A stretch of 64,000 nucleotides of DNA from an uncultured Chloroflexia bacterium (lineage in GTDB: Bacteria > Chloroflexota > Dehalococcoidia > UBA2979), in the NCBI GenBank assembly GCA_963728205.1, contig CAVSIV010000001.1, forward strand, positions 608,001 through 672,000. Direction: 5' to 3'. Made by a program: the position numbers and the translations under genes. Below, in pieces: positions 1 through 64,000 of this stretch. Every line of letters starts with the position of its first letter. Position 1 is the stretch's first letter. The notes beneath the pieces are model-generated. The model saw nothing but the letters and a program-made list of their open reading frames with translations. It was not told the DNA's origin and did not search any database.

Positions 1-426
1 CGGTCCGAGCATCGCGAACGCGGCGATCAGCGCGAGGACGGCGAGGAGCACCTCGGCGGTGGAGAGGTGGAACGCGACGACCTCGGGCGGGAGCTCGCGC
101 TCCACGGTCACCTTGCCGAGGTACGCCTGGATCGCGAGCAGCGGGAGTGAGATCACGGCGAGCCAGCGCAGCACGGCATCCGTGCGCCGCACCCGGAACG
201 TCGCGACGGCGGTGAGCACCACGAGCACGCCGACGATGGCGGCGGTCGTGCGGTGCGAGTACTCGATGATCGGATGCAGCGACAGCGGCGGCAGGAGCCG
301 GCCGTGGCAGAGCGGCCAGTCGGGACAGCCGAGCCCGGAGCCCGTCGTGCGGACCGTGGAGCCGACGCCGATCAGCACCAGGGTCATGAAGACCGTGACC
401 AGGGCGAGCCGCTGGTAACGAGACAT
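1..426 (-). CDS. ctaA: Heme A synthase (COX15/CtaA family), N-terminal part; runs off window start
   Basis: Manual translation from ATG at 426: MSRYQRLALVTVFMTLVLIGVGSTVRTTGSGLGCPDWPLCHG...IIEYSHR; GxGCPDWPxC and ExxHR motifs of type 1 heme A synthase. Absent from the ORF track because it is truncated. Confidence 0.9.
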   Translation of the reverse strand, partial: MSRYQRLALVTVFMTLVLIGVGSTVRTTGSGLGCPDWPLCHGRLLPPLSLHPIIEYSHRTTAAIVGVLVVLTAVATFRVRRTDAVLRWLAVISLPLLAIQAYLGKVTVERELPPEVVAFHLSTAEVLLAVLALIAAFAMLGP

Positions 427-479
427 CGAAGCAACACCCCCTCCGCTGAGGCGCAGCGGCAGCGTACGCCCGGCGGGAC

Positions 480-704
480 TTAGGCTCCCGTCGGCGTCTG
501 CTCGGGCGCGCGCGTCTGCGCCGTGGCCGCCTCCCGGGCGGTGGGGCGCCCGGCCGCGTCGGCCTCGCCCTCCGTGAGCCGCTCCTCGAGCAGCTCGATC
601 TCGTGCTGCAGCGTGCGTACCCGCGCCTGCAGCACGAGGAGGTAGACGAAGAGCCCGGCCCAGAAGATGGCGAACCCGGCGAAGAGGTACTGCAGCGCGT
701 TCAT
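480..704 (-). CDS. ccmD: Heme exporter protein CcmD-like small membrane protein (74 aa)
   Basis: MNALQYLFAGFAIFWAGLFVYLLVL then charged helix; ATGA overlap with ccmC stop; position after ccmABC. Confidence 0.8.
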   Translation of the reverse strand: MNALQYLFAGFAIFWAGLFVYLLVLQARVRTLQHEIELLEERLTEGEADAAGRPTAREAATAQTRAPEQTPTGA

Positions 705-1432
705 CGTGCCTGCTCCCAGCGATCGACGAGCGAGCGCAACGTCTCCGTGCGCTGCCCGAGGCGTTCGGTGTCGGTGTGCAGCGAGACCAGCCACGTCGTC
801 AGCAGCATGATCGCGCCCATGCTGATCAGCAGGACGGCCGTCATCTCCGGCGGCAGCGCGGGGCGCTCGAGCGCGCGGAACACGATCGGCTGGGGATGCA
901 GCGTTCGCCACCAGGTGACGGACATATGGATGAGCGGGATGTCCATGAAGCCGATGATCGCGAACACCGCCGCGTAGCGCGCGGCCTGCTCGTCGTTCGG
1001 CCCGGCGACGGCGCGCGCCAGCAGGTACGCGCTGAAGATCAGGAAGAGGATGAGCGTCGACGTCAGCCGCGCGTCCCACGTCCAGTACACGCCCCAGATC
1101 GGCTTGCCCCAGATCGCGCCGGTGACGAGCACGAGGAACGTGAACAGCACGCCCACCGCGGCCGACGCACGCGCGGCGGCGTCCCAGCGCATGTCGCGCT
1201 TCCACAGCACGACGATCGAAGCGACGAAGGTGACCGTGAAGGCGGCATAGGCGGCGATGGCCGACGGCACGTGGATGTACATGATGCGCTGGACGTCGCC
1301 CTCGACGGCTTCGCGCGGTGCGGCGAGCACGGCGCCGACGATCATCGCGAACATCCCCACGCCGGTGAGCGGGGGCAGCACGCTCCAGCGCCATCCGTAG
1401 ACCCGCTGGGCCGTCGACGCGATTCGGTTCAT
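701..1432 (-). CDS. ccmC: Heme exporter/cytochrome c biogenesis protein CcmC
   Basis: YIHVP motif and WWD domain WGKPIWGVYWTWDARLT, WWRTLHP; start MNRIAS at 1432. Confidence 0.93.
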   Translation of the reverse strand: MNRIASTAQRVYGWRWSVLPPLTGVGMFAMIVGAVLAAPREAVEGDVQRIMYIHVPSAIAAYAAFTVTFVASIVVLWKRDMRWDAAARASAAVGVLFTFLVLVTGAIWGKPIWGVYWTWDARLTSTLILFLIFSAYLLARAVAGPNDEQAARYAAVFAIIGFMDIPLIHMSVTWWRTLHPQPIVFRALERPALPPEMTAVLLISMGAIMLLTTWLVSLHTDTERLGQRTETLRSLVDRWEQAR

Positions 1433-2085
1433 CGTTCCACCACCATCGGGAAGAGCAGGGCCGCTCCGAGCGTGCTCCACAGCGCGAAGATCACCAGCAA
1501 CAGCATCCACGGCGCCGCACCGGATGGCTGGCCGAGGCTGGCGCCGGTCGCGCGAACGGCCGCGATCAGCATCGGCACGAGCACGGGCAACGCCAGTGAT
1601 GGGAGCAGCACCGCCCGGGACCGCACGCGCCCCCCGAGCGTCGAGAGCAGGGTGGTGAGGGAGACGTAGCCGACTGTCCCCACCGCCACGATCACCACCA
1701 GCCGCCAGGTGATCAGCGTGGCATCGAACAGGATAGTCGCGAGCAACAGAAGGGCAACCTCGACCGCGAACAGCGCGAGCATGTTGCTCAGCGCCTTGCC
1801 CAGGTAAATCGCGGTCGGCGACGCCGGCGACAGCAGCATCGCGTCGAACGTGCCCTGGTCGGCCTCCTGCTGGAACGAGCCCCCGCCGGCGAAGATGCCG
1901 GCGAAGAGGAACGTGGTCCACAGCACGCCGGGCAGCAGCGGGCGCACGTCGCGCGTGGCGAGGTCGAACGCGAACGAGTAGGTCAGCAGGCTGATCGCCG
2001 CGAATGCCGCGGCCGCGACCCAGCCGCTGCGGTCGCGCCACGCCAGCCGCAGATCCTTGCGCAGCACGACGAGCGTGCCGTTCAC
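1429..2085 (-). CDS. ccmB: Heme exporter protein CcmB
   Basis: Six-TM protein with KDLRLAWR, FQQEADQGTFD, LALPVLVPMLI; GTG start overlapping ccmA stop. Confidence 0.9.
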   Translation of the reverse strand: MNGTLVVLRKDLRLAWRDRSGWVAAAAFAAISLLTYSFAFDLATRDVRPLLPGVLWTTFLFAGIFAGGGSFQQEADQGTFDAMLLSPASPTAIYLGKALSNMLALFAVEVALLLLATILFDATLITWRLVVIVAVGTVGYVSLTTLLSTLGGRVRSRAVLLPSLALPVLVPMLIAAVRATGASLGQPSGAAPWMLLLVIFALWSTLGAALLFPMVVER

Positions 2086-2795
2086 GGCCGCGCCCCCGTC
2101 GCCGGCGTGGCCGCGGTGCCCGACGCGCCGGCGGCGCCCGCCGTCGTGTCCTCGACGACGCGACCGCGCTCGAGCCGCACGATGCCGTCGGCCCACGCGC
2201 CGAGGTGGTCGATCCGGTGGGTGGCGGCGAGCACGGTGAGGCCGGGCGCGGCGAGCATCAGCTCGTCGAGCAGGGCCACGCCGTCGACGTCGAGCCCGGT
2301 CTCGGGCTCGTCGAGCAACAGCACGTCGGGGCGGTGCACCAGCGCGCGCGCCAGCGCGAGCCGCTGGTGCTGGCCGCGCGACAGCACGCGCGTCGGCTCG
2401 CGGCGCCGGCGCCAGAGGCCGACGCGGCGCAGCAGCTCCTCGATGCGCGCGGCCGGCGCCGCGACCCCGTAGAGGCGCGCGAAGAACTCGAGGTTCTCCA
2501 GCGGCGTCAGCTCCTCGTAGAGCATCGGCGAGTGCGCGAGCACGCCGATGCGCGCCCGCAATCCCAGCGCGCGTGGTGTGAGTGGCTCGCCGTCGACGCG
2601 GATCTCGCCCGCGGTCGGCGTGATCAGCGTGGCGAGCATGCCGAGCAGCGTGGTCTTGCCGGCGCCGTTCGCGCCGAGCAGCGCGGTCTTCGCGCCGGCC
2701 GGGAGGCGGATCGCGACGTCCTCGACGACCGGCAGCGTCGCGTAGCGCTTGGCGAGACCCCGCGTCTCGAGTGCCGGCGGCCGCGGCGCCGTCAC
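2082..2795 (-). CDS. ccmA: Heme ABC exporter ATP-binding protein CcmA
   Basis: Walker A GANGAGKT, LYEELTPLENL, LSRGQHQR, Walker B LLLDEPETGLD; next to ccmB. Confidence 0.92.
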   Translation of the reverse strand: MTAPRPPALETRGLAKRYATLPVVEDVAIRLPAGAKTALLGANGAGKTTLLGMLATLITPTAGEIRVDGEPLTPRALGLRARIGVLAHSPMLYEELTPLENLEFFARLYGVAAPAARIEELLRRVGLWRRRREPTRVLSRGQHQRLALARALVHRPDVLLLDEPETGLDVDGVALLDELMLAAPGLTVLAATHRIDHLGAWADGIVRLERGRVVEDTTAGAAGASGTAATPATGARP

Positions 2796-4000
2796 GAGGA
2801 TGCGCCCGGCGAGCCGTCGCCGCCGGCGCCGTCGCCTCCGGCACCGGCGCGCCGGTGCCGGCGCGCGGCGCCCCACCAGCCGGCCCCGACGGCTCCGCCG
2901 GCGATCACGACGAGCGCGATCGCGGCGCCGAGGACCACGGTGGGGCGGTCGGTCAGCGGATTGCCCGCCGGCTGCGCACCGGAAAGGCCGATCATGTCGA
3001 CCTGCAGCCCCTGCCCGGGCGGAACGTTCTGGCGTGTCACCACGAGCAGCTGCTCCCCCTGGACCTGCGCGTCCGGCGCGCGCTGCGCGTCGCCGACGGG
3101 ATCGAGCGAGCGGAGGAATCGGGACGGCGCACGCGCCTCGATGCGGTCCGCCTGCACGGGTGTCGTGACGCGCAGCTGATAGCGGTCGGCCTGGCGATCG
3201 TAGCCAATGGTGTAGCGCGTGACGACCGACGTGACCCCGGGCAGCAGCGGCGTCCCGACGGTCACGACACCGCCCTGCAGCTGCACCGGATCGTCGGCCG
3301 TGAGGCCGCCCGCGTCCGTCGTGCCGTCCGGTGCCGGCAGCCGCAGCGTGGGCGCGCCCTTCGCGCCGACGTACACGCGATCCGACGGGTTCTGCACGAG
3401 GTCCTCGCGCAGCAGGGTGAGTTGCCCGGCCGCGCGGTCGATCGCGAGCAGCGTCGCGGTCGTCGACTGGATCGTGAGCGCCGGCGCTTCCGAGGTCGTC
3501 TCGTAGACGGTGATGTCGCGCTGCGCGGTCGGCTGATCCGGCGTGATCTGCGCGGGGTCGCCAAAGTACGGCACGCCCTGGTACTCGAGCCGCAGGACGA
3601 ACGACGCCGAGGCGTCCGGGACCACGGCGAACGAGTAGGCGCCGCCGCTGACGGTGGTCTGCTGCGAGTCGACGACGTTGTTGCCGTTCAGCTCGATCAG
3701 CAGGATCGGGAGGTCGCCCGAGAGCGACGCGCCCGCCGTGCCGTCGGTGATGGTGCCACTGATGCGCCCGGTGGCCGCCGGGGAAGGGGTACCGCCGGCT
3801 GCCTTGGGCGTGGGGGCTGCGGCCGGCGCGGTCGACGCCGGCTCGGGCGTGACGGTGGCGGTGGGCGACTGCGCACGCGCGGCCGTCGCGCCGGCCGCGC
3901 ACAGCGCGGCTGCGACGGCGAGCACCGCGAACAGCGCGCCGGGGCGAGCGAGCCGTCCCAGCGAGGAGGGGTGCGCGCGCGCCCGCCCCGAGTACGTCAC
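2792..4000 (-). CDS. Uncharacterised secreted, C-terminally membrane-anchored beta-sandwich protein (carboxypeptidase-regulatory/Ig-like N-terminal domain) in the ccm operon
   Basis: Signal peptide ending ATAARA-Q, Pro/Thr/Ala linker, GRISGTITDGT...YQGVPYF beta domain, C-terminal TM helix; GTGA overlaps at both ends. Confidence 0.75.
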   Translation of the reverse strand: MTYSGRARAHPSSLGRLARPGALFAVLAVAAALCAAGATAARAQSPTATVTPEPASTAPAAAPTPKAAGGTPSPAATGRISGTITDGTAGASLSGDLPILLIELNGNNVVDSQQTTVSGGAYSFAVVPDASASFVLRLEYQGVPYFGDPAQITPDQPTAQRDITVYETTSEAPALTIQSTTATLLAIDRAAGQLTLLREDLVQNPSDRVYVGAKGAPTLRLPAPDGTTDAGGLTADDPVQLQGGVVTVGTPLLPGVTSVVTRYTIGYDRQADRYQLRVTTPVQADRIEARAPSRFLRSLDPVGDAQRAPDAQVQGEQLLVVTRQNVPPGQGLQVDMIGLSGAQPAGNPLTDRPTVVLGAAIALVVIAGGAVGAGWWGAARRHRRAGAGGDGAGGDGSPGASS

Positions 4001-4359
4001 CGTTGGTTCGCCCGAGCTTGCGGCTGGGGCTGCGCCGCCGACCCCGGTTCGGCCGGAGAGGCCGCCGATGATGGGGCGGCGGACGGCGGCGCGGCCGTCG
4101 ACTCGCCGCGCTCCCGTAGCGCCTCCGTGACCGCGCGCAGCGGCGGCCCGAGCGCCCGCCGCCCCGCCGCGCGGTCCTCGGCGGCGATGCGACCGGCCGC
4201 CAGGTCCTCGTCGAGCTCGCGCAGCTGCCGCAGCAGCGACCGGTGCTCCGCGCGCAGCTCCTCGACGCCGTCGTCGACCAGGCGCTCGTCGCCGCGTGGG
4301 AACGCGATGTAGGCGGCGACCGCCGCGGCGACGAGCACGAGCACGAGGAACGGGATCAC
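3997..4359 (-). CDS. CcmI/CycH N-terminal-like protein (TM helix plus coiled coil), no TPR domain
   Basis: VIPFLVLVLVAAAVAAYIAFP followed by LLRQLRELDEDLAAGRI, resembling the CcmI-1 leucine-zipper region; coupled to ccmH. Confidence 0.7.
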   Translation of the reverse strand: MIPFLVLVLVAAAVAAYIAFPRGDERLVDDGVEELRAEHRSLLRQLRELDEDLAAGRIAAEDRAAGRRALGPPLRAVTEALRERGESTAAPPSAAPSSAASPAEPGSAAQPQPQARANQR

Positions 4360-4868
4360 GCGTCGTCCTCGCTCTCGGCCAGCTGGCGGTCGAGCCATGC
4401 GTCGTCGGGGGACGGCGCGCCGGCCGCGGGCGCGGGACCGGCGCGGCCGGCGGGTCTCCGCAGCTGGAAGAGGAAGAAGCCACCGATCAGTGCCACCATC
4501 GCCAGCGATCCGCCGACCCACCCGAAGAGCACGAGGTTGAACCCCTGCGCGGGCACCCGGGCCAGCACGCGCTCGCCGTAGCGGTCGCGGAAGTACGCGA
4601 CGATCACCTCGGGCGGGTCACCCGCCTGCAGTCGCTGCCGGATCACCGCCTTCATGTCGTTGCAGATCGCGAGATTGCACACGTCGAGCCGCTCGTTCAT
4701 GCACTGCGGGCAGAGCAGCTGGTGCTCGACCGCGAGCTCGCGTGCATCGAGATCGGCGCTCTTCGGCGAGGACGAGCCGTCGTGGGTGATGAGCAGGACG
4801 TAGCCGACGCCGAGCAGCACGGCGAACGCCACGGCGCCGGCCACCAGCAGTCGTGTGTGCGCGCGCAT
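4356..4868 (-). CDS. ccmH: Cytochrome c biogenesis protein CcmH
   Basis: LLCPQC (LRCxxC-like) motif, YFRDRYGERVL, C-terminal TM helix. Confidence 0.9.
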   Translation of the reverse strand: MRAHTRLLVAGAVAFAVLLGVGYVLLITHDGSSSPKSADLDARELAVEHQLLCPQCMNERLDVCNLAICNDMKAVIRQRLQAGDPPEVIVAYFRDRYGERVLARVPAQGFNLVLFGWVGGSLAMVALIGGFFLFQLRRPAGRAGPAPAAGAPSPDDAWLDRQLAESEDDA

Positions 4869-4872
4869 CCGT

Positions 4873-6888
4873 CTATGCCCGCCGCGTTGCCCCGCCGGGG
4901 AGCTCCACCGGCGCCTCGACCGGCGCGCGCGCCGCCTGCCTGCCCGGCGCGAGCGCGAGCAGCGCGCCGAGCACGTAGATCGCCCCGCCGATCCACAGGA
5001 AGTCGATCAGCGGGTTCACGAACGCCTGGAACGTCGCGGTGAGCTGCGGATCCCACCCCTGCATGAAGACGTAGAGGTCGCCGGTCCACGTGTGGCGGAT
5101 CGCGACGATGCCCGTCGGCTGGTCCGGGAAGTTCGTGAAGGTGCGGCGGCCGGGCTCGATGGTGCCGATCGTGTGCCCGCCCTGCGCCACGTCGATCTGC
5201 GCGCGCACCTCGTTGTCGATGCCGTTCACGCCCGGCTGCGTCTGGTAGAGGCGCTCGTAGGTCAGCGTGTACGACCCCGCCTGGAACGTCTCGCCCGGCT
5301 TGATCGAGGCGCGCGACTGCTGCTGGTAGATGTTCGAGCCGACCACCGCGATCGCCATCACCGCGATGCCGATGTGCACGAGGTAGCCGCCGTAGCGCCG
5401 CTGGTCGCGATCGAAGAGGTGAAGGAACGCGCCGGCCCACGAGCGCCCGGTGGCGCGGTGCACGCCGCGCGCGCCCAGCGCGTACTCGCGCAGCGTCACC
5501 GCGAACACGGCGATCGCGCCGCCGACCGCGGCGAGCGCGAAGGGGTCGCGCATGCCGAGCGCGAAGAGTGCGACGAGCGACACGACCGTGACGGCGGCGG
5601 GCATGCGCAGCCGCCGAGCAAGCGTCCCCGACGCCGCCTGGCGCCACGGCAGCAGCACGCCGATCGCCGTCAGCGCGAGCATCACGATCAGCAGCGGGCC
5701 GATCACCTCGTTGAAGAACGGCGGCCCCACGGTGATGCGCGTGCCCTTGATCAGCTCGGAGAAGACCGGGAAGAGGGTGCCGCCGAGCAGCACGAGCGCG
5801 ATCGCGATCAGCAGGTAGCTGTTCAGCAGCAGTCCCGTCTCGCGCGAGGCCAGCGAGTCGATCTCGCCGTCGGCGCGCAGCGTCGGCAGCCGCCAGGCGA
5901 GGAGCACGAGCGACGCGATGACCACGCCGCCGAGCAGCACGAGGAAGTACGGGCCGACCGCGGACTGCGCGAACGAGTGCACTGAGGTGACGAGCCCGCT
6001 GCGCACGTTGAACGTGCCGAAGACCGCGAGCGAGAACGCCGCGAGCACGAGCACCAGGTTCCACAGCTTCAGCATGCCCCGGCGCTCCTGCACCATCATC
6101 GTGTGCAGGAAGGCGATCATGGGGAGCAACGGCAGCAACGCGGAGTTCTCGACCGGATCCCAGCCCCAGTAGCCGCCCCAGCCGAGGACCGTGTACGCCC
6201 ACCAGCCGCCGAGCATGTTTCCGATGCTGAGGATCAGGAACGCGAGCAGCGCCCAGTTCCGCACGTGCCGGATCCACGCGCCGTCCACCTTGCCCGAGAG
6301 CAGCGCCGTCGCGCCGAGCGTGAAGGGCACCGACGTGCTCACGAGGCCCGTGAGCAGGAACGGCGGGTGGATGAGCATTCCCGGGTCGACGAGCAGCGGG
6401 TTGAGGCCGACGCCGTCGACGGGCGTGATCGGGCTGACTTTGAACGGCGAGGCCATGAACACCAGCGCGAACAGGAACGCCGCGAGCAGCGTGCCGGCCG
6501 TCGCCACTGCGTGCGCCGCGCCCCACGGAATCCGCGGCACCGTGAAGTGCGCGAACCCGGCCATGAACAGCGACATCATCCAAGTCCAGAAGAGAAGCGA
6601 CCCGGGTTGACCGCTGTACAACGAGGCCCATTTGAACTGCGGCTGCATCTCGCGCGACGACACCGCGGCGACGTGCGCGATCGAGAAGTCGTTGCTGAGC
6701 AGCGCGATGCCCATGATCACGACGGCGCAGGTCATCAGCGCACCGGTCGCGACGATCGCGCGGCGACCCGCGAGCACGGCGCGGCCGTTGCGCCGGCGCA
6801 GCCCGGTGATGGCGGCACCGACCGCGAAGAGCGTGGTGGCGAACGCCGTCAGGAGCACGGCGGCGCCGAGCGTGGCCAGGACGTTCAC
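4873..6888 (-). CDS. ccmF: Heme lyase CcmF/NrfE family subunit
   Basis: GLNPLL, IHPP, WAYTVLGWGGYWGWDPVEN, SVHSFA motifs; 671 aa. Confidence 0.96.
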   Translation of the reverse strand: MNVLATLGAAVLLTAFATTLFAVGAAITGLRRRNGRAVLAGRRAIVATGALMTCAVVIMGIALLSNDFSIAHVAAVSSREMQPQFKWASLYSGQPGSLLFWTWMMSLFMAGFAHFTVPRIPWGAAHAVATAGTLLAAFLFALVFMASPFKVSPITPVDGVGLNPLLVDPGMLIHPPFLLTGLVSTSVPFTLGATALLSGKVDGAWIRHVRNWALLAFLILSIGNMLGGWWAYTVLGWGGYWGWDPVENSALLPLLPMIAFLHTMMVQERRGMLKLWNLVLVLAAFSLAVFGTFNVRSGLVTSVHSFAQSAVGPYFLVLLGGVVIASLVLLAWRLPTLRADGEIDSLASRETGLLLNSYLLIAIALVLLGGTLFPVFSELIKGTRITVGPPFFNEVIGPLLIVMLALTAIGVLLPWRQAASGTLARRLRMPAAVTVVSLVALFALGMRDPFALAAVGGAIAVFAVTLREYALGARGVHRATGRSWAGAFLHLFDRDQRRYGGYLVHIGIAVMAIAVVGSNIYQQQSRASIKPGETFQAGSYTLTYERLYQTQPGVNGIDNEVRAQIDVAQGGHTIGTIEPGRRTFTNFPDQPTGIVAIRHTWTGDLYVFMQGWDPQLTATFQAFVNPLIDFLWIGGAIYVLGALLALAPGRQAARAPVEAPVELPGGATRRA

Positions 6889-6907
6889 GACGTCACCCTA
6901 TCCGGAC

Positions 6908-7360
6908 TCAGTTCGTGGCGGGTGCGGAGTGCAGCGTGGGCGGTGCCTGGGTCGGCGTCGGTGACGCCGCGTAGAACGCGTTCTCGTGCTTGATCACGAC
7001 CTGCGACGCGTCGAGCGTGCCTGCCCCGGCTGAGGTCCCGTCGACCACGACGAACGCCCCCGGCCCAAACAGGTCGGGTGTCGACCCGGTGAAGTTGATG
7101 GTCATGCGCTCGCCGTGATCGCCGGCGATGTCGAAGCGGACGGGGTGGCCGTCGTGCTGGACGATCGAGCCGTCGACCACGCGCCCGCCGACGCGCCAGG
7201 TCTTGCCGCTCGTGTCGAGCTGTTGCGCGAACTCCTCGGGCGTCTGGTAGTAGGAGAGCGACGAACCCGCGGCCCGCACCGCCAGGATGCCGATGGCGGC
7301 CGTCGCGACCGCCAGCAGGATCACGAGGCGCGCGCGGCGACTGGCGAGCAGTCCGCTCAC
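6908..7360 (-). CDS. ccmE: Cytochrome c maturation heme chaperone CcmE
   Basis: N-terminal anchor, YYQTPEE, RVGGRVVDGSI, PDLF, heme-binding KHENAFY. Confidence 0.9.
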   Translation of the reverse strand: MSGLLASRRARLVILLAVATAAIGILAVRAAGSSLSYYQTPEEFAQQLDTSGKTWRVGGRVVDGSIVQHDGHPVRFDIAGDHGERMTINFTGSTPDLFGPGAFVVVDGTSAGAGTLDASQVVIKHENAFYAASPTPTQAPPTLHSAPATN

Positions 7361-7908
7361 GATGCGGCCTCGAGCTTCGCGAGCATCGCGCGGAAGTCCT
7401 TCTCGTCGAGCGCGCCGTTGTACTTCTGGCTGACCTGGAGGCCGGGCTTGAGGAAGAACGCCTCCGGGAGGCCAGAGACACCGTAGTCCACGTATACGTT
7501 GCCCTCCACCTCGTGGAGGATCGGGAACGTCAGGTGGTGATCACTGACGAACGCCTTCGCGTCCGACTCCGTGTCCCAGATGTTCACCCCGATGAACGTG
7601 TAGCCCCGCTGCCGGTACTCCGGCCACAGTTGCTCGATCAGCGGTGCCTCCTGCTGGCAGGGTTGGCACCACGACGCCCAGAAGTAGATGAAGACCGGTC
7701 CGCTCGCGTGGTCCGCCAGCGTGAGAGTCGATTGCCCGTCGAGCGAGGGGAGCGTGAAGTCGGGTGCGACCGTGAACGGGGCAGACGCCTGACCGACCTG
7801 CGACTGGCCGACGCCCCGCTTCATGGCGATGCCGAACACCGCGACGAGAACCAGCGCGCCGGCCCCCACCGCGACGACGACCAGGCGGGTCGCTTGCGCT
7901 CGCGACAT
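7357..7908 (-). CDS. TlpA/ResA/CcmG-type thiol-disulfide oxidoreductase
   Basis: APDFTL, FWASWCQPC, YGVSGLPE; first gene of the ccm operon. Confidence 0.9.
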   Translation of the reverse strand: MSRAQATRLVVVAVGAGALVLVAVFGIAMKRGVGQSQVGQASAPFTVAPDFTLPSLDGQSTLTLADHASGPVFIYFWASWCQPCQQEAPLIEQLWPEYRQRGYTFIGVNIWDTESDAKAFVSDHHLTFPILHEVEGNVYVDYGVSGLPEAFFLKPGLQVSQKYNGALDEKDFRAMLAKLEAAS

Positions 7909-8191
7909 ATCGAGAATCGAGGCTACGCCCGACCCACCGCTGATTCAACGCGCCCCGAAACGAGGCGGCCGGGAATCGCCGCGAGCCTCGGGGAGGTCGA
8001 GCGCGGACCGTCTGAGCGGTCAGTGCGATGGCCGTCGGGGGCAATATCTGCTCAGGCGCCTTCTCAATCCGGCTTGACCGTGGCAGGGGCGGATGCTACT
8101 TCACTAGGGCCGAACGCGAGTCCCGCCCGGTCCATGCCGGGCGTTCGCGTGTTTGTATCGACGCAGGCCGAGATCTGGGCGCAGGCCGAAG

Positions 8192-8273
8192 CCGCGCCGG
8201 GGGTACCCGGCACAGTTATTGCCCGCGCCGAGTATCCCGGCGCAGGCAGGCCGCGCCGGGTATCCCGGCATAG
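8192..8273. repeat. Three tandem imperfect palindromes (consensus CCGCGCCGGGTATCCCGGCRYAG) in the ccm/cox divergent intergenic region
   Basis: Copies near 8192-8215, 8223-8245 and 8251-8273, each GCCGRG-(G)TA(T)-CCCGGC; spacing ~28-31 nt. Confidence 0.7.
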
Positions 8274-8311
8274 AGGCATCGACGCACGAGCCCAGTCCTG
8301 GGAGGTCGCTT

Positions 8312-9322
8312 TTGCGCTGGTCCCGCTTCACTGCGCGGCGGCTGGTTCCGGTGGCAGTGCTGCTGCTGGTCGCGCTGCTCGTCGTCGCATGCTCCGCGCC
8401 GCAGTCCACCATCAACCCGAAGTCGAACCACGCTCAGAGCATCCAGGACCTCTACCGGCTCGTGTTCTGGATCGGCGCGCTGATCTTCGTCCTCGTGTCG
8501 GCGCTCGCCGTCATTTTCTCGGTCGCCTTCCGCGAGCGGCCGGGCCGCGAGGCGCGCCAGATCCACGGCAACACCCGCCTCGAGATCCTGTGGACGTTCG
8601 TCCCCGTCGTGATCCTGATCGCGATTGCCGTGCCGACGTTCAAGACGATCGTGGACATCAACGGCACGCCGCCGGCGAACTCGCTCAAGGTGACGGCGAC
8701 CGGCCACCAGTGGTGGTTCGAGTTCGCCTACCCCGACCAGGGCTTCGAGACGGCGAACGAGTTGCACCTGGTCGTGAACAAGCCCGTGGACATCAGCATC
8801 CTGTCCGTCGACGTCATCCACTCGCTGTGGATGCCGCAGCTGATGGGCAAGGTCGACATGGTCCCCGGCCACGAGAACCACATGTCGTTCACTCCGAACG
8901 AGATCGGCGAGTACCGCGGCCAGTGCGCCGAGTTCTGCGGGCCGTCGCACGCGAACATGCGGTTCCGCGTCTTCGTGCAGTCGCAGCAGGACTTCGATGC
9001 CTGGGCGGCCACGCAGAAGCAGGACGCGGCGGCGCCGACCTCCGACCTCGCCAAGGCCGGCGAGCAGGTGTTCACCAGCGGCGCGTGCATCGGCTGCCAC
9101 ACGATTCGCGGCACCGTCGCGCAGGCGAAGGTGGGTCCGGACCTGACGCACGTGGGCAGCCGGACCACGATCGCCGGCGGCACGCTCGACAACACGCCGG
9201 ACAACCTCGCGAAGTGGCTTCACAACCCGCCCGGGATCAAGCCGGGCTCGATCATGCCGAACCTGAACCTGACCACGGACCAGATCCAGAAGCTGGTCGC
9301 GTACCTCGAGAGCCTCAAGTAG
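8312..9322 (+). CDS. ctaC: Cytochrome c oxidase subunit II with C-terminal cytochrome c domain (caa3-type)
   Basis: Lipobox LVVAC; HGNTRLEILWT; QWWFEF; CuA ligands DVIH...CAEFCGPSHANM; heme c CIGCH and MP. TTG start at 8312 chosen for GGAGG at 8301-8305. Confidence 0.93.
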   Translation: MRWSRFTARRLVPVAVLLLVALLVVACSAPQSTINPKSNHAQSIQDLYRLVFWIGALIFVLVSALAVIFSVAFRERPGREARQIHGNTRLEILWTFVPVVILIAIAVPTFKTIVDINGTPPANSLKVTATGHQWWFEFAYPDQGFETANELHLVVNKPVDISILSVDVIHSLWMPQLMGKVDMVPGHENHMSFTPNEIGEYRGQCAEFCGPSHANMRFRVFVQSQQDFDAWAATQKQDAAAPTSDLAKAGEQVFTSGACIGCHTIRGTVAQAKVGPDLTHVGSRTTIAGGTLDNTPDNLAKWLHNPPGIKPGSIMPNLNLTTDQIQKLVAYLESLK

Positions 9323-9343
9323 GCAGGCTGGGAAGGTCCTGAG

Positions 9344-11161
9344 ATGGCTACTGCTGCCGGCACGATGCCCGCCGTCAGTCCCCACACGGGACTGTGGTCA
9401 TGGCTCACCACGGTCGACCACAAGCGCATCGGGACTCTCTACGGGGTCACCGCCACCATCTTCTTCATGGTGGGCGGCCTCGAGGCCGTGCTCGTGCGCA
9501 CCCAGCTCGCCGTGCCCAACGGGCACGTGATCGACGCCGAACGCTACGACCAGCTCTTCACGATGCACGCGCTCACGATGATCTTCCTGGCCATCATGCC
9601 GCTGGGAGCGGCGTTCTTTAACTGGCTCATCCCGCTGATGATCGGCGCGCGCGACGTTGCGTTCCCGCGCCTGAACGCGCTCTCGTACTGGATCTTCCTC
9701 GGCGGCGGCATCGTCCTGTACAGCAGCTTCGTGCTGGGCGGCGCCCCGGACTCCGGCTGGTTCGCCTACGCCCCGCTGTCCGACCGCGCCGTCGTCGCGA
9801 ACATGTTCAGTGGCGGCAGCGGCATGAACTTCTACGCCGTCGGGCTGCTGATCCTCGGAATCTCATCGCTGATCGCGGCGCTGAACTTCGCGGTGACCAT
9901 CATCAACATGCGCGCGCCCGGGATGACGATGATGCGTCTCCCGGTCTTCGTCTGGATGACGCTCGTCGTCGCGTTCCTGCTCATCCTGTCGCTGCCGGTC
10001 CTCACCGTCGGCCTGCTGGAGCTGCTGTTCGACCGCGAGTTCGGGACGAACTTCTTCATCACCGCCAACGGCGGTGATCCGATCCTGTGGCAGCACCTGT
10101 TCTGGATCTTCGGTCACCCCGAGGTGTACGTGCTGATCCTGCCGTCGTTCGGCATCATCAGCGAGGTGCTCCCGGTGATGTCGAAGAAGCCGCTCTTCGG
10201 CTACGCCGCCGTGGTCTTCGCCGGTGTCTCGATCGCCGTGCTGGGCTTCGCGGTGTGGAGCCACCACATGTTCACGACCGGGCTGGGCACCGTGCCCCAG
10301 ATCGTCTTCTCCGCGAGCACGATGGCCATCGCGGTGCCGACCGGCGTGAAGATCTTCAACTGGCTGGGCACGCTGTACGGCGGGAACATCCGCTTCACCA
10401 CGGCGACCTACTTCGCGATCTCGCTGATCGTGCTGTTCACCATCGGCGGCATCAGCGGCGTCATGCACGCCACGGTGCCCGTCGACATGCAGCAGCAGGA
10501 CACCTACTTCGTCGTCGCCCACCTGCACTACGTGCTCTTCGGCGGCTCGATCATGGGCATCTTCTCGGGCATCTACTACTGGTTCCCGAAGTTCACTGGC
10601 CGCTTCCTCAGCGAGTCGCTTGGCAAGGTGCACTTCTGGCTGTTCTTCATCGGCATGAACCTGACGTTCTTCCCGATGCACTTCCTCGGCATCGCGGGAA
10701 TGCCCCGTCGCATCTACACCTACGACGCCCACCTCGGGTGGGGCCTGTGGAACATGGTCGCGACGATCGGGGCCTACACGATCGCGACGGGCATGCTGGT
10801 CTTTGTCATCAACTTCTTCCGCAGCCTGAGCCAGCCGGCGACGGCCCCGGACAACCCGTGGGACGGCGCGACGCTCGAGTGGGCGACCAGCTCGCCGCCG
10901 CCGGAGCACGACTTCGACGTCATCCCGGACGTCCACGACCGGGATCCGCTCTGGTACAACCGCGACCACAACATCGCGGCCACCGAGCCCCCGGCGCACC
11001 TGCACATCCACATGCCGCCGCCGTCGTACTACCCGATGGTGCTGGCGCTCGGCGTCGTCCTCGTCGGGGTCGGCGTGCTGTCGAGCCTGGCGGTCACCGC
11101 CCTTGGAGTGGTCATCGCGTTCTACGCCACATGGGCGTGGATCCTCGAGCCGACGGAGTAG
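9344..11161 (+). CDS. ctaD: Cytochrome c oxidase subunit I (A1 family) with two extra C-terminal TM helices
   Basis: TVDHKRIG, DVAFPRLN (D-channel), FGHPEVY, WSHHMF, PTGVKIF (K-channel), VVAHLHY, GMPRR. Confidence 0.97.
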   Translation: MATAAGTMPAVSPHTGLWSWLTTVDHKRIGTLYGVTATIFFMVGGLEAVLVRTQLAVPNGHVIDAERYDQLFTMHALTMIFLAIMPLGAAFFNWLIPLMIGARDVAFPRLNALSYWIFLGGGIVLYSSFVLGGAPDSGWFAYAPLSDRAVVANMFSGGSGMNFYAVGLLILGISSLIAALNFAVTIINMRAPGMTMMRLPVFVWMTLVVAFLLILSLPVLTVGLLELLFDREFGTNFFITANGGDPILWQHLFWIFGHPEVYVLILPSFGIISEVLPVMSKKPLFGYAAVVFAGVSIAVLGFAVWSHHMFTTGLGTVPQIVFSASTMAIAVPTGVKIFNWLGTLYGGNIRFTTATYFAISLIVLFTIGGISGVMHATVPVDMQQQDTYFVVAHLHYVLFGGSIMGIFSGIYYWFPKFTGRFLSESLGKVHFWLFFIGMNLTFFPMHFLGIAGMPRRIYTYDAHLGWGLWNMVATIGAYTIATGMLVFVINFFRSLSQPATAPDNPWDGATLEWATSSPPPEHDFDVIPDVHDRDPLWYNRDHNIAATEPPAHLHIHMPPPSYYPMVLALGVVLVGVGVLSSLAVTALGVVIAFYATWAWILEPTE

Positions 11162-11171
11162 GAGAGCATCG

Positions 11172-11774
11172 ATGGCGGTAGCCGCGACTGAGCACGGGCC
11201 CGTTCATCACACGACGACGGGCATCGACAACCGGAAGCTCCTCATGTGGATCTTCCTGGCGTCCGAGTGCCTGTTCTTCGGTGCCCTGATCTCGGCGTAC
11301 CTGATCTTCAAGGGGAAGTCACTCGTCGGCCCGTACCCGGGCGACATCGTGAACATCCCGGTGACGTCGGCGAGCACGTTCGTCCTGCTGATGAGCAGCC
11401 TCGCGATGGTGCTCGCCGTCTACGGCGCCGAGCACGGCCGCCCGCGCATGATGAAGCTCTGGCTGCTCGTCACGATCCTGCTGGGCCTGACGTTCCTCGG
11501 CTTCCAGGCCTACGAGTTCCGCTCGTTCGGCTCCGAGGGGCTGAACCTCACGACCAACCAGTTCGGTGCCACGTTCTTCATGCTCACGGGCTTCCACGGG
11601 ACGCACGTGGCCGTCGGCGTGCTGGCGCTCACGTCGCTCCTGGTGGCTTCCTTCCGGCGGAGCGGGCTGGGGCCCGAGGCCGGGTTCAACGTCGAGGTCG
11701 TCGGCCTCTACTGGCACTTCGTCGACATCGTCTGGATCATCATCTTCACGGTCATCTACCTGATGCCTCATTAG
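11172..11774 (+). CDS. ctaE: Cytochrome c oxidase subunit III (5-TM form)
   Basis: WIFLASECLFF, TGFHGTHV, YWHFVDIVW; ATG at 11172 after GGAGAG. Confidence 0.95.
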   Translation: MAVAATEHGPVHHTTTGIDNRKLLMWIFLASECLFFGALISAYLIFKGKSLVGPYPGDIVNIPVTSASTFVLLMSSLAMVLAVYGAEHGRPRMMKLWLLVTILLGLTFLGFQAYEFRSFGSEGLNLTTNQFGATFFMLTGFHGTHVAVGVLALTSLLVASFRRSGLGPEAGFNVEVVGLYWHFVDIVWIIIFTVIYLMPH

Positions 11775-11804
11775 GCGGCGCGGCGGATCGGAGCGGAACG
11801 CCCC

Positions 11805-12551
11805 ATGACCAGCGAAATGACCCACGGCGAGGCGGAGCTGCCGCCCGTTCAGCATCCGCTGCCGCGGATCGGTCCGCGCCAGTACGTCATCATTGGCGTG
11901 ATTCTGACCATCGTGACCAGCATCGAGCTGTGGGTCTCGTACTCACCGCTCGGCGGCCTCAAGATTCCGATCCTGATCCTGCTGTCGGCATTCAAGTTTG
12001 CGGTCGTCGTCGCCTTCTTCATGCACCTGCGCTTCGACGCCCCCGCGCTGACGCGGTTCTTCGTCTTCGGCCTGGCGCTCGCCGGCGTGCTGCTCCTGGC
12101 GCTGATCTCCATCTTCTGGAACGACACGACGGAGCACCGCCCGGCTCCGCAGCCGTACGTGAAGTCCGAGGCGGCCGCACCGGCGGCGTCCGGCGGCGGC
12201 GCGGCCGCCACCGCGGCCACGACCGTCACGGTCACGGAGCGGGAGTTCGCGATCAGCCTCGGTTCCGACAGCGCGCCGGCCGGCACGGTCACGTTCGACA
12301 TCTCGAACGCCGGCTCCGTCGCGCACAACGTCTACGTCATCAAGACCGACCTCGCGCCGGACGCGCTCCCGACAGCCGGCGGCCAGATCGACCAGAGCAA
12401 GGTCGACGTCGTCGCGCATACGGATGGTGACATCGCGGCGGGGCAGTCGGCAAAGGTGAGCGCCAAGCTCGCCGCAGGTTCCTACGTGCTCGTGTGCGAC
12501 GTGCCGGGCCACTACCAGCTCGGGATGCACGTCGCCTTCACCGTGAAGTAG
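11805..12551 (+). CDS. Cytochrome c oxidase subunit IV fused to a C-terminal type-1 blue copper (auracyanin/sulfocyanin-like cupredoxin) domain
   Basis: Three TM helices with KFAVVVAFFMHLRFD (caa3 subunit IV), Ala/Thr linker, then AGTVTFDISNAGSVAHN...YVLVCDVPGHYQLGM (His, Cys-x4-His-x4-Met). Confidence 0.88.
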   Translation: MTSEMTHGEAELPPVQHPLPRIGPRQYVIIGVILTIVTSIELWVSYSPLGGLKIPILILLSAFKFAVVVAFFMHLRFDAPALTRFFVFGLALAGVLLLALISIFWNDTTEHRPAPQPYVKSEAAAPAASGGGAAATAATTVTVTEREFAISLGSDSAPAGTVTFDISNAGSVAHNVYVIKTDLAPDALPTAGGQIDQSKVDVVAHTDGDIAAGQSAKVSAKLAAGSYVLVCDVPGHYQLGMHVAFTVK

Positions 12552-12575
12552 CGCCCGCGACCCCGGCCAGGAAGG

Positions 12576-12608
12576 ACGAAAGCCGCCGGCGCAGCCGGCG
12601 GCTTTCGT
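12576..12608. terminator. Probable bidirectional intrinsic terminator between cox operon and ctaG
   Basis: Perfect 15-bp stem ACGAAAGCCGCCGGC-gca-GCCGGCGGCTTTCGT between convergent genes. Confidence 0.8.
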
Positions 12609-12733
12609 GTGTCAGCCACGCAGGCCTGCGCCGCCGGCTGCGGCGAGGTTCTGGTCGCGGGCGGACCGGAAAGAATCGGGCCAAGCGACGGGCGCGCCGG
12701 ACGCGGGACCGCGCGATCACCGCGGCCGGGCGG

Positions 12734-13675
12734 CTAGGCCTCGACGGCGCTCCGCGCCTCCGCGCGGCGGCGATCCTCGGCCGCCTCCTGCGCGCGCTGC
12801 GCCTGCTCGGACTTGTGCGCCCAGACGGCGAACGTAACGCCCATCGCCGCGAGATACATCATCCCGCCCGGCACCCACATGATGAGTCCACCCAGCTGCT
12901 GATCGTCCAGCGGCGTGAGCGCGATCGGGCCGATCTCTCGCGCGTATGCGTGGTAGAGCGGGTGGCTGGCCAGGGTCAGCATCGCGCCGAGGAACTGCTG
13001 GGGAACGTTGCCCGCGAAGATGTACAGCACGCGCGGGATGTAGCTCAGCCGCGAGCGCAGCGGCTTCGGGTCGATGACGTTCCACCAGAACAGCCACGCC
13101 ACGCCGGCCATGCTCAGGTGTTCGATATCGTGCAGCACCGGGTGCGTCAGGGCCGCGTCGTACCACCCGGGGGCGAGGTGCCACAGCCAGAGCGTCGCGG
13201 TCATCGCGAAGATGGCCACGGCCGGGTGCGTGACCGTGCGGTAGGCCGCGCGCACGGAGCGCCGGCGCGCCAGCCGCCGGATCACGCCGAGCCGCAGCCA
13301 CCGCGGCATTCCGCGGAGCGACGGCGTCGTCGGCGCACCGAGGAGCAGCGCGGGGACCGCGAGCATCATCAGGATCTCGTGCTGGAGCATGTGAAACGCG
13401 AAGTAATCCTCGGACAGCGAGTCGATCGGCGACTCGAGGGCCAGGATCAGCAGCACGACGCCGAGGAAGAAGAACGCCGTCTGCCACCACGGGTGCTCGC
13501 GGCTGCGCGTCGTCCATCGTCGCAGCCCGCGCACGTAGAACCAGACTGCGAACCCGAGCGGCACGAGGAACTGCGGGTCGAAGCTCCAGCGCGCCCACAT
13601 CGGCGCGTTGGGGTCCACGACGTCGTGGCCCGTCGCGAACGGAAGCAGCAGGTCAGGCGACGGCAGGATGGCCAT
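12734..13675 (-). CDS. ctaG: Cytochrome c oxidase assembly factor, Caa3_CtaG family
   Basis: SPID...FAFHMLQHEIL, LWLWH...YDAAL, HDIEH, DQQLGGLIMWVPG. Confidence 0.9.
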   Translation of the reverse strand: MAILPSPDLLLPFATGHDVVDPNAPMWARWSFDPQFLVPLGFAVWFYVRGLRRWTTRSREHPWWQTAFFFLGVVLLILALESPIDSLSEDYFAFHMLQHEILMMLAVPALLLGAPTTPSLRGMPRWLRLGVIRRLARRRSVRAAYRTVTHPAVAIFAMTATLWLWHLAPGWYDAALTHPVLHDIEHLSMAGVAWLFWWNVIDPKPLRSRLSYIPRVLYIFAGNVPQQFLGAMLTLASHPLYHAYAREIGPIALTPLDDQQLGGLIMWVPGGMMYLAAMGVTFAVWAHKSEQAQRAQEAAEDRRRAEARSAVEA

Positions 13676-13770
13676 GCCGGATCCTTCTCGGGCAGCGGTG
13701 TTCGCGGCGCTCCGTAAAGTGTCTCCCAGATCGGGCTCGGCCGCACGCGCGGCGCGAGGCGCCGCGGGCG

Positions 13771-14175
13771 CTATGCCGGCGCGGCCGGCTCGTCACCGGA
13801 GGCGCTGGGCGGGGGCTCGGCGCCGGCGTCCGGCACGGCCCCCGAGAGGCGCGTCGCGACGGCCGCGCTGAGCGTGTCGACGGCCGTGAGCTGGATCCAC
13901 GTCTCGAACGCCTCGCGGATCGCGGAGTATGCCGCTTCGATCTCCGCCTCGAGCCGCGGGCTCGTCGACGTCGCCTGGCGTGCCCCGGCGATGCGCTCGA
14001 GCAGGGCCTCGAGCCGCGGCGTGAGGTCGTCGTGGAGCTCGTGGAACTCCTCGTCCTCCTCGGCGTGCCCGCGGTCGCGCATGATCTGCAGCGCGCCCAT
14101 CACCCAGGCGATCGTGCCCAGCAGGGTGCCGGTCTCCTCGCGCGTCAGCGCCAGCGGGATGCGGTCGTCGCTCAT
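13771..14175 (-). CDS. Hypothetical alpha-helical protein (134 aa)
   Basis: MSDDRIPLALTREETG...; ATGA overlap with the ROK-like gene stop; protein-like composition. Confidence 0.7.
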   Translation of the reverse strand: MSDDRIPLALTREETGTLLGTIAWVMGALQIMRDRGHAEEDEEFHELHDDLTPRLEALLERIAGARQATSTSPRLEAEIEAAYSAIREAFETWIQLTAVDTLSAAVATRLSGAVPDAGAEPPPSASGDEPAAPA

Positions 14176-14963
14176 GCGTCGCGCTCTCCTTCGTAGGCGA
14201 CCGTCGAGGCGACGCGCACGGCGCCGGTCAGCGCGCCCTCGTCGCCCAGGCGCGCGGCGACGACATGCGGACCGGCCGCCACCTCGTCGAGCACCCGCTG
14301 GAGCAGCGGGATCACGATCTGCGCATGCGCCGGCTCGGCGTCGACCACGATCAGCTCCGGGTCGAGCAGCGCCGCGGCGTCGGCCAGCACGCCGGTCAGC
14401 ACCTGCAGCGCATCGTCGTCCGGCGACGCTCCGGCCGGCAGTTCCGGCACCGCCGGCAGCCCACCCGCGCCGTCGTGCGCGCCGCGAGCCACGCGCCCGC
14501 CCAGGAGCAGAGCGGCCGTGGGGATGCCCCGCAGCGACACGTACAGCGCATCCGTCGCGTCGAGCGCCACGCCGGCCGCCGTCTCCGCGATCAGTGCCGC
14601 ATGGGCGCGGTTCACCGCCGCGACCGGCGCGCCGAGGTGCCTGCGCAGCGCGTCGGCCACCGCGAGGCCGTCCCACTCCGGCTGTCCGCTGGTCGCGAGC
14701 AGGTGCCCCGTCGCGCCGTCGACGTTGCCCGGGCAGGCGACACCGATGCCGAGTGCGGATCGTCGGTGTCCCTCGCGCGCGAAGGCCATCGCGATGCGGC
14801 CGCCGACCTCCCACGCCCACGCCGCCTCGCTGGGGAGAGCCGGCAGCGGCCACTCCTCGCGTGCGATCGACGCGCCGTCGAGGTCGGCGAGCAGCACCCG
14901 CAGCCGGTCGGCGGTGAAATCGACGGCGACCAGCACGGGATCGCCGGGCGGGGGGATGGTCAT
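14172..14963 (-). CDS. ROK-family protein, degenerate (likely catalytically inactive, no HTH)
   Basis: ROK fold cues (LADLDG, GIGVACPGNVD, LLDPELIVV, LGDEGALTGA), but DxGGT, NDAN, GTGxG and GExGH motifs are replaced. Confidence 0.8.
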   Translation of the reverse strand: MTIPPPGDPVLVAVDFTADRLRVLLADLDGASIAREEWPLPALPSEAAWAWEVGGRIAMAFAREGHRRSALGIGVACPGNVDGATGHLLATSGQPEWDGLAVADALRRHLGAPVAAVNRAHAALIAETAAGVALDATDALYVSLRGIPTAALLLGGRVARGAHDGAGGLPAVPELPAGASPDDDALQVLTGVLADAAALLDPELIVVDAEPAHAQIVIPLLQRVLDEVAAGPHVVAARLGDEGALTGAVRVASTVAYEGERDA

Positions 14964-15027
14964 GCGAGCCTCGTTCCGTGGACGGCCGCCCGGGCCGGCG
15001 CGACCCGCGGGGCCGGCGCGGCCGGCC

Positions 15028-16107
15028 TCACTGCCACGCGGCTTCCAGCTTGCGCAGCGCGGCGACCGCTTCGTTCACGTCATGTTGCGTCATCACGGCC
15101 GCAAGCGGGATCGCCAGCAGCTCCCCCGGCAGGCGCTGGGCGACGGGGAAGTGGTCGGCGTCGAGCCGCGGATCGCCGGCGCCCAGCAGCGCGCCGAGCC
15201 GCTCGCTTGCGTGAAGCGGCCGTCCGGCCGCGGGCGTGCAGGCGATGCCCTCCGCGCGGAGAGCATCAATCGTCGCGTCGAGCGTCCGGCGCCAGAGCAG
15301 GCTGCGCAGCCGCACGACATACACCGAGTAGGCGTGGCGGATTGCTCGCCCGTGCGGCATCCCGGCGGCGCCGCGCATCCCGCGGATCCCGAACGTGAGC
15401 TCCCATGCCGCGTGCCGGCGTAGCTCCAGCGCGGCCACCTCGGCGCGCAGCCAGCCGAGCGCGCGTCGCGCCGCCGCCGTGTCCGGCGGCGCGTCCTCGA
15501 CGCCCGCCGCGCCCGCCGTCCACGTGACGGCGGCTGCTGCGGAGGCATCGTCGGCAGCGCCCAGGCGGACGACGCTCACGTCACCCAGCGCGCCGGCCGG
15601 CCGTCCGCGCTCGGACGCGCCGAGCGCGCCCGACGCGTCCTCGACGAGCGGCACTTCGCGAGGGCCGATGAGCCGCCGCAGCTCCGTCACCGCCGCGGGG
15701 TGGCCGAATGGGTGCAGCACGATCACTGCCCGCGTCTCCTCGCCCAGCACGCGGGAGAGCCCGCGCGGCGACAGCGCGGCCGACTCTGCGTCGACCTCCA
15801 CCGGCATCGGGACGAGCCCGGCCGCGGCGATGCTCTCCACCCAGGCGTCGGCGCCGAGGTCGGGGACTGCGACCTCGCGGCCCCGCGCGGGGAGCGCGGC
15901 GAGCACCGCGGCGCGTGCCTCGGCCGGTCCCGCGACGAGCCGCGCCGGCCGCTCCTCGGCGCCGAGGAGCGCCGACAGCTCGCGCACCAGCGCTGCGGCC
16001 GCGTCGCGGTCGTCGGCGGGCGCGGGCTCCGGGTCGGTGGGCCATGGATCGGTGCGAACCGGCGGGCCGCCGTCGATTGCGAGCGGCTGCGGGTGCTCGT
16101 CAGTCAC
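15028..16107 (-). CDS. DegT/DnrJ/EryC1/StrS aminotransferase-fold protein lacking the PLP lysine
   Basis: LAIDGGPPVR, VIVLHPFGHP, VEDASGALGA, HAYSVYVVR; SFxxxK replaced by RLGAAD. Confidence 0.82.
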   Translation of the reverse strand: MTDEHPQPLAIDGGPPVRTDPWPTDPEPAPADDRDAAAALVRELSALLGAEERPARLVAGPAEARAAVLAALPARGREVAVPDLGADAWVESIAAAGLVPMPVEVDAESAALSPRGLSRVLGEETRAVIVLHPFGHPAAVTELRRLIGPREVPLVEDASGALGASERGRPAGALGDVSVVRLGAADDASAAAAVTWTAGAAGVEDAPPDTAAARRALGWLRAEVAALELRRHAAWELTFGIRGMRGAAGMPHGRAIRHAYSVYVVRLRSLLWRRTLDATIDALRAEGIACTPAAGRPLHASERLGALLGAGDPRLDADHFPVAQRLPGELLAIPLAAVMTQHDVNEAVAALRKLEAAWQ

Positions 16108-16216
16108 CCGCGGAATCTACGCGAGCCCACCTGCGCGCGCAAAACGCCCGCCGCGGGAAGTCGAGTACGCGCCGCGTGCTGGACCGGATGGGACGCGGGC
16201 AGCGCGCGCGAAGGCG

Positions 16217-16480
16217 CTAGCTCGCCATCGCCTGACGCGCTTGACCGTCCAGCGCCGGCACCAGCGCTGCGGGCGGGATGGCAAGCACGTCCGAGAGTGC
16301 GAGCAGCGAACGCAGCGGAATGTCGCGCTTGCCGTTTTCATAATTCGACAGCGCCGCCTGCGTAATCCCGGACAGCCATGCCACGTCGGCCTGCGTCTTC
16401 CCCTGGTTCAGGCGGATCTGGCGCAGCCGCACGGCCGTGTCGTCGCGGTCGTAGTACCGGTCGTCGGTCGAGGTTTTCAT
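16217..16480 (-). CDS. XRE-family helix-turn-helix transcriptional regulator
   Basis: RLRQIRLNQGKTQADVAWLSGITQAALSNYENGKRDI; ATG at 16480 (alternative start 16489). Confidence 0.9.
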   Translation of the reverse strand: MKTSTDDRYYDRDDTAVRLRQIRLNQGKTQADVAWLSGITQAALSNYENGKRDIPLRSLLALSDVLAIPPAALVPALDGQARQAMAS

Positions 16481-16715
16481 CGGCCGCAAACCCTCTACCT
16501 CTCGTCAACGTTCGGTTCGTTCTGCCACCGACAGTATCCCGGCTAAACGAGTCATGCAACGGGGGTGATGGGCTCGGCGGGGAAGTGCCGGGTCTGTCGG
16601 CTAGAATCGCACCGGATTCGCGTCCCGCGCGACCCCGATCGCCGGTAGCCGAGATGCCCGGTGTCCATCGCTGCTGTCGGTCGGCGAAGGGGGGCGCGCG
16701 TGGAGAGGAGCGGCG

Positions 16716-17642
16716 GTGAGCGAAGCGATCGACCCGGCTCGCCGGCGCGGCGCCGGCGTCGGGATCATCGGCGCCGGGCGGCTGGGCAGCGCGCTCGCGG
16801 CGGCCCTGCGCGCCGCCGGCTACGACGGCGTGCGCGTCGGCACGCTCGCCGACCGCGACCCCGCGCGGGCCACGCGACTCGCGGGCGCGCTCGCGCTGCC
16901 CCCGCCGCTGGCGCCGGCGGCGCTCGCCGGAGCCTGCGCGCTCGTGTTCCTGTGCGTGCCCGACGGCGCGGTGCGTACGGTGGCGGACGCCTGGCCGGCG
17001 GGGCCGAGCGGCGCGGTCGTCCACTGCAGCGGCGCGCTCGGGCTCGACGTGCTTGCGACGCCGGCGACGCGCGCCGCGGTGGGGACGTTTCATCCCCTGC
17101 AGACGTTCCCCGCCGGCGAGCCGCCCGTGGAGGCGGCGCGACGGTTTGCGGGCGTCGTCTGCGGAGTCGAGGCGTCGAGCGGTGCAGCGGGCGGCGCGCT
17201 CGGCGAGACGCTCGAGGCGATCTCCGCCGACCTCGGTGCCCGCGCGGTGCGCCTCGAGGGCGTCGACCGTGCCGGCTATCACGCCGCGGCGGTGCTCGCG
17301 AGCAACGACGCCGTCGCGCTGATGGCGGCGGCTGCGCGCGCATGGTCGGCGGCGGGCCTCCCCGCGGCCGAGGCCCGGGAGGCGCTCGCGCCGCTCATGC
17401 TTGCCGCCGCCCGGAACATCGCGGCGCTGCCGCTCGAGCGCGCGCTGACCGGCCCGGTCGCGCGCGGCGACGTCGACACCGTCGCGCGCCACCTTGCCGC
17501 GCTCGCGCCCGACCCGGATCTGCGCGAGCTCTACCGGCGCCTCGCGTTCGAGCTGCTCGCGCTCGACCTCGGGCACGACGCGGCCACGGCGGCCGCGTTG
17601 CGCGCCGCGCTCGCCGAGGACGCGCGGCCGCGCGGGACGTGA
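16716..17642 (+). CDS. Rossmann-like plus DUF2520 domain protein (PanG-like oxidoreductase)
   Basis: IIGAGRLG, LCVPD, VHCSGALG, FHPLQTF, YHAAAVLASN, ALTGPVARGD. Confidence 0.9.
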   Translation: MSEAIDPARRRGAGVGIIGAGRLGSALAAALRAAGYDGVRVGTLADRDPARATRLAGALALPPPLAPAALAGACALVFLCVPDGAVRTVADAWPAGPSGAVVHCSGALGLDVLATPATRAAVGTFHPLQTFPAGEPPVEAARRFAGVVCGVEASSGAAGGALGETLEAISADLGARAVRLEGVDRAGYHAAAVLASNDAVALMAAAARAWSAAGLPAAEAREALAPLMLAAARNIAALPLERALTGPVARGDVDTVARHLAALAPDPDLRELYRRLAFELLALDLGHDAATAAALRAALAEDARPRGT

Positions 17643-17738
17643 GCGCAGCATCGCGCGCGCGGGCGGTCCCTTCGTCCGACCCCGCCTACACTGGCGCGCG
17701 GCGGCCGCGCTCGCGGACGCCCGACGGAAGGGAGCCCC

Positions 17739-18575
17739 GTGCGCCTCACGCTCGGCGAGGTGGTCATCGACTGCACGCACCACACCGCGGTGATGGGCAT
17801 CCTGAACATCTCCGACGACTCTCCCGTCGAGCACTCGCGCGTGGGCGTCGACCGCGCCGTCGACCGCGCACGTGAGCTTGCTGCACAGGGGGCCGAGATC
17901 ATCGACGTCGGCGCGAACTCGACGCTCACCGGCTCGCGCGATCTCGACGCGCAGGAGGAGATCGAACGGGTGGTGCCGGTCGTCGAGGGAATCGTGGCGG
18001 CGGGGCTGCCCGTGTCGGTCGACACCTGGAAGCCGGCGGTCGCACGCGCGGCGGCACAGGCGGGCGCGCACCTCCTCAACGACGTCAGCGGCTTCACCGA
18101 TCCCGCGATGATCGCGGTAGCCGAGGAGTTCGGCGTGCCGGGCGTCGTCATGCACATGCGCGGCGCGCCGAAGCACCACCGCGAGGTGAGCCAGGAGTAC
18201 ATGGACGTCGCGGCCGAGGTGCGGGGTTTCCTCGTCGACCGCGCGGTGGAGCTGCGGGCGCGCGGCGTGGAGGCGTGGCTCGACCCCGGCTTCGAGTTCG
18301 GGAAGTCGCTCGACGACAACGTGCGGCTCTACGCGGACCTGCCGAACCTCGTCGCCTCGGGCTACCCGGTGCTGATCTCCGCGTCGCGCAAATACTTCCT
18401 CGCGGAGCTGATCGGCCGCGAGCGCAGCCAGCACGTCGAGGGCCTGACCGAGGCGACGACGATCTTCAACGCGCTCGCCGCGCTCGCCGGCGTGCACGTG
18501 GTGCGCGTTCACGACGTGGCCCCGGTCGCGACGGCGATCCGCCTGGTGGACTCGCTGCGAAGGATGACCGCATAG
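17739..18575 (+). CDS. folP: Dihydropteroate synthase-like protein with divergent substrate loops
   Basis: VMGILN, IIDVG, SVDTWK, LNDVSG, VMHMRG, LDPGF, SRK, RVHDV. Confidence 0.88.
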   Translation: MRLTLGEVVIDCTHHTAVMGILNISDDSPVEHSRVGVDRAVDRARELAAQGAEIIDVGANSTLTGSRDLDAQEEIERVVPVVEGIVAAGLPVSVDTWKPAVARAAAQAGAHLLNDVSGFTDPAMIAVAEEFGVPGVVMHMRGAPKHHREVSQEYMDVAAEVRGFLVDRAVELRARGVEAWLDPGFEFGKSLDDNVRLYADLPNLVASGYPVLISASRKYFLAELIGRERSQHVEGLTEATTIFNALAALAGVHVVRVHDVAPVATAIRLVDSLRRMTA

Positions 18576-18587
18576 GTCTGCTCGTCG

Positions 18588-19127
18588 TCACCGCTCTCGC
18601 GATGCCAGCGCCAGTGTCGCCGCGATGAACGACGTCTTCCCGTCCGTGTACGCCTCACGCGCGGTGCCGTGGCGCAGCGCGAGCGCGCGCTTCAGTGTCT
18701 CGTAAGCACGGGCGCGCTCGGGGTGCGCGCGCAGGTGGTCGCGGAAGCGCAGGTGGCGCTCGGCCTCTGGCGAGCCGGCGATGAGCATGTGGACGTGCTC
18801 GCGCCGCCGTCCGCGAGCGGCGTCGGCGGCGCGCACGAAGTAGTGGCGGCCGGGGATGCCGTTCTCGCCGCGGTACTCGTACCCCAGCGCCTCGAGCGCG
18901 GTGACGCACGCCGCGCCGTCCTCGAAGGTCGCCACCAGCGGCATGACGTCGACGACCGGCTTCCCCGCGAGCCCCGGCACGGAGGTGCTTCCGATGTGCT
19001 CGATCCCCGCCAGTCGCTCGCCGCAGGCTGCGCGGACCGCGGCGGCGGACGACTCGAACTGTGCCGGCCAGCGCGCGTCGTACTCGACGATCTCGATCGC
19101 GCCGGGCTCCGCGGCGTGCTCGCTCAC
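18588..19127 (-). CDS. GrpB/UPF0157 family protein (nucleotidyltransferase fold)
   Basis: YDARWP, IEHIGSTSVPGLAGKPVVD, FRDHLR, YTDGK; GTGA overlap with ligD stop. Confidence 0.92.
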   Translation of the reverse strand: MSEHAAEPGAIEIVEYDARWPAQFESSAAAVRAACGERLAGIEHIGSTSVPGLAGKPVVDVMPLVATFEDGAACVTALEALGYEYRGENGIPGRHYFVRAADAARGRRREHVHMLIAGSPEAERHLRFRDHLRAHPERARAYETLKRALALRHGTAREAYTDGKTSFIAATLALASRER

Positions 19128-21988
19128 GCCGGCGGCTCGCCGAGCAGCGCCTGCAGGTCGTGCTTCGCATCGAGGATGTGCGCCCACAGGTCGCCCACCC
19201 GTTCGACCCGCGCCTGCGCGGTCAGGATCGTGAACTCCGTCGGGAGCGTCTTACCGAGCTCGTCCCAGCGCAGCGGCATCGACACCGGTGCGCCGGGCTT
19301 CGCCCGCGGCGAGTACGGCCCCGCGAGGCTCTTGATGCGCGCGTTCTGGTTCGCGTCGAAGAACACCTTGCCGCGGCGCTTCTCGGTCGCCCACTCCATC
19401 GTCACTTCCTTCGAGTGCGCGCGCAGCAGGAAGCCGCCGAGCGTCTCGGCCACGCCGCGGATCGTCTCGTAGTCGTACTGGCGCAGCACGGGCACGTAGA
19501 TGTGCAGGCCCGTCGCGCCCGACGTCTTCACGAACGACGACATCCCGGCGCCGTCCAGCAGCTCCTTCAGCCAGCGCGCGACCTCGCACGTCTGCTGGAA
19601 GGCGCGGCGGTTGTACTCGGGCTCGGCGCCCTTCGCCTCCGTGCCCGCGTAGATGTACGGGTCGAGGTCGAACAGCACGAAGTCGGGGTAGTTGAGCACC
19701 GACCGCAGCACGGCGTCCTTCGACCCGCGGAAGTCCACCGCAAGGTGGCGGGCGTCGGGCTCGGGGTTCACGCGCGCCAGGCTGGTGTGGAGCGCGACGT
19801 CTGCGATCTGTCCGAGCCACACGAGCGTGGCGAGGTTGTTGACCAGCACGTACTCCTGGTCGCCGCCGCCGCTCTCCGTGTGCACGGTCACGGTCTCGAC
19901 GAAGTCGCCCGGGAGCTGCTCGACGTGCTTCTGGTAGAAGGACGAGCCCTCGATGCCGTTGGGGTAGCGCGTCATCGTGAGCGGGCGGTCGCGCAGGTGC
20001 GCGATCAGCAGCGGTGACATGCGCGCGTAGTAGGCGATGAGGTCACGCTTGGTCAGCGCGCGCTGGTCGCCGAGCGCCGGCCACATCACCTTGTCGAGGT
20101 TGGTGACGGCGACGCGATGCGGCCCGACCTCCAGCGTGAGCTGCTGCTGCTTCGCCTCGAGCTGCGCGAGCACCGAGGCGATCGCGTCGTCGCTCCCGGC
20201 GGCGGGCGCGGGTGTGGCGGCCGCGCGCGACCGCACGTCGGTGGCGGTCGCCGGCAGCGCCGACGTCGGCTCCTGGCGCACGACCTCGTCCGGGCCCTTG
20301 TCGTCGCGCAGCCGCTGGAAGACCGGCGCGCGCAGGTTGTGGTCGTTCGTCCACTGCGTGAATTCGACCTCGACGACGACCTCCGGGCGCACCCATGTCA
20401 CGTCTTTCGTGCCCGCCGGTACGCCCTCGCACGCCGGCGCGTCGCTGCGCAGCGGCTCGAGCCGCTGCAGCATGCGCGCGATGCCGCGGTCGTCGAATCC
20501 GCTGCCGACGCGCCCGGCGTGGACGAGCGGCCCGCCCGGCGCGTCTCGGGTCGCGATCGCGAGCGCGCCGAACGTATGCACGCGCGAGCCCTGGCCCGCG
20601 GAGTAGCCGACTACGACGAAGTCGTCGCTCTGCCGCGCTTTCACCTTCAGCCAGCTCTTCGACCGCCGGCCGGCCTCGTAGCGGCTGTCGCGGCGCTTTG
20701 CGACCAGGCCCTCGAGGCCGACGTCGACGGCGGCGCGGTAGGCGACGACGCCGTCCGCGTGGAAGTGGTCGACGCGCTGAATGCGCGTCGTGGGCATCAG
20801 GGTCAGCTGCAGGACGCGCTTGCGCTCATCGAGCGGCGACTTCTGCAGGTCGATGCCGTCGAGGTAGAGCAGGTCGAACGCGTAGTAGTAGACGGGGACG
20901 TCGCGCTCGGCCTGCTGGATCTCGACGGCGTTCGCCAGGTTCATGCGCTGCTGCAGCCGCTCGAACGACGGCAGGCCGTTCTCGCCGAGCGCGACGATCT
21001 CACCGTCGAGCACGAGGCTGTGTGCCGGCTGTCGCCCCAGCGCGGCCACGAGCGACGGGTACTGTGCCGACATGTCGAGCCCGCGTCGCGAGCGGAGCGT
21101 CACGCGGCCGTCGTGCAGCAGCGCGAGCGCGCGTACGCCGTCGAGCTTCGGCTCGAAGAGCCAGCGGTCGTCGGAGAACGGCCGATCGACGGGCGTGGCC
21201 TGCATCGGCTCGAGCGCCGCGGGAAACGGGGCGTTGCGCACGGCGCCGGGCAGCAGCGCGTGGTCGAGCGGCGGCGCGACGACGTCGCGCTGGGGCAGGC
21301 GGCCGGCCTGGAGGTCGGCGATGGTGAGGCCCGTCAGCACCGACGCATCCTCGTCGACGATCTCGCGCGTGGCGTTGGCGGCCTCGTCCCGGTGCTTGAT
21401 CATCAGCCATGAGTTCTCGGACTGAGCGGTCTTCACGAGCGTCCACGAGCCCTTGAGCTTGTGGCCACGCAGCGTCACCGAGACCTTGCCATCGGCGATC
21501 GCCTGCCGCATGCGCGCGTTCGCCTCGTGGCGGTCGCCGAACGCGAGGACGCCCTCCTCGTCGGGGGAGTAGGTGCCGCGGTCCCACACGATGACCTCGC
21601 CGGCGCCGTACTCGCCCTTCGGGATCAGGCCCTCGAACGTCGCGTAATCGAGCGGGTGGTCCTCGGTCATCACCGCCAGGCGCTTCTCGGCGGGGTCGAG
21701 CGACGGGCCTTTCGGCACCGGCCACGACTTCAGCACGCCGTCGACCTCGAGCCGCACGTCGTAGTGCAGCCGGGTGGCGCGGTGCTTCTGGACGACGAAC
21801 GTGAGCGGTCCCTCGCCCGGCTCGGCGTCCGCCGGTGAGGGCTCCGGCGTGCGCGAGAAGTCGCGCATCGCTCCGTAGGCGCCGAGCGGCGCGCGCTCGG
21901 TCGGATCGTCGGTGTTGGACTCGCGCCGGTCCCGCTCGGCGCGCGGCGTCCCCGCGCGCGCGGAAGTGCTGCGTCGAGCGCGCGGCAT
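19124..21988 (-). CDS. ligD: NHEJ DNA ligase D (phosphoesterase-ligase-polymerase domain order)
   Basis: PE: RDFSRTPEP, FVVQKHRATRLHYDVRLE; ligase: EPKLDG, EGLVAK, WLKVK; AEP polymerase: TNLDKV, FDLDP, KTSGATGLH. Start may be at 21868. Confidence 0.96.
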   Translation of the reverse strand: MPRARRSTSARAGTPRAERDRRESNTDDPTERAPLGAYGAMRDFSRTPEPSPADAEPGEGPLTFVVQKHRATRLHYDVRLEVDGVLKSWPVPKGPSLDPAEKRLAVMTEDHPLDYATFEGLIPKGEYGAGEVIVWDRGTYSPDEEGVLAFGDRHEANARMRQAIADGKVSVTLRGHKLKGSWTLVKTAQSENSWLMIKHRDEAANATREIVDEDASVLTGLTIADLQAGRLPQRDVVAPPLDHALLPGAVRNAPFPAALEPMQATPVDRPFSDDRWLFEPKLDGVRALALLHDGRVTLRSRRGLDMSAQYPSLVAALGRQPAHSLVLDGEIVALGENGLPSFERLQQRMNLANAVEIQQAERDVPVYYYAFDLLYLDGIDLQKSPLDERKRVLQLTLMPTTRIQRVDHFHADGVVAYRAAVDVGLEGLVAKRRDSRYEAGRRSKSWLKVKARQSDDFVVVGYSAGQGSRVHTFGALAIATRDAPGGPLVHAGRVGSGFDDRGIARMLQRLEPLRSDAPACEGVPAGTKDVTWVRPEVVVEVEFTQWTNDHNLRAPVFQRLRDDKGPDEVVRQEPTSALPATATDVRSRAAATPAPAAGSDDAIASVLAQLEAKQQQLTLEVGPHRVAVTNLDKVMWPALGDQRALTKRDLIAYYARMSPLLIAHLRDRPLTMTRYPNGIEGSSFYQKHVEQLPGDFVETVTVHTESGGGDQEYVLVNNLATLVWLGQIADVALHTSLARVNPEPDARHLAVDFRGSKDAVLRSVLNYPDFVLFDLDPYIYAGTEAKGAEPEYNRRAFQQTCEVARWLKELLDGAGMSSFVKTSGATGLHIYVPVLRQYDYETIRGVAETLGGFLLRAHSKEVTMEWATEKRRGKVFFDANQNARIKSLAGPYSPRAKPGAPVSMPLRWDELGKTLPTEFTILTAQARVERVGDLWAHILDAKHDLQALLGEPPA

Positions 21989-21991
21989 GGC

Positions 21992-22906
21992 CTAGGTGCG
22001 GGCCCGCGACTTCCGCGAGCTCGACTTCTTCTTCGCCGTCGGCGCGGGCTCGGCGTCTGCCGCTTCCGTGTCGGCCTCGCCGGCCGCTTCCGTCTCGGCC
22101 TCGGTCGCGCCGTTCTTCGCCGCGGCGCCGCCCTTGCGCTGCTGTGTCGCCTCGATGCTCGCGCGCAGCGCGGCCATGAGGTCGACGGGCTGCGGCGCCG
22201 CGGCCTCCTCCTCGTGGCTGACCACCTCGCCGCCCTCGAGCTTCGCGGTGATGCGCTCTATCAGCGCCTCGCGGTACTCGTCGCGGTACTGCGTCGGATC
22301 GAACGGCTCCTGCAGCATCTCGATCAGCGAGTGCGCCATCTTCAGCTCCTGCGCCGAGAGCTTGACGCTCGACACGTCGATCTCGGGCTCGGAGCGGATT
22401 TCGTCCGGGTAGAACAGCGTCTCCAGCACGATGCGGCCATCCTGCGGCCGGAGCACGCAGAGTGACTCCCGGTTGCGGATGGCGATCTTGCCGATGGCGA
22501 CGAGCTGCTTGTCCTGCACGGACTGCATGAGCAGCGCGTACGGCTTCACGCCAGCCTCGTCCGGCTCGAGGTAGTAGCCCTTCTCGTAGTAGAGCGGGTC
22601 GATCTCGGCCGACTCGACGAAGTTCGTGATCTCGATCGTCCGCTTGCTGGGAACGGGGAGGTCCTCGAAGTCCTCGTCGGTGAGGACGACGTACTGGTCC
22701 TTCGCGTACTCGTAGCCGCGCACGATCTCGTCGTAGGCGACCTCGCGCTCCTCGGCCGGGCACCAGCGCAGCTGGCGGATGCGCACCAGGTCGTCGCGGT
22801 GCAGCTGACGAAAGCCGATGTCTTTGCTGTCGGTGGCGGTGTAGAGCTTCACGGGGATGGAGACCATCCCGAAGCTGATCGCACCGCTCCAGATTGCGCG
22901 GGGCAT
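21992..22906 (-). CDS. ku: NHEJ Ku protein
   Basis: MPRAIWSGAISFGMVSIPVKLY, YYLEP, DEYRE, DLMAALRAS, basic C-terminal tail. Confidence 0.97.
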   Translation of the reverse strand: MPRAIWSGAISFGMVSIPVKLYTATDSKDIGFRQLHRDDLVRIRQLRWCPAEEREVAYDEIVRGYEYAKDQYVVLTDEDFEDLPVPSKRTIEITNFVESAEIDPLYYEKGYYLEPDEAGVKPYALLMQSVQDKQLVAIGKIAIRNRESLCVLRPQDGRIVLETLFYPDEIRSEPEIDVSSVKLSAQELKMAHSLIEMLQEPFDPTQYRDEYREALIERITAKLEGGEVVSHEEEAAAPQPVDLMAALRASIEATQQRKGGAAAKNGATEAETEAAGEADTEAADAEPAPTAKKKSSSRKSRART

Positions 22907-22996
22907 GGTGGGGCTCCCTTCGCCCGCCTGGAGTTTCGAGTATAGAGAGCCGAGGACCAGAGCGATGAACGGTGGCCGACCGGGGGGCGCGCGCCG

Positions 22997-23335
22997 CTAC
23001 ATCTTCAGCAGCGACTGCTCGATCCAGCGAATGGCGGCTTCGCCCTCGGCACGCGCCTCGGTGCGGCCGAGGAGCATCGGGGCGATGGCCTCGATCACGG
23101 CGGCGAGCTCAGGGTCGTCGCCGCGCAGGCGCTCGTGCGCCTCGACGGGCGACACGCCTTCCTGCCAGTAGGGGCGGAGTGCCTCGGTCACGAAGGCGCC
23201 GCCGAGCAGCTGGACGCGCTCCTCGTGGGTGAGGCCGGCGGCGCGCTGCAGATCGCTCAGCGCGGTCAGGACGTCGTCGGAGGAGCCCCCGTGCACCTCG
23301 AAGCGAAGCACCCGGCGGCCTGGGGTCATAGCCAT
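22997..23335 (-). CDS. Hypothetical protein (112 aa) upstream of ku
   Basis: AAGGAGG RBS before ATG at 23335; MAMTPGRRVLRFEVH...; helical composition. Confidence 0.75.
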   Translation of the reverse strand: MAMTPGRRVLRFEVHGGSSDDVLTALSDLQRAAGLTHEERVQLLGGAFVTEALRPYWQEGVSPVEAHERLRGDDPELAAVIEAIAPMLLGRTEARAEGEAAIRWIEQSLLKM

Positions 23336-23350
23336 GACCTGCCTCCTTCG

Positions 23351-23368
23351 CGCGAACGCCAGTTCGCG
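23351..23368. promoter_or_regulatory. LexA/SOS-type operator (GAAC-N4-GTTC)
   Basis: CGC-GAAC-GCCA-GTTC-GCG, palindromic flanks, core 18 nt upstream of the start at 23335. Confidence 0.65.
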
Positions 23369-23496
23369 CATTGGATCGAGCGGATAAACAGTTCAAATGT
23401 TCGCTCTCCGCGAGGATACGACCGGTGCTCGCGGATGACAACAGGAATCCGGGCCCCCGGGCGGGGCAGCCGCGTCGCCCCCGCGCGACCCCGCGC

Positions 23497-24372
23497 TCAG
23501 CCGAGGAGTGTCGCGGGATTGTCGCGCACCATGCGCCGCACGTCGTCCTCGGCGAACCCGGACATCACGAAGTAGTCGGCCCACATGCCCAGTCCGACCG
23601 GCGGGTCGGGGTTCGGCGCCTGGCCGAGGTCGGTCGAGAGGATGACGTGCTCCGGTCCCACGGCGCGCACCTGCGCCGCGACCTGCTCGAACGCCTCGTC
23701 GCCACCGGGACCGAACGACGGCATCGCGCACTGCTCGATGTACGCGCCCATGCCGGCGAGCTCCCGCTGTGCGTCGACCGGGAACCAGAAGGCGGCGTGC
23801 GTGACCACGCTGCGGATCGCGCGCCCGCGCGCCTCGCGCATGAGCACGAGCGTCTCCTCGACGGAGAGGTGCCCGCTCGCCAGCACGGCGTCGTGCGCGC
23901 CGATCATGTCGAGGATCGTCATCACCTCGGGGAGCAGCCGGCCGTCGGCGTCGAGCACGCGCAGCGCCGGCCCGGTGCGCGACTGCGAAGACGGGCGGTA
24001 GGCACGCCACTGCGCGGCGTCGAACGTGGGCATCCAGACCACCTTCGCGCCGATGCGCAGCGACACGCGAACGGCCTCGGGGTTGAGCCCGCCGACGCCG
24101 TGGTCGAGCGAGAGCCCGCCGTAGACGCGCAGCGGCTCGACCTCGCCCGCGAGGGCCCAGGCAAGCGGTGCCGTGGGGTACTCGTGGCTCTTCAGCACGA
24201 GGCCCGCCATGCCGGCGCGCCGCGCACGATGGACGAGCGCGCGGGCGTCGAGCCGGCGGGCGGCGTCGGGGTCCGGCGCGGCATGCACGTGGATGTCGAT
24301 CGCGCCGTCGAGCAGCGCGCGGGCGCGCGGGGTGAGCTCGTCGAGCGTTGGCCAGTCGGATGTGGCGGTCAC
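23497..24372 (-). CDS. DUF6282-like amidohydrolase-superfamily metalloprotein
   Basis: AIDIHVHAAPD, VLKSH, VVWMPT, LASGH, VVTH, LSTDLGQ, NPATLL. Confidence 0.8.
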   Translation of the reverse strand: MTATSDWPTLDELTPRARALLDGAIDIHVHAAPDPDAARRLDARALVHRARRAGMAGLVLKSHEYPTAPLAWALAGEVEPLRVYGGLSLDHGVGGLNPEAVRVSLRIGAKVVWMPTFDAAQWRAYRPSSQSRTGPALRVLDADGRLLPEVMTILDMIGAHDAVLASGHLSVEETLVLMREARGRAIRSVVTHAAFWFPVDAQRELAGMGAYIEQCAMPSFGPGGDEAFEQVAAQVRAVGPEHVILSTDLGQAPNPDPPVGLGMWADYFVMSGFAEDDVRRMVRDNPATLLG

Positions 24373-24460
24373 GCGGTGACGATAGCGCGCGAGGCCGCTG
24401 CGCGGGCGTCCGCCCGCACCGTCGCGTGGGTGGCGGCCGCCCGCCGACGGCTGGCGCCGC

Positions 24461-24724
24461 CTATCCGCCGGCGATCGCGGGGACCAGGTGGATCTCGTCA
24501 GCGTCGCCCACCGGCTGCGACAGGTCGTTCTCGGTGATCGTGCTGTTGACCGCGATCGCCAGGTCGCGCCGCACGCGGCCGTCGTCGACGATCAGCCGCT
24601 TGATGCCCGGGCACTCCGCGTCCAGCGCGTCGATCACCGCGCGCAGTGTCCCGGCAGGCACCTCGACGCGATCGCGCCCGGCGCTCGCGTCGCGCATGTG
24701 CGAGGGGATGTGGACGACTGGCAT
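24461..24724 (-). CDS. MoaD/ThiS family sulfur carrier protein
   Basis: 87-aa beta-grasp protein ending in PAIAGG; ATG at 24724 with GGAGG upstream. Confidence 0.9.
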   Translation of the reverse strand: MPVVHIPSHMRDASAGRDRVEVPAGTLRAVIDALDAECPGIKRLIVDDGRVRRDLAIAVNSTITENDLSQPVGDADEIHLVPAIAGG

Positions 24725-24740
24725 GCTTCGATCCTCCGTG

Positions 24741-24763
24741 TCGGCGGCATGTCTGCCGCCGCT
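24741..24763 (-). repeat. REP-like palindromic unit, single copy
   Basis: Reverse complement AGCGGCGGCAGACATGCCGCCGA matches copies at 33148, 45310 and 49227. Confidence 0.75.
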
Positions 24764-24785
24764 TCGGCGCCCCGGCTGCCCGCCC

Positions 24786-25157
24786 TCACCGTGCCGGCGG
24801 GGTGCGCGGCTGCTCGATCGCTGCTCGCAGCTCCGCCGCCGCCGCGTCGAGCGTCTCCAGCGCCGGCCGCGCGAACTCCACCTCCGCGAGCATCCCGCGC
24901 ACGTACTCGATGCTCTCCGCCGCGCTCTCGGCCGCGGTGACCAGCCGCTCGTGCATGTTGCACGCGCGCACGATGAACTCCGCGTTCGCCTCGGCGTCGC
25001 CGATCGCACGATGGTCGAGCAGGCGGATGCTCGTATAGGCCTCGGCGACCAGCGCGTCGTCGTCGACCAGCGTTCCGATGATCACCCCGACGCCGCGATC
25101 CTGCCGCGGCTGGATCCGCCACGGACCGGCGGTGCGATGCGGAGCGTCGTCGGCCAT
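24786..25157 (-). CDS. Hypothetical protein resembling small phage proteins
   Basis: RTAGPW...EANAEFIVRACN...LRAAI pattern; GGAGG upstream of ATG. Confidence 0.7.
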   Translation of the reverse strand: MADDAPHRTAGPWRIQPRQDRGVGVIIGTLVDDDALVAEAYTSIRLLDHRAIGDAEANAEFIVRACNMHERLVTAAESAAESIEYVRGMLAEVEFARPALETLDAAAAELRAAIEQPRTPPAR

Positions 25158-25207
25158 CTCGCGCCTCCATCCATCCCGGCACGCGACCGTGCGGCACCAG
25201 TGATAGC

Positions 25208-25237
25208 AGACGAGCGGGGCCGCCGCCCCGCTCGTCT
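25208..25237 (-). terminator. GC hairpin downstream of the Mo-hydroxylase large subunit
   Basis: 13-bp perfect stem AGACGAGCGGGGC-cgcc-GCCCCGCTCGTCT; no clear U-tract. Confidence 0.6.
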
Positions 25238-25260
25238 TGCGTACGCATCCGGAGCCGCGG

Positions 25261-27534
25261 CTACTCGGGGAGGAGCTCCTCGAGGATCACCCGCGGCGAC
25301 ATCGGCATCTGGTGGAAGCGGATGCCGATGGCGTCGTAGACCGCCTGCTGCAGCGCCGGCATCGGCGGCACGATCGGCACCTCGCCGACGCCGCGCACGC
25401 CGTACGGGTGGCCCGGGTTCGGCACCTCGACCAGCACCGTGTCGAGCATCGGCAGGTCGTTCGCGACGGGCATGCGGTAGTCGAGGAAGCTCGCGTTCCG
25501 CAGGTGCCCCTCGTCGTCGTAGAAGTACTCCTCGTTCAGCGCCATGCCGATGCCCTGGGCGACGCCGCCCTGGATCTGGCCCTCGACGTACGACGGGTGG
25601 ATCGCGGTGCCGACGTCCTGCACGGCCGTGTAGCGCAGCACCTCGACCTTGCCGGTGTCGCGGTCGACCTTCACGTCGACGATGTGACCGGCGTATGCCG
25701 GGCCGGCGGTGTTCTTCCGCACGGTCGCCGAGACGGCGATCATGCCGCCGGTCGCGGCGAGCTTCGCTGCGAGTTCCTTGAACGACAGCTCCTTGCCCTC
25801 GGGGCCACGGATCACGCCGTCGTCGTCGTACTTCACCTGCTCGACGTCCGTCTCCCAGATCCGCGCCGCGCGCTCCCGCATCTGCGCGCGGATCTGCTGG
25901 CCGAGCTCATACGCGACCCAGCCGCCGGCGAACGTCGTGCGGCTGCCGCCGGTGACGGCGGTGTAGCCGACGCCGTCGGTGTCGGTCACGTGCGGCTTGA
26001 TCACGTCGTTCTCGATGCCGAGCGTCTCGGCGAGCTGCATCGACAGCGACGCGCGCGTGCCGCCGATGTCGGTGGAGCCGAGGATCAGCGACACGATGCC
26101 GTCGGAGTTCACCGTCGCGCTGGAGGACGACTCCATGCCGCCGTTGAACCAGAAGCCCATCGCCACGCCGCGCCCGACGTCCTCGCCGGTGAGCTCGGAC
26201 GTGTAGTGCGGGTGGTTCTTGACGGTCTCCATCACCTCCTTCGCGCCGATGCGCGGCCAGGGCTGGCCGGCGGCGTTGCCGGTGCCCTCCTCGGAGGCGT
26301 TCTTCAGACGCAGCTCCATCGGGTCCATCTCGAGCTGCTCGGCGAGCTCGTCGATGACCGCCTCCACGGCGAACTCCGACGCCGGGGCGCCGGGTGCGCG
26401 GTAGGCCGCCGTCTTCGGGCCGTTCACGACGACGTCGAAGCCGTCGATCTGCTGGTTCGCGATGTTGTATGGCGCGAGGGCGCACATGGCACCGGCGCCG
26501 ACGGGCGAGCCGGGGTACGCACCGGCCTCGTACGCGAGGTAGGCGTTGGCCGCGACGATCGTGCCGTCGCGCTTCGCGCCGATCTTCACGCGCGAGTAGG
26601 TGGCCGAGGTCGGGCCCGTGGCCTGGAAGACGTCCTCGCGGGTCATCCACAGCTTCACCGGGTGCCCGGTCCGCTTCGACAGCAGCGCCGCGACGGCCTC
26701 CAGGTAGATCGGGAGCTTGCCGCCGAAGCCGCCGCCGATCTCCATCGGCACGACCTTCACGCGCGTCGTCGAGACGCCGAGCACGGCCGCGACCTGCTCG
26801 CGCACGGAGAACGCGCCCTGCGTGGAGGTCCACACGGTCACGTCGCCGTCGCGGCTCCAGTACGCGGTCGCGTTCTGCGGCTCGATGTAGCCCTGGTGGA
26901 ACATCGACGTCTCGAACTCGCGCTCGACCACGACGTCGGCCTCGGCGAAGCCGGCCTCGACGTCGCCCTTCTCCAGGCGCATGTGCATCGCGATGTTCGT
27001 CGGCCGGTCCGGCGCCGGCTCGACGCCGCGCGCGCGCACCGTGGTGCGGAGCTCGTCGTGCAGGATCGGCGCGGTGTCGAGCATCGCCTCGCGCACGTCG
27101 ATCACGGCCGGCAGGACCTCGTAGTCGACCTCGATCAGGGCGAGCGCGTCCTCGGCGACGTGCTGGTCCGTCGCGGCGACGGCCGCGATCGCGTGGCCGT
27201 GGTAGAGCGCCTTGTCCGAGGCGAGGAGGTTGTCGAGCAGCCACTTCGCGTTGGCGCTGGACTCGCCGAGATCGAGGTCGCCCTCGCCGGCGCGCGGGAA
27301 GTCCGCGTTGGTGATGACGGCCTTCACGCCCGGCAGGGCGGCGGCCTTCGAGGTGTCGATGCGGGTGATGCGGGCGTGCGCGTGCGGGCTGCGCAGCACC
27401 GCACCAAAGAGCATGCCCTCTTCCTTGGTGTCGGCGCCGTACTCGGCCCGGCCGGTGACCTTGTCGACGCCGTCCGGGCGGACCGGGCGGGTGCCGATGA
27501 CCTTGTACGTGCGTGGCTTCTCGGGGGCGACCAT
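25261..27534 (-). CDS. Xanthine dehydrogenase-family molybdopterin-binding large subunit
   Basis: DKVTGRAEY, RSPHAHARI, GGGFGGK, AYRAPG, GGSRT, EGQIQGG, RGVGE. Confidence 0.95.
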   Translation of the reverse strand: MVAPEKPRTYKVIGTRPVRPDGVDKVTGRAEYGADTKEEGMLFGAVLRSPHAHARITRIDTSKAAALPGVKAVITNADFPRAGEGDLDLGESSANAKWLLDNLLASDKALYHGHAIAAVAATDQHVAEDALALIEVDYEVLPAVIDVREAMLDTAPILHDELRTTVRARGVEPAPDRPTNIAMHMRLEKGDVEAGFAEADVVVEREFETSMFHQGYIEPQNATAYWSRDGDVTVWTSTQGAFSVREQVAAVLGVSTTRVKVVPMEIGGGFGGKLPIYLEAVAALLSKRTGHPVKLWMTREDVFQATGPTSATYSRVKIGAKRDGTIVAANAYLAYEAGAYPGSPVGAGAMCALAPYNIANQQIDGFDVVVNGPKTAAYRAPGAPASEFAVEAVIDELAEQLEMDPMELRLKNASEEGTGNAAGQPWPRIGAKEVMETVKNHPHYTSELTGEDVGRGVAMGFWFNGGMESSSSATVNSDGIVSLILGSTDIGGTRASLSMQLAETLGIENDVIKPHVTDTDGVGYTAVTGGSRTTFAGGWVAYELGQQIRAQMRERAARIWETDVEQVKYDDDGVIRGPEGKELSFKELAAKLAATGGMIAVSATVRKNTAGPAYAGHIVDVKVDRDTGKVEVLRYTAVQDVGTAIHPSYVEGQIQGGVAQGIGMALNEEYFYDDEGHLRNASFLDYRMPVANDLPMLDTVLVEVPNPGHPYGVRGVGEVPIVPPMPALQQAVYDAIGIRFHQMPMSPRVILEELLPE

Positions 27535-27557
27535 ATTTCCCTGCTTTCCGCGCTACC

Positions 27558-27649
27558 GGCCGGGACCGCTCACGCCTGACGGCGTCAGCGGCTCCCGGCC
27601 TATCTGCCTGCGCTCGCTCCGCTGGCGCTTCGCTCGCTCCGGCGAGCGC
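27558..27649. repeat. Two GC-rich hairpins in the intra-operon spacer (REP-like or processing structure)
   Basis: Interrupted stem 27558-27600 (GGCCGGGA...TCCCGGCC) and GCGCTCGC...GCGAGCGC 27610-27649. Confidence 0.5.
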
Positions 27650-27702
27650 GCGGTCGAGCTGAGGTGGGTGGGTGCGTTTCCGCGCCCTCGCGGGCACGTC
27701 TC

Positions 27703-28200
27703 TTAGCTTGCGCCGTTCATCGCGTCGGCTGCGTGCAGCACGGCGCGGATGATCTTGTCGTAGCCCGTGCACCGGCAGAGGTTGCCGGCGAGCCAGAAGC
27801 GCGCCTCGGCCTCCGTCGGATGTGGGTTCTCGTCGAGCAGCGCCTTCGACGCCATCAGGAACCCCGGCGTGCAGATGCCGCACTGCAGCGCGGCGTCCTC
27901 GAGGAACGCCTGCTGCAGCGGGTGCAGCGCTTCCGGTTGCGCGAGGCCCTCGATCGTCGTGAGCTCGGCGCCCTCGACCTCCGCGGCCATCACGCAGCAG
28001 GAGTTCACGAGGCGACCGTCGAGGATCACGGCGCACGCGCCGCAGTTCCCGTTGTTGCAGCCTTCCTTGGCGCCCGTGAGGCCGATGCGCTCGCGCAGCG
28101 CCTCCAGCAGGCTGTCACGCTCGTCGGCGAGGAAGCTGCGCTCCTCGCCGTTGATCGTCGCGGTGACGACGATGCGGTCGGTCTTGACCCGGTTCGACAA
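27703..28200 (-). CDS. (2Fe-2S)-binding small subunit of Mo hydroxylase (CoxS/CutS family)
   Basis: GAKEGCNNGNCGAC, QCGICTPG, GNLCRCTGY. Confidence 0.95.
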   Translation of the reverse strand: MSNRVKTDRIVVTATINGEERSFLADERDSLLEALRERIGLTGAKEGCNNGNCGACAVILDGRLVNSCCVMAAEVEGAELTTIEGLAQPEALHPLQQAFLEDAALQCGICTPGFLMASKALLDENPHPTEAEARFWLAGNLCRCTGYDKIIRAVLHAADAMNGAS

Positions 28201-28212
28201 CTCGACCCCCGT

Positions 28213-29082
28213 CTATCCCTGCCCGCGCGCGCGCTCGACGGCGCGGCGGAGCGTCCGCTCGGTGAGCACCTTCGCCAGGTGCCGTCGCTGCTTGATCGAG
28301 CCGCGCATGTCGTCGATCGGCACCGCGGCGCTCTTCGCGGCCTCGGCGGCCGCGGCAATCGTCTCGTCCGTCGCCGGCTTGCCGACGAGCGCGGCGGCCG
28401 CCGCGTCCACCACGATCGCCGTCGGCGCGACGGCGCCCACGGCGATCGTGGCGGCGGTCACCGTGTCGCCGTCGAGCTGCACGGCCGCGCCGACGTTGAC
28501 GACCGCGATGTCCATCTCGTTGCGCGGGATGAACCGCTGCCACGCCGCCCCGCTGCCGGCCGCCGGCCGCGGGAAGCGGATCGACGTCACGAACTCGCCG
28601 GCCTCGAGCACGTTGCGCCCGGGCCCGGTGTTGAACTGGGCGACGGGCACGTCGCGCTCGCCGTTCGGCCCGGCGACGTGCGCCACGCCGCCGAGCACGA
28701 TCATCGCCGGCACCGTGTCCGCCGCCGGCGACGAGTTGCAGAGGTTGCCGCCGAGGCTGGCCCGCCCCTGGATCGCCGTGCCGCCGACCACGTGCGCGGC
28801 CTCGACGAGCGCCGGCCACGTCTTCGCGATCGCGGCGTCGCCGTACACCCGGTAGAGCGGCACCGCCGCGCCGACGGTCAGCCCGTCGCCGTCGTGCCGG
28901 ATGTCCATCAGCTCCGGGATGTGCTTGATGTCGACGAAGAGGTCAATCTCGCGCCGGCGCTCGCGCGCCTGCACGATCACGTCGGTGCCGCCGGCCAGCG
29001 GCCGGGCGAACCCCCCGCCGTCCTGCAGCAGGCGCACCGCCTCGGCTACCGAGGTGGCGCGCTTGTATTTCACCGCCTGCAT
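28213..29082 (-). CDS. FAD-binding medium subunit of Mo hydroxylase (CoxM/CutM family)
   Basis: LAGGTD, IQGRASLGGNLCNSSPAAD, PIDDMRGS. Confidence 0.95.
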   Translation of the reverse strand: MQAVKYKRATSVAEAVRLLQDGGGFARPLAGGTDVIVQARERRREIDLFVDIKHIPELMDIRHDGDGLTVGAAVPLYRVYGDAAIAKTWPALVEAAHVVGGTAIQGRASLGGNLCNSSPAADTVPAMIVLGGVAHVAGPNGERDVPVAQFNTGPGRNVLEAGEFVTSIRFPRPAAGSGAAWQRFIPRNEMDIAVVNVGAAVQLDGDTVTAATIAVGAVAPTAIVVDAAAAALVGKPATDETIAAAAEAAKSAAVPIDDMRGSIKQRRHLAKVLTERTLRRAVERARGQG

Positions 29083-29266
29083 CCGCCGTGCCTCCGTTCG
29101 CGCATCCGCGCAAGCATACAGGGGCCCGGTCGTGTTGCTTGCCGCTGCAAGACGTCCGGGCGGAATCGTGGCGACGGGTGCCGGATGCCCCGACGCGTCG
29201 CGCGCCTATTCTGCCTGATTGCGTGCCGGCTCACAAAGCCCCGACGGGGAAGCGGGCGGCCACAGT

Positions 29267-29464
29267 CTAGGAGCGGTCGATCTCGTCGCGCGGGCGGAGG
29301 AGCGCGCCGGCGATGACGGCAACGCCGAGCGCAATGACGGCGATCGAGAAGACGACGTCGGCGCGCAGCCGCAGCACGTCGTAGGCGTCGAGCGCGAAGA
29401 GCACGCCGAGACCGACGAACACGGCGCCGATCACCACGGCGGTCAGGCTGAATCGCTCGCTCAT
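29267..29464 (-). CDS. Small two-TM membrane protein (65 aa)
   Basis: MSERFSLTAVVIGAVFVGLG...; TGATG overlap with the PspC-domain gene stop. Confidence 0.7.
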   Translation of the reverse strand: MSERFSLTAVVIGAVFVGLGVLFALDAYDVLRLRADVVFSIAVIALGVAVIAGALLRPRDEIDRS

Positions 29465-30414
29465 CACCGCACCGCGGCCGATCCGAACACGTTTGAGAGG
29501 TCGATCTCCAGCCGCCGCTGCGCCTGCGCGTAGCCGGAGCCCGTGACCTGGTGGTCGACGCTCACGCCATCGAACGAGCGCCCCAGGATCTGGCTGCTGC
29601 CGAACACCGTCTGCCCGGTGACGCGCGCCGGGACCCCGGGCGGCAGCATGACGGTGACGTCGCCGAAGGCCATGCTCACGTTCACGTGCGTCGTGCCCTC
29701 GGCGAGGGGCACGTCGCGCAGGTCGACCACCAGCGAGCCGAAGGCGTGGCTGTAGTCGCCCTGGAGGTCGGCGAGCGTCTGCGGCCGCTCGGTGCGGTCG
29801 CCGAAGCCGCTCTGCATGCCGATATGCGGCGTCGCGCTCGTGACGGCCGCGAGTCCGGCGAACAGCAGCGCGAGCGCGACGAGGCCGCCGTGCACCCCGT
29901 GGCGGGCGTCGACGATGATGCCGAGCCCGGTGAGCACCAGCAGCCCCGCGAAGATCGCCTCCCACGGCGGCGCGGGGACGTCCACGGTGCGCGCCAGCGC
30001 GATCGCCCCGACGACAATCAGCAGCACGCCGACGACGACGCCGGCCGTCGCGGACGACTCGCGCCGGCGGTGGGCCCGGACGGGCGCTGACGCGCCGACG
30101 GTGCCCTCGCCCTCGGGCATGATGATCATCGCGAGCAGGTAGAACGCCCCGAACAGGCCGCCCGTCACGACGAGCAGTACGACGAACGCGATGCGCACGA
30201 GCACGGGGTCGACGTCGAGGTACTCGGCGAAGCCGCCGGCGACGCCGGCAATCACACGATCGACGTTCGAGCGGGTCAGGTGGTGACGTGAGGGTGGCGG
30301 CGCGCCCGGCGGCTCCGCCGGCAGCGCGCCCGGCGGCTCCGCCGGCGGCGCGCCCGGCGCCTGCGGCGCCTCGGGCGCGGGTGGTGCGTTCGGGTCGGGC
30401 TCGTCGGTCGGCAT
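29464..30414 (-). CDS. PspC domain plus LiaF-like (DUF2154) envelope stress membrane protein
   Basis: LTRSNVDRVIAGVAGGFAEYLDVDPVLVRI (PspC), TM helices, C-terminal FGSLVVDL...FGDVTVMLP beta repeats; ATG at 30414. Confidence 0.85.
   Translation of the reverse strand: MPTDEPDPNAPPAPEAPQAPGAPPAEPPGALPAEPPGAPPPSRHHLTRSNVDRVIAGVAGGFAEYLDVDPVLVRIAFVVLLVVTGGLFGAFYLLAMIIMPEGEGTVGASAPVRAHRRRESSATAGVVVGVLLIVVGAIALARTVDVPAPPWEAIFAGLLVLTGLGIIVDARHGVHGGLVALALLFAGLAAVTSATPHIGMQSGFGDRTERPQTLADLQGDYSHAFGSLVVDLRDVPLAEGTTHVNVSMAFGDVTVMLPPGVPARVTGQTVFGSSQILGRSFDGVSVDHQVTGSGYAQAQRRLEIDLSNVFGSAAVR
30301..30360. repeat. 24-bp tandem repeat (~2.5 copies) encoding PAEPPGA in the Pro-rich N-terminus
   Basis: CGCGCCCGGCGGCTCCGCCGGCRG repeated. 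Confidence 0.7.
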
Positions 30415-30514
30415 GGCGCCGCCTCGCCTTCTGCCGACCGATCGTACGCCGATCGCTCGCCGGCGCGCGTGCCGATCGGCCGCCTTCGCGGGTGCCCTTC
30501 GCCACCTGCCCCAA

Positions 30515-31462
30515 TCAGTGCCCGCGCCCGTGCGCGAGCCGGTCGAGCGAGCGCATCTGCACGGTGAGCAGCGAGATGTACGGCGTCGCGACGCCGAGCG
30601 CCTCGGCGCGCCGCAGCGGCTCGCCAAAGATCGCCTCGACCTCCATCGGCCGGCCCTCGACGAAGTCAATCATCGTGCTCGGCCGGTAGACGGCCATCGC
30701 GTCCGTGAGCGTCATCATCGTGCGGGTCATCGCGTCGGCGTCGTGGCGCGCGGCCTCGCCGTGTGCCGCGAGGTCGGCGTTGCCGGCGGCGACGACCTCG
30801 CGGATGGTCGCCTCCGCGGCGGCGCGCAGCCCGGGCTGCCCGAGGATCCGGTCGGTGGTGACGCCGCCGGCGGTGACCGCGAGGCCGTTGAACGGGATGT
30901 TCCAGCACAGCTTCTGCCAGCGCGCCGCGAGCAGCGACGGCGACGTCGCGACCTGGACGCGCGCGCCCGCCCACAGCGCCGCCGCCGCGGTGAGCGCGGC
31001 GGAATCGTCCTCGAGGTGCCCGATCGTGACCGGGCCGTAGTCGAGGTGGTGCACCGTTCCCGGCTCGCCGCGGTTGATGCAGGTGAAGGCCAGCCCGCCG
31101 AACACGCGCGCTGGGCCGAACCAGTCGGCGAAGCGCTCCTCGAGCCCGAGCCCGTTCATCAGCACCAGCACGCGCGTCTCCGCGCCGACGCACGGCGCGA
31201 CGAGCGCGCGTGCCTCCTCGATCGCGGTCGCCTTGAGCGCGCAGAGCACCCAGTCGACCGGGCCAATCGCGTCGCTCGTGCGCGCAATCGCCGGGCGGTC
31301 GAGCGCGAAGTCGCCGTCCTTGCTCTCGATGCGCAGGCCGCCGACCGCGACCGCGTCGTAGTCGCGTCGCATCAGGAAGTGCACGTCGTGCCCCGCCTCG
31401 GCGAGGCGGGCGCCGTAGTAGCAGCCGACCGCGCCGGCGCCAATCACCGCGACCCGGCTCAC
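30515..31462 (-). CDS. 2-dehydropantoate 2-reductase (ApbA/PanE family)
   Basis: VIGAGAVG, ALKA, LMNGLG, WQKLCWNIPFN, PSTMID, EVEAI; GTG at 31462 overlapping upstream stop. Confidence 0.9.
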   Translation of the reverse strand: MSRVAVIGAGAVGCYYGARLAEAGHDVHFLMRRDYDAVAVGGLRIESKDGDFALDRPAIARTSDAIGPVDWVLCALKATAIEEARALVAPCVGAETRVLVLMNGLGLEERFADWFGPARVFGGLAFTCINRGEPGTVHHLDYGPVTIGHLEDDSAALTAAAALWAGARVQVATSPSLLAARWQKLCWNIPFNGLAVTAGGVTTDRILGQPGLRAAAEATIREVVAAGNADLAAHGEAARHDADAMTRTMMTLTDAMAVYRPSTMIDFVEGRPMEVEAIFGEPLRRAEALGVATPYISLLTVQMRSLDRLAHGRGH

Positions 31463-32442
31463 GCGCTGCCCTCGCGCACCGTGAGCACGACCTTGCCGGT
31501 GGAGCGCCGGTCGCGGAGCAGGCGCAGCGCGTCGACCGCGCGCGCGAGCGGCAACGTCTGCGACACGAACGGCCGCAGCCGCCCCTCGGCGTGCCAGCGC
31601 ACGAGCTCGTCCATCGCCGCCGTGACGGCGTCGGGCCGGTGGCGTCGCAACTGGCCGAGACTGAGGCCGAGCGCGGAAGCGTCCTTGACCAGCAGGTGGT
31701 TGGCGGGGATCTGCGGGACCGTGCCGCTCGCGAAGCCGATGATCAGGATGCGGCCGCCCGGCCGGATCACGTGCAGTGACGCCGTGAAGGCGTCGCCGCC
31801 CACGGGGTCGTAGACGACGTCCGCGCCGCCGGCCAGCGCCGTGACGCGCTCGCGGATGTCCTCGGTCGCGTAGTTCACGAGGTGGTCGGCGCCGTGCTCG
31901 CGCGCGACCGCGAGCTTCTCGGCGCTGCTCGCGGTCGCGATCACGGTCGCGCCGACCGCCTTCCCGACCTCCACCGCGGTCAGGCCCACGCCGCCCGAGG
32001 CGCCGTGCACGAGCAGCACCTCCCCCGGCTCGAGCCGCGCGCGGTGCCGCAGCGCCAGGTGCGACGTCGCGTAGACGACGGGGAACGCCGCGGCGGTGGC
32101 GAAGTCCATGCCCGGCGGGATGCGCGCGACGTCGTCCGCGCGCGCGACGGCCTGCTCGGCGAACCCGCCGTGGTCGAGGAACGCGAGCACGCGGTCCCCC
32201 GGCGCGACGCGCGTGACGCCGGGTGCGACCTCCGACACGACGCCGGCCGCCTCCATCCCCGGCGCGAAGGGGTGCGCGGGCTTCTCCTGGTACTCGCCGC
32301 GCGTGATCAGCACGTCGGCGAAGTTCACGCCGGCCGCGTGCACGTCGATGCGCACGCCGCCGGCGGACAGCGTCGGCGGCGCGACGTCTTCGACGCGCAG
32401 CGTCTCGATCTCGCCGGGGGCGTGGCAGACGACGGCGCGCAC
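31459..32442 (-). CDS. NADPH:quinone oxidoreductase family (MDR) protein
   Basis: GVNFAD, PGMEAAG, VHGASGGVG, YDPVGG, IGFASG, GKVVL; GTG at 32442 after GAGGAG. Confidence 0.92.
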   Translation of the reverse strand: MRAVVCHAPGEIETLRVEDVAPPTLSAGGVRIDVHAAGVNFADVLITRGEYQEKPAHPFAPGMEAAGVVSEVAPGVTRVAPGDRVLAFLDHGGFAEQAVARADDVARIPPGMDFATAAAFPVVYATSHLALRHRARLEPGEVLLVHGASGGVGLTAVEVGKAVGATVIATASSAEKLAVAREHGADHLVNYATEDIRERVTALAGGADVVYDPVGGDAFTASLHVIRPGGRILIIGFASGTVPQIPANHLLVKDASALGLSLGQLRRHRPDAVTAAMDELVRWHAEGRLRPFVSQTLPLARAVDALRLLRDRRSTGKVVLTVREGSA

Positions 32443-32604
32443 GCACGGGCTCCTCTCGCGCGCCGCGATTCTACCGACGGGGAGGCGGGTTCGAGCGGCG
32501 GCGGTGAAGGCGCCGGTCGAGCCCGCCAGCTTCATTCGCTGAATGCAGGGAGAACACCTGTGCTGATACCATCCGCCGCGGCGGGCGGAGCGGGGAGGTG
32601 GACG

Positions 32605-33132
32605 ATGGCGACGTGGGGCGAGTTCGCCGGCGGTGCGGCCGGGCTGGTGGAGGTGCGACCGGACCGCGGCCCGGGCGCTGCGCCCGGGCCATGGGAGGCC
32701 GTCGCGGGGGGCGCGGCCGCGATGGCGGCGGCCGGTGAGCGGCTGCTCAACGCGCCGCCGGTCGGCATCGCGCTGCTCGCGACGGTCTCGTCCGCCGGCC
32801 GGCCGCGCGTGCACCCGTTCATGCCGCGCGTGATCGACGGCCGGCTGTGGGCCTTTGTGATCGCCGACTCGCCCAAGGCGCGCGACCTGCTGAGCCGCCC
32901 GTACACAATGCACTCGCAGCCGACCGACGAGGACGAGGAGTTCTGGGTGAGCGGCCGCGCGCACGCAGTCGATGACGCCGCTACGGTCGCCCGCCTCGCC
33001 GCGGTCATGGAGTGGGCCCGTACCGACGAGGAGCGGCTCTTCGCCTTCGACGTCGAGCTGGCCGGCTGGACCCGCTGGCTCGACTTCACGAAGCCGGGCC
33101 ACCGCCCGCTGCACGAGCGCTGGCGCGCGTAA
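32605..33132 (+). CDS. Pyridoxamine 5'-phosphate oxidase-like (split-barrel, possibly F420-dependent) protein
   Basis: LATVSSAGRPRVHP, SPKARDL, EFWVSGRA; GGAGG before ATG at 32605. Confidence 0.8.
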   Translation: MATWGEFAGGAAGLVEVRPDRGPGAAPGPWEAVAGGAAAMAAAGERLLNAPPVGIALLATVSSAGRPRVHPFMPRVIDGRLWAFVIADSPKARDLLSRPYTMHSQPTDEDEEFWVSGRAHAVDDAATVARLAAVMEWARTDEERLFAFDVELAGWTRWLDFTKPGHRPLHERWRA

Positions 33133-33147
33133 CTCCCGCGGACCCAC

Positions 33148-33223
33148 AGCGGTGGCAGACATGCCGCCGACAGGTCGCGGCTGCGAAGGCCGCGTTCGCG
33201 TCGGCGGCATCTCTGCCACCGCT
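33148..33223. repeat. REP-like inverted doublet (two 24-bp units)
   Basis: AGCGGTGGCAGACATGCCGCCGAC (33148-33171) and inverted copy 33200-33223 with one mismatch. Confidence 0.8.
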
Positions 33224-33311
33224 TTGTCGACAAGTCCCGCGCTCAGCACGCCCACCGCGGACCGGGTGACGGCGTGCCCTATCATCGCGGCGCAGCGAGG
33301 GGGTGTGCGTG

Positions 33312-34913
33312 ATGACGACCGGCACGAAGCGAAAGCCCAGCCTCTGGATCTTCGGGCTGGAGTCCGAGGAGCCCACGTACGAGGAGCGCGTCGCGCACGC
33401 GTCGAAGCTCTCGTCGCAGCTCGGCGTGACGCTCACCGCGCCGCGCATCCCGACCGCCGACGAGCTCACGCTGCGCGCGCCGCGCATCCAGCCGCCCGCC
33501 GCGCTCGCGGCGTTCTGCATGCAGGACAACTGGGAGCGCGCCTTCCACGCCTACGGCGCCGATCGCAGCCAGTACGCCGTCTACGGCGAGTACCCGAACC
33601 CGCCCGACGTCGTCGCGCATCCGCGTACCGAGGCCGAGCTCGAGGCCACGCTCGAGTGGTGCTCGGACGCCGGGCACATCGTCGTGCCCTACGGGGGCGG
33701 CTCGTCGGTCGTCGAAGGCGTCACCCCACCGGCCGACCGCGGCCCGGTCGTGACCATCGACATGGACCGCTTCGACCGCGTGCTCGAGATCGACGAGGTC
33801 TCGCGCGCGGCGCGCATCCAGGCCGGCGTCTTCGGCCCGCACCTGGAGGACCAGCTGCGCTCGCACGGCTACACGCTGCGCCACTTCCCCCAGTCGTTCG
33901 CGCACTCGACGCTCGGCGGCTGGATCGCAACGCGTTCGGGCGGCCACTACGCGACGAACCACACGCACATCGACGAGTTCGTGGAGTCGGCGCGCATGCT
34001 CACGCCGCGCGGGTGGTGGGAGCCGCGCCGCCTCCCCGCGCACGGCGCCGGCCCCGACGCCAATCGCATCGCGATCGGCAGCGAGGGCATCCTCGGCATC
34101 ATCACCGAGGCGTGGATGCGCATCCAGGCGCGCCCGAAGTTCCGCGCGACGGCCGGCGTCCGCTTCCCCTCGTGGCGCGAGGCGTACGAGGGCGCGCGCC
34201 ACATCGTGCAGGCCAAGCTGTGGCCCGCGAACCTGCGCGCGCTCGATCCCGAGCTGGCGCGCAGCGGCGCCGGCATGGACGGCACCGAGGCGCTGCTGAT
34301 CGTCGGCTTCGAGTCGGCCGAGCTGTCGCAGCGGGGGCCGATCGCGCAGGCGGTGGAGATCGCACGCGCGTACGGCGGGATCGTCGACGACGACGAGGTG
34401 CAGATCGACGACGGCACCGGCCAGCCGACGGGGCGCGGCGGCGCGGTCGGCGCATGGCGCGACACGTTCATCCCGCGCGGCGGCGGGCTCGCCGCCGGCC
34501 TGGGCATGGTGGGCGGCACGTTCGAGACGGCGATCACGTGGGACCGCTGGCCGGAGTTCGACGCGACGGTGCGCGAGCGCACGATGCGCGCGTTGAACGA
34601 GATCTTCGGCGGCGGCACGCTGAACTGCCGCTTCACCCACGTCTACACCGACGGGCCCGCGCCGTACTACACGTACTCCGGTGCCTACCGCGCCGGCGAC
34701 TGGCGTGAGCAGCAGCGCCAGCTCAAGCAGGCGGCGTCCGAGGCGATCATGGACGCGGGCGGCACGATCACGCACCACCACGCGGTCGGCCGCCAGCATC
34801 GCCCGTGGTACGACGTCGAGCGCCCGGAGCTGTTCGCCGACGTGCTGCGCGCAGCCAAGCGCACGCTCGACCCGAACGGGGTGCTCAACCCCGGCGTGCT
34901 GATCGACCCGTAG
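33312..34913 (+). CDS. FAD-linked oxidoreductase, alkyl-DHAP synthase-like (VAO/PCMH family)
   Basis: PYGGGSSV, RHFPQSF, STLGGWIATR, GSEGILGII, THHHAVG, LDPNGVLNPG. Confidence 0.9.
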   Translation: MTTGTKRKPSLWIFGLESEEPTYEERVAHASKLSSQLGVTLTAPRIPTADELTLRAPRIQPPAALAAFCMQDNWERAFHAYGADRSQYAVYGEYPNPPDVVAHPRTEAELEATLEWCSDAGHIVVPYGGGSSVVEGVTPPADRGPVVTIDMDRFDRVLEIDEVSRAARIQAGVFGPHLEDQLRSHGYTLRHFPQSFAHSTLGGWIATRSGGHYATNHTHIDEFVESARMLTPRGWWEPRRLPAHGAGPDANRIAIGSEGILGIITEAWMRIQARPKFRATAGVRFPSWREAYEGARHIVQAKLWPANLRALDPELARSGAGMDGTEALLIVGFESAELSQRGPIAQAVEIARAYGGIVDDDEVQIDDGTGQPTGRGGAVGAWRDTFIPRGGGLAAGLGMVGGTFETAITWDRWPEFDATVRERTMRALNEIFGGGTLNCRFTHVYTDGPAPYYTYSGAYRAGDWREQQRQLKQAASEAIMDAGGTITHHHAVGRQHRPWYDVERPELFADVLRAAKRTLDPNGVLNPGVLIDP

Positions 34914-34920
34914 CCGCGCG

Positions 34921-36096
34921 ATGACGCCGGCCGCCGCCCCCGACTTCGAACGCGCGCTGGAGCGAGCGGTCCCGTCGACGATCGACGAGGCGATCCGCAT
35001 CTGCGAGATCCCCGCGCCGTCGTTCCACGAGCACGACCGCGCGGCCCACGTGCACGCGCGGCTTGCCGAGATCGACGGCTGGGCGTCGCTGCAGACCGAC
35101 TCCCTGGCCAACGTGGTGGGCGTGCGTCGCGGCGCGCCCGGCCGGGCGCGCGTGCTCGTGGCGGCGCACCTCGACACGGTGTTCCCGGACGCGTCGACGC
35201 CGGTCGTGCGCGAGCGCGGCCGGCTCGTCGGCCGCGGCATCGGCGACAACTCCGTGGCGGTCGCGGCGCTGATCGCGGTCGCGCGGGCGCTGGCGGCGAC
35301 GCGCCCGCGCGGGGTCGGCGACCTGATCCTGGCGGCGAACGTCTGCGAGGAGGGGCGCGGCGACCTGCGCGGCATCCGCCGGCTGTGCGACGACCTTCGC
35401 GGCGAGTACGACGCCGTGATCGCCGTCGAAGGGCTGTCGCTGCATCGCATCCAGACGCGCGGCGTCGCGAGCCTGCGCTACGAGGTCGCGGTGGCGACCG
35501 CCGGCGGCCACTCGTGGGGCGCGTACGGCCGGCCGAACGCGATCGCGATCCTCGCGCGGGCGATCGCCGCGCTCGAGCCGCTGATGCCGGCGGTGGGCGT
35601 GGAGCCCAAGACGACGATGAACGTCGGCGTGATTCGCGGCGGTCGCTCCGTGAACACGATCGCGCCGGAGGCGGCGTTCGAGCTCGACATGCGCTCCGAG
35701 GACCCGGCGGCTCTCGCGACGCTCGACCGCGCCGTGAAGCGCGCGCTGCGGGACGCCGTGCAGGCGGCGCCCATCGCCGAGGGCGAGGAGCGACCGGCGC
35801 TCTCGATCCGGCGCATCGGCAACAGGCCGGGCGGTGCGGTCGCGGAGACGCTGCCGCTGATCGCGGCGATCCAGCGCGCGCGGGCGGCGAGCGGCCTCGC
35901 GCCGGCGCCGTACAACGCGGGCTCCACCGACGCGAACTACCCGATGTCGCTCGGCGTGCCGGCGACCTGCATCGGCGTCACGACCGGGGGCGAGGCGCAC
36001 ACGCCGCGCGAGTGGATGCGGACGGGGCCGCTGCGCCGCGGCCTGCCCTACCTCGGCCGCGCGATCGCCGCGGTCGCGCGGCTGCCGCGCGAGTAG
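34921..36096 (+). CDS. M20/M25/M40 family metallo-hydrolase
   Basis: AHLDTVF, GIGDN, CEEGRGD, GGHSWG, STDAN, AHTPRE. Confidence 0.92.
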   Translation: MTPAAAPDFERALERAVPSTIDEAIRICEIPAPSFHEHDRAAHVHARLAEIDGWASLQTDSLANVVGVRRGAPGRARVLVAAHLDTVFPDASTPVVRERGRLVGRGIGDNSVAVAALIAVARALAATRPRGVGDLILAANVCEEGRGDLRGIRRLCDDLRGEYDAVIAVEGLSLHRIQTRGVASLRYEVAVATAGGHSWGAYGRPNAIAILARAIAALEPLMPAVGVEPKTTMNVGVIRGGRSVNTIAPEAAFELDMRSEDPAALATLDRAVKRALRDAVQAAPIAEGEERPALSIRRIGNRPGGAVAETLPLIAAIQRARAASGLAPAPYNAGSTDANYPMSLGVPATCIGVTTGGEAHTPREWMRTGPLRRGLPYLGRAIAAVARLPRE

Positions 36097-36126
36097 CGCT
36101 CCCCCGACGCTCGAACCAGCCGGCGA

Positions 36127-37569
36127 TCAGCCGCGCTCGCTCTCGCCGGCGTCGACGTACCAGGACGCACCGACGCGCGCCGTTCGCACCTCCTGGCGGA
36201 ACGCGCCGACGTGCGACGTGAGCGTGCGCCGCTCGACCGCGACGCCCGCCGCTTCGGGCCCGTCGCGCAGCGCCTCGACGAGCACGCGCCCGTCGAGCGG
36301 CGCGGCGGGGCGCAGCCCCATCGCGTGGAGCAGCGTCGGGGTGATGTCCGTATTGCCGGCCGGGAGCGGGTCGACCAGCCCGCGCCGGAAGTCGGGGCCG
36401 GCGGCAATCAGCGTGTTACGCACCTCCCACGGGCTGAGCGCGCCGTGGTTCGCGCGGGAGGCACCGCCGGCAGAGCGACGCGTGCCGGGGTAGCCGTGCT
36501 CGTTCGCCTCGTCCGACCACGCGAGCGAGAACAGCACGTCGGGCTCGAGGTCGCCGCCGTGCCCCACCTCCGACATTGCGAGCGTGCCGGGCAGCGGCCG
36601 CTCGCCGCGCGGCCCGGTGAAGATGCAGCCGACGCCGTCCAGCCCGGTCAGCACCTCGACGACGCGGGCCACGCGGTCGGCGCCGCCCTCGCGGACGTAG
36701 AGCCCGGAGCCGCCGGCCGCGATCACGTCGGTGCTCTCGGGTGACGTCTTCACGCCGGCGGCGACGAGCGCGTCGGTGACATCGACCGGGGGCCCCATCG
36801 TCGAGAAGCCGTGATCGGAGGTGACGACGACGTCGGTGGTGTCGCGCAGGCCGGCGCGGTCGAGCGCGTCGAGGATCGCGCCGAGGTGGTCGTCGGCGTC
36901 GCGCACGGCGCGCAGGGTCTCGGGGTGGCCGACCCCGTGCCGGTGCTCGGTGCGGTCCGGGTCGGTGTGCCAGTAGGTGACGAGATCAGTCCCGGCGGGA
37001 AGCAGGACGTCGGTGATGAGCCGCGTGAAGTAGGCGTTCTGCGCGGTGTTGGGGAGGTCGCCTTCGGGCATCGAGCCGAGGGCGGCCTCCATCGCCTCGC
37101 GCGTCGTGCCGGCCCACAGCGCCTGGTTGTAGATCACGCCGCCGGCGCGCTCGACCTCGGGGTGCTGGAGGAAGCTCGAGCCCGGGCTGCCGGTGCCGAC
37201 GATTGCCGCGGTACCGCCGGCCGCGAGCACCGCCTCGGCGAGCGTCGGGCGCAGGAGGAGTCGGCCGCCGCGGTGCGCGCGGACGCGGGCGAGGTGCGCG
37301 AAGTCGGCCGACGTCAGCGCCTCGCGGTCGCCGGGCAGCACGAAGTTGTTGTCGGGCATGCCGTGGCTGCGCGGCAGCGCGCCGGTCGCGATCGATGCCG
37401 AGTTGCAGCGCGTGACGGTGGGGAAGACGGCGTGGCTGTCGGGGAAGCGAACGCCGTCGGCGGCGAGCGCGTGCAGGCGCGGCGTTGTCTCCGCGGTCAC
37501 GAAGTCGGGCCGCAGGCCGTCCCACACCATCACGATCGCGCGGCGTCGCAGTCGCGGCGCGTCGACCAT
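36127..37569 (-). CDS. Alkaline phosphatase superfamily nucleotide pyrophosphatase/phosphodiesterase
   Basis: VWDGLRPD, FPTVT, DPDRTEH, TSDHG, NHG, NTDITPT. Confidence 0.9.
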   Translation of the reverse strand: MVDAPRLRRRAIVMVWDGLRPDFVTAETTPRLHALAADGVRFPDSHAVFPTVTRCNSASIATGALPRSHGMPDNNFVLPGDREALTSADFAHLARVRAHRGGRLLLRPTLAEAVLAAGGTAAIVGTGSPGSSFLQHPEVERAGGVIYNQALWAGTTREAMEAALGSMPEGDLPNTAQNAYFTRLITDVLLPAGTDLVTYWHTDPDRTEHRHGVGHPETLRAVRDADDHLGAILDALDRAGLRDTTDVVVTSDHGFSTMGPPVDVTDALVAAGVKTSPESTDVIAAGGSGLYVREGGADRVARVVEVLTGLDGVGCIFTGPRGERPLPGTLAMSEVGHGGDLEPDVLFSLAWSDEANEHGYPGTRRSAGGASRANHGALSPWEVRNTLIAAGPDFRRGLVDPLPAGNTDITPTLLHAMGLRPAAPLDGRVLVEALRDGPEAAGVAVERRTLTSHVGAFRQEVRTARVGASWYVDAGESERG

Positions 37570-37646
37570 CGCAGGCTCCTTTCCGGGGCAGGCGCATCCT
37601 ACGCGGTCAGGGAGTAGGGCTCGCGAACTCCGTCTTCGCGGCGCTC

Positions 37647-37678
37647 TTGCGACGTCGTGGTGACATCACTATGATGTC
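37647..37678 (+). promoter_or_regulatory. Sigma70-type promoter overlapped by a palindromic operator
   Basis: TTGCGA (37647-52)-17 nt-TATGAT (37670-75); palindrome GACATCA-cta-TGATGTC (37662-78). Confidence 0.7.
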
Positions 37679-37701
37679 GCACGGCTGGAGAGGAGGGCGC
37701 C

Positions 37702-38697
37702 ATGCAGGTGAAGGCGCCGGTCCGAGAGGGCGGGGTGCGACCGCGCTGGGACGCGCCGCTTGTCGTCGACCGCGTGACGAAGGCGTACCGGGGTGGAGTG
37801 CGCGCGAACGACGAGGTGTCGCTGCGGGTCGAGCCCGGCGAGGTGTACGGGCTGCTGGGGCCGAACGGGGCGGGGAAGAGCACGCTCGTCGGCCAGATCA
37901 TCGGCCTGCTCGCGCCCAATAGCGGCACGATCCACCTCGGTGAGACCGATCTGATCGCCGACCCGGGCGTGGCACGCCAGCTGTGCGCGTACCTGCCGCA
38001 GGCGCAGCTGCCGATCGAATCGCTGCGCGCCGAGGAGGCGATCGAGCTGGTGGGCCGCATGCGCGGCGGGCGCCGCGCCGACGTGCGCGCGCGGCGGGAC
38101 GCGCTGCTGTCGGCGCTGGACATCGAGCCGTGGCGACGCCAGATGGGGGCGAGCCTCTCGGGCGGCGTGAAGCGGCTCGTGGGGTTCGTGATGGCCGCGA
38201 TCGTGCCGCGGCCGCTGGTGATCCTGGACGAGCCGACGAACGACGTCGACCCGGTGCGCCGGCGCCTGCTGTGGCAGCAGATCCGCGCGCTGGGCGCGGC
38301 CGGCTCCACGGTGCTGCTCGTGACGCACAACGTGCTCGAGGCGGAGCGCGCGGTGGAGCGGCTCGCGATGATGCGGGCCGGCCGCATCGTGGCCCAGGGC
38401 ACGCCGGCGACGCTGAAGGCATCGCTCCGCGGCCAGCTGCGGCTCGAGGTCGTGCTGGAGCCGACCGCCGACGAGCCGGCGCCGCCGGGGTTTGCGCCCG
38501 CGCCCGTGCGCGTGGGGCGGCGGCTCATCTACACGCTGGACGAGACGGCCGCGACGGACGCCATCGAGTGGGCGCGCGGCCTCACGGCGTGGGGCGTGGC
38601 ACAGGAGTTCGACCTGGGGGCGTCGAGCCTCGAGGAGGTCTACGTGCGGCTCGTGGGCGGCGCGGACGAGGCGGGCGAGGAGGCCGGTGGTGCATAG
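37702..38697 (+). CDS. ABC-2 type exporter ATP-binding protein
   Basis: GPNGAGKS, LSGG, ILDEPT, VTH, SLEEVY. Confidence 0.93.
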   Translation: MQVKAPVREGGVRPRWDAPLVVDRVTKAYRGGVRANDEVSLRVEPGEVYGLLGPNGAGKSTLVGQIIGLLAPNSGTIHLGETDLIADPGVARQLCAYLPQAQLPIESLRAEEAIELVGRMRGGRRADVRARRDALLSALDIEPWRRQMGASLSGGVKRLVGFVMAAIVPRPLVILDEPTNDVDPVRRRLLWQQIRALGAAGSTVLLVTHNVLEAERAVERLAMMRAGRIVAQGTPATLKASLRGQLRLEVVLEPTADEPAPPGFAPAPVRVGRRLIYTLDETAATDAIEWARGLTAWGVAQEFDLGASSLEEVYVRLVGGADEAGEEAGGA

Positions 38698-39499
38698 CGC
38701 GGCGACGGCGAGCGCGATCGCGGACCGAGACGCGCCGACGGTCGGCGTGCGTCGTGGCGTCGGCTACTGGCTGACTTCGTACTGGATGATGCTGCGCTGG
38801 GAGCTGCTCAGCATGCGGCTCTTCCTGCCGATGATGGTCGCCGTGCAGTTCTTCATCGGCGCCGGCATGGTCGTCGGGCTCGGCTTCCTGTTCGACCACA
38901 TCCCGCCGCAGCAGGCGCTCTACCTCTCGACGGGTGGCGCCGTGATCCCCCTGCTCACGCTCGGGCTGGTGATGGTTCCGCAGGAGGTCGCCGGCCACAA
39001 GCTGGAGGGCACGTACGACTTCCTGTGGTCGCTCCCGGTGCCGCGCATGACGACCTACCTGGCCGGAGTCACGGTGTGGACGGTGGTGTCGCTGCCGGCT
39101 GGCGTCGCGGCGCTGCTGGTGGCGGCGTGGCGGTTCCAGATCCACTTCGACGTCAGCCCGCTCGTCGTGCCCGCGGCGACGCTCGTCGTGGTGGTGGCGA
39201 CCGCCATCGGCTACGCATTCGCCCATGCCGTCCCCAACCCGCGCGTCACGAACCTGATCACGCAGGTGCTGATCTTCGCGATCGTGATCTTCTCGCCGAT
39301 CAACTTCCCGTCGAACCGGCTGCCCGACTGGCTCGCGTGGGTGCACCAGTGGCTGCCGTTCGAGTCGTCCGCGATCGTGATGCGTGGGACGCTCGCCGAC
39401 GGGCTCGTTGAGAGCATGACGCGGGCGTTCATCGTGCTCGGGGTGTGGGCGGTGATGTCGTGGGTCGTGACCTACCGGGTGCTCTCGCGGCGCGGGTAG
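38690..39499 (+). CDS. ABC-2 type exporter permease
   Basis: Six TM helices, FSPINFP..LPDWL; GTG at 38690 overlapping the ATPase end. Confidence 0.88.
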   Translation: MHSAATASAIADRDAPTVGVRRGVGYWLTSYWMMLRWELLSMRLFLPMMVAVQFFIGAGMVVGLGFLFDHIPPQQALYLSTGGAVIPLLTLGLVMVPQEVAGHKLEGTYDFLWSLPVPRMTTYLAGVTVWTVVSLPAGVAALLVAAWRFQIHFDVSPLVVPAATLVVVVATAIGYAFAHAVPNPRVTNLITQVLIFAIVIFSPINFPSNRLPDWLAWVHQWLPFESSAIVMRGTLADGLVESMTRAFIVLGVWAVMSWVVTYRVLSRRG

Positions 39500-39531
39500 G
39501 CGCGACGCGAGAGGACCCGGCGGCCGCGGAC

Positions 39532-40077
39532 TCAGGCCTGCGCCGCGGCGGGGACGCTCTCCACGATCTCCGCGGTGATCGTCAGCCGCACCTTCTTGCC
39601 GACGAGCCAGCCGCCCGACTCGAGCGCCACGTTCCAGTTCAGGCCGAACTCGCCTCGCTCGAGCTCGGTGGTGAGCTCGAAGCCGGCGCGGCGGCCGCCC
39701 CACGGGTCGGCGACCGGGCCGCTGAACTCGCCGCGGAGCGTCACGGGGCGCGTCACGTCGCGGATCGTCAGGTCGCCGGCGATCTCGACCGCGTCGTCGC
39801 CGACGCGCCGCACCTCGGTGCTGCGGAACGTGATCTGCGGGTGGTGCTCGACGTCGAGGAAGTCCGGCGACTTCACGTGCGCATCGCGCTCGGCGTTCCG
39901 CGTGTCGATGCTCGCCGCGTCGATGCGCGCCTCGACGTGCGACCGCTCGGGGTGGTCGGCGTCGATGTCGATGTCCGCCTCGACGCCGTGGAACTGCCCC
40001 TTCACGGTCGTGACCATCATGTGGCGGGCGGAGAAGCCGACCTCGGTGTGTGCGGCGTCCAGGGTCCAGCGGCTCAT
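39532..40077 (-). CDS. YceI family (polyisoprenoid-binding) protein
   Basis: WTLDAAHTEVGFSARHMM, SIDTRNAERDAH, GDLTIRDVT, DPWG. Confidence 0.95.
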   Translation of the reverse strand: MSRWTLDAAHTEVGFSARHMMVTTVKGQFHGVEADIDIDADHPERSHVEARIDAASIDTRNAERDAHVKSPDFLDVEHHPQITFRSTEVRRVGDDAVEIAGDLTIRDVTRPVTLRGEFSGPVADPWGGRRAGFELTTELERGEFGLNWNVALESGGWLVGKKVRLTITAEIVESVPAAAQA

Positions 40078-40164
40078 CGTGATCTCCTCTGCTGCGAATC
40101 GGGTGGTGCGTGGGGCATGCGTGCATCGCCGTCGTAGTTACGTGTCGTATGTCGCATACCATCG

Positions 40165-40220
40165 GTAAGTCACGATAGGGGAGTAAGTTACGAACGTCAA
40201 GCACCTTACGCTGCGTAAGG
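40165..40220. promoter_or_regulatory. Putative HxlR-family operator between divergent yceI and regulator
   Basis: Palindrome CCTTACGC-t-GCGTAAGG (40204-40220) and direct repeats GTAAGTYACGA at 40165 and 40183. Confidence 0.65.
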
Positions 40221-40240
40221 AGATCGACTATGCTTGCTGC

Positions 40241-40588
40241 ATGACGACCGACGAGCCGCTCAGCCCGTTCTGCCCGAAGTTCCACCACGCCGTCGAGGTG
40301 ATCGGCCGGCGATGGACGGGCGCGATCCTGCGGGCCATGCTCTCGGGCACCGAGCGCTTCAGCGAGATCGCCGCGACGGTCCCGGGCCTCAGCGACCGGC
40401 TGCTCTCGGAGCGGCTGAAGGAGCTCGAGGCGGAGGGCATCGCGGAGCGCGTGGTGATCCCCGAGACGCCGGTGCGCATCGAGTACCGGCTGACGGCGAA
40501 GGGCCGCGACCTGGGCGCGGCAATCGAGGCGCTCTCGGCCTGGGCGGACCGCTGGGCCGACGCGCCTGCCGACGAGGTGCCGGCCTAG
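40241..40588 (+). CDS. HxlR family winged-helix transcriptional regulator
   Basis: CPKFHHAVEVIGRRW, RFSEI, LSERLKELE, VRIEYRLTAKG. Confidence 0.93.
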   Translation: MTTDEPLSPFCPKFHHAVEVIGRRWTGAILRAMLSGTERFSEIAATVPGLSDRLLSERLKELEAEGIAERVVIPETPVRIEYRLTAKGRDLGAAIEALSAWADRWADAPADEVPA

Positions 40589-40804
40589 CCTCGACGCATC
40601 CTTTGCGCCGCGTCAGGTCACGGCGCCGTCGTGTGAGGCGCAGCGACCGGCGCCTTCACGAGGCGCCATTCAAGGCCGGCGCCGCGCGAGATGCGCGCTG
40701 TTGGTTGCTCCCCACCGAGCGCCCCCTGACAATCACGTTCACCCACTTCGCCACGTGTGCGCCGCGCGACCGCATCGGCCGGGTCGCCCGGGCCCGGCCT
40801 ACCC

Positions 40805-40818
40805 CGAACGGTGGTTCG
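40805..40818. promoter_or_regulatory. Possible LexA-type box just upstream of ABC exporter
   Basis: C-GAAC-GGTG-GTTC-G, ending 2 nt before GTG at 40821. Confidence 0.4.
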
Positions 40819-40820
40819 CG

Positions 40821-42650
40821 GTGACGTCCCTCATCGAGGCGAACACGTTCACCGGGAACCGGGTCGTCTACTACCTCGGCAGGTATCGGAAGCAGTACCT
40901 CCTCGGGTTTGTCGCGCTGCTCGGCGCGAGCGTCGCCGCGCTGCTCCCACCGTTCCTCGTCCGCTACGCCGTGGACGCGATCCGGAACGGCACCACGCGC
41001 GGCTACCTGCTGCGCATCGGCCTGCTCATCCTCGGGCTCGCGATCGTCGAGAGCTTCCTCCGCTACCACGCGCGTCTGCTGGTCTCGGGCAGCTCCCGGC
41101 GCATCGAGTACCACCTGCGCAACGAGATCGCGGTGCAGCTGCTGCGGCTCGACCAGCGCTTCTACCTGCGCTCGCGCACCGGCGACCTGATGTCGCGCGC
41201 GACGAACGACCTGCAGTGGGTCCGCGACTTCATCGGCCCGACGCTGAACGACGTCACCCGCACCATCGTCATGGTGCTGATCGGCCTCGGCGTGCTGCTC
41301 ACGATCGACGTGCGGCTGGCGCTGATCTCGGTCGCGTACCTCCCCCTGGTCGCCGCGCTGGCGATTTACTTCGAGGTCGGCATCGACAAGCGCTTCATGA
41401 AGGTGCAGGAGCAGTTCGGCGTCCTCACCGAGCGCTCGCAGGAGAACATCTCGGGCATCCGCGCGATCAAGGCCTATGCGCAGGAGGAGGCGGAGATCGC
41501 CGCCTTCGGGCGCGAGAACGACACGATGATGCGGCGCGCGATGAGCCTCGCGACGTTCACGTCGGGGCTCTACCCGGTGATGGTCTTCCTGACCGGCGCC
41601 GGCACGATGCTGGTCGTGTGGTTCGGCGGCCACGACGTGGTGAACGGCCGCATCACGGTCGGTCAGTTCGTCCAGTTCAACACGGTGCTGGCGCTACTCG
41701 CGAACCAGCTGACGGCGCTCGGCTGGGTGGCCGCCGCCTGGCAGCAGGGCATCGTGGCCACGCGCCGCATCAACGAGGTGCTGCACGAGGTACCGGCGAT
41801 CGCCAGCCCCGCGCACCCGCACCCGCTCGCGGCGGTCCGCGGCGACGTCGCGTTCGAGCACGTAACCGTGCGCTACGCGGGGCGTCCGATCCTGACCGAC
41901 GTCAACCTCGAGATCCGTGCCGGCACGCGCGTCGCGGTCGTCGGCGGGACCGGCGCGGGCAAGACGACCATCGTCAACCTGCTGGCGCGCCTGGCCGACC
42001 CGGACGAGGGTCGCATCACCGTCGACGGCATCGACGTGCGCGAGCTGCCGCTCGACCAGCTGCGCGCCGCCATCGGCTTCGTGCCACAGGAGTCGTTCCT
42101 CTTCTCCGACTCGCTGCGCGAGAACATCGCGCTCGGACGGCTCGACCCGCCCGAAGACGCCGTGGTCGCGGCGCTCGAGACGTCGCAGCTCGTGAACGAC
42201 CTCGCGCAGCTCGACGATGGGCTGGACACGCTGATCGGCGAGCGCGGCGCGACGCTCTCCGGCGGGCAGAAGCAACGGGCCGCGCTGACGCGCGCGTTGC
42301 TCAAGGACCCGCCGATCCTGGTGCTCGACGACGCGCTGTCGCACGTCGACACGCACACCGAGGAGGAGATCCTCAAGCGGCTCCAGTCGTTCATGCGCGG
42401 ACGCACGACGATCGTGATCGCGCACCGCACCTCGTCGCTGCGCACCGCGGACCGCATCGTCGTGCTCGACGACACGCGCATCGTCGAGCGGGGCACGCAC
42501 GAGGAGCTCGTCGCACACGACGGCGTGTACGCCCGCTTCTTCCGCGAGCAGCGGCGGGCGGAGGCGGCCGAGGCGGAGGTGGACTCCGAGCTCATCGACG
42601 CCCGCCACGACCCGTCGTCGGTGGGCGGCGCCGGCGAAGGGGCGTCCTGA
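40821..42650 (+). CDS. Heterodimeric ABC exporter subunit 1 (TMD-NBD, degenerate Walker B)
   Basis: GDLMSRATND, GGTGAGKT, LSGGQKQR, LVLDDALS (Asp instead of Glu), AHR. Confidence 0.92.
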   Translation: MTSLIEANTFTGNRVVYYLGRYRKQYLLGFVALLGASVAALLPPFLVRYAVDAIRNGTTRGYLLRIGLLILGLAIVESFLRYHARLLVSGSSRRIEYHLRNEIAVQLLRLDQRFYLRSRTGDLMSRATNDLQWVRDFIGPTLNDVTRTIVMVLIGLGVLLTIDVRLALISVAYLPLVAALAIYFEVGIDKRFMKVQEQFGVLTERSQENISGIRAIKAYAQEEAEIAAFGRENDTMMRRAMSLATFTSGLYPVMVFLTGAGTMLVVWFGGHDVVNGRITVGQFVQFNTVLALLANQLTALGWVAAAWQQGIVATRRINEVLHEVPAIASPAHPHPLAAVRGDVAFEHVTVRYAGRPILTDVNLEIRAGTRVAVVGGTGAGKTTIVNLLARLADPDEGRITVDGIDVRELPLDQLRAAIGFVPQESFLFSDSLRENIALGRLDPPEDAVVAALETSQLVNDLAQLDDGLDTLIGERGATLSGGQKQRAALTRALLKDPPILVLDDALSHVDTHTEEEILKRLQSFMRGRTTIVIAHRTSSLRTADRIVVLDDTRIVERGTHEELVAHDGVYARFFREQRRAEAAEAEVDSELIDARHDPSSVGGAGEGAS

Positions 42651-44437
42651 TGGGCTTCGGCTATTACGACGAAGAGTCGGCGATCGGGAAGGTCTACGAC
42701 CGCCGGCTGCTGACGCGACTGTGGAAGTACGTCGGGCCGTACTGGGTGCAGGTAGCGTTCGCCGGCTTCTTCATGGTGTGCGTGGCGATCCTCGAGCTGA
42801 TGCCGCAGCTGATCCTGCGCCAGGCGATCGACGGCCAGATCACGCAGGGGCGCACCGACGAGCTCGGGAAGCTCACGCTCATGTTCTTCGCATCGCTCGC
42901 CGGCATCTTCGTGATGCGCTACGGGCAGGCGATGCTGATGGCATATGTCGGTCAGAAGACGATGATGGCGCTGCGGCTCGACCTCTTCTCGCACCTGCAG
43001 CGCATGGCGATCGCGTTCTTCGACCGCAACCCGGTGGGGCGCCTGGTCACGCGCCTGACGAACGACGTGCAGATGCTCGACCAGGTGCTGTCGCAGGGCA
43101 TCGTGCAGATCCTGACGAACCTGCTGATGGTGAGCGCGATCGTCGTGGTGCTGCTCGTGATCGACTGGCGCATGGCGCTGGTCATGTACATCTTCGTGCC
43201 GCTGCTCGTGTACGCGGTGCGGCGGTTCGCGCTCTCGCAGCGCGAGGGCTTTCGCGACCAGCGCGTGTGGCTGGCGCGCGTGAACGCGTACCTCAACGAG
43301 CTCATCACCGGCGTCGCCGTGATCCAGCTTTTCAACCGGCAGGGCGAGAGCGGTCGACGCTTCGACCACCGCAACTCCGGCGTGCTCGACGCCAACCTGC
43401 GCGTGTTGTTCTGGTACGCGGTGTTCGAGCCCACCGTCATCCTCTTCGGCGCGGTCACGACCGGCGTCATCCTCTGGTACGGCGGCGGCCGCGTCGTGCA
43501 GGGCACGCTGACGCTCGGCACGATGGTGCTGTTCATCGGCTACATGAGCCGCTTCTACTGGCCGATCCGCGAGCTCTCGGAGCGCTATACGACGCTGCAG
43601 TCCGCGATGGCGTCGGCGGAGCGCGTGTTCGGGATCATCGATGAGCCCGAGGAGGTGACGGACGTCGCCGACCCGGTCGAGCTCGCGCATGTGCGCGGCA
43701 AGATCGAGTTCCGCAACGTGTGGTTCGCCTACCACGCCGAGAACTGGGTGCTGCGCGACGTCTCGTTCGTGATCGAGCCGGGCGAGAAGGTCGCGATCGT
43801 CGGCGCGACCGGCGCCGGCAAGTCGACGATGATGGCGGTCCTGAATCGCTTCTACGACGTGCAGCGCGGCGAGGTGCTCGTCGACGACGTGCCGATCCGG
43901 CGCTACCGGCAGCGCGACCTGCGCCGCCACGTCGGCCTGATGCTGCAGGACCCGTTCGTCTACACGGACACGATCGCCGAGAACATCCGGCTGCGCGATC
44001 CGTCGATCCCGCTGGAGCGGGTGCGGCTGGCGGCGGAGGCGGTGGGGGCATCGACGTTCATCGCACAGACCCCGGCGGGCTACGAGACGATGCTCGCCGA
44101 GCGCGGCGGGAACCTCTCCACCGGGCAGAAGCAGCTGATCGCGCTGGCGCGCGTCGCGGCCTTCGACCCGGAGATCGTGCTGGTGATGGACGAGGCGACG
44201 GCGAGCATCGATCCCGAGACCGAGGCGATCATCCAGCGCGGCATCCAGCGGGTGACGACGGGTCGCACGACGATCGTGATCGCGCACCGGTTGAACACCA
44301 TCCGGATGGTGAACCGGATCCTCGTGCTGCATCACGGCGAGCTGGTCGAAGAGGGGACGCATGAGACGCTCGTGCGGCGCGACGGCATCTACGCGCGGCT
44401 GTACGAGCTGCAGTACCAGGGGCAGGGGGCCGGGTAG
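42650..44437 (+). CDS. Heterodimeric ABC exporter subunit 2 (TMD-NBD)
   Basis: ATG at 42650 (TGATG overlap); GRLVTRLTND, GATGAGKS, LSTGQKQ, MDEATASID, AHRL. Confidence 0.93.
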   Translation: MGFGYYDEESAIGKVYDRRLLTRLWKYVGPYWVQVAFAGFFMVCVAILELMPQLILRQAIDGQITQGRTDELGKLTLMFFASLAGIFVMRYGQAMLMAYVGQKTMMALRLDLFSHLQRMAIAFFDRNPVGRLVTRLTNDVQMLDQVLSQGIVQILTNLLMVSAIVVVLLVIDWRMALVMYIFVPLLVYAVRRFALSQREGFRDQRVWLARVNAYLNELITGVAVIQLFNRQGESGRRFDHRNSGVLDANLRVLFWYAVFEPTVILFGAVTTGVILWYGGGRVVQGTLTLGTMVLFIGYMSRFYWPIRELSERYTTLQSAMASAERVFGIIDEPEEVTDVADPVELAHVRGKIEFRNVWFAYHAENWVLRDVSFVIEPGEKVAIVGATGAGKSTMMAVLNRFYDVQRGEVLVDDVPIRRYRQRDLRRHVGLMLQDPFVYTDTIAENIRLRDPSIPLERVRLAAEAVGASTFIAQTPAGYETMLAERGGNLSTGQKQLIALARVAAFDPEIVLVMDEATASIDPETEAIIQRGIQRVTTGRTTIVIAHRLNTIRMVNRILVLHHGELVEEGTHETLVRRDGIYARLYELQYQGQGAG

Positions 44438-44606
44438 CGCGCGCCAGGCCTGCGCGGCGGGGTTAGTCGAGCGGACCCAGCCCCGCCGCGACGCCTGACT
44501 ACTACCGGCACCGTGATCATCGGCACGATCCACGCGGGCGCAGAGGTCAGCGGGACGCGGTGCGTCGGCCATCCGGCGGATCCGCCCCGGGACGGGAGAG
44601 ACGGGC

Positions 44607-45281
44607 ATGGAGTCGAAGCCGGCCGACCGGGTGGGACTGTTCGAGGCGCTGTACTCGACGCGGGCGCTGCGGCGCTTCAAGCCGGACCCGGTGCCCGACG
44701 AGCTGCTGTTCCAGGTGCTGGACGCCGCGATCCGCGCGCCGGCCGGGAGCAACCAGCAGATCTGGCACTTCCTCGTCGTGCGCGACCCGGAGAAGCGGCG
44801 CCAGATCGGCGAGATGTACTGGCAGACGTGGACGAGCTACGGCAAGCAGTATGTCGACGACCCGAGCGCGATCGACCGGCTGCCGCGGCAGATGCGGCTG
44901 GTCGTGCGGTCGACGGACGACCTCGCGCGGCACATCGCGGAGGTGCCGGTGCACCTCTTCGTGTGCGGGCCGCCGCAGGCCGGCGGGACGCTGTACCCGG
45001 CGGTGCAGAACATCCTGCTCGCGTGCCGGGCGCTCGGGCTGGGCAGCGTGATGACGGCGTTCCATCGCGCGCACGAGGCGCGGCTGAACCCGCTGCTCGG
45101 CATCCCCGAGGGGCAGGTCGCGCACGCGCTGCTGCCGATCGGATGGCCGCGCGACCGCATCGGGCCCGTGAGCCGGCGCCCGGTGCGCAAGGTGGCGAGC
45201 CTGGACACGTGGGGCGAGCCGTGGCCGTACGCGGAGTCGCAGCCGGACGACGGGCTGCGCGCGCGCTGGACGGGCGAGTAA
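44607..45281 (+). CDS. Nitroreductase family protein
   Basis: TRALRRFKPDPVPD, APAGSNQQIW, AVQNILLACRALGLG. Confidence 0.92.
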   Translation: MESKPADRVGLFEALYSTRALRRFKPDPVPDELLFQVLDAAIRAPAGSNQQIWHFLVVRDPEKRRQIGEMYWQTWTSYGKQYVDDPSAIDRLPRQMRLVVRSTDDLARHIAEVPVHLFVCGPPQAGGTLYPAVQNILLACRALGLGSVMTAFHRAHEARLNPLLGIPEGQVAHALLPIGWPRDRIGPVSRRPVRKVASLDTWGEPWPYAESQPDDGLRARWTGE

Positions 45282-45309
45282 GTCGCGCGGCGGAATCCGA
45301 AGCCGCGCG

Positions 45310-45413
45310 TCAAGCGGCGGCAGCATGCCGCCGACGCGCCGCGTCTCGTGAGCACCCACGCCGGCGGCGGCGGAGGCCGCCTCCCGCATCGGCGGCATGC
45401 TGCCGCCGCTTGA
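45310..45413. repeat. REP-like inverted doublet with perfect 25-bp terminal inverted repeats between convergent genes
   Basis: TCAAGCGGCGGCAGCATGCCGCCGA (45310-45334) and exact reverse complement 45389-45413. Confidence 0.85.
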
Positions 45414-45430
45414 CCGGGGCGCTGGCGGCG

Positions 45431-46235
45431 CTACGTGCCGGTGAAGTTCGGCGCACGCTTCTCCACGAAGCTCATGCGCGACTCGCGCACGTCGTTCGGC
45501 GCCTTCCGCGCGTAGTTGAGACCGTTGTACTCCTCGCGCAGCGCCGTCCTGAGGTCGTTCTGGAGGTTGCGCTGGATGACGCGCTTCGCGCTGCGCACGG
45601 CCATCGGCGGCCAGACCGCCATCTGCTCCGCGAATGCCATCGCCTCGTCGATGAGCGACTCGGCACCGACGAGCCGGTCGAGCAGCCCGATGCGGTAGGC
45701 CTCCTCGGCGGCGACGTCGCGGCTCGTCGTGATCAGGTCGACGGCACGCGAGTAGCCGACGATGCGGGGCAGGAAGAAGCTCATGCCGGAGTCGGGCGAG
45801 AGGCTGCGCTCGAGGAAGACGGTCTTGAAGCGTGCGGCTTCGGAGCCGACGCGGACGTCGCAGGCGAGCGCAAGGCTCATCCCGGCGCCCGCGGCCACGC
45901 CGTTCACCGCGGCGATGGTCGGCTTCGACATCTCGTAGAGCGAGAATCGCCTGGCGGCCGACCCAGCCGTACTCCTCGAGGCGATCGAGCTGCGGCGGCG
46001 GGGCGTCGTTCGCGGAGGGCGGGCGACCGCCGGTGAGGTCGGCGCCGGCGCAGAACCCGCGGCCGGCGCCGGTGAAGACGGCGACGCGCACGCCGTCGTC
46101 TGCCTCGATCTCGGCGCACACCGCGACCTGCTCGTCCTGCAGGCCCTTGTTCAGCGCGTTCAGCTTCTCCGGGCGATTCAACGTGACCAGCGCCACGCGG
46201 CCGCGTCGCTCCAGCGTCAGAAAGTCGTATCCCAC
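45431..46235 (-). pseudogene. Enoyl-CoA hydratase/isomerase with a +1 frameshift near 45945 (pseudogene or sequencing error)
   Basis: N-half LNRPEKLNAL...FCAGADL in one frame, C-half KPTIAAVNGVAAGAG...EKRAPNF in another; 805 nt = 3n+1. Confidence 0.85.
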
Positions 46236-46371
46236 CGGTGCCCTCCGCTCCAGTGATCGCGGCTCGTCGCGATCGCGCGACAGCATACGCAGCGTCGCAA
46301 CGGGCGCGGGGCCGAGGCGCGGGCGGCGGCCCCAGCGTGCGCGCTACACTTCCGCCGCAAGGAGGTCTCGT

Positions 46372-47640
46372 ATGCCCCCGTCGCTCTCCCTCCTCGTGCA
46401 GCGCCTCGTCCAGCCCGTCGCCATCCGCGTCATCCTGCTACGCGAGCGGCTGCGCACCGGCGTCGTCTTCAACCCGCTCGACGGCGCCTACCACCAGGAC
46501 CCGACGCCGGCCTACGCGCTGCTGCGCGAGCGCGACCCCGTCCACCGCAGCGACCTGATCAAGGGTTGGGTGCTCTCGCGCTACGAGGACATCGACGTGA
46601 TCCTGCGCGACCATCGCCGGTTCTCGAACGACGCGCGCAAGGCGTCGGGGAACACGATGGACGCGGCGGTGATGCAGCTGCAGGAACCGAGCATGCTGTT
46701 CCTCGACCCGCCCGACCACACGCGGCTGCGGTCGCTGGTCGCGCGCGCCTTCACGCGCAGCGCGATCGAGGCGTGGCGCGGTCGCGTCGAGGCGACGGTG
46801 GATCAGCTGCTCGACGAGATCGGCGACGCGCGCGAGTTCGACCTGATGGAGACGTTCGCGAACCGCCTGCCGACGCTCGTGATCGCGGAGATGCTCGGCG
46901 TGCCGGCGGTGGACTACGCGAAGTTTCGGGAGTGGTCGGACGCCGTGTCGCGGACGCTCGAGCCGACGATCACGCCGAAGCAGCTGGAGGAGGCGATCGC
47001 GACCGAGCAGGAGCTGCGCCGCTACTTCGACGGCATCGTCGAGGACCGCCGCCGCGAGCCCCGCGAGGACCTGGTGAGCGTGCTGGTCGCGGCCGAGGAG
47101 GGCGGCGAGAAGCTGACCCACGACGAGCTGCTCACGATGCTGATCCTGCTGCTCGTCGCCGGCAACGAGACGACGAGCAACCTCATCGGCAACGGCGCGC
47201 TCGCGCTGCTCCGCCACCCCGATCAGCTCGCGTGGCTGCGCGCGCACCCGGACGCGATCGACGCCTCGATCGAGGAGCTGCTGCGGTACGACGGCCCCGT
47301 GCAGACCGACGGCCGCACGGTGCTCGAGGACATGGAGATCGGCGGCAAGCCCGTGAAGGCGGGCGAGCAGGTCATCCTGCTGCTCGGCTCGGCGAACCGC
47401 GACCCTCGGCAGTACCCGGACCCCGACCGGCTCGACCTCTCGCGGGGCGACAAGAGCCACCTCGGGTTCGGCCGCGGGATCCACTCGTGCGTCGGCGCGC
47501 CGCTCGCGCGGCTCGAGGCGCAGGTCGCGTTCCAGCGCCTGTTCCAGCGCTTCCCCGACATGCGGCTGGCGGACGCGAAGCCCGAGTTCAAGGACCACAT
47601 CGTGCTGCGCGGGCTGCGACGCCTGCCGGTGCGGGTGTGA
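46372..47640 (+). CDS. Cytochrome P450
   Basis: DPPDHTRLR, AGNETT, EELLR, FGRGIHSCVG; AGGAGG before ATG at 46372. Confidence 0.96.
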   Translation: MPPSLSLLVQRLVQPVAIRVILLRERLRTGVVFNPLDGAYHQDPTPAYALLRERDPVHRSDLIKGWVLSRYEDIDVILRDHRRFSNDARKASGNTMDAAVMQLQEPSMLFLDPPDHTRLRSLVARAFTRSAIEAWRGRVEATVDQLLDEIGDAREFDLMETFANRLPTLVIAEMLGVPAVDYAKFREWSDAVSRTLEPTITPKQLEEAIATEQELRRYFDGIVEDRRREPREDLVSVLVAAEEGGEKLTHDELLTMLILLLVAGNETTSNLIGNGALALLRHPDQLAWLRAHPDAIDASIEELLRYDGPVQTDGRTVLEDMEIGGKPVKAGEQVILLLGSANRDPRQYPDPDRLDLSRGDKSHLGFGRGIHSCVGAPLARLEAQVAFQRLFQRFPDMRLADAKPEFKDHIVLRGLRRLPVRV

Positions 47641-47653
47641 CGGTCGCGCCGGC

Positions 47654-48958
47654 GTGAACTCACCGCTCCGCGCGCGCGGCCCACGGCGGGACCGCGTGGC
47701 CGCGCGGCTGCTTCGCTATCCGCGGGTGCTGCGGACCATCGTGTCCGGGCTGATGCTGAAGGAGCGGGTGCAGAGCGGCGTCGCGTACAACCCGCTCGAC
47801 CGCCGCTACCACCAGGATCCGTACCCCACCTATCGCCGGCTGCGCGACCGCGATCCCGTGCACCGCAGCGCCCTTGGGCCGATGTGGGTGCTCACGCGCT
47901 ACCGCGACGTCGACGCGGTCCTGCGCGACCACGGGCGCTACGCGAACAACCCGACCCTCGCGCGCGGCCAGATGACGCCGGGCGACCTGCAGGGCGTGCG
48001 CTACCCGAACCTGCTCGTGACGGACCCGCCGGATCACACCCGCCTGCGCACGCTCGTCGCCCCGGCGTTCACGCGCAGCGCGATCGAGGCGTGGCGGCCG
48101 CGCATCGAGCGTGCCGTCGACGAGCTGCTCGACGCCGCGGCGGCGGAGCCGGCGTTCGACCTCATGGAGGCGTTCGCGAACCCGCTGCCGGTCGTGGTGA
48201 TCGCGGAGATGCTGGGCGTGCCGCGCGAGGACTTCCGGCGGTTCAAGCGCTGGTCGGACGCGACCGCGCGGCTGATCGAGTTCACGGCGTCGCGCGAGGA
48301 TGCCGACCGCGCGTACACCGCGCGCGATGCGCTCCGCGGCTACCTCGACGGGATCGTCGAGGAGCGGGTGCGCGAGCCGCGCGAGGATCTGATCAGCGTG
48401 CTGGCCGCGGCGCAGGAGTCGGGCGACCGGCTCTCGCGCACGGAGCTGCTCTCGATGCTGACACTGCTGCTGATCGCGGGCAACGAGACGACGTCGAACC
48501 TGATCGGGAACGGGACGCTCGCGTTGCTGCGCGATCCGGAGCAGGCGGCGTGGCTGCGCGCGTACCCCGAGCGGGTGGACGACGCGGTCGAGGAGCTGGT
48601 GCGCTTCGACAGCCCGGTGCAGGCCGACCGGCGCGTCGCGAAGACGGATCTCGAGATCGACGGCCGGCGCGTGCGCCGGGGCGAGCAGGTCGTGCTGCTG
48701 CTGGGCGCGGCGAATCGCGACCCCGAGCAGTTCCCCGGCGCCGAGCGGCTGGACCTCGCGCGGGGCGACAAGAGCCACGTGGGGTTCGGGCGGGGGATCC
48801 ACCATTGTCTCGGCGCGCCCCTGGCACGGCTCGAGGCGCAGCTGGCATTCCCGCGGCTGCTCGAGCGCTTCCCGGCGTTGCGGCTCGCGGAGCAGGAGCC
48901 GCGGTTCAAGGATCACATCGTGCTGCGCGGGCTGGAGCGCCTGCCCGTGCGGCACTGA
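47654..48958 (+). CDS. Cytochrome P450 (tandem paralog)
   Basis: DPPDHTRLR, AGNETT, EELVR, FGRGIHHCLG. Confidence 0.96.
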   Translation: MNSPLRARGPRRDRVAARLLRYPRVLRTIVSGLMLKERVQSGVAYNPLDRRYHQDPYPTYRRLRDRDPVHRSALGPMWVLTRYRDVDAVLRDHGRYANNPTLARGQMTPGDLQGVRYPNLLVTDPPDHTRLRTLVAPAFTRSAIEAWRPRIERAVDELLDAAAAEPAFDLMEAFANPLPVVVIAEMLGVPREDFRRFKRWSDATARLIEFTASREDADRAYTARDALRGYLDGIVEERVREPREDLISVLAAAQESGDRLSRTELLSMLTLLLIAGNETTSNLIGNGTLALLRDPEQAAWLRAYPERVDDAVEELVRFDSPVQADRRVAKTDLEIDGRRVRRGEQVVLLLGAANRDPEQFPGAERLDLARGDKSHVGFGRGIHHCLGAPLARLEAQLAFPRLLERFPALRLAEQEPRFKDHIVLRGLERLPVRH

Positions 48959-48980
48959 CGGACGGGCGAGGAGGACGCCG

Positions 48981-49202
48981 ATGTGCCGCTCCATCAAGCA
49001 GCTGCGCCTGCGCGACGAGGTCGCGGGCGACGACGAGATCGAGGCCGCCGCGCGCCAGTTCGTGCGCAAGATCAGCGGCTACCGCACCCCTGCGTCCGCG
49101 AACGCGGAGGCGTTCGAGGCGGCCGTGCGTGAGATCGCCTCGACGTCGCGCGGCCTGCTGGCCGCGCTGGCGGCGAACCACCCGGCGGCGCGGGCGCGGT
49201 AG
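48981..49202 (+). CDS. DUF2277 family small protein
   Basis: MCRSIKQL...EIEAAARQFVRKISG...N.EAFEAAV. Confidence 0.85.
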   Translation: MCRSIKQLRLRDEVAGDDEIEAAARQFVRKISGYRTPASANAEAFEAAVREIASTSRGLLAALAANHPAARAR

Positions 49203-49226
49203 GTGTCTGGCCCCCGGGGGCCGCGG

Positions 49227-49251
49227 CAAGCGGCGGCAGACACGCCGCCGA
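49227..49251 (+). repeat. REP-like palindromic unit, single copy
   Basis: CAAGCGGCGGCAGACACGCCGCCGA, 24 nt after the DUF2277 stop. Confidence 0.7.
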
Positions 49252-49306
49252 TGTCGGCCGCCGCGGCAGCGGCTGCATCGCCGCGGGGATCCGCGAGCGC
49301 CGACCT

Positions 49307-49801
49307 GTGAGCACCGAGGTGGTCGCCCTCGGCGCCTGGTGCGATCTGGACTTTCCGGACGAGCGCGTGGCCGCCGCCGGCCGGATGCCCCAGGGGCACC
49401 GGCCGGCCGGCTGGGCGCCCGCTCCGCTCGGAGCGCGAGGTGCCTCCCCGGGTGGTGCCCACTTCCGCGTGCACGAGTTCGCGGTGCTGGCCGACGGCCG
49501 TCGGGTGACCATCCGCGACGACCTCGGCTTCTCGTCGTACCGCGCCTCGGGAGTCACACGGAGCGTGGACCCGTGGGAGGGCATGACGCGGGAGCGGGTG
49601 GCGCACGACGTTCGCAACGTTGTGCTCCCCGATGACGACGAGTCCGGCGATGCGCACCCGTACGAGTGGTTGCGTGAGCTGCTGCGGCGGCAAGGGATCG
49701 AGACGTCCGCGGAGCGGCTCCAATCGGTGCCGTACAGCGTCGAGTTCAGCGACCGGCTTGAGCGCCGCCTCCGGGGTGAGCGCCCGTCCCACGGGCGGTA
49801 G
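49307..49801 (+). CDS. Hypothetical protein
   Basis: 164-aa ORF with globular composition (EFAVLADGRRV...VVLPDDD...HPYEWL...VPYSVEFS). Confidence 0.7.
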   Translation: MSTEVVALGAWCDLDFPDERVAAAGRMPQGHRPAGWAPAPLGARGASPGGAHFRVHEFAVLADGRRVTIRDDLGFSSYRASGVTRSVDPWEGMTRERVAHDVRNVVLPDDDESGDAHPYEWLRELLRRQGIETSAERLQSVPYSVEFSDRLERRLRGERPSHGR

Positions 49802-49979
49802 GTCGGACCCCGCGTTCGGCGGTGGGCCACCTGGGCATGCGAGCCGGCTCGGCGGTCGGCGGGCTTCCTCGTCGCCGTGGCTGGTGCCGCCGTTCGGGTC
49901 GCGGACCTCGCACTGGTGACGAGAGGCGGTCGCCACGCACGGCCCGACATCGCACGGGCCGATGGGGGGAGGCGCCGCC

Positions 49980-51182
49980 TCACGGGATCACGCCGCCGTC
50001 CTTGAGCGCGATGATGCGGTCCCAGTCGTAGCCGAGGTCGAGCAGCACCTCCTCCGTGTGCTGCCCGAGTTCCGGCGCGCCGGACCGCACGGACCACGGC
50101 GTGCCCTGGAAGTCGCTGGGCGTGGCCACCATCTTCGCGGGGGGCTCGCCCTCGGCCCCCGGCACGTCGACCCACGCGCCGGCCCTCGCCGCGATCGGGT
50201 CCGCCGTGAGCTCCTCGAGCGTCTGCACCGGCGCCCACCACACGTTGTGCGCGTCGAACACCGGCCCCCACTCGCCGAGCGAGCGCGCGCCGAGCACCTC
50301 GTCGATCAGGGCCACGAGGTCCGCCGCGTTCACCGCTCGCAGCATGAGGCTCACGAATCGCGGGTCCTGCATCCACTCCTCGTGGTCGATCGCGCGGCAG
50401 AAGTCCGGCCAGTGGCGGTCGCCCTCGAGCATCAGCAGCCAGATCCAGCGGCCGCCCTTCACGCGGTAGCAGTTGATGAGCGGGTTGATGAAGTTGCCGC
50501 GCTGCTGCGGCTGGGGCGCGACGCCGGTGCGCAGCGCCGTGTTCAGGTCCCAGCCCAGCTGGTAGACGGCCGAGCGGATGAGCGACGTCGTGACGAACTG
50601 GCCTTCGCCGGTGCGCTCGCGCGCGTAGAGCGCCGCGCAGATCGCGCCGGCGGCGTTCGCACCGGTGAGGTGGTCGCCCATCCCGCCGCGCTGCATCGGC
50701 AGCTCGTCGGTGCTGGAGCGCAGGATCGACGCCACGCCGCCGCGCGCCCAGTACGCGCCGACATCGAACGCCGCGCGGTTCGCGTCCTCGTGCCCCAGCC
50801 CGTAGGCCGACACGTGCGCATAGACGAGACGCGGGTTCGCCGCGCGGAGGCTGTCGTAGTCGAGCCCGAGGCGCTGCACGCCGCCGGGCCGGGTGTTCGT
50901 GACGAAGACGTCGGCGCGCGCCACGAGCGCGTGCGCGATCTCGCGACCGGCGTCGGACGCGAGGTCGACGGCGAGGCTGCGCTTCCCGCGGTTGTCGAGC
51001 TCGAACGGCGGCGGCATCGCCCCGACCCCGAACATCGCGCCGAGGCCGCGGAACGGGTCGCCCGTCAGCGGCTCGACCTTCACGACGTCGGCTCCCCAGT
51101 CGGCGAGGATCCCGGCAGCCGACGGCCCCGCGACCCACACGCCGAGCTCGACGACCTGCACCCCTGCGAGCGGTCCGCTCAT
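49980..51182 (-). CDS. CaiB/BaiF family III CoA transferase
   Basis: GPLAGVQVVEL, VAGP, LADWGADVVKVE, NRGKRS, GD (catalytic Asp region), APELGQHT; ATG at 51182. Confidence 0.95.
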   Translation of the reverse strand: MSGPLAGVQVVELGVWVAGPSAAGILADWGADVVKVEPLTGDPFRGLGAMFGVGAMPPPFELDNRGKRSLAVDLASDAGREIAHALVARADVFVTNTRPGGVQRLGLDYDSLRAANPRLVYAHVSAYGLGHEDANRAAFDVGAYWARGGVASILRSSTDELPMQRGGMGDHLTGANAAGAICAALYARERTGEGQFVTTSLIRSAVYQLGWDLNTALRTGVAPQPQQRGNFINPLINCYRVKGGRWIWLLMLEGDRHWPDFCRAIDHEEWMQDPRFVSLMLRAVNAADLVALIDEVLGARSLGEWGPVFDAHNVWWAPVQTLEELTADPIAARAGAWVDVPGAEGEPPAKMVATPSDFQGTPWSVRSGAPELGQHTEEVLLDLGYDWDRIIALKDGGVIP

Positions 51183-51183
51183 C

Positions 51184-51591
51184 TCACGCGCCCGTCTCCA
51201 GGAACTCCACCCAGTTGCCGTCCGGGTCCTCGACCATCGCGATGCGCACGCCCGGCCGAATCTCGCGCGGCTCGATCGTGACGGCGTAGCCGGCAGCACG
51301 CACCTCCTCGACCAGCGCGTCGAGGTTGCTCACGGAGATCGTCCAGTAGCGGTAGCCGGTCGCGGCCTGGATGCCGCCGGTGGCCGCCTGCGCCGGCGGC
51401 TGCTGCGCGGGGACGACGACCTTGATCAGGCTCGTGCCGCAGAGCAGCCGGTGCATCACGCCGCCGGCGCCGGCGGGCATCTGGCCCTGGTACTGGAAGC
51501 CGAGCGTGTCGCGGTAGAAGCGCAGCGCGGCTTCGCCGTCCTGCACGACGATCCCGAGGTCGATCGAGTCCTTGGTCAGTGCGATGGGCAT
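51184..51591 (-). CDS. VOC/glyoxalase family protein
   Basis: LGIVVQD...FYRDTLG...EDPDGNWVEF. Confidence 0.92.
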   Translation of the reverse strand: MPIALTKDSIDLGIVVQDGEAALRFYRDTLGFQYQGQMPAGAGGVMHRLLCGTSLIKVVVPAQQPPAQAATGGIQAATGYRYWTISVSNLDALVEEVRAAGYAVTIEPREIRPGVRIAMVEDPDGNWVEFLETGA

Positions 51592-51711
51592 GGGACGGCT
51601 GCCTTTCGTTGGTCCGCGCGGCGGGTGGCCGCGCGGGCTGGCTGGTTCTCGGGGCGGCTCAGCCCGCTCACGCGGGGGCCGCTCGCCCCGTGGCTGGGTC
51701 GTGGGGCGAGC

Positions 51712-53748
51712 TCAGCCCGCTGAAGCGGGGCCGTTCGCCGCGGAGGCGCTCGCCTCGGAGACGCCGGCGCTCAGCCCAATCTCGCGGAGGAACGCGTCGT
51801 TGCGCGGCTCGCGGCCGAGGAACTCGCGGATCAGGTCCGCGGCATCCCGAGTGCCGCCCCTCTCGAGGATCACGCGGCGGTAGTCGGCGCCGACGGCGGT
51901 GCGGTCCGGCTCGCCCTCGAAGCGCGTGAACATGTCGTCGCCGAACACCTGCGACCACAGGTAGCCGTAGTAGCCGGCGTCATACCCGAAGAGGTGGCCG
52001 AAGCCGCACTGGAAGTGCGTGCCGGCCGGGAAGGGGAACGCGGTGATCGGGTGCAGCTCCTCGGCGATCGCGTCCGTGTCCTTGTCGCGGCCCGCGTCGT
52101 GGTACGCGAGGTCGAGCCGCGCGAAGTACAGCTGCCGCAGGTAGAACAGCCCGCTCGCGACGTTCTTCGCTGCGATCATGCGGTCGAGCAGGTCGGCGGG
52201 CAGCGGCTCGCCGGTGTCGACGTGGCGCGTGAAGCCCGCGAGCACGTCGCGGTCCCACACCCAGTGCTCGAGCATCTGCGACGGCGCCTCGACGAAGTCG
52301 CGCTCGACGTGCGTGCCGGCGAAGCGGGCGTACCGCGAGCGCGTCATCGTCTGGTGCAGGATGTGCCCGAACTCGTGGAAGAGCGTCTCCACCTCGGAGT
52401 GGCGCAGCAGCGACGGCGACTCCGCGGTCGGCTTCGTGAAGTTCGCGACGATGGCGCTGGCCGGGGCCTGGTACGCGCCGTCCGGCAGGCGGCGGCCGAG
52501 CAGCAGGTTCCACGCCGCGGCGTGGCCGTACTTGTCCGGCCGCGGATGCAGGTCCATGTAGAAGTGCGAGATGTGCGAACCGTCGGCGGCGTCCTCGATG
52601 GCGTAGAGGCGCACGTCGGGGTGCCACGCCCTCGCCTCCGGCACGCGGACGAAGCGCACGCCGACGAGGCTCTGGTAGACGTCGAACAGCCCGTCGAGCA
52701 CGGCGTCCAGCGGGAAGTACTCGGCGACGGCGAAGGCGTCGACCTCGAACCGCTCCTTCAGCACGCGCTGCTGGTAGTAGCGCCAGTCCCAGATCTCGAC
52801 GCGCGTCTCGGCCGGGGGCGTGCGGCGGTGGCGCGCCTTCGACTCGGCCAGCTCGACCATGTCGATGTCGGCCTTCTCGCGCACGCGCCGCTCGAGGTCG
52901 ACGAGGAAGTCGGTCGCGGCGCGCGGCTCCTTCGCCATGCGGACCTCGAGCTGGTAGGCGGCCCACGACGGGTAGCCGAGCGTCGTGGCGATCTCGTCGC
53001 GGACGGCGATCGCCTCGGTGAGGATTGGGAGGTTGGCCTCCGCCGCCTTGTTGTGGTTCTTGAGGAAGAGCTCGCGGCGCAGCTCCTCGCTCTCGGCGGC
53101 CTCCATGAACGGGTAGAACTCGGGGTAGTCGAGCGAGACGCGGAAGCGCGGGCCGTCCGGGGTGTCGACCGTCTGCAGGCGGTCGACATAACTCTGCGGC
53201 AGCCCGGCCAGGCCGTCGCGCTCGACGAGGATCGCGTCCTGGAACTCGTCGACATTGCGGCGGAAGTCGACGCCGAGCGCGACCAGCCGCTCTTTCAGCG
53301 CCTGCACTCGCGCCCGCCGGTCGGCGTCGAGGTCGAAGCCGTTGCGGCGGTAGTCGCGCAGCTCGAATTCGAGCAGGCGCGCGGTGTCCGGGTCGAGCCC
53401 GGCGGCGGCCGGGGAGTCGGCGAAGGCGCGCAGCGCGCGGTAGACGTCTTCGCGGAAGCCGATGGTCGTCGCGTAGGTGTCGAGCTCCTGCTCCGCGGCG
53501 AGGCCGGCGGCGCGCACGTCGGCATCCGCGGCGACGTAGGCGAGGAAGCCGTAGCGGCCGCTGGCGGTGGCGAGCACGTCGAGGACGCGGTCGAGCGGCA
53601 GCAGGGTGTTGTCGGCGGTGCGGTCGGCGTCGGGGACGGCGACGACGGCGTCGAGCATCGCGTCGGAGCGGCGCATCGCGTCCGCCGCGCCCGCGCGCAG
53701 GGAGTCCGGGGTGACGGTGGGGTAGTCGAACGGTGCAGGTGCTGGCAT
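51712..53748 (-). CDS. M3 family metallopeptidase (thimet oligopeptidase-like)
   Basis: FHEFGH zinc motif, DFVEAPSQMLE, YDAGYYGYLWS, FLGR; ATG at 53748. Confidence 0.96.
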   Translation of the reverse strand: MPAPAPFDYPTVTPDSLRAGAADAMRRSDAMLDAVVAVPDADRTADNTLLPLDRVLDVLATASGRYGFLAYVAADADVRAAGLAAEQELDTYATTIGFREDVYRALRAFADSPAAAGLDPDTARLLEFELRDYRRNGFDLDADRRARVQALKERLVALGVDFRRNVDEFQDAILVERDGLAGLPQSYVDRLQTVDTPDGPRFRVSLDYPEFYPFMEAAESEELRRELFLKNHNKAAEANLPILTEAIAVRDEIATTLGYPSWAAYQLEVRMAKEPRAATDFLVDLERRVREKADIDMVELAESKARHRRTPPAETRVEIWDWRYYQQRVLKERFEVDAFAVAEYFPLDAVLDGLFDVYQSLVGVRFVRVPEARAWHPDVRLYAIEDAADGSHISHFYMDLHPRPDKYGHAAAWNLLLGRRLPDGAYQAPASAIVANFTKPTAESPSLLRHSEVETLFHEFGHILHQTMTRSRYARFAGTHVERDFVEAPSQMLEHWVWDRDVLAGFTRHVDTGEPLPADLLDRMIAAKNVASGLFYLRQLYFARLDLAYHDAGRDKDTDAIAEELHPITAFPFPAGTHFQCGFGHLFGYDAGYYGYLWSQVFGDDMFTRFEGEPDRTAVGADYRRVILERGGTRDAADLIREFLGREPRNDAFLREIGLSAGVSEASASAANGPASAG

Positions 53749-53923
53749 GCGCGCGATGATACCCGCGGCCCCCGGGGCGTGCGTCGAGCGGCGAGGGACC
53801 TGGTGCGAGCGGCGCGTGGCGAACGCGCTGAGCGCCGGCAGCGGCCCGCTGCGACCGGTCTCAGCGCCGTGACCCGGCGCCGCTCGAAGCACGCTTTACA
53901 CTCGCATGAAGGGGGGACCCGCC

Positions 53924-55210
53924 ATGACCACGCGCACGCACCCGTTCACGCCGGCGATGAAGGAGTGCCCGTACCGGACCTACGACGAGTGGCGTGAGCA
54001 GGCGCCGCTGGTTTGGAGCCCCGAGATCAACGCCTGGCTCGTCACGCGCTATGACGAGGCGAAGGCGGTCCTCGACGACGCTGCGACGTTCTCGTCGACG
54101 AACAGCGTCTTCGGCGGCCCCGAGCTCGCGCACCCCGAGTTTCCCTCGATGATCAACCGCGACGAGCCGGACCACAGAGCGCTACGGGCCATCGTCTCCA
54201 AGGCGTTCACGCCGCGCACCATCGATGAGGCCTGGCAGCCGCGCATCCGCGAGGTGGCGACGGAGTTGATCGACGCCGCGGTGGCGCGCGGCGACGGGCG
54301 CTTCGACATCGTGCGCGACCTCGCCTACCCGCTGCCCGTGCGAATCATCGCCGAGATCATCGGCATCCCGCCCGAGCGCTTTGCGCAGCTCAAGGCGTGG
54401 TCGAACGAGATCGTCGCCGGCATCGGCCGGGTGCCGGAGCACGGCTACGAGTCGATGCAGCAGGCCGCGGCCGCGGCCGAGCAGGCGATGCGCGAGCGCG
54501 AGCAGGCGCTGGGCCAGGGCGAGGGCGCGGACGAGGCCGAAGAGCAGGGTCCGATGTTCGCGTTCTTCATGGAGCAGATCGCGGACCGGCGCGCGCACCC
54601 GCGCGACGACCTGGTGACGCGGCTCGTGCGGGCGGAGGTCGACGGCCGCCACCTCGACGACGGCGAGCTGATCGCATTTCTCGTGCTGCTGCTCGTGGCC
54701 GGCAACGAGACGACGACGAACCTGATGAACCACGCCGTCCGCGCGATGGCCATCTACCCGGACGAGCAGCAGCGGCTGCGCGACCACCCGGATCAGATGG
54801 GCGCGTTCCTCGAGGAGACGCTGCGCTGGGAGGCGCCGATCCAGGGCTTCTACCGCCGCGCCCGGCGCGACGCCGACGTGGGAGGCGTCGCGGTGAAGGC
54901 CGGCGACGCGCTGCTCGTCCTCTACGGCGCCGCGAACCGCGACCCGCGGAAGTACGAGTGCCCCGCAGATCACGACACCGAGCGCTTCGCCGGGACGAGC
55001 GGCACGCGCGACCACCTCGCGTTCGGCTGGGGCATCCACTACTGCCTCGGCGCGAACCTCGCGCGCATCGAGGCGGGCATCGCGATGGACCTCGTGCTCG
55101 ACCGCTTCTCGCGGATCACACCCGTCGAGGGCTTCGAGACGCAGTGGTTCGACACGCCGTTCTTCCGCGGCCCCACGAGCTACGTGGTGAACGTGGCGTA
55201 CCGCCGCTAG
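53924..55210 (+). CDS. Cytochrome P450
   Basis: AGNETT, EETLR, FGWGIHYCLG; ATG at 53924. Confidence 0.95.
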   Translation: MTTRTHPFTPAMKECPYRTYDEWREQAPLVWSPEINAWLVTRYDEAKAVLDDAATFSSTNSVFGGPELAHPEFPSMINRDEPDHRALRAIVSKAFTPRTIDEAWQPRIREVATELIDAAVARGDGRFDIVRDLAYPLPVRIIAEIIGIPPERFAQLKAWSNEIVAGIGRVPEHGYESMQQAAAAAEQAMREREQALGQGEGADEAEEQGPMFAFFMEQIADRRAHPRDDLVTRLVRAEVDGRHLDDGELIAFLVLLLVAGNETTTNLMNHAVRAMAIYPDEQQRLRDHPDQMGAFLEETLRWEAPIQGFYRRARRDADVGGVAVKAGDALLVLYGAANRDPRKYECPADHDTERFAGTSGTRDHLAFGWGIHYCLGANLARIEAGIAMDLVLDRFSRITPVEGFETQWFDTPFFRGPTSYVVNVAYRR

Positions 55211-55302
55211 CCGGGACGCGTGGGGGTGGGCGCGCCGACCGGCGCGTTCACCGCGCGCCGCTCAAAGCGCACCGGGGGTGGCGGTGGCGGGGTCCTCGAG
55301 CG

Positions 55303-55791
55303 CTAGCGCCGGATCTCGATGCCACCCAGCAACGCGACTGCGCGGATCTCGAGTACCGGCGCGTCCTCCGGGAGGACGTCGTCCGCGGTGCGGTCGTCGA
55401 TCCCGCCGAGTGCGCCGCGCGCGCGGAGGGCGACGCGCCAGCCGGCCGGCACGCGCACGTCGACCCCGCCCATCACGGCGCGGGCGCGAAGCGTCGCGCC
55501 GCCGGGCGCGATCGAGGCGCTGCGCAGGTCGAGCCGCGTGCCGCCCATGACGGTCAGCACGGAGCCGCCGCGGAACGCCCGCGCGCGGCTCACCAGCGCC
55601 GTGGAGGTCATGATCGCATTGAGGGCGATCGCGTCGCTCGCCTCGTCGCCCTGCGACGGGAAGAGGCGTCGCGCCGCGACGCCCGCGAGCGCCATCCCGA
55701 CCTGCAGGGCGACCGCGGCGATCGCGACGCGCCTCAGCGTGCGCTTGAGCGCGCGCCCCCGCGCGCGGCTGCCGGGCAACACGCCGTCCAC
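55303..55791 (-). CDS. LiaF C-terminal-like (DUF2154-type) membrane-anchored protein
   Basis: One TM helix then MGGTRLDLR...MGGVDVRVP...LGGI repeats; start uncertain. Confidence 0.72.
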   Translation of the reverse strand: MDGVLPGSRARGRALKRTLRRVAIAAVALQVGMALAGVAARRLFPSQGDEASDAIALNAIMTSTALVSRARAFRGGSVLTVMGGTRLDLRSASIAPGGATLRARAVMGGVDVRVPAGWRVALRARGALGGIDDRTADDVLPEDAPVLEIRAVALLGGIEIRR

Positions 55792-55796
55792 CGCGG

Positions 55797-56417
55797 TCAG
55801 CTCGTGCGCAGGCTGTCGAGGAAGTGGTCGACGAGCGCCCCCACCTCGATGCGCGCTGCCGGGATGTCGGCGGCAAAGGCGATCAGGTGCGAGGCCTCGC
55901 TGATCACGCCGAGCATGAGCTGAGACATGTAGTCGACCGACGCCTGGGCGGCGAGGAGCCCCTCCTCCTGCGCGCGCAGGAGGCCGCTGCGGATCAGGCC
56001 GAGCGCGTACTCCGCGTCGATCTCGCGCCAGCGCTCCCAACCGAGCACCGACGGCGCGTCAATCAGGACGATGCGCTGGACCGTCGGCTCCATCGAGTGG
56101 TCGAGGTACTCGTGGTAGCCGGCGCGCATGCGCTCCCAGAGGTCGGCCTCAACGCGGGTCGCGTCGATGATGCGGTCGCGCAGCTCGTCCTGGAGGTCGC
56201 GATAGACGGCCTCGAAGAGGTCCTGCTTGTCGCGGAAGTGGTGGTAGAGCGCACCGCGCGTGACGCCCGCCGCCTGCACGATTTCCTCGGTCGGTGTGCT
56301 CGCGTATCCGCGCTCGGAGAACAGCGCGCGGGCGACGCCAATCAGCGCCCCGCGCGTGCGGTCCGACTGCTCGCTCTTGCGATTGCGCACGACTTCGGGA
56401 GCATGGGGCTGGGTCAT
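55797..56417 (-). CDS. TetR/AcrR family transcriptional regulator
   Basis: LFSERGY...AGVTRGALYHHFRDK; ATG at 56417. Confidence 0.95.
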   Translation of the reverse strand: MTQPHAPEVVRNRKSEQSDRTRGALIGVARALFSERGYASTPTEEIVQAAGVTRGALYHHFRDKQDLFEAVYRDLQDELRDRIIDATRVEADLWERMRAGYHEYLDHSMEPTVQRIVLIDAPSVLGWERWREIDAEYALGLIRSGLLRAQEEGLLAAQASVDYMSQLMLGVISEASHLIAFAADIPAARIEVGALVDHFLDSLRTS

Positions 56418-56549
56418 GGGCCTACCAATCCGTCCGGGCGCGGACACCTGCCCGGGGATCGGTGCAGGCGGGCGGAAGAGCGATTATGGCACGCGGTGCG
56501 CCCGGCCGGGCCTGACGACTGTGATATGTGCACGCTTCGGCGTGCCCGC

Positions 56550-57107
56550 TCAGGGCGCGAGCGGGAGCCGGTGGCCGAGGATCTCGTACGGCTCGTCGTG
56601 TTCCGAGAAGCGCAGCGCCGGGCACAGCGTCACCCAGCCGCGAGCGGCGTAGAACGCGCGCGCGTCGGTGCTTGCCGTGCGCGTCGACAGCACGGCCGTC
56701 CGCCGCGCGACGCCGTCGAGCAGCGACGTGAGCAGCGCCGAGCCGAGGCCGCGGCTCTGCAGCGCGGGCAGGACATGGAGCTCGACGACCTCGAACGCGT
56801 CGTCGAGCCACTCGGCGGCCTGCGCCTGCGTCAGCGCGCCGGCCACGATGTCGTGCCACCACTCGCCGGGCGTGCCGCGATAGCCGTAGGCGAAGCCGAC
56901 GAGCGTGCCGTCCGCGTCCGCGACGGCGGCGCAGGCGCGGAGGGCGTCGCGTGCGACGTGGCGTTCCAGCACCTCGCGGAACGAGCGCCGTGAGATGGGG
57001 TCGGTCGGCTCGCCCAGTGCGGCTGCCTTCACGTCGAACACCGCGTCGGCGCGCGCGAGCAGCCCCGCCGCGTCGAGTCGCTCCAGCCGCCACTCGGTCC
57101 CGGTCAT
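56550..57107 (-). CDS. GNAT family N-acetyltransferase
   Basis: LVGFAYG, ELHVLPALQSRGLG, ARAFYAARGW; ATG at 57107. Confidence 0.9.
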   Translation of the reverse strand: MTGTEWRLERLDAAGLLARADAVFDVKAAALGEPTDPISRRSFREVLERHVARDALRACAAVADADGTLVGFAYGYRGTPGEWWHDIVAGALTQAQAAEWLDDAFEVVELHVLPALQSRGLGSALLTSLLDGVARRTAVLSTRTASTDARAFYAARGWVTLCPALRFSEHDEPYEILGHRLPLAP

Positions 57108-57183
57108 CGCGCGCTCCCCGGACGCCTGCGCCGCGCGAGGCGGTCGCACCAGGCGGCTATCATCGGCCGAGATCGGAGCCCCC

Positions 57184-58251
57184 ATGAGCCAGCCCGCCCC
57201 GCCCGCTCGTCGCTCGCGCGAATTTCCGCCCATCTTCGACGGCCACGAGGACTTCATCTACTCGATCCTGCACCCGCGCGACACCCCGTCGAGCCTGACG
57301 CACCCCCGGCAGCGGCGCGACTTCCTCGCGGACGGCTCCGCCGATGACGACGCCCCGCCGTTCGGTCACGTCGACGTGCCGCGCGCGCTGCGCGGCGGCC
57401 TCGGCGGCAGCTTCACCTCGATCTACCTCACGACCGAGGAAGCCGACATCGACCCGCTCGCGCACGCGATGCGCTGCCTTGATGAGCTGCTGCGGATCGT
57501 CGACCGCTCGGGGGGCGGCGTGCGGCTCTGCCGGACGGCCGCCGAGGTCGAGGCGGCGTTCGACGCCGACGCCTTCGCCTCCGTGATCGCGTTCGAGGGC
57601 GCCGACCCGATCTCGATGAGCCTGAAGGAGTTGCGGGTCTTCTACGAGGTCGGCCTGCGCTGCCTCGCGCCGACCTGGAGCCGCTCGACGATCTTCGCGC
57701 ACGGCGTCGCGTTCTCCGGCAGCCTGCCCGACGCCGGGCTCACCGAGAAGGGGCGCGAGCTGGTCGCGGAGTGCAACCGACTGGGCATCGTGCTCGACGT
57801 GTCGCACATCAACCGCGCCGGCTTCCGGGACATGCTCGAGGCGTCGAGCCGCCCGGTGATCGCGACACACTCGAGCGTGCAGGCGATCGCGCCGCACGTG
57901 CGCAACCTGGACGACGCGCAGATCCGCGCGCTCGCCGAGCAGGGCGGCACGATGGGCATCAACTTCTCGAACGCCTTTCTGCGCCCGGACATGAACGCCG
58001 ACGGTGCGAACGACACGCCGCTCGACGTGCTGCTCGACCACTTCGACCACGTGGTGAACCTCGTCGGCGACGAGCATGTCTCGTTCGGCACGGACTTCGA
58101 CGGCACGGATGTGCCGTCGGCGGTGCGCGACGCCGCGGGTCTGCCGGTGGTGCTGCGCGGCCTGCAGGCGCGTGGCTACTCCGACGACGCGCTCGACCGC
58201 ATCTGCCACGGCAACTTCCTGCGCGCCGCGCGCGAAAGCTGGGGCGCGTAG
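57184..58251 (+). CDS. Membrane dipeptidase (peptidase M19) family protein
   Basis: FDGHED, FEGA, LDVSH, ATHS, RNL, FGTDFDG, GNFLR; ATG at 57184. Confidence 0.93.
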   Translation: MSQPAPPARRSREFPPIFDGHEDFIYSILHPRDTPSSLTHPRQRRDFLADGSADDDAPPFGHVDVPRALRGGLGGSFTSIYLTTEEADIDPLAHAMRCLDELLRIVDRSGGGVRLCRTAAEVEAAFDADAFASVIAFEGADPISMSLKELRVFYEVGLRCLAPTWSRSTIFAHGVAFSGSLPDAGLTEKGRELVAECNRLGIVLDVSHINRAGFRDMLEASSRPVIATHSSVQAIAPHVRNLDDAQIRALAEQGGTMGINFSNAFLRPDMNADGANDTPLDVLLDHFDHVVNLVGDEHVSFGTDFDGTDVPSAVRDAAGLPVVLRGLQARGYSDDALDRICHGNFLRAARESWGA

Positions 58252-58296
58252 GTCAACGGGGGGTTGTTGGAGCCGCGCCCGGTGAAGGCGCAGGTT

Positions 58297-58665
58297 TCAG
58301 CATGGAGACGACGACCGGCGCCTTGACCGACCGCCGCTCGAAGCCGGCTCGTCGCTCACTCGGCGCGGAATCTCGTAGCGGCGCAGCCGGCTTCCGGCCG
58401 CGGCGCTCGCGTCTTCCTCGATCTCGATGTGCTGTCCGGCGCGCAGGCCGGGCCACCGGATGCGGTAGTGCTCGTGCGGGAGCTCCGGGCCGCGGCAGGT
58501 GCACGGCTCGGCCTCGATGCGCGCACGGCAGGAGGCGCCGCCCGTCGCGAGCGTGAACGGGTCACCGGGACGTGGAAACAGGCCGAGGTCGCGCTTGAGG
58601 ATGAGCAGGTAGCCTTCGCGCGCCTCCTCGGAGGAGATGCGGCGCCGGTAACTGCGATGCGCCAT
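58297..58665 (-). CDS. Small hypothetical protein with CxC...HxH putative metal-binding motif
   Basis: MAHRSYRRRISSEEAREGYLLILK...PCTCRGPELPHEHY; GGAGGGG upstream of ATG at 58665. Confidence 0.7.
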   Translation of the reverse strand: MAHRSYRRRISSEEAREGYLLILKRDLGLFPRPGDPFTLATGGASCRARIEAEPCTCRGPELPHEHYRIRWPGLRAGQHIEIEEDASAAAGSRLRRYEIPRRVSDEPASSGGRSRRRSSSPC

Positions 58666-58757
58666 CTCTCGACCCCCTCCGCCGCGCAACGCAGGGAATT
58701 GTACGCCGCGCCCGATCGCGGTTCCGCTCACGCCGCGTCGGCGCGAAGATCGGACGC

Positions 58758-59318
58758 ATGACAAACACGCAGCCGTTCGCGCAGCCCGGCGGCGCGCCGC
58801 CGCTCGACGATCGCCTCGACCGCCGCGACGCCGCGCTGATCGCCGCGCGTCCCGACGTCGTCGCCGTCCACATCAACGACTCGCGCTGGTGGCAGAACGC
58901 ATCCTTCGCGCTGCCGCTGCTCGTGTGCCTGGTGTCGCTCGCGCTGGGCGCGCTGCTGCGGAGCCCGGAGGCAATCGGCTTCGGGCTCTTCCTCGCGGTC
59001 GTGACGGCGATCATGGTGCCGGTGGTGATGTTGACGTGGCGCTCGACCGCAACCGCCGTCGTGCTGACGACGGGCGGCGCGCTGTCGCTCCACCACGGCC
59101 TGGTGTTGCACGAGCTGCGCTGGCCCGAGCTGCGGCGCATCGAGCGGGTCGAGTATCTCGGCAACACCCGGCACAAGCTCGTGCACGGCGACGGCGAGGA
59201 GGAGCGCTTCATGTCGATCGAGAGCGAGATCGAGCACGCCGACGACCTCGTCGATCGTGCCTTTGCGCTGTCGGGGCTGGAACGCGGCCGGCAGGAAGCG
59301 CCCGGCAGCGGTGCCTGA
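58758..59318 (+). CDS. Two-TM membrane protein with PH-like C-terminal domain
   Basis: Two hydrophobic helices then beta-rich LRWPELRRIE segment typical of bacterial PH domains. Confidence 0.65.
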   Translation: MTNTQPFAQPGGAPPLDDRLDRRDAALIAARPDVVAVHINDSRWWQNASFALPLLVCLVSLALGALLRSPEAIGFGLFLAVVTAIMVPVVMLTWRSTATAVVLTTGGALSLHHGLVLHELRWPELRRIERVEYLGNTRHKLVHGDGEEERFMSIESEIEHADDLVDRAFALSGLERGRQEAPGSGA

Positions 59319-59805
59319 CGGCGAGCGCGACGTCGCGGCGGAGGTGCGGGCGCACCTCGACGCGCTCGGCGCGCCGTACGAGGTGCTCGCGTGCGATCCG
59401 GACCTCGCCGACACGGTGAACTTCTCGGCGCACTACGGCATCCCGATGGAGCAGTCCGCGAACTGCATCATCGTCGGCTCGAAGCGCGAGCCGCGGCGCT
59501 ACGCCGCGTGCCTTGCGCTGGCGACGACGCGCGTCGACGTGAACAAGACCGTGAAGGCGCTGATGGGCGCGGGCAAGCTCTCGTTCGCGCCGCCCGAGGA
59601 GACGACCGCGCTGACCGGGATGCTGATCGGCGGCGTCACGCCGTTCGCGCTGCCGCCGGACGTGCCGCTGTACATCGACCGGCGCGTGATGGAGGCAGAG
59701 CGGGTGTGGGTGGGGGGCGGGAGCCGGTCGCAGAAGATCGCGATCGCGCCCGGCGTGCTGCAGCGTCTGCCCCGCGCGCAGGTGGTCGATGGGCTCGCGT
59801 ACTAG
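59311..59805 (+). CDS. YbaK/EbsC (aminoacyl-tRNA editing) family protein
   Basis: SFA..EET..LTGMLIGGVTPF, VGGGSR; GTG at 59311. Confidence 0.88.
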   Translation: MPDGERDVAAEVRAHLDALGAPYEVLACDPDLADTVNFSAHYGIPMEQSANCIIVGSKREPRRYAACLALATTRVDVNKTVKALMGAGKLSFAPPEETTALTGMLIGGVTPFALPPDVPLYIDRRVMEAERVWVGGGSRSQKIAIAPGVLQRLPRAQVVDGLAY

Positions 59806-59868
59806 CGGTGGCGACCCCGTCGCTGGCGGCACGCTGCGTCGAACGGCGCTGATGCGCCGGCAGTGCGC

Positions 59869-60264
59869 TCAGTTCTCGCGGGGGTGTGACGTGCGGTGGA
59901 GCAGCTGCTCGACCTCGCGCACCGCGGCGCGCGCCTCGTCATGAGCGGCGGCTTCCGTCGATCGCGCCGCGAACGGGGTCGCGACGCCGGACCACACGCG
60001 GTAACCCAGCGCGAGCCCGCCGGCGAGTCCCACGGACAGCCCGACCCAGAACGCCAGCCAGGTCGCCGCGCCGACGATCAGGCCGTGCACGCCGCTGCCG
60101 ACGCCACCGAAATGGCCGATCAGCGCGACGCCGCCAGCGAAGATGCCGACGGCGACGAGGCCGGCGATGACGCCCAGTCCGAGCGCGAAGACCAGCGCGG
60201 GCCGAGCCCCGGCGACCTCGTCGTCATGGCGCGTCGGGCGGCGTCGCTTGAATTCGAACTGCAT
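59869..60264 (-). CDS. Hypothetical two-TM membrane protein
   Basis: MQFEFKRRR... two long Gly-rich hydrophobic segments. Confidence 0.65.
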   Translation of the reverse strand: MQFEFKRRRPTRHDDEVAGARPALVFALGLGVIAGLVAVGIFAGGVALIGHFGGVGSGVHGLIVGAATWLAFWVGLSVGLAGGLALGYRVWSGVATPFAARSTEAAAHDEARAAVREVEQLLHRTSHPREN

Positions 60265-60399
60265 GCCTTGAGGATACCGCCGGTGCAATCGCCTCCTTGA
60301 GGCGATCGTCACGAAATCCCGTGACCGGTGGGCGTCGCCGGGCGTGCAGCCGTCGGCCGATCTGCGTACGGTTCTGCCGCGGCAGGTCAGCAGGGCCGC

Positions 60400-61416
60400 T
60401 CAGGCCGGCGCAGGGGCATCCTCGCGGGGCAGACCGAAGGCGTCTGCGACGAGCTCATAGGATCGCACCCGCGCAGCGAATTCGTACGTGATCGTGAGCA
60501 ACACGAGTTCGTCAACGGCGTGCTCGGTTGCAAGGTCGTTGAGACGCGCGCGCACCTGTTCCGGGGAGCCGATGGCCGAGCGCGGGCGGCTGTATTCGAT
60601 GTACTCGCGCTCGGGCGCCGAGTACTCGAAGGCCAGCGCGGTCTCCACCGATGGGATGCCGCCGTGACGGAAGCGCCAGCAGTAGCGGCTCCAGGAGAGG
60701 CGGATGGCCTCGTCCTCGGTCGGCGCGCATAGCGTCGAGACGCCGAGCGAGACGCGCGGGGCGTCGTACCACGGCGAGGGCCGGAAGACCTTGCGGTAGA
60801 TCTCCACGGAGCGGGCGGTGGTCTCGGGATTGATGAAGTGGGCGTGCGAGTACGGCAGGCCGAGCTCGCCGGCGAGCATCGCGCTCTCCGACGACGAGCC
60901 GAGCAGCCAGAGGTCGGGCATGGTGTCGCCGCGCGGCGTGGCGTGAACGTCGTGGAACGGGTGGTCGGGCGGGATCTCGTCGGCGAGGTAGCCGGCCAGG
61001 TCGAGCACCTGCTGCGGGTAGTGCTCGAGGCTGAGGCGGCCCGGGCCCAGCGCGAGGGCGTCATCGGCGAGCCGGCCGCTCCCCGGAGCGCGGCCGAGCC
61101 CGAGGTCGATGCGGCCGGGGAAGAGCGCCTCGAGGGTGCGGAAGACCTCGGCAACCTTGTACGGCGAGTAGTGCGTGAGCATGACGCCGCCGGAGCCGAC
61201 CCGCAGGCGTCGGGTCTGGCCGGCGACATGCGTGATCAGCACCTCCGGCGCCGACGAGGCGAGCCCGCTGCTTGCGTGGTGCTCCGCGAACCAGAAGCGG
61301 TGGTAGCCCAGCCGGTCTACGGCGCGTGCGAGCTCGACGCTCTCGCGCAGCGCCTGCTCCGCCGTCCCGCCCTCGCGGATCGGCGACTGGTCCAGGACGC
61401 CGAGACGGATCGCCAT
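60400..61416 (-). CDS. LLM class flavin-dependent oxidoreductase (luciferase-like)
   Basis: LDQSP, WFAEHH, RVGSGGVML, PGRIDLGLGRAPG, WLLGSS. Confidence 0.95.
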   Translation of the reverse strand: MAIRLGVLDQSPIREGGTAEQALRESVELARAVDRLGYHRFWFAEHHASSGLASSAPEVLITHVAGQTRRLRVGSGGVMLTHYSPYKVAEVFRTLEALFPGRIDLGLGRAPGSGRLADDALALGPGRLSLEHYPQQVLDLAGYLADEIPPDHPFHDVHATPRGDTMPDLWLLGSSSESAMLAGELGLPYSHAHFINPETTARSVEIYRKVFRPSPWYDAPRVSLGVSTLCAPTEDEAIRLSWSRYCWRFRHGGIPSVETALAFEYSAPEREYIEYSRPRSAIGSPEQVRARLNDLATEHAVDELVLLTITYEFAARVRSYELVADAFGLPREDAPAPA

Positions 61417-61555
61417 GCGTGGACCCTCCTGCGCGCCGCGATCCTACCGCGGCAGCCTCGTGGGGAGGGCCCGTCACGGCGCACCGCCCCCGGGACGCGG
61501 AAGGGTGGCGCCGTTGCTCGCGGCCGCCTCACGCCGACGGCGCGCACCGTCCGCG

Positions 61556-62659
61556 CTATGCGGGCGGTGCGCCGATCGGTTCCCCGTGCCAGCGCAGGAT
61601 GCGCTGGGCGGGCGGCGGAAAGAACGTGCGCAGGCCGGCGAGGATCGCCTCGCGGCGCTCCCGCTGCGCGTCGTACGGCGCGTCGAGCCGCACGTCGTCG
61701 ACGTCGAACGGGTTGATGCCCCAGCGCCCGAACGCCGCGCCGGCGAAGCGGCCGTCGACCACCACGTACGCGAGGACGCCGCTGCGGCCGTAGCGCCGCG
61801 CAAGCTCGCGCCGGTGCGCGAGCACGAGCGCGTCCTGCGGGTCGAGCACCGCCTCGAACCGCTCGCCGGCCCCCGCGCGGGCGGCGGCGGCCGCCGCGCC
61901 GGGCGCCAGCCAGGCGTCGCCCACGCCGTCGATCGCTGCCGCCTCCGCGCGCCCCGCCGCCGCCAGGCGCGCGAGGCTCGCGCGCGTCGCGGCGACGCCG
62001 AAGCCGCCGCGATCGACCAGCCGCTCGGTGGTCGCGAACGCGAGCACCTCGAGCGCCCGTGCCAGCACCTCGTCGATCGCCTCCTCGCGCGCGAGGGCGG
62101 CGGCCGCGACCGCCGGGTGCTCGTCGGCGAGCAGCGTCCACGCGTTGTCCCACTCCGTCTCGTACTGCAGCTCGGTCAGCAGGAACGCGCGCTGCAGCTC
62201 GATCAACGCGGCCGACAGCCGCCGGCCGGGCATCTCGAGCAGCGCCTTCAGGTCGGAGCGCACCGTCGGCCCCTCCGACTCGATCAACTCGAGCACCGCG
62301 CGCGCCTCCGGCGACAGCCGGTCGGCCGGCCGCCGGTACGCGGCCGCATACACGGGGAGGTCCTCGGCGACGACGTACGCGATCATCCCGCCGGCGAAGC
62401 GCCCCTTCACGATCGCGCCGCGGCGCCGCAGGTCCTCGCTCGCCGGCAGGTCGTCGAACGTGACGCGCGGCGCGAGCTGCGGCGGTGTGCCGGGGAACGT
62501 GAACGACCGCGGCGCGACCGGCTGCAGCGCGCGCAGCGCGGCCAGCAGCCCCCGCGAATCGCGCAGCCGCGTCGACGGCGCGAGGTGCTGGCGGCGCGCG
62601 CGCTCGCCGAGCAGCGCGTCGAGGTCGGGAACGGCAGGGCGGCGGCCGGCGCGAGACAT
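61556..62659 (-). CDS. Winged-helix protein, divergent AlkZ/YcaQ-like (HTH_42) DNA glycosylase family
   Basis: N-terminal RQHL..LQ, wHTH region (EGPTVRSDL), LDPQDALV, VVVDGRFAG..GRW; ATG at 62659. Confidence 0.65.
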   Translation of the reverse strand: MSRAGRRPAVPDLDALLGERARRQHLAPSTRLRDSRGLLAALRALQPVAPRSFTFPGTPPQLAPRVTFDDLPASEDLRRRGAIVKGRFAGGMIAYVVAEDLPVYAAAYRRPADRLSPEARAVLELIESEGPTVRSDLKALLEMPGRRLSAALIELQRAFLLTELQYETEWDNAWTLLADEHPAVAAAALAREEAIDEVLARALEVLAFATTERLVDRGGFGVAATRASLARLAAAGRAEAAAIDGVGDAWLAPGAAAAAARAGAGERFEAVLDPQDALVLAHRRELARRYGRSGVLAYVVVDGRFAGAAFGRWGINPFDVDDVRLDAPYDAQRERREAILAGLRTFFPPPAQRILRWHGEPIGAPPA

Positions 62660-62807
62660 CGCGGGCAGCTTAGGGCAGGTACGCACAGACTCCAGCGCCG
62701 CGCGCACAACTTCGCGCACGCCCGACCTTGGACCTCTGGCGAGGCTTCGTATGGTGAAGAGAGAGATTGTGAAACAGGGCACGAACCAGGAGATGGAGGC
62801 GGATGGC

Positions 62808-63374
62808 ATGACCCGGGTCGTTCGACCGGAGCTCGTCCACCGCATCGCGCGGACGCCGTCCGACGTGATCAGGGCCGCGATGCGCGAGCTGCCGTACGGC
62901 ATGTACGTGGTCGGCTCGCGGCTCGAGGACGGGCCGAACGCGATGATCGCGGACTGGGTGATGCAGGTCTCGTTCACGCCGCGGCTGGTCGCGGTGGCGC
63001 TGGAGCGCGATGCGACCACGCTGCGCTGCATCCGCGAGCACGGCGCGTTCACCGTCAACCTGCTGCAGGAGCAGGACAATGGCATGGCGCTGGCGGCGCG
63101 CTTCCTGCAGCCCCACGACGCATCGAAGATCCGCGGGCGCAGCGAGCTGGCGGCGGCGCGCACCTACGACAAGCTCGCCGGCGTCGAGTACACGCTTGGG
63201 CGCTGCGGCTGCCCGATCCTCTGTGACGCGCTCGCCTGGCTCGACTGCGAGGCGCGCGACTTCGTCGCCGTCGGCGACCACGTCCTCGTCACCGGCGAGG
63301 TCTGCGACGGCGACGTGACCGGCCGCGGGACGCCGCTCACGTCGACCTACACCGGCTGGAGCTACAGCGGCTGA
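62808..63374 (+). CDS. Flavin reductase family protein
   Basis: LPYGMYVVG, NAMIADWVMQVSFTP, CPIL, GDHVLVTGEV; start 62808 (or 62793). Confidence 0.9.
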   Translation: MTRVVRPELVHRIARTPSDVIRAAMRELPYGMYVVGSRLEDGPNAMIADWVMQVSFTPRLVAVALERDATTLRCIREHGAFTVNLLQEQDNGMALAARFLQPHDASKIRGRSELAAARTYDKLAGVEYTLGRCGCPILCDALAWLDCEARDFVAVGDHVLVTGEVCDGDVTGRGTPLTSTYTGWSYSG

Positions 63375-63443
63375 CGGCACACGGGGGCCGACCTCGCCGG
63401 CGGGCGGTATCGTGATCGCCGGAAGACAGAGAGGTGGCCCCCG

Positions 63444-64000
63444 ATGCCCGAGTCGTCCCCGAAGGGCGTCCCCGACCGCGTCACGCGCACGCACGACGAC
63501 ATCGTCGCGGAGGCGACGCACGAGCTGCCGTACGGCATCTACGTGATCGGCTCGAACGACCACGGCAAGCCGAACGCGATGATCGCGGACTGGGTGATGC
63601 AGGTGTCGTTCCGCCCGCGCCTGCTCGCCGTGGCGATGGAGCGTGACTCGACGACGCTGGCGAACGTGCGCGAGGAGCGCGTGTTCACCGTGAACCTGCT
63701 CAAGCAGGAGGGGAACGGCATGGCGCTCGCGGCCGGCTTCGTGCAGCCGCAGCACGGCGCGAAGGTGCGCGGCCGCAGCGCGGCCGAGGCGGCGCGCGAG
63801 CACGACAAGCTCGCCGGCGTCGACCACGAGCTGACCGAGGGCGGCTGCCCCATCCTCTCCGACGCGCTCGCCTGGTTGAGCTGCGAGCTCGAGGCCGAGC
63901 ACGAGGTGGGCGATCACGTGCTGGTGATCGGTCGCGTCGTCGACGGCGAGGTGATCGGCCAGGGCGAGCCGCTGACGTCGACCTTCACCGGCTGGGTGTA
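63444..64000 (+). CDS. Flavin reductase family protein (tandem paralog), truncated by window end
   Basis: Manual translation MPESSPKG...LPYGIYVIG...NAMIADWVMQVSFRP...GDHVLVIG. Confidence 0.9.
   Translation, partial: MPESSPKGVPDRVTRTHDDIVAEATHELPYGIYVIGSNDHGKPNAMIADWVMQVSFRPRLLAVAMERDSTTLANVREERVFTVNLLKQEGNGMALAAGFVQPQHGAKVRGRSAAEAAREHDKLAGVDHELTEGGCPILSDALAWLSCELEAEHEVGDHVLVIGRVVDGEVIGQGEPLTSTFTGWV

Follow-up and report, generated by a model that had tools for sequence, protein, structure and literature searches.

The window, a stretch of 64,000 nucleotides, carries on its minus strand four open reading frames that the original prediction had described, and all of them are present:

16217..16489, minus strand: XRE-type HTH protein, 90 aa if read from a TTG start, 87 aa if read from an ATG at 16480
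15028..16107, minus strand: DegT-fold protein, 359 aa, devoid of cofactor residues and encoded upstream of the ROK-like gene as an optional partner
14172..14963, minus strand: putative ROK-fold pseudokinase, 263 aa, the conserved core of the set
13771..14175, minus strand: predicted three-helix protein, 134 aa, with an acidic disordered tail, whose start overlaps the stop of the ROK-like gene
14172..14175, minus strand: ATGA stop/start overlap by which the helical-protein gene is coupled to the ROK-like gene

The ATGA overlap, read directly from the sequence at 14175-14172, lies where it had been proposed. The XRE-type protein, encoded upstream of the other genes and in the same direction, matches HTH_3 (PF01381, E 2e-13, 50.6 bits against a gathering score of 23). 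For the DegT-like gene a promoter of its own had also been suggested, and the hexamer TAGATT does lie 6 nt ahead of the GTG start, at 16119-16114; since a promoter scan of 13500-16900 returned 0 sigma-70-like sites, this -10 element is an unsupported candidate.

The ROK-like protein is recognized by the ROK family profile (PF00480, E 2.8e-11, 43.9 bits against a gathering score of 22.9) and yields an AlphaFold2 (AF2) model with a pLDDT of 93.8 and a pTM of 0.91. When this model is compared with known structures by Foldseek, the top 50 matches are all ROK proteins, both kinases and repressors, at TMq values of 0.69-0.79. They include 1z05 (E 2.9e-16, TMq 0.78), 2yhy, 2aa4 and 5f7r, with MecR2 (4ija) at rank 42 (TMq 0.75), and a search of the ESM Atlas returned ROK clusters only. 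The two-domain ASKHA/ROK fold is common to this protein, to the kinases GlcK, NanK and NagK, and to the repressors and anti-repressors Mlc, NagC, Lmo0178 and MecR2, although its 263 residues compare with about 300-400 in the ROK family.

What differs is the active site, which was read by aligning the protein with two canonical ROK paralogues that the same genome encodes. The phosphate-1 motif DxGGT, present as DLGGT in the paralogues, is replaced by DFTAD; the phosphate-2 motif GTGIGGG, intact in the paralogues, by RGIPTAA; and the adenosine loop GGG, again kept in the paralogues, by DAE. The catalytic NDAx reads NRAH, so that the catalytic Asp is gone, the sugar-binding GExGH has become GGLPA, and around 65 residues including the Cys zinc motif are deleted. 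ROK sugar kinases are defined by the three loops, the Asp of N-D-A and ExGH, none of which the window protein has. The repressors of the Mlc/NagC type carry an N-terminal HTH and the Cys zinc motif; the ROK-like protein lacks both, and a Pfam search found no match to an HTH family. Thus, the profile match and the paralogue alignment bear out the earlier description of a ROK fold with these altered motifs and with neither zinc motif nor HTH. Because the three nucleotide loops, the catalytic Asp, ExGH and the zinc segment have all been lost, the gene product is predicted, from sequence and structural model, to be a well-folded two-domain ROK/ASKHA protein that is unable to act as a kinase.

Across the ROK-like family the old active site is not conserved, as the phosphate-1 Asp column holds D, E, N or Q and the former catalytic-Asp column R, K, H or E. 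Sugar sensing, one of the roles first proposed for the locus, is doubtful for a related reason, since the sugar-contacting residues of N-D and ExGH are replaced and their positions vary within the family. Conservation is found elsewhere in the protein. In particular, helix 1 opens with a motif peculiar to this family, WxWE(V/I)GG (W49-x-W51-E52-x-G54-G55), which sets it apart from the known ROK proteins, and several polar residues (E52, R107, H109, E127, Y141 and E258) show conservation of at least 90%. Of the ROK features, the protein retains the PGxVD loop, the C-terminal helix and the 'GE' helix end. Among 8000 scored candidates no fused or longer form of the protein was seen, a weak negative.

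A comparable picture emerges for the DegT-like protein, which matches PF01041 with an E of 1e-22 (81.3 bits, gathering score 19.8), the best stretch covering residues 62-179 only, or profile positions 49-167 of 360. NCBIfam equivalogs all score far under their cut-offs (54.1 against 650 bits, for example), and the best PDB sequence match is 5k8b (E 6.2e-15, residues 57-180). The protein has the fold-type I large-domain core in common with the sugar aminotransferases of the DegT/DnrJ/EryC1/StrS family, such as KdnA (5k8b) and QdtB (3frk); those enzymes carry a Schiff-base Lys, SGT, TF and an NxR loop, and the DegT-like protein is devoid of all four. Indeed, in an alignment of 23 family members the column of the Schiff-base Lys (SFxxxK) never holds Lys, the GxNxR loop (G-Y-N-Y-R) is deleted in every member, and the SGT phosphate contact and the TF ring-stacking contact are missing from all 23. 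The sole PLP contact kept is the pyridine-N Asp of E-D-A, which is D in 20 members and E in 3. The single lysine of the window protein sits close to the C-terminus, in ...ALRKLE, and the C-terminal H-x-Y-x-x-Y-V strand is retained. The PF01041 match and the 23-member alignment hence uphold the reading of a DegT fold without Schiff-base Lys or GxNxR. An invariant Arg/His/Trp cluster is formed by H136, R231, W235, H252, R268 and W272, with H136, H252 and R268 among the polar residues conserved at 90% or more.

The claim that this active site is dead is qualified by the family. Lys is absent throughout, and 13 of the 23 members have His at the Lys column (the other 10 have D, G, L or I), a feature that could not be seen from the window alone. 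PMC8987622 describes the 3-dehydratases E1, ColD and SpnQ as PMP-dependent relatives of DegT in which this very replacement of the catalytic Lys by His is the defining substitution. The window protein differs from ColD and E1 in having Asp at this position and in lacking the cofactor contacts.

These observations bear on the possibility that both old folds are neo-functionalised enzymes, endowed with new active sites or with cofactor-independent or PMP-type chemistry, that catalyse a lineage-specific pair of reactions. The invariant residues peculiar to these families (His, Arg, Trp, Glu and Tyr) fit such a scheme, as do the His at the Lys column and the pyridine-N Asp; the conserved polar residues of both proteins could equally make a new catalytic site. 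However, the column His is itself not conserved, being Asp in the window, all 23 members are without SGT, TF and the NxR loop, the ROK-like protein has no nucleotide-binding glycine loop at all, and the DegT-like and ROK-like genes do not strictly co-occur (54 and 93 of 99 genomes, see below). We consider this explanation unlikely, at roughly one chance in five.

For the helical protein no Pfam family exceeds its cut-off, the best being CHAD (PF05235) at 21.5 against 25.6 bits, and only 20 representatives were found among 1.84 billion proteins. Its AF2 model (pLDDT 86.8) consists of helices at 12-38, 42-69 and 73-112. Foldseek retrieved no PDB match at an E of 0.001 or better, the VIA wide fold search gave generic helical hairpins only (best Z 7.6), and the ESM Atlas held no usable match. 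Complex prediction for the ROK-like and helical proteins (score 0.01, mark 0.32) was informative neither way.

The distribution of the genes was followed through 99 genomes of one order of the class Dehalococcoidia in the Chloroflexota. The ROK-like gene is single-copy and occurs in 93 of them, including 48/48 good genomes, and in 21/21 genera; the helical protein is found in 79 genomes and 18 of the 21 genera, and the DegT-like protein in 54 genomes and 15 genera. A class sample of 401 genomes contained 26 members of the ROK-like family (G000 and 25 others), all at an E of 5.1e-88 or better. In 40 other genomes of that sample the match was at 1.2e-21 or weaker and limited to the N-terminal half; beyond the order, nothing but ordinary ROK kinases turned up.

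Where present, the helical-protein gene always directly follows the ROK-like gene. The gaps that separate the ROK-like gene from its DegT-like and helical-protein neighbours do not exceed 89 nt, and 4-nt overlaps are frequent; with the start calls made in this analysis, the ROK-like and helical genes overlap by 4 or 14 nt in 16 of 25 other loci. An XRE gene precedes the DegT-like gene in 4 of 20 loci, and 12 further loci yielded none (4/32 other loci in total). Four genera keep the ROK-like and helical genes with the DegT-like gene cleanly absent. When presence is mapped on the ROK-like tree, the DegT-like gene requires 2 changes and the helical protein 4, with 3 or more of these forced; at least three losses of the helical protein have occurred, all of them in genomes that are reduced and low in GC. 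In the smallest genomes the ROK-like gene is monocistronic, so that its core role does not depend on the partners. The proposal of a retained pseudoenzyme module therefore holds in part: both folds are non-canonical and conserved across genera, but the syntenic set is not one fixed four-gene unit in related genomes.

In all cases the ROK-like gene adjoins folP or a DUF2520 gene, being placed between a cytochrome oxidase/nadE block and folP/DUF2520. This constant neighbourhood could suggest that the protein fills a missing step, as a non-orthologous FolK, FolB, PanK or TsaB, and FolB (PF02152) is indeed found in only 1 of the 99 genomes. Nevertheless, G000 encodes HPPK, type III PanK, TsaD and TsaB, and the replacement of FolK, PanK or TsaB was accordingly rejected. 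For the missing FolB a PTPS protein steps in, whose sequence EPLHGH corresponds to ExxHGH, the signature motif of PTPS-III (PMC5041015); its orthologues occur in 89/99 genomes of the order and in 47 of the 48 good ones, and replacement of FolB was rejected as well. A missing-step role is thus highly improbable, and the fixed position is ancestral synteny and no proof of a functional link.

No internal stops occur among the listed matches of the ROK-like and DegT-like genes. For the pair L022/L024, NG86 dN/dS is 0.127 for the DegT-like gene and 0.078 for the ROK-like gene, with 0.193 for folP and 0.154 for ctaG; for L026/L033 it is 0.254 and 0.219, with 0.194 for the helical protein, 0.204 for folP and 0.292 for ctaG. 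The closest-pair values of the locus genes, 0.08-0.25, are similar to those of folP and ctaG. Only the closest pairs enter this estimate, given that in this lineage of high GC the NG86 dS levels off at about 0.6-0.8; dS is saturated in all other pairs, so the argument rests on few pairs, and medians near 0.5 among distant pairs are not meaningful. Within that scope, the ratios point to purifying selection on the ROK-like gene as strong as that on folP.

The view that both genes are intact and retained stands on these data, with orthologues in 15-21 genera and neither scattered lesions nor a dN/dS near 1 in the closest pairs. It is accordingly very hard to believe that the locus encodes decaying pseudogenes. 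The related idea of an ordinary active aminotransferase and sugar kinase is just as improbable. Both proteins exceed their Pfam gathering scores, and public records call the ROK-like family 'ROK family protein', 'glucokinase' or 'predicted NBD/HSP70 family sugar kinase' and the DegT-like partner a sugar transaminase, yet every defining catalytic motif is missing from both.

It had further been suggested that the two proteins act as regulatory partners of active paralogues, that is, as pseudo-subunits that heterodimerise with the DegT and ROK enzymes of the same cell. G000 does contain canonical members of both families, at two DegT genes and three ROK loci, and both enzyme families are dimeric, which for the DegT relatives is stated in PMC8987622. 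By contrast, the ROK-like protein occurs universally across the order, paralogue content being variable, and it persists in 1.1-Mb genomes that have no real ROK kinase. In particular, it is the only PF00480 match in three of five streamlined genomes tested (G406, G407 and G456; completeness 83, 88 and 94%), and for this reason partnership with a paralogue cannot be its conserved role. For the locus as a whole this option seems improbable, with about one chance in ten.

The best reading, which we hold to be slightly better than an even bet, is that a ROK-fold core without catalytic activity has two partners, both optional and co-translated. The ROK-like protein would act by binding instead of catalysis, possibly through a family-specific surface made up of W49-x-W51-E52-x-G54-G55, R107/H109 and the AYE at the C-terminus. 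Its stoichiometric accessory partners, translated together with it, would be the helical protein along with the dead DegT-fold protein, and the XRE repressor, put in front in the clade of the window, probably autoregulates the operon. MecR2 acts as an anti-repressor, and together with the ROK repressors it provides a precedent for ROK folds that work by binding and not by phosphorylation. A more specific and more tentative version, to which we give a little under one chance in three, makes the ROK-fold protein an indispensable, order-specific, non-enzymatic hub whose new surface WxWE[VI]GG recruits the cofactor-less DegT-fold protein and the three-helix, acidic-tailed adaptor, forming an undescribed pseudoenzyme complex with a housekeeping role. 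A literature search restricted to the ROK family and pseudokinases found no earlier description of a ROK-fold pseudokinase.

Few bacterial pseudoenzymes are well documented. At this locus, two classic folds of sugar metabolism have been stripped of all catalytic motifs and are still conserved order-wide as strongly as folP, and one of them, the ROK-like protein, outlasts extreme genome reduction. Since the database names assign enzymes to genes without the corresponding motifs, and the ROK-like gene is the sole ROK match in some streamlined genomes, a hexokinase or amino-sugar step inferred from these genes in metabolic reconstructions would be wrong. If the hub reading is true, the locus would offer a tractable three-protein system for the re-use of dead enzymes.

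The gene set is formed by four co-directional open reading frames (ORFs) on the minus strand of the window (13771-16489), with two genes running divergently from them:

16217-16489, minus strand: XRE/HTH_3 protein
15028-16107, minus strand: DegT-fold protein, 359 aa
14172-14963, minus strand: ROK-fold protein, 263 aa
13771-14175, minus strand: 134-aa helical protein, its ATG overlapping the ROK-like TGA
16716-17642, plus strand: Rossmann/DUF2520 gene, divergent from the four ORFs
17739-18575, plus strand: folP, divergent from the four ORFs

Downstream of the run are genes for the caa3 assembly factor CtaG and for cytochrome oxidase, and the G+C content of the region is 70-80%. The proposed overlap of the ROK-like stop with the start of the helical-protein gene is real, ATGA being read directly at 14175-14172. 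As for the -10 box that the DegT-like gene was thought to own, TAGATT is present 6 nt before the GTG, but a promoter scan returned 0 sites and lends it no support. The 64 nt that separate the DegT-like gene from the ROK-like gene (14964-15027, minus strand) are G+C-rich and partly palindromic, with GGAACGAGG immediately ahead of the ROK-like ATG. A cytochrome oxidase subunit IV gene (11805-12551, plus strand) encodes a fusion of COX4_pro (residues 28-97) with a SoxE/sulfocyanin-like cupredoxin domain at the C-terminus (residues 158-247). Most related loci hold a gene between the helical-protein gene and ctaG (window 13675-13771 versus L023:7398-9188 and L046:4080-4874). Pfam identifies it as NAD synthase in L046; in L023 it is a 596-aa ORF that, on reading of its sequence, resembles a glutamine-dependent NAD synthase. 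In the window the two flanking genes are only ~95 nt apart, and nadE is therefore elsewhere or lost at this locus.

In an alignment with two canonical ROK paralogues from its own genome, the ROK-like protein is seen to have lost its catalytic motifs. In particular, DxGGT reads DFTAD, N-D-A-x reads NRAH, GTGIGGG reads RGIPTAA, GExGH reads GGLPA and the GGG adenosine loop reads DAE, while the Cys zinc motif is gone with a deleted segment of ~65 residues; the first four replacements (RGIPT for the third) and the missing zinc motif had been predicted for a ROK fold, and hold against these paralogues. Despite these losses, the fold is intact in the AF2 model (pLDDT 93.8, pTM 0.91), whose Foldseek matches are all ROK kinases or repressors (e.g., 1z05, E 2.9e-16, TMq 0.78). 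The former active-site columns are variable among members of the ROK-like family (D, E, N or Q at phosphate-1; R, K, H or E in place of the catalytic Asp). W51, G54, G55, G79, G86, P113, A252 and E258 are invariant, F16, W49, E52, R107, H109, E127, Y141 and others are at least 90% conserved, and where helix 1 begins they define a WxWE(V/I)GG motif.

The PF01041 match of the DegT-like protein passes the threshold (81.3 bits) but is confined to the large-domain core, and the protein falls below all NCBIfam equivalog cut-offs by an order of magnitude. When 23 family members (the window and 22 loci) are aligned with four aminotransferases from databases and two canonical DegT paralogues that the window's genome encodes, the Schiff-base column holds Lys in none of them (His in 13, Asp in 5 including the window protein, Gly in 2, Leu in 2 and Ile in 1); the G-x-N-x-R loop is missing and the SGT phosphate loop and T-F stacking pair are replaced in all 23. 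Together with the single lysine of the window protein, close to the C-terminus, this confirms the claimed absence of both the Schiff-base Lys and GxNxR. The sole surviving cofactor contact is the Asp of E-D-A (D in 20, E in 3), and a near-invariant set (H136, R231, W235, H252, R268, W272) is absent from canonical members. The main rival explanation for the two folds is neo-functionalisation: a new or PMP-type chemistry could be marked by the polar residues that are conserved, as well as by His in place of Lys in 13/23 DegT-like proteins, the substitution described in PMC8987622 as defining E1, ColD and SpnQ; however, the His is not conserved in the family and all other cofactor contacts are gone.

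The helical protein is modelled as a three-helix bundle (12-38, 42-69, 73-112; pLDDT 86.8) with a disordered acidic tail, for which fold searches returned no specific relative. A search of 1.84 billion proteins with its profile yields 20 representatives, of which 7 reach E 1e-30 or better. Profile positions 57-98 also match 10 separate stretches of P0031, a protein of 5212 aa (E 5.5e-12), which may point either to repeats of a similar helix pair or to an artefact of composition.

Prevalence across the window's order, which is a single GTDB family (99 genomes, 48 of them good)
DegT-like: 54/99 genomes, 20/48 good genomes, 15/21 genera
ROK-like: 93/99 genomes, 48/48 good genomes, 21/21 genera
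Helical protein: 79/99 genomes, 45/48 good genomes, 18/21 genera

NG86 dN/dS in the two closest genome pairs only (more distant pairs were saturated and left out)
L022/L024: DegT-like 0.127, ROK-like 0.078, folP 0.193, ctaG 0.154 (no helical value)
L026/L033: DegT-like 0.254, ROK-like 0.219, helical 0.194, folP 0.204, ctaG 0.292

No internal stop occurs in any listed DegT-like or ROK-like match from the 99 genomes searched. These intact matches, the low dN/dS of the close pairs (0.078-0.254), which demonstrates purifying selection, and the wide spread in the order (15-21 genera) rule out decaying pseudogenes, and the genes are retained, as the original prediction held. The three proteins are lineage-restricted. 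Indeed, the DegT-like query reaches E 1e-20 or better in 1/401 genomes across the phylum, the window's own, and the ROK-like profile, in a class sample of 401 genomes, finds 26/26 members of the window's family at E 5.1e-88 or better and 40 further genomes at E 1.2e-21 or weaker over its N-terminal half only. The latter are ordinary ROK kinases in frames of ~320-400 aa (one row is the unpublished genome G688, on which no claim depends). This single GTDB family ranges from ~1.1 Mb and 32% G+C to ~4 Mb and >70% G+C with the gene order near folP kept; G+C is 0.32-0.34 for L046 and L047, 0.38 for L037, 0.44-0.45 for L048/L049 and 0.74-0.80 for the window (13500-16500).

The genes do not form the fixed module first proposed, but a ROK-like core with optional neighbours, as is already apparent from their unequal prevalence. 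In all 20 fetched loci holding the DegT-like gene, the ROK-like gene directly follows it, with the helical-protein gene next in 17/20, folP on the other side in 19/20 and XRE in 4/20. Among 12 further loci picked around the ROK-like gene, 8 (genera g235, g236, g227, g224) lack the DegT-like gene; in these the helical protein is retained, and folP or the DUF2520 gene is the immediate divergent neighbour of the ROK-like gene. The remaining 4 come from small low-GC genomes (32-45% G+C) in which the ROK-like gene persists; 2 also have the DegT-like gene, and none of the four has an ORF for the helical protein. L046 has only the ROK-like gene between nadE and folP. On the ROK-like protein tree, which is limited by long branches and an arbitrary root, DegT-like presence takes 2 changes and helical-protein presence 4, and well-supported branches force at least 3 of these 4. 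By our own start-codon calls, gene gaps are at most 89 nt throughout, the ROK-like and helical-protein genes overlap in 16/25 loci, and the DegT-like and ROK-like genes overlap in 9/22, with a 4-nt overlap in 8/22 other loci.

Canonical DegT genes number two in the window's genome and canonical ROK loci three, and the pseudo-forms are therefore extra copies there. A canonical ROK gene ~7 kb past the window's end (G000:C1:679154-680081) is split over different open frames into two PF00480 matches that overlap (profile 2-124 and 122-290), and may be frameshifted. In three compared genomes (G406, G407, G456) the ROK-like protein is the only PF00480 match, so that partnering an active ROK kinase, the regulatory role once suggested, cannot be its conserved one. 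Since the ROK-like gene has a fixed place beside folP and DUF2520, the filling of a missing pathway step was tested as its role and rejected for HPPK, type III pantothenate kinase, TsaD and TsaB, all four being already present in the window's genome. FolB is missing from 98/99 genomes of the order (PF02152 in 1/99), a gap explained not by the ROK-like protein but by a PTPS homologue with orthologues in 89/99 genomes (161 aa; G000:C1:1132358-1132837; L068:1477-1962, minus strand), which carries the PTPS-III signature ExxHGH, as given in PMC5041015, in the form EPLHGH with no Cys. Judging from sequence, the whole order seems to use a FolB bypass for folate synthesis. Conservation across the family extends to the entire block of cox genes, nadE, folP and DUF2520, and adjacency alone therefore says little.

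In the best reading, the non-catalytic ROK-fold core would act by binding, and its optional partners, co-translated with it, would be the helical protein and the DegT-fold protein that lacks its cofactor; in the window's clade an XRE regulator lies in front. Lost catalysis, selection and distribution are demonstrated here, and from them we infer both the binding mode and the physical association of the partners. The closest known kinds are ROK folds that serve in binding, namely the ROK repressors and the anti-repressor MecR2, although they keep a DNA-binding domain and most of them a zinc site, whose segment is deleted here. For the DegT-like protein, the closest kinds are DegT aminotransferases and their His-type dehydratase relatives. 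A narrow literature search for ROK family and pseudokinase found no prior description of the ROK-like family.

Collectively, the ROK-like/DegT-like set is clearly real and conserved, and its two proteins pass Pfam models yet fail every catalytic membership feature tested. The 161 ROK-like clusters at E 1e-25 or better in a 5.8-billion set are named, where names are given, 'ROK family protein [Dehalococcoidia bacterium]', 'glucokinase' or 'predicted NBD/HSP70 family sugar kinase', and the finding serves annotation correction.
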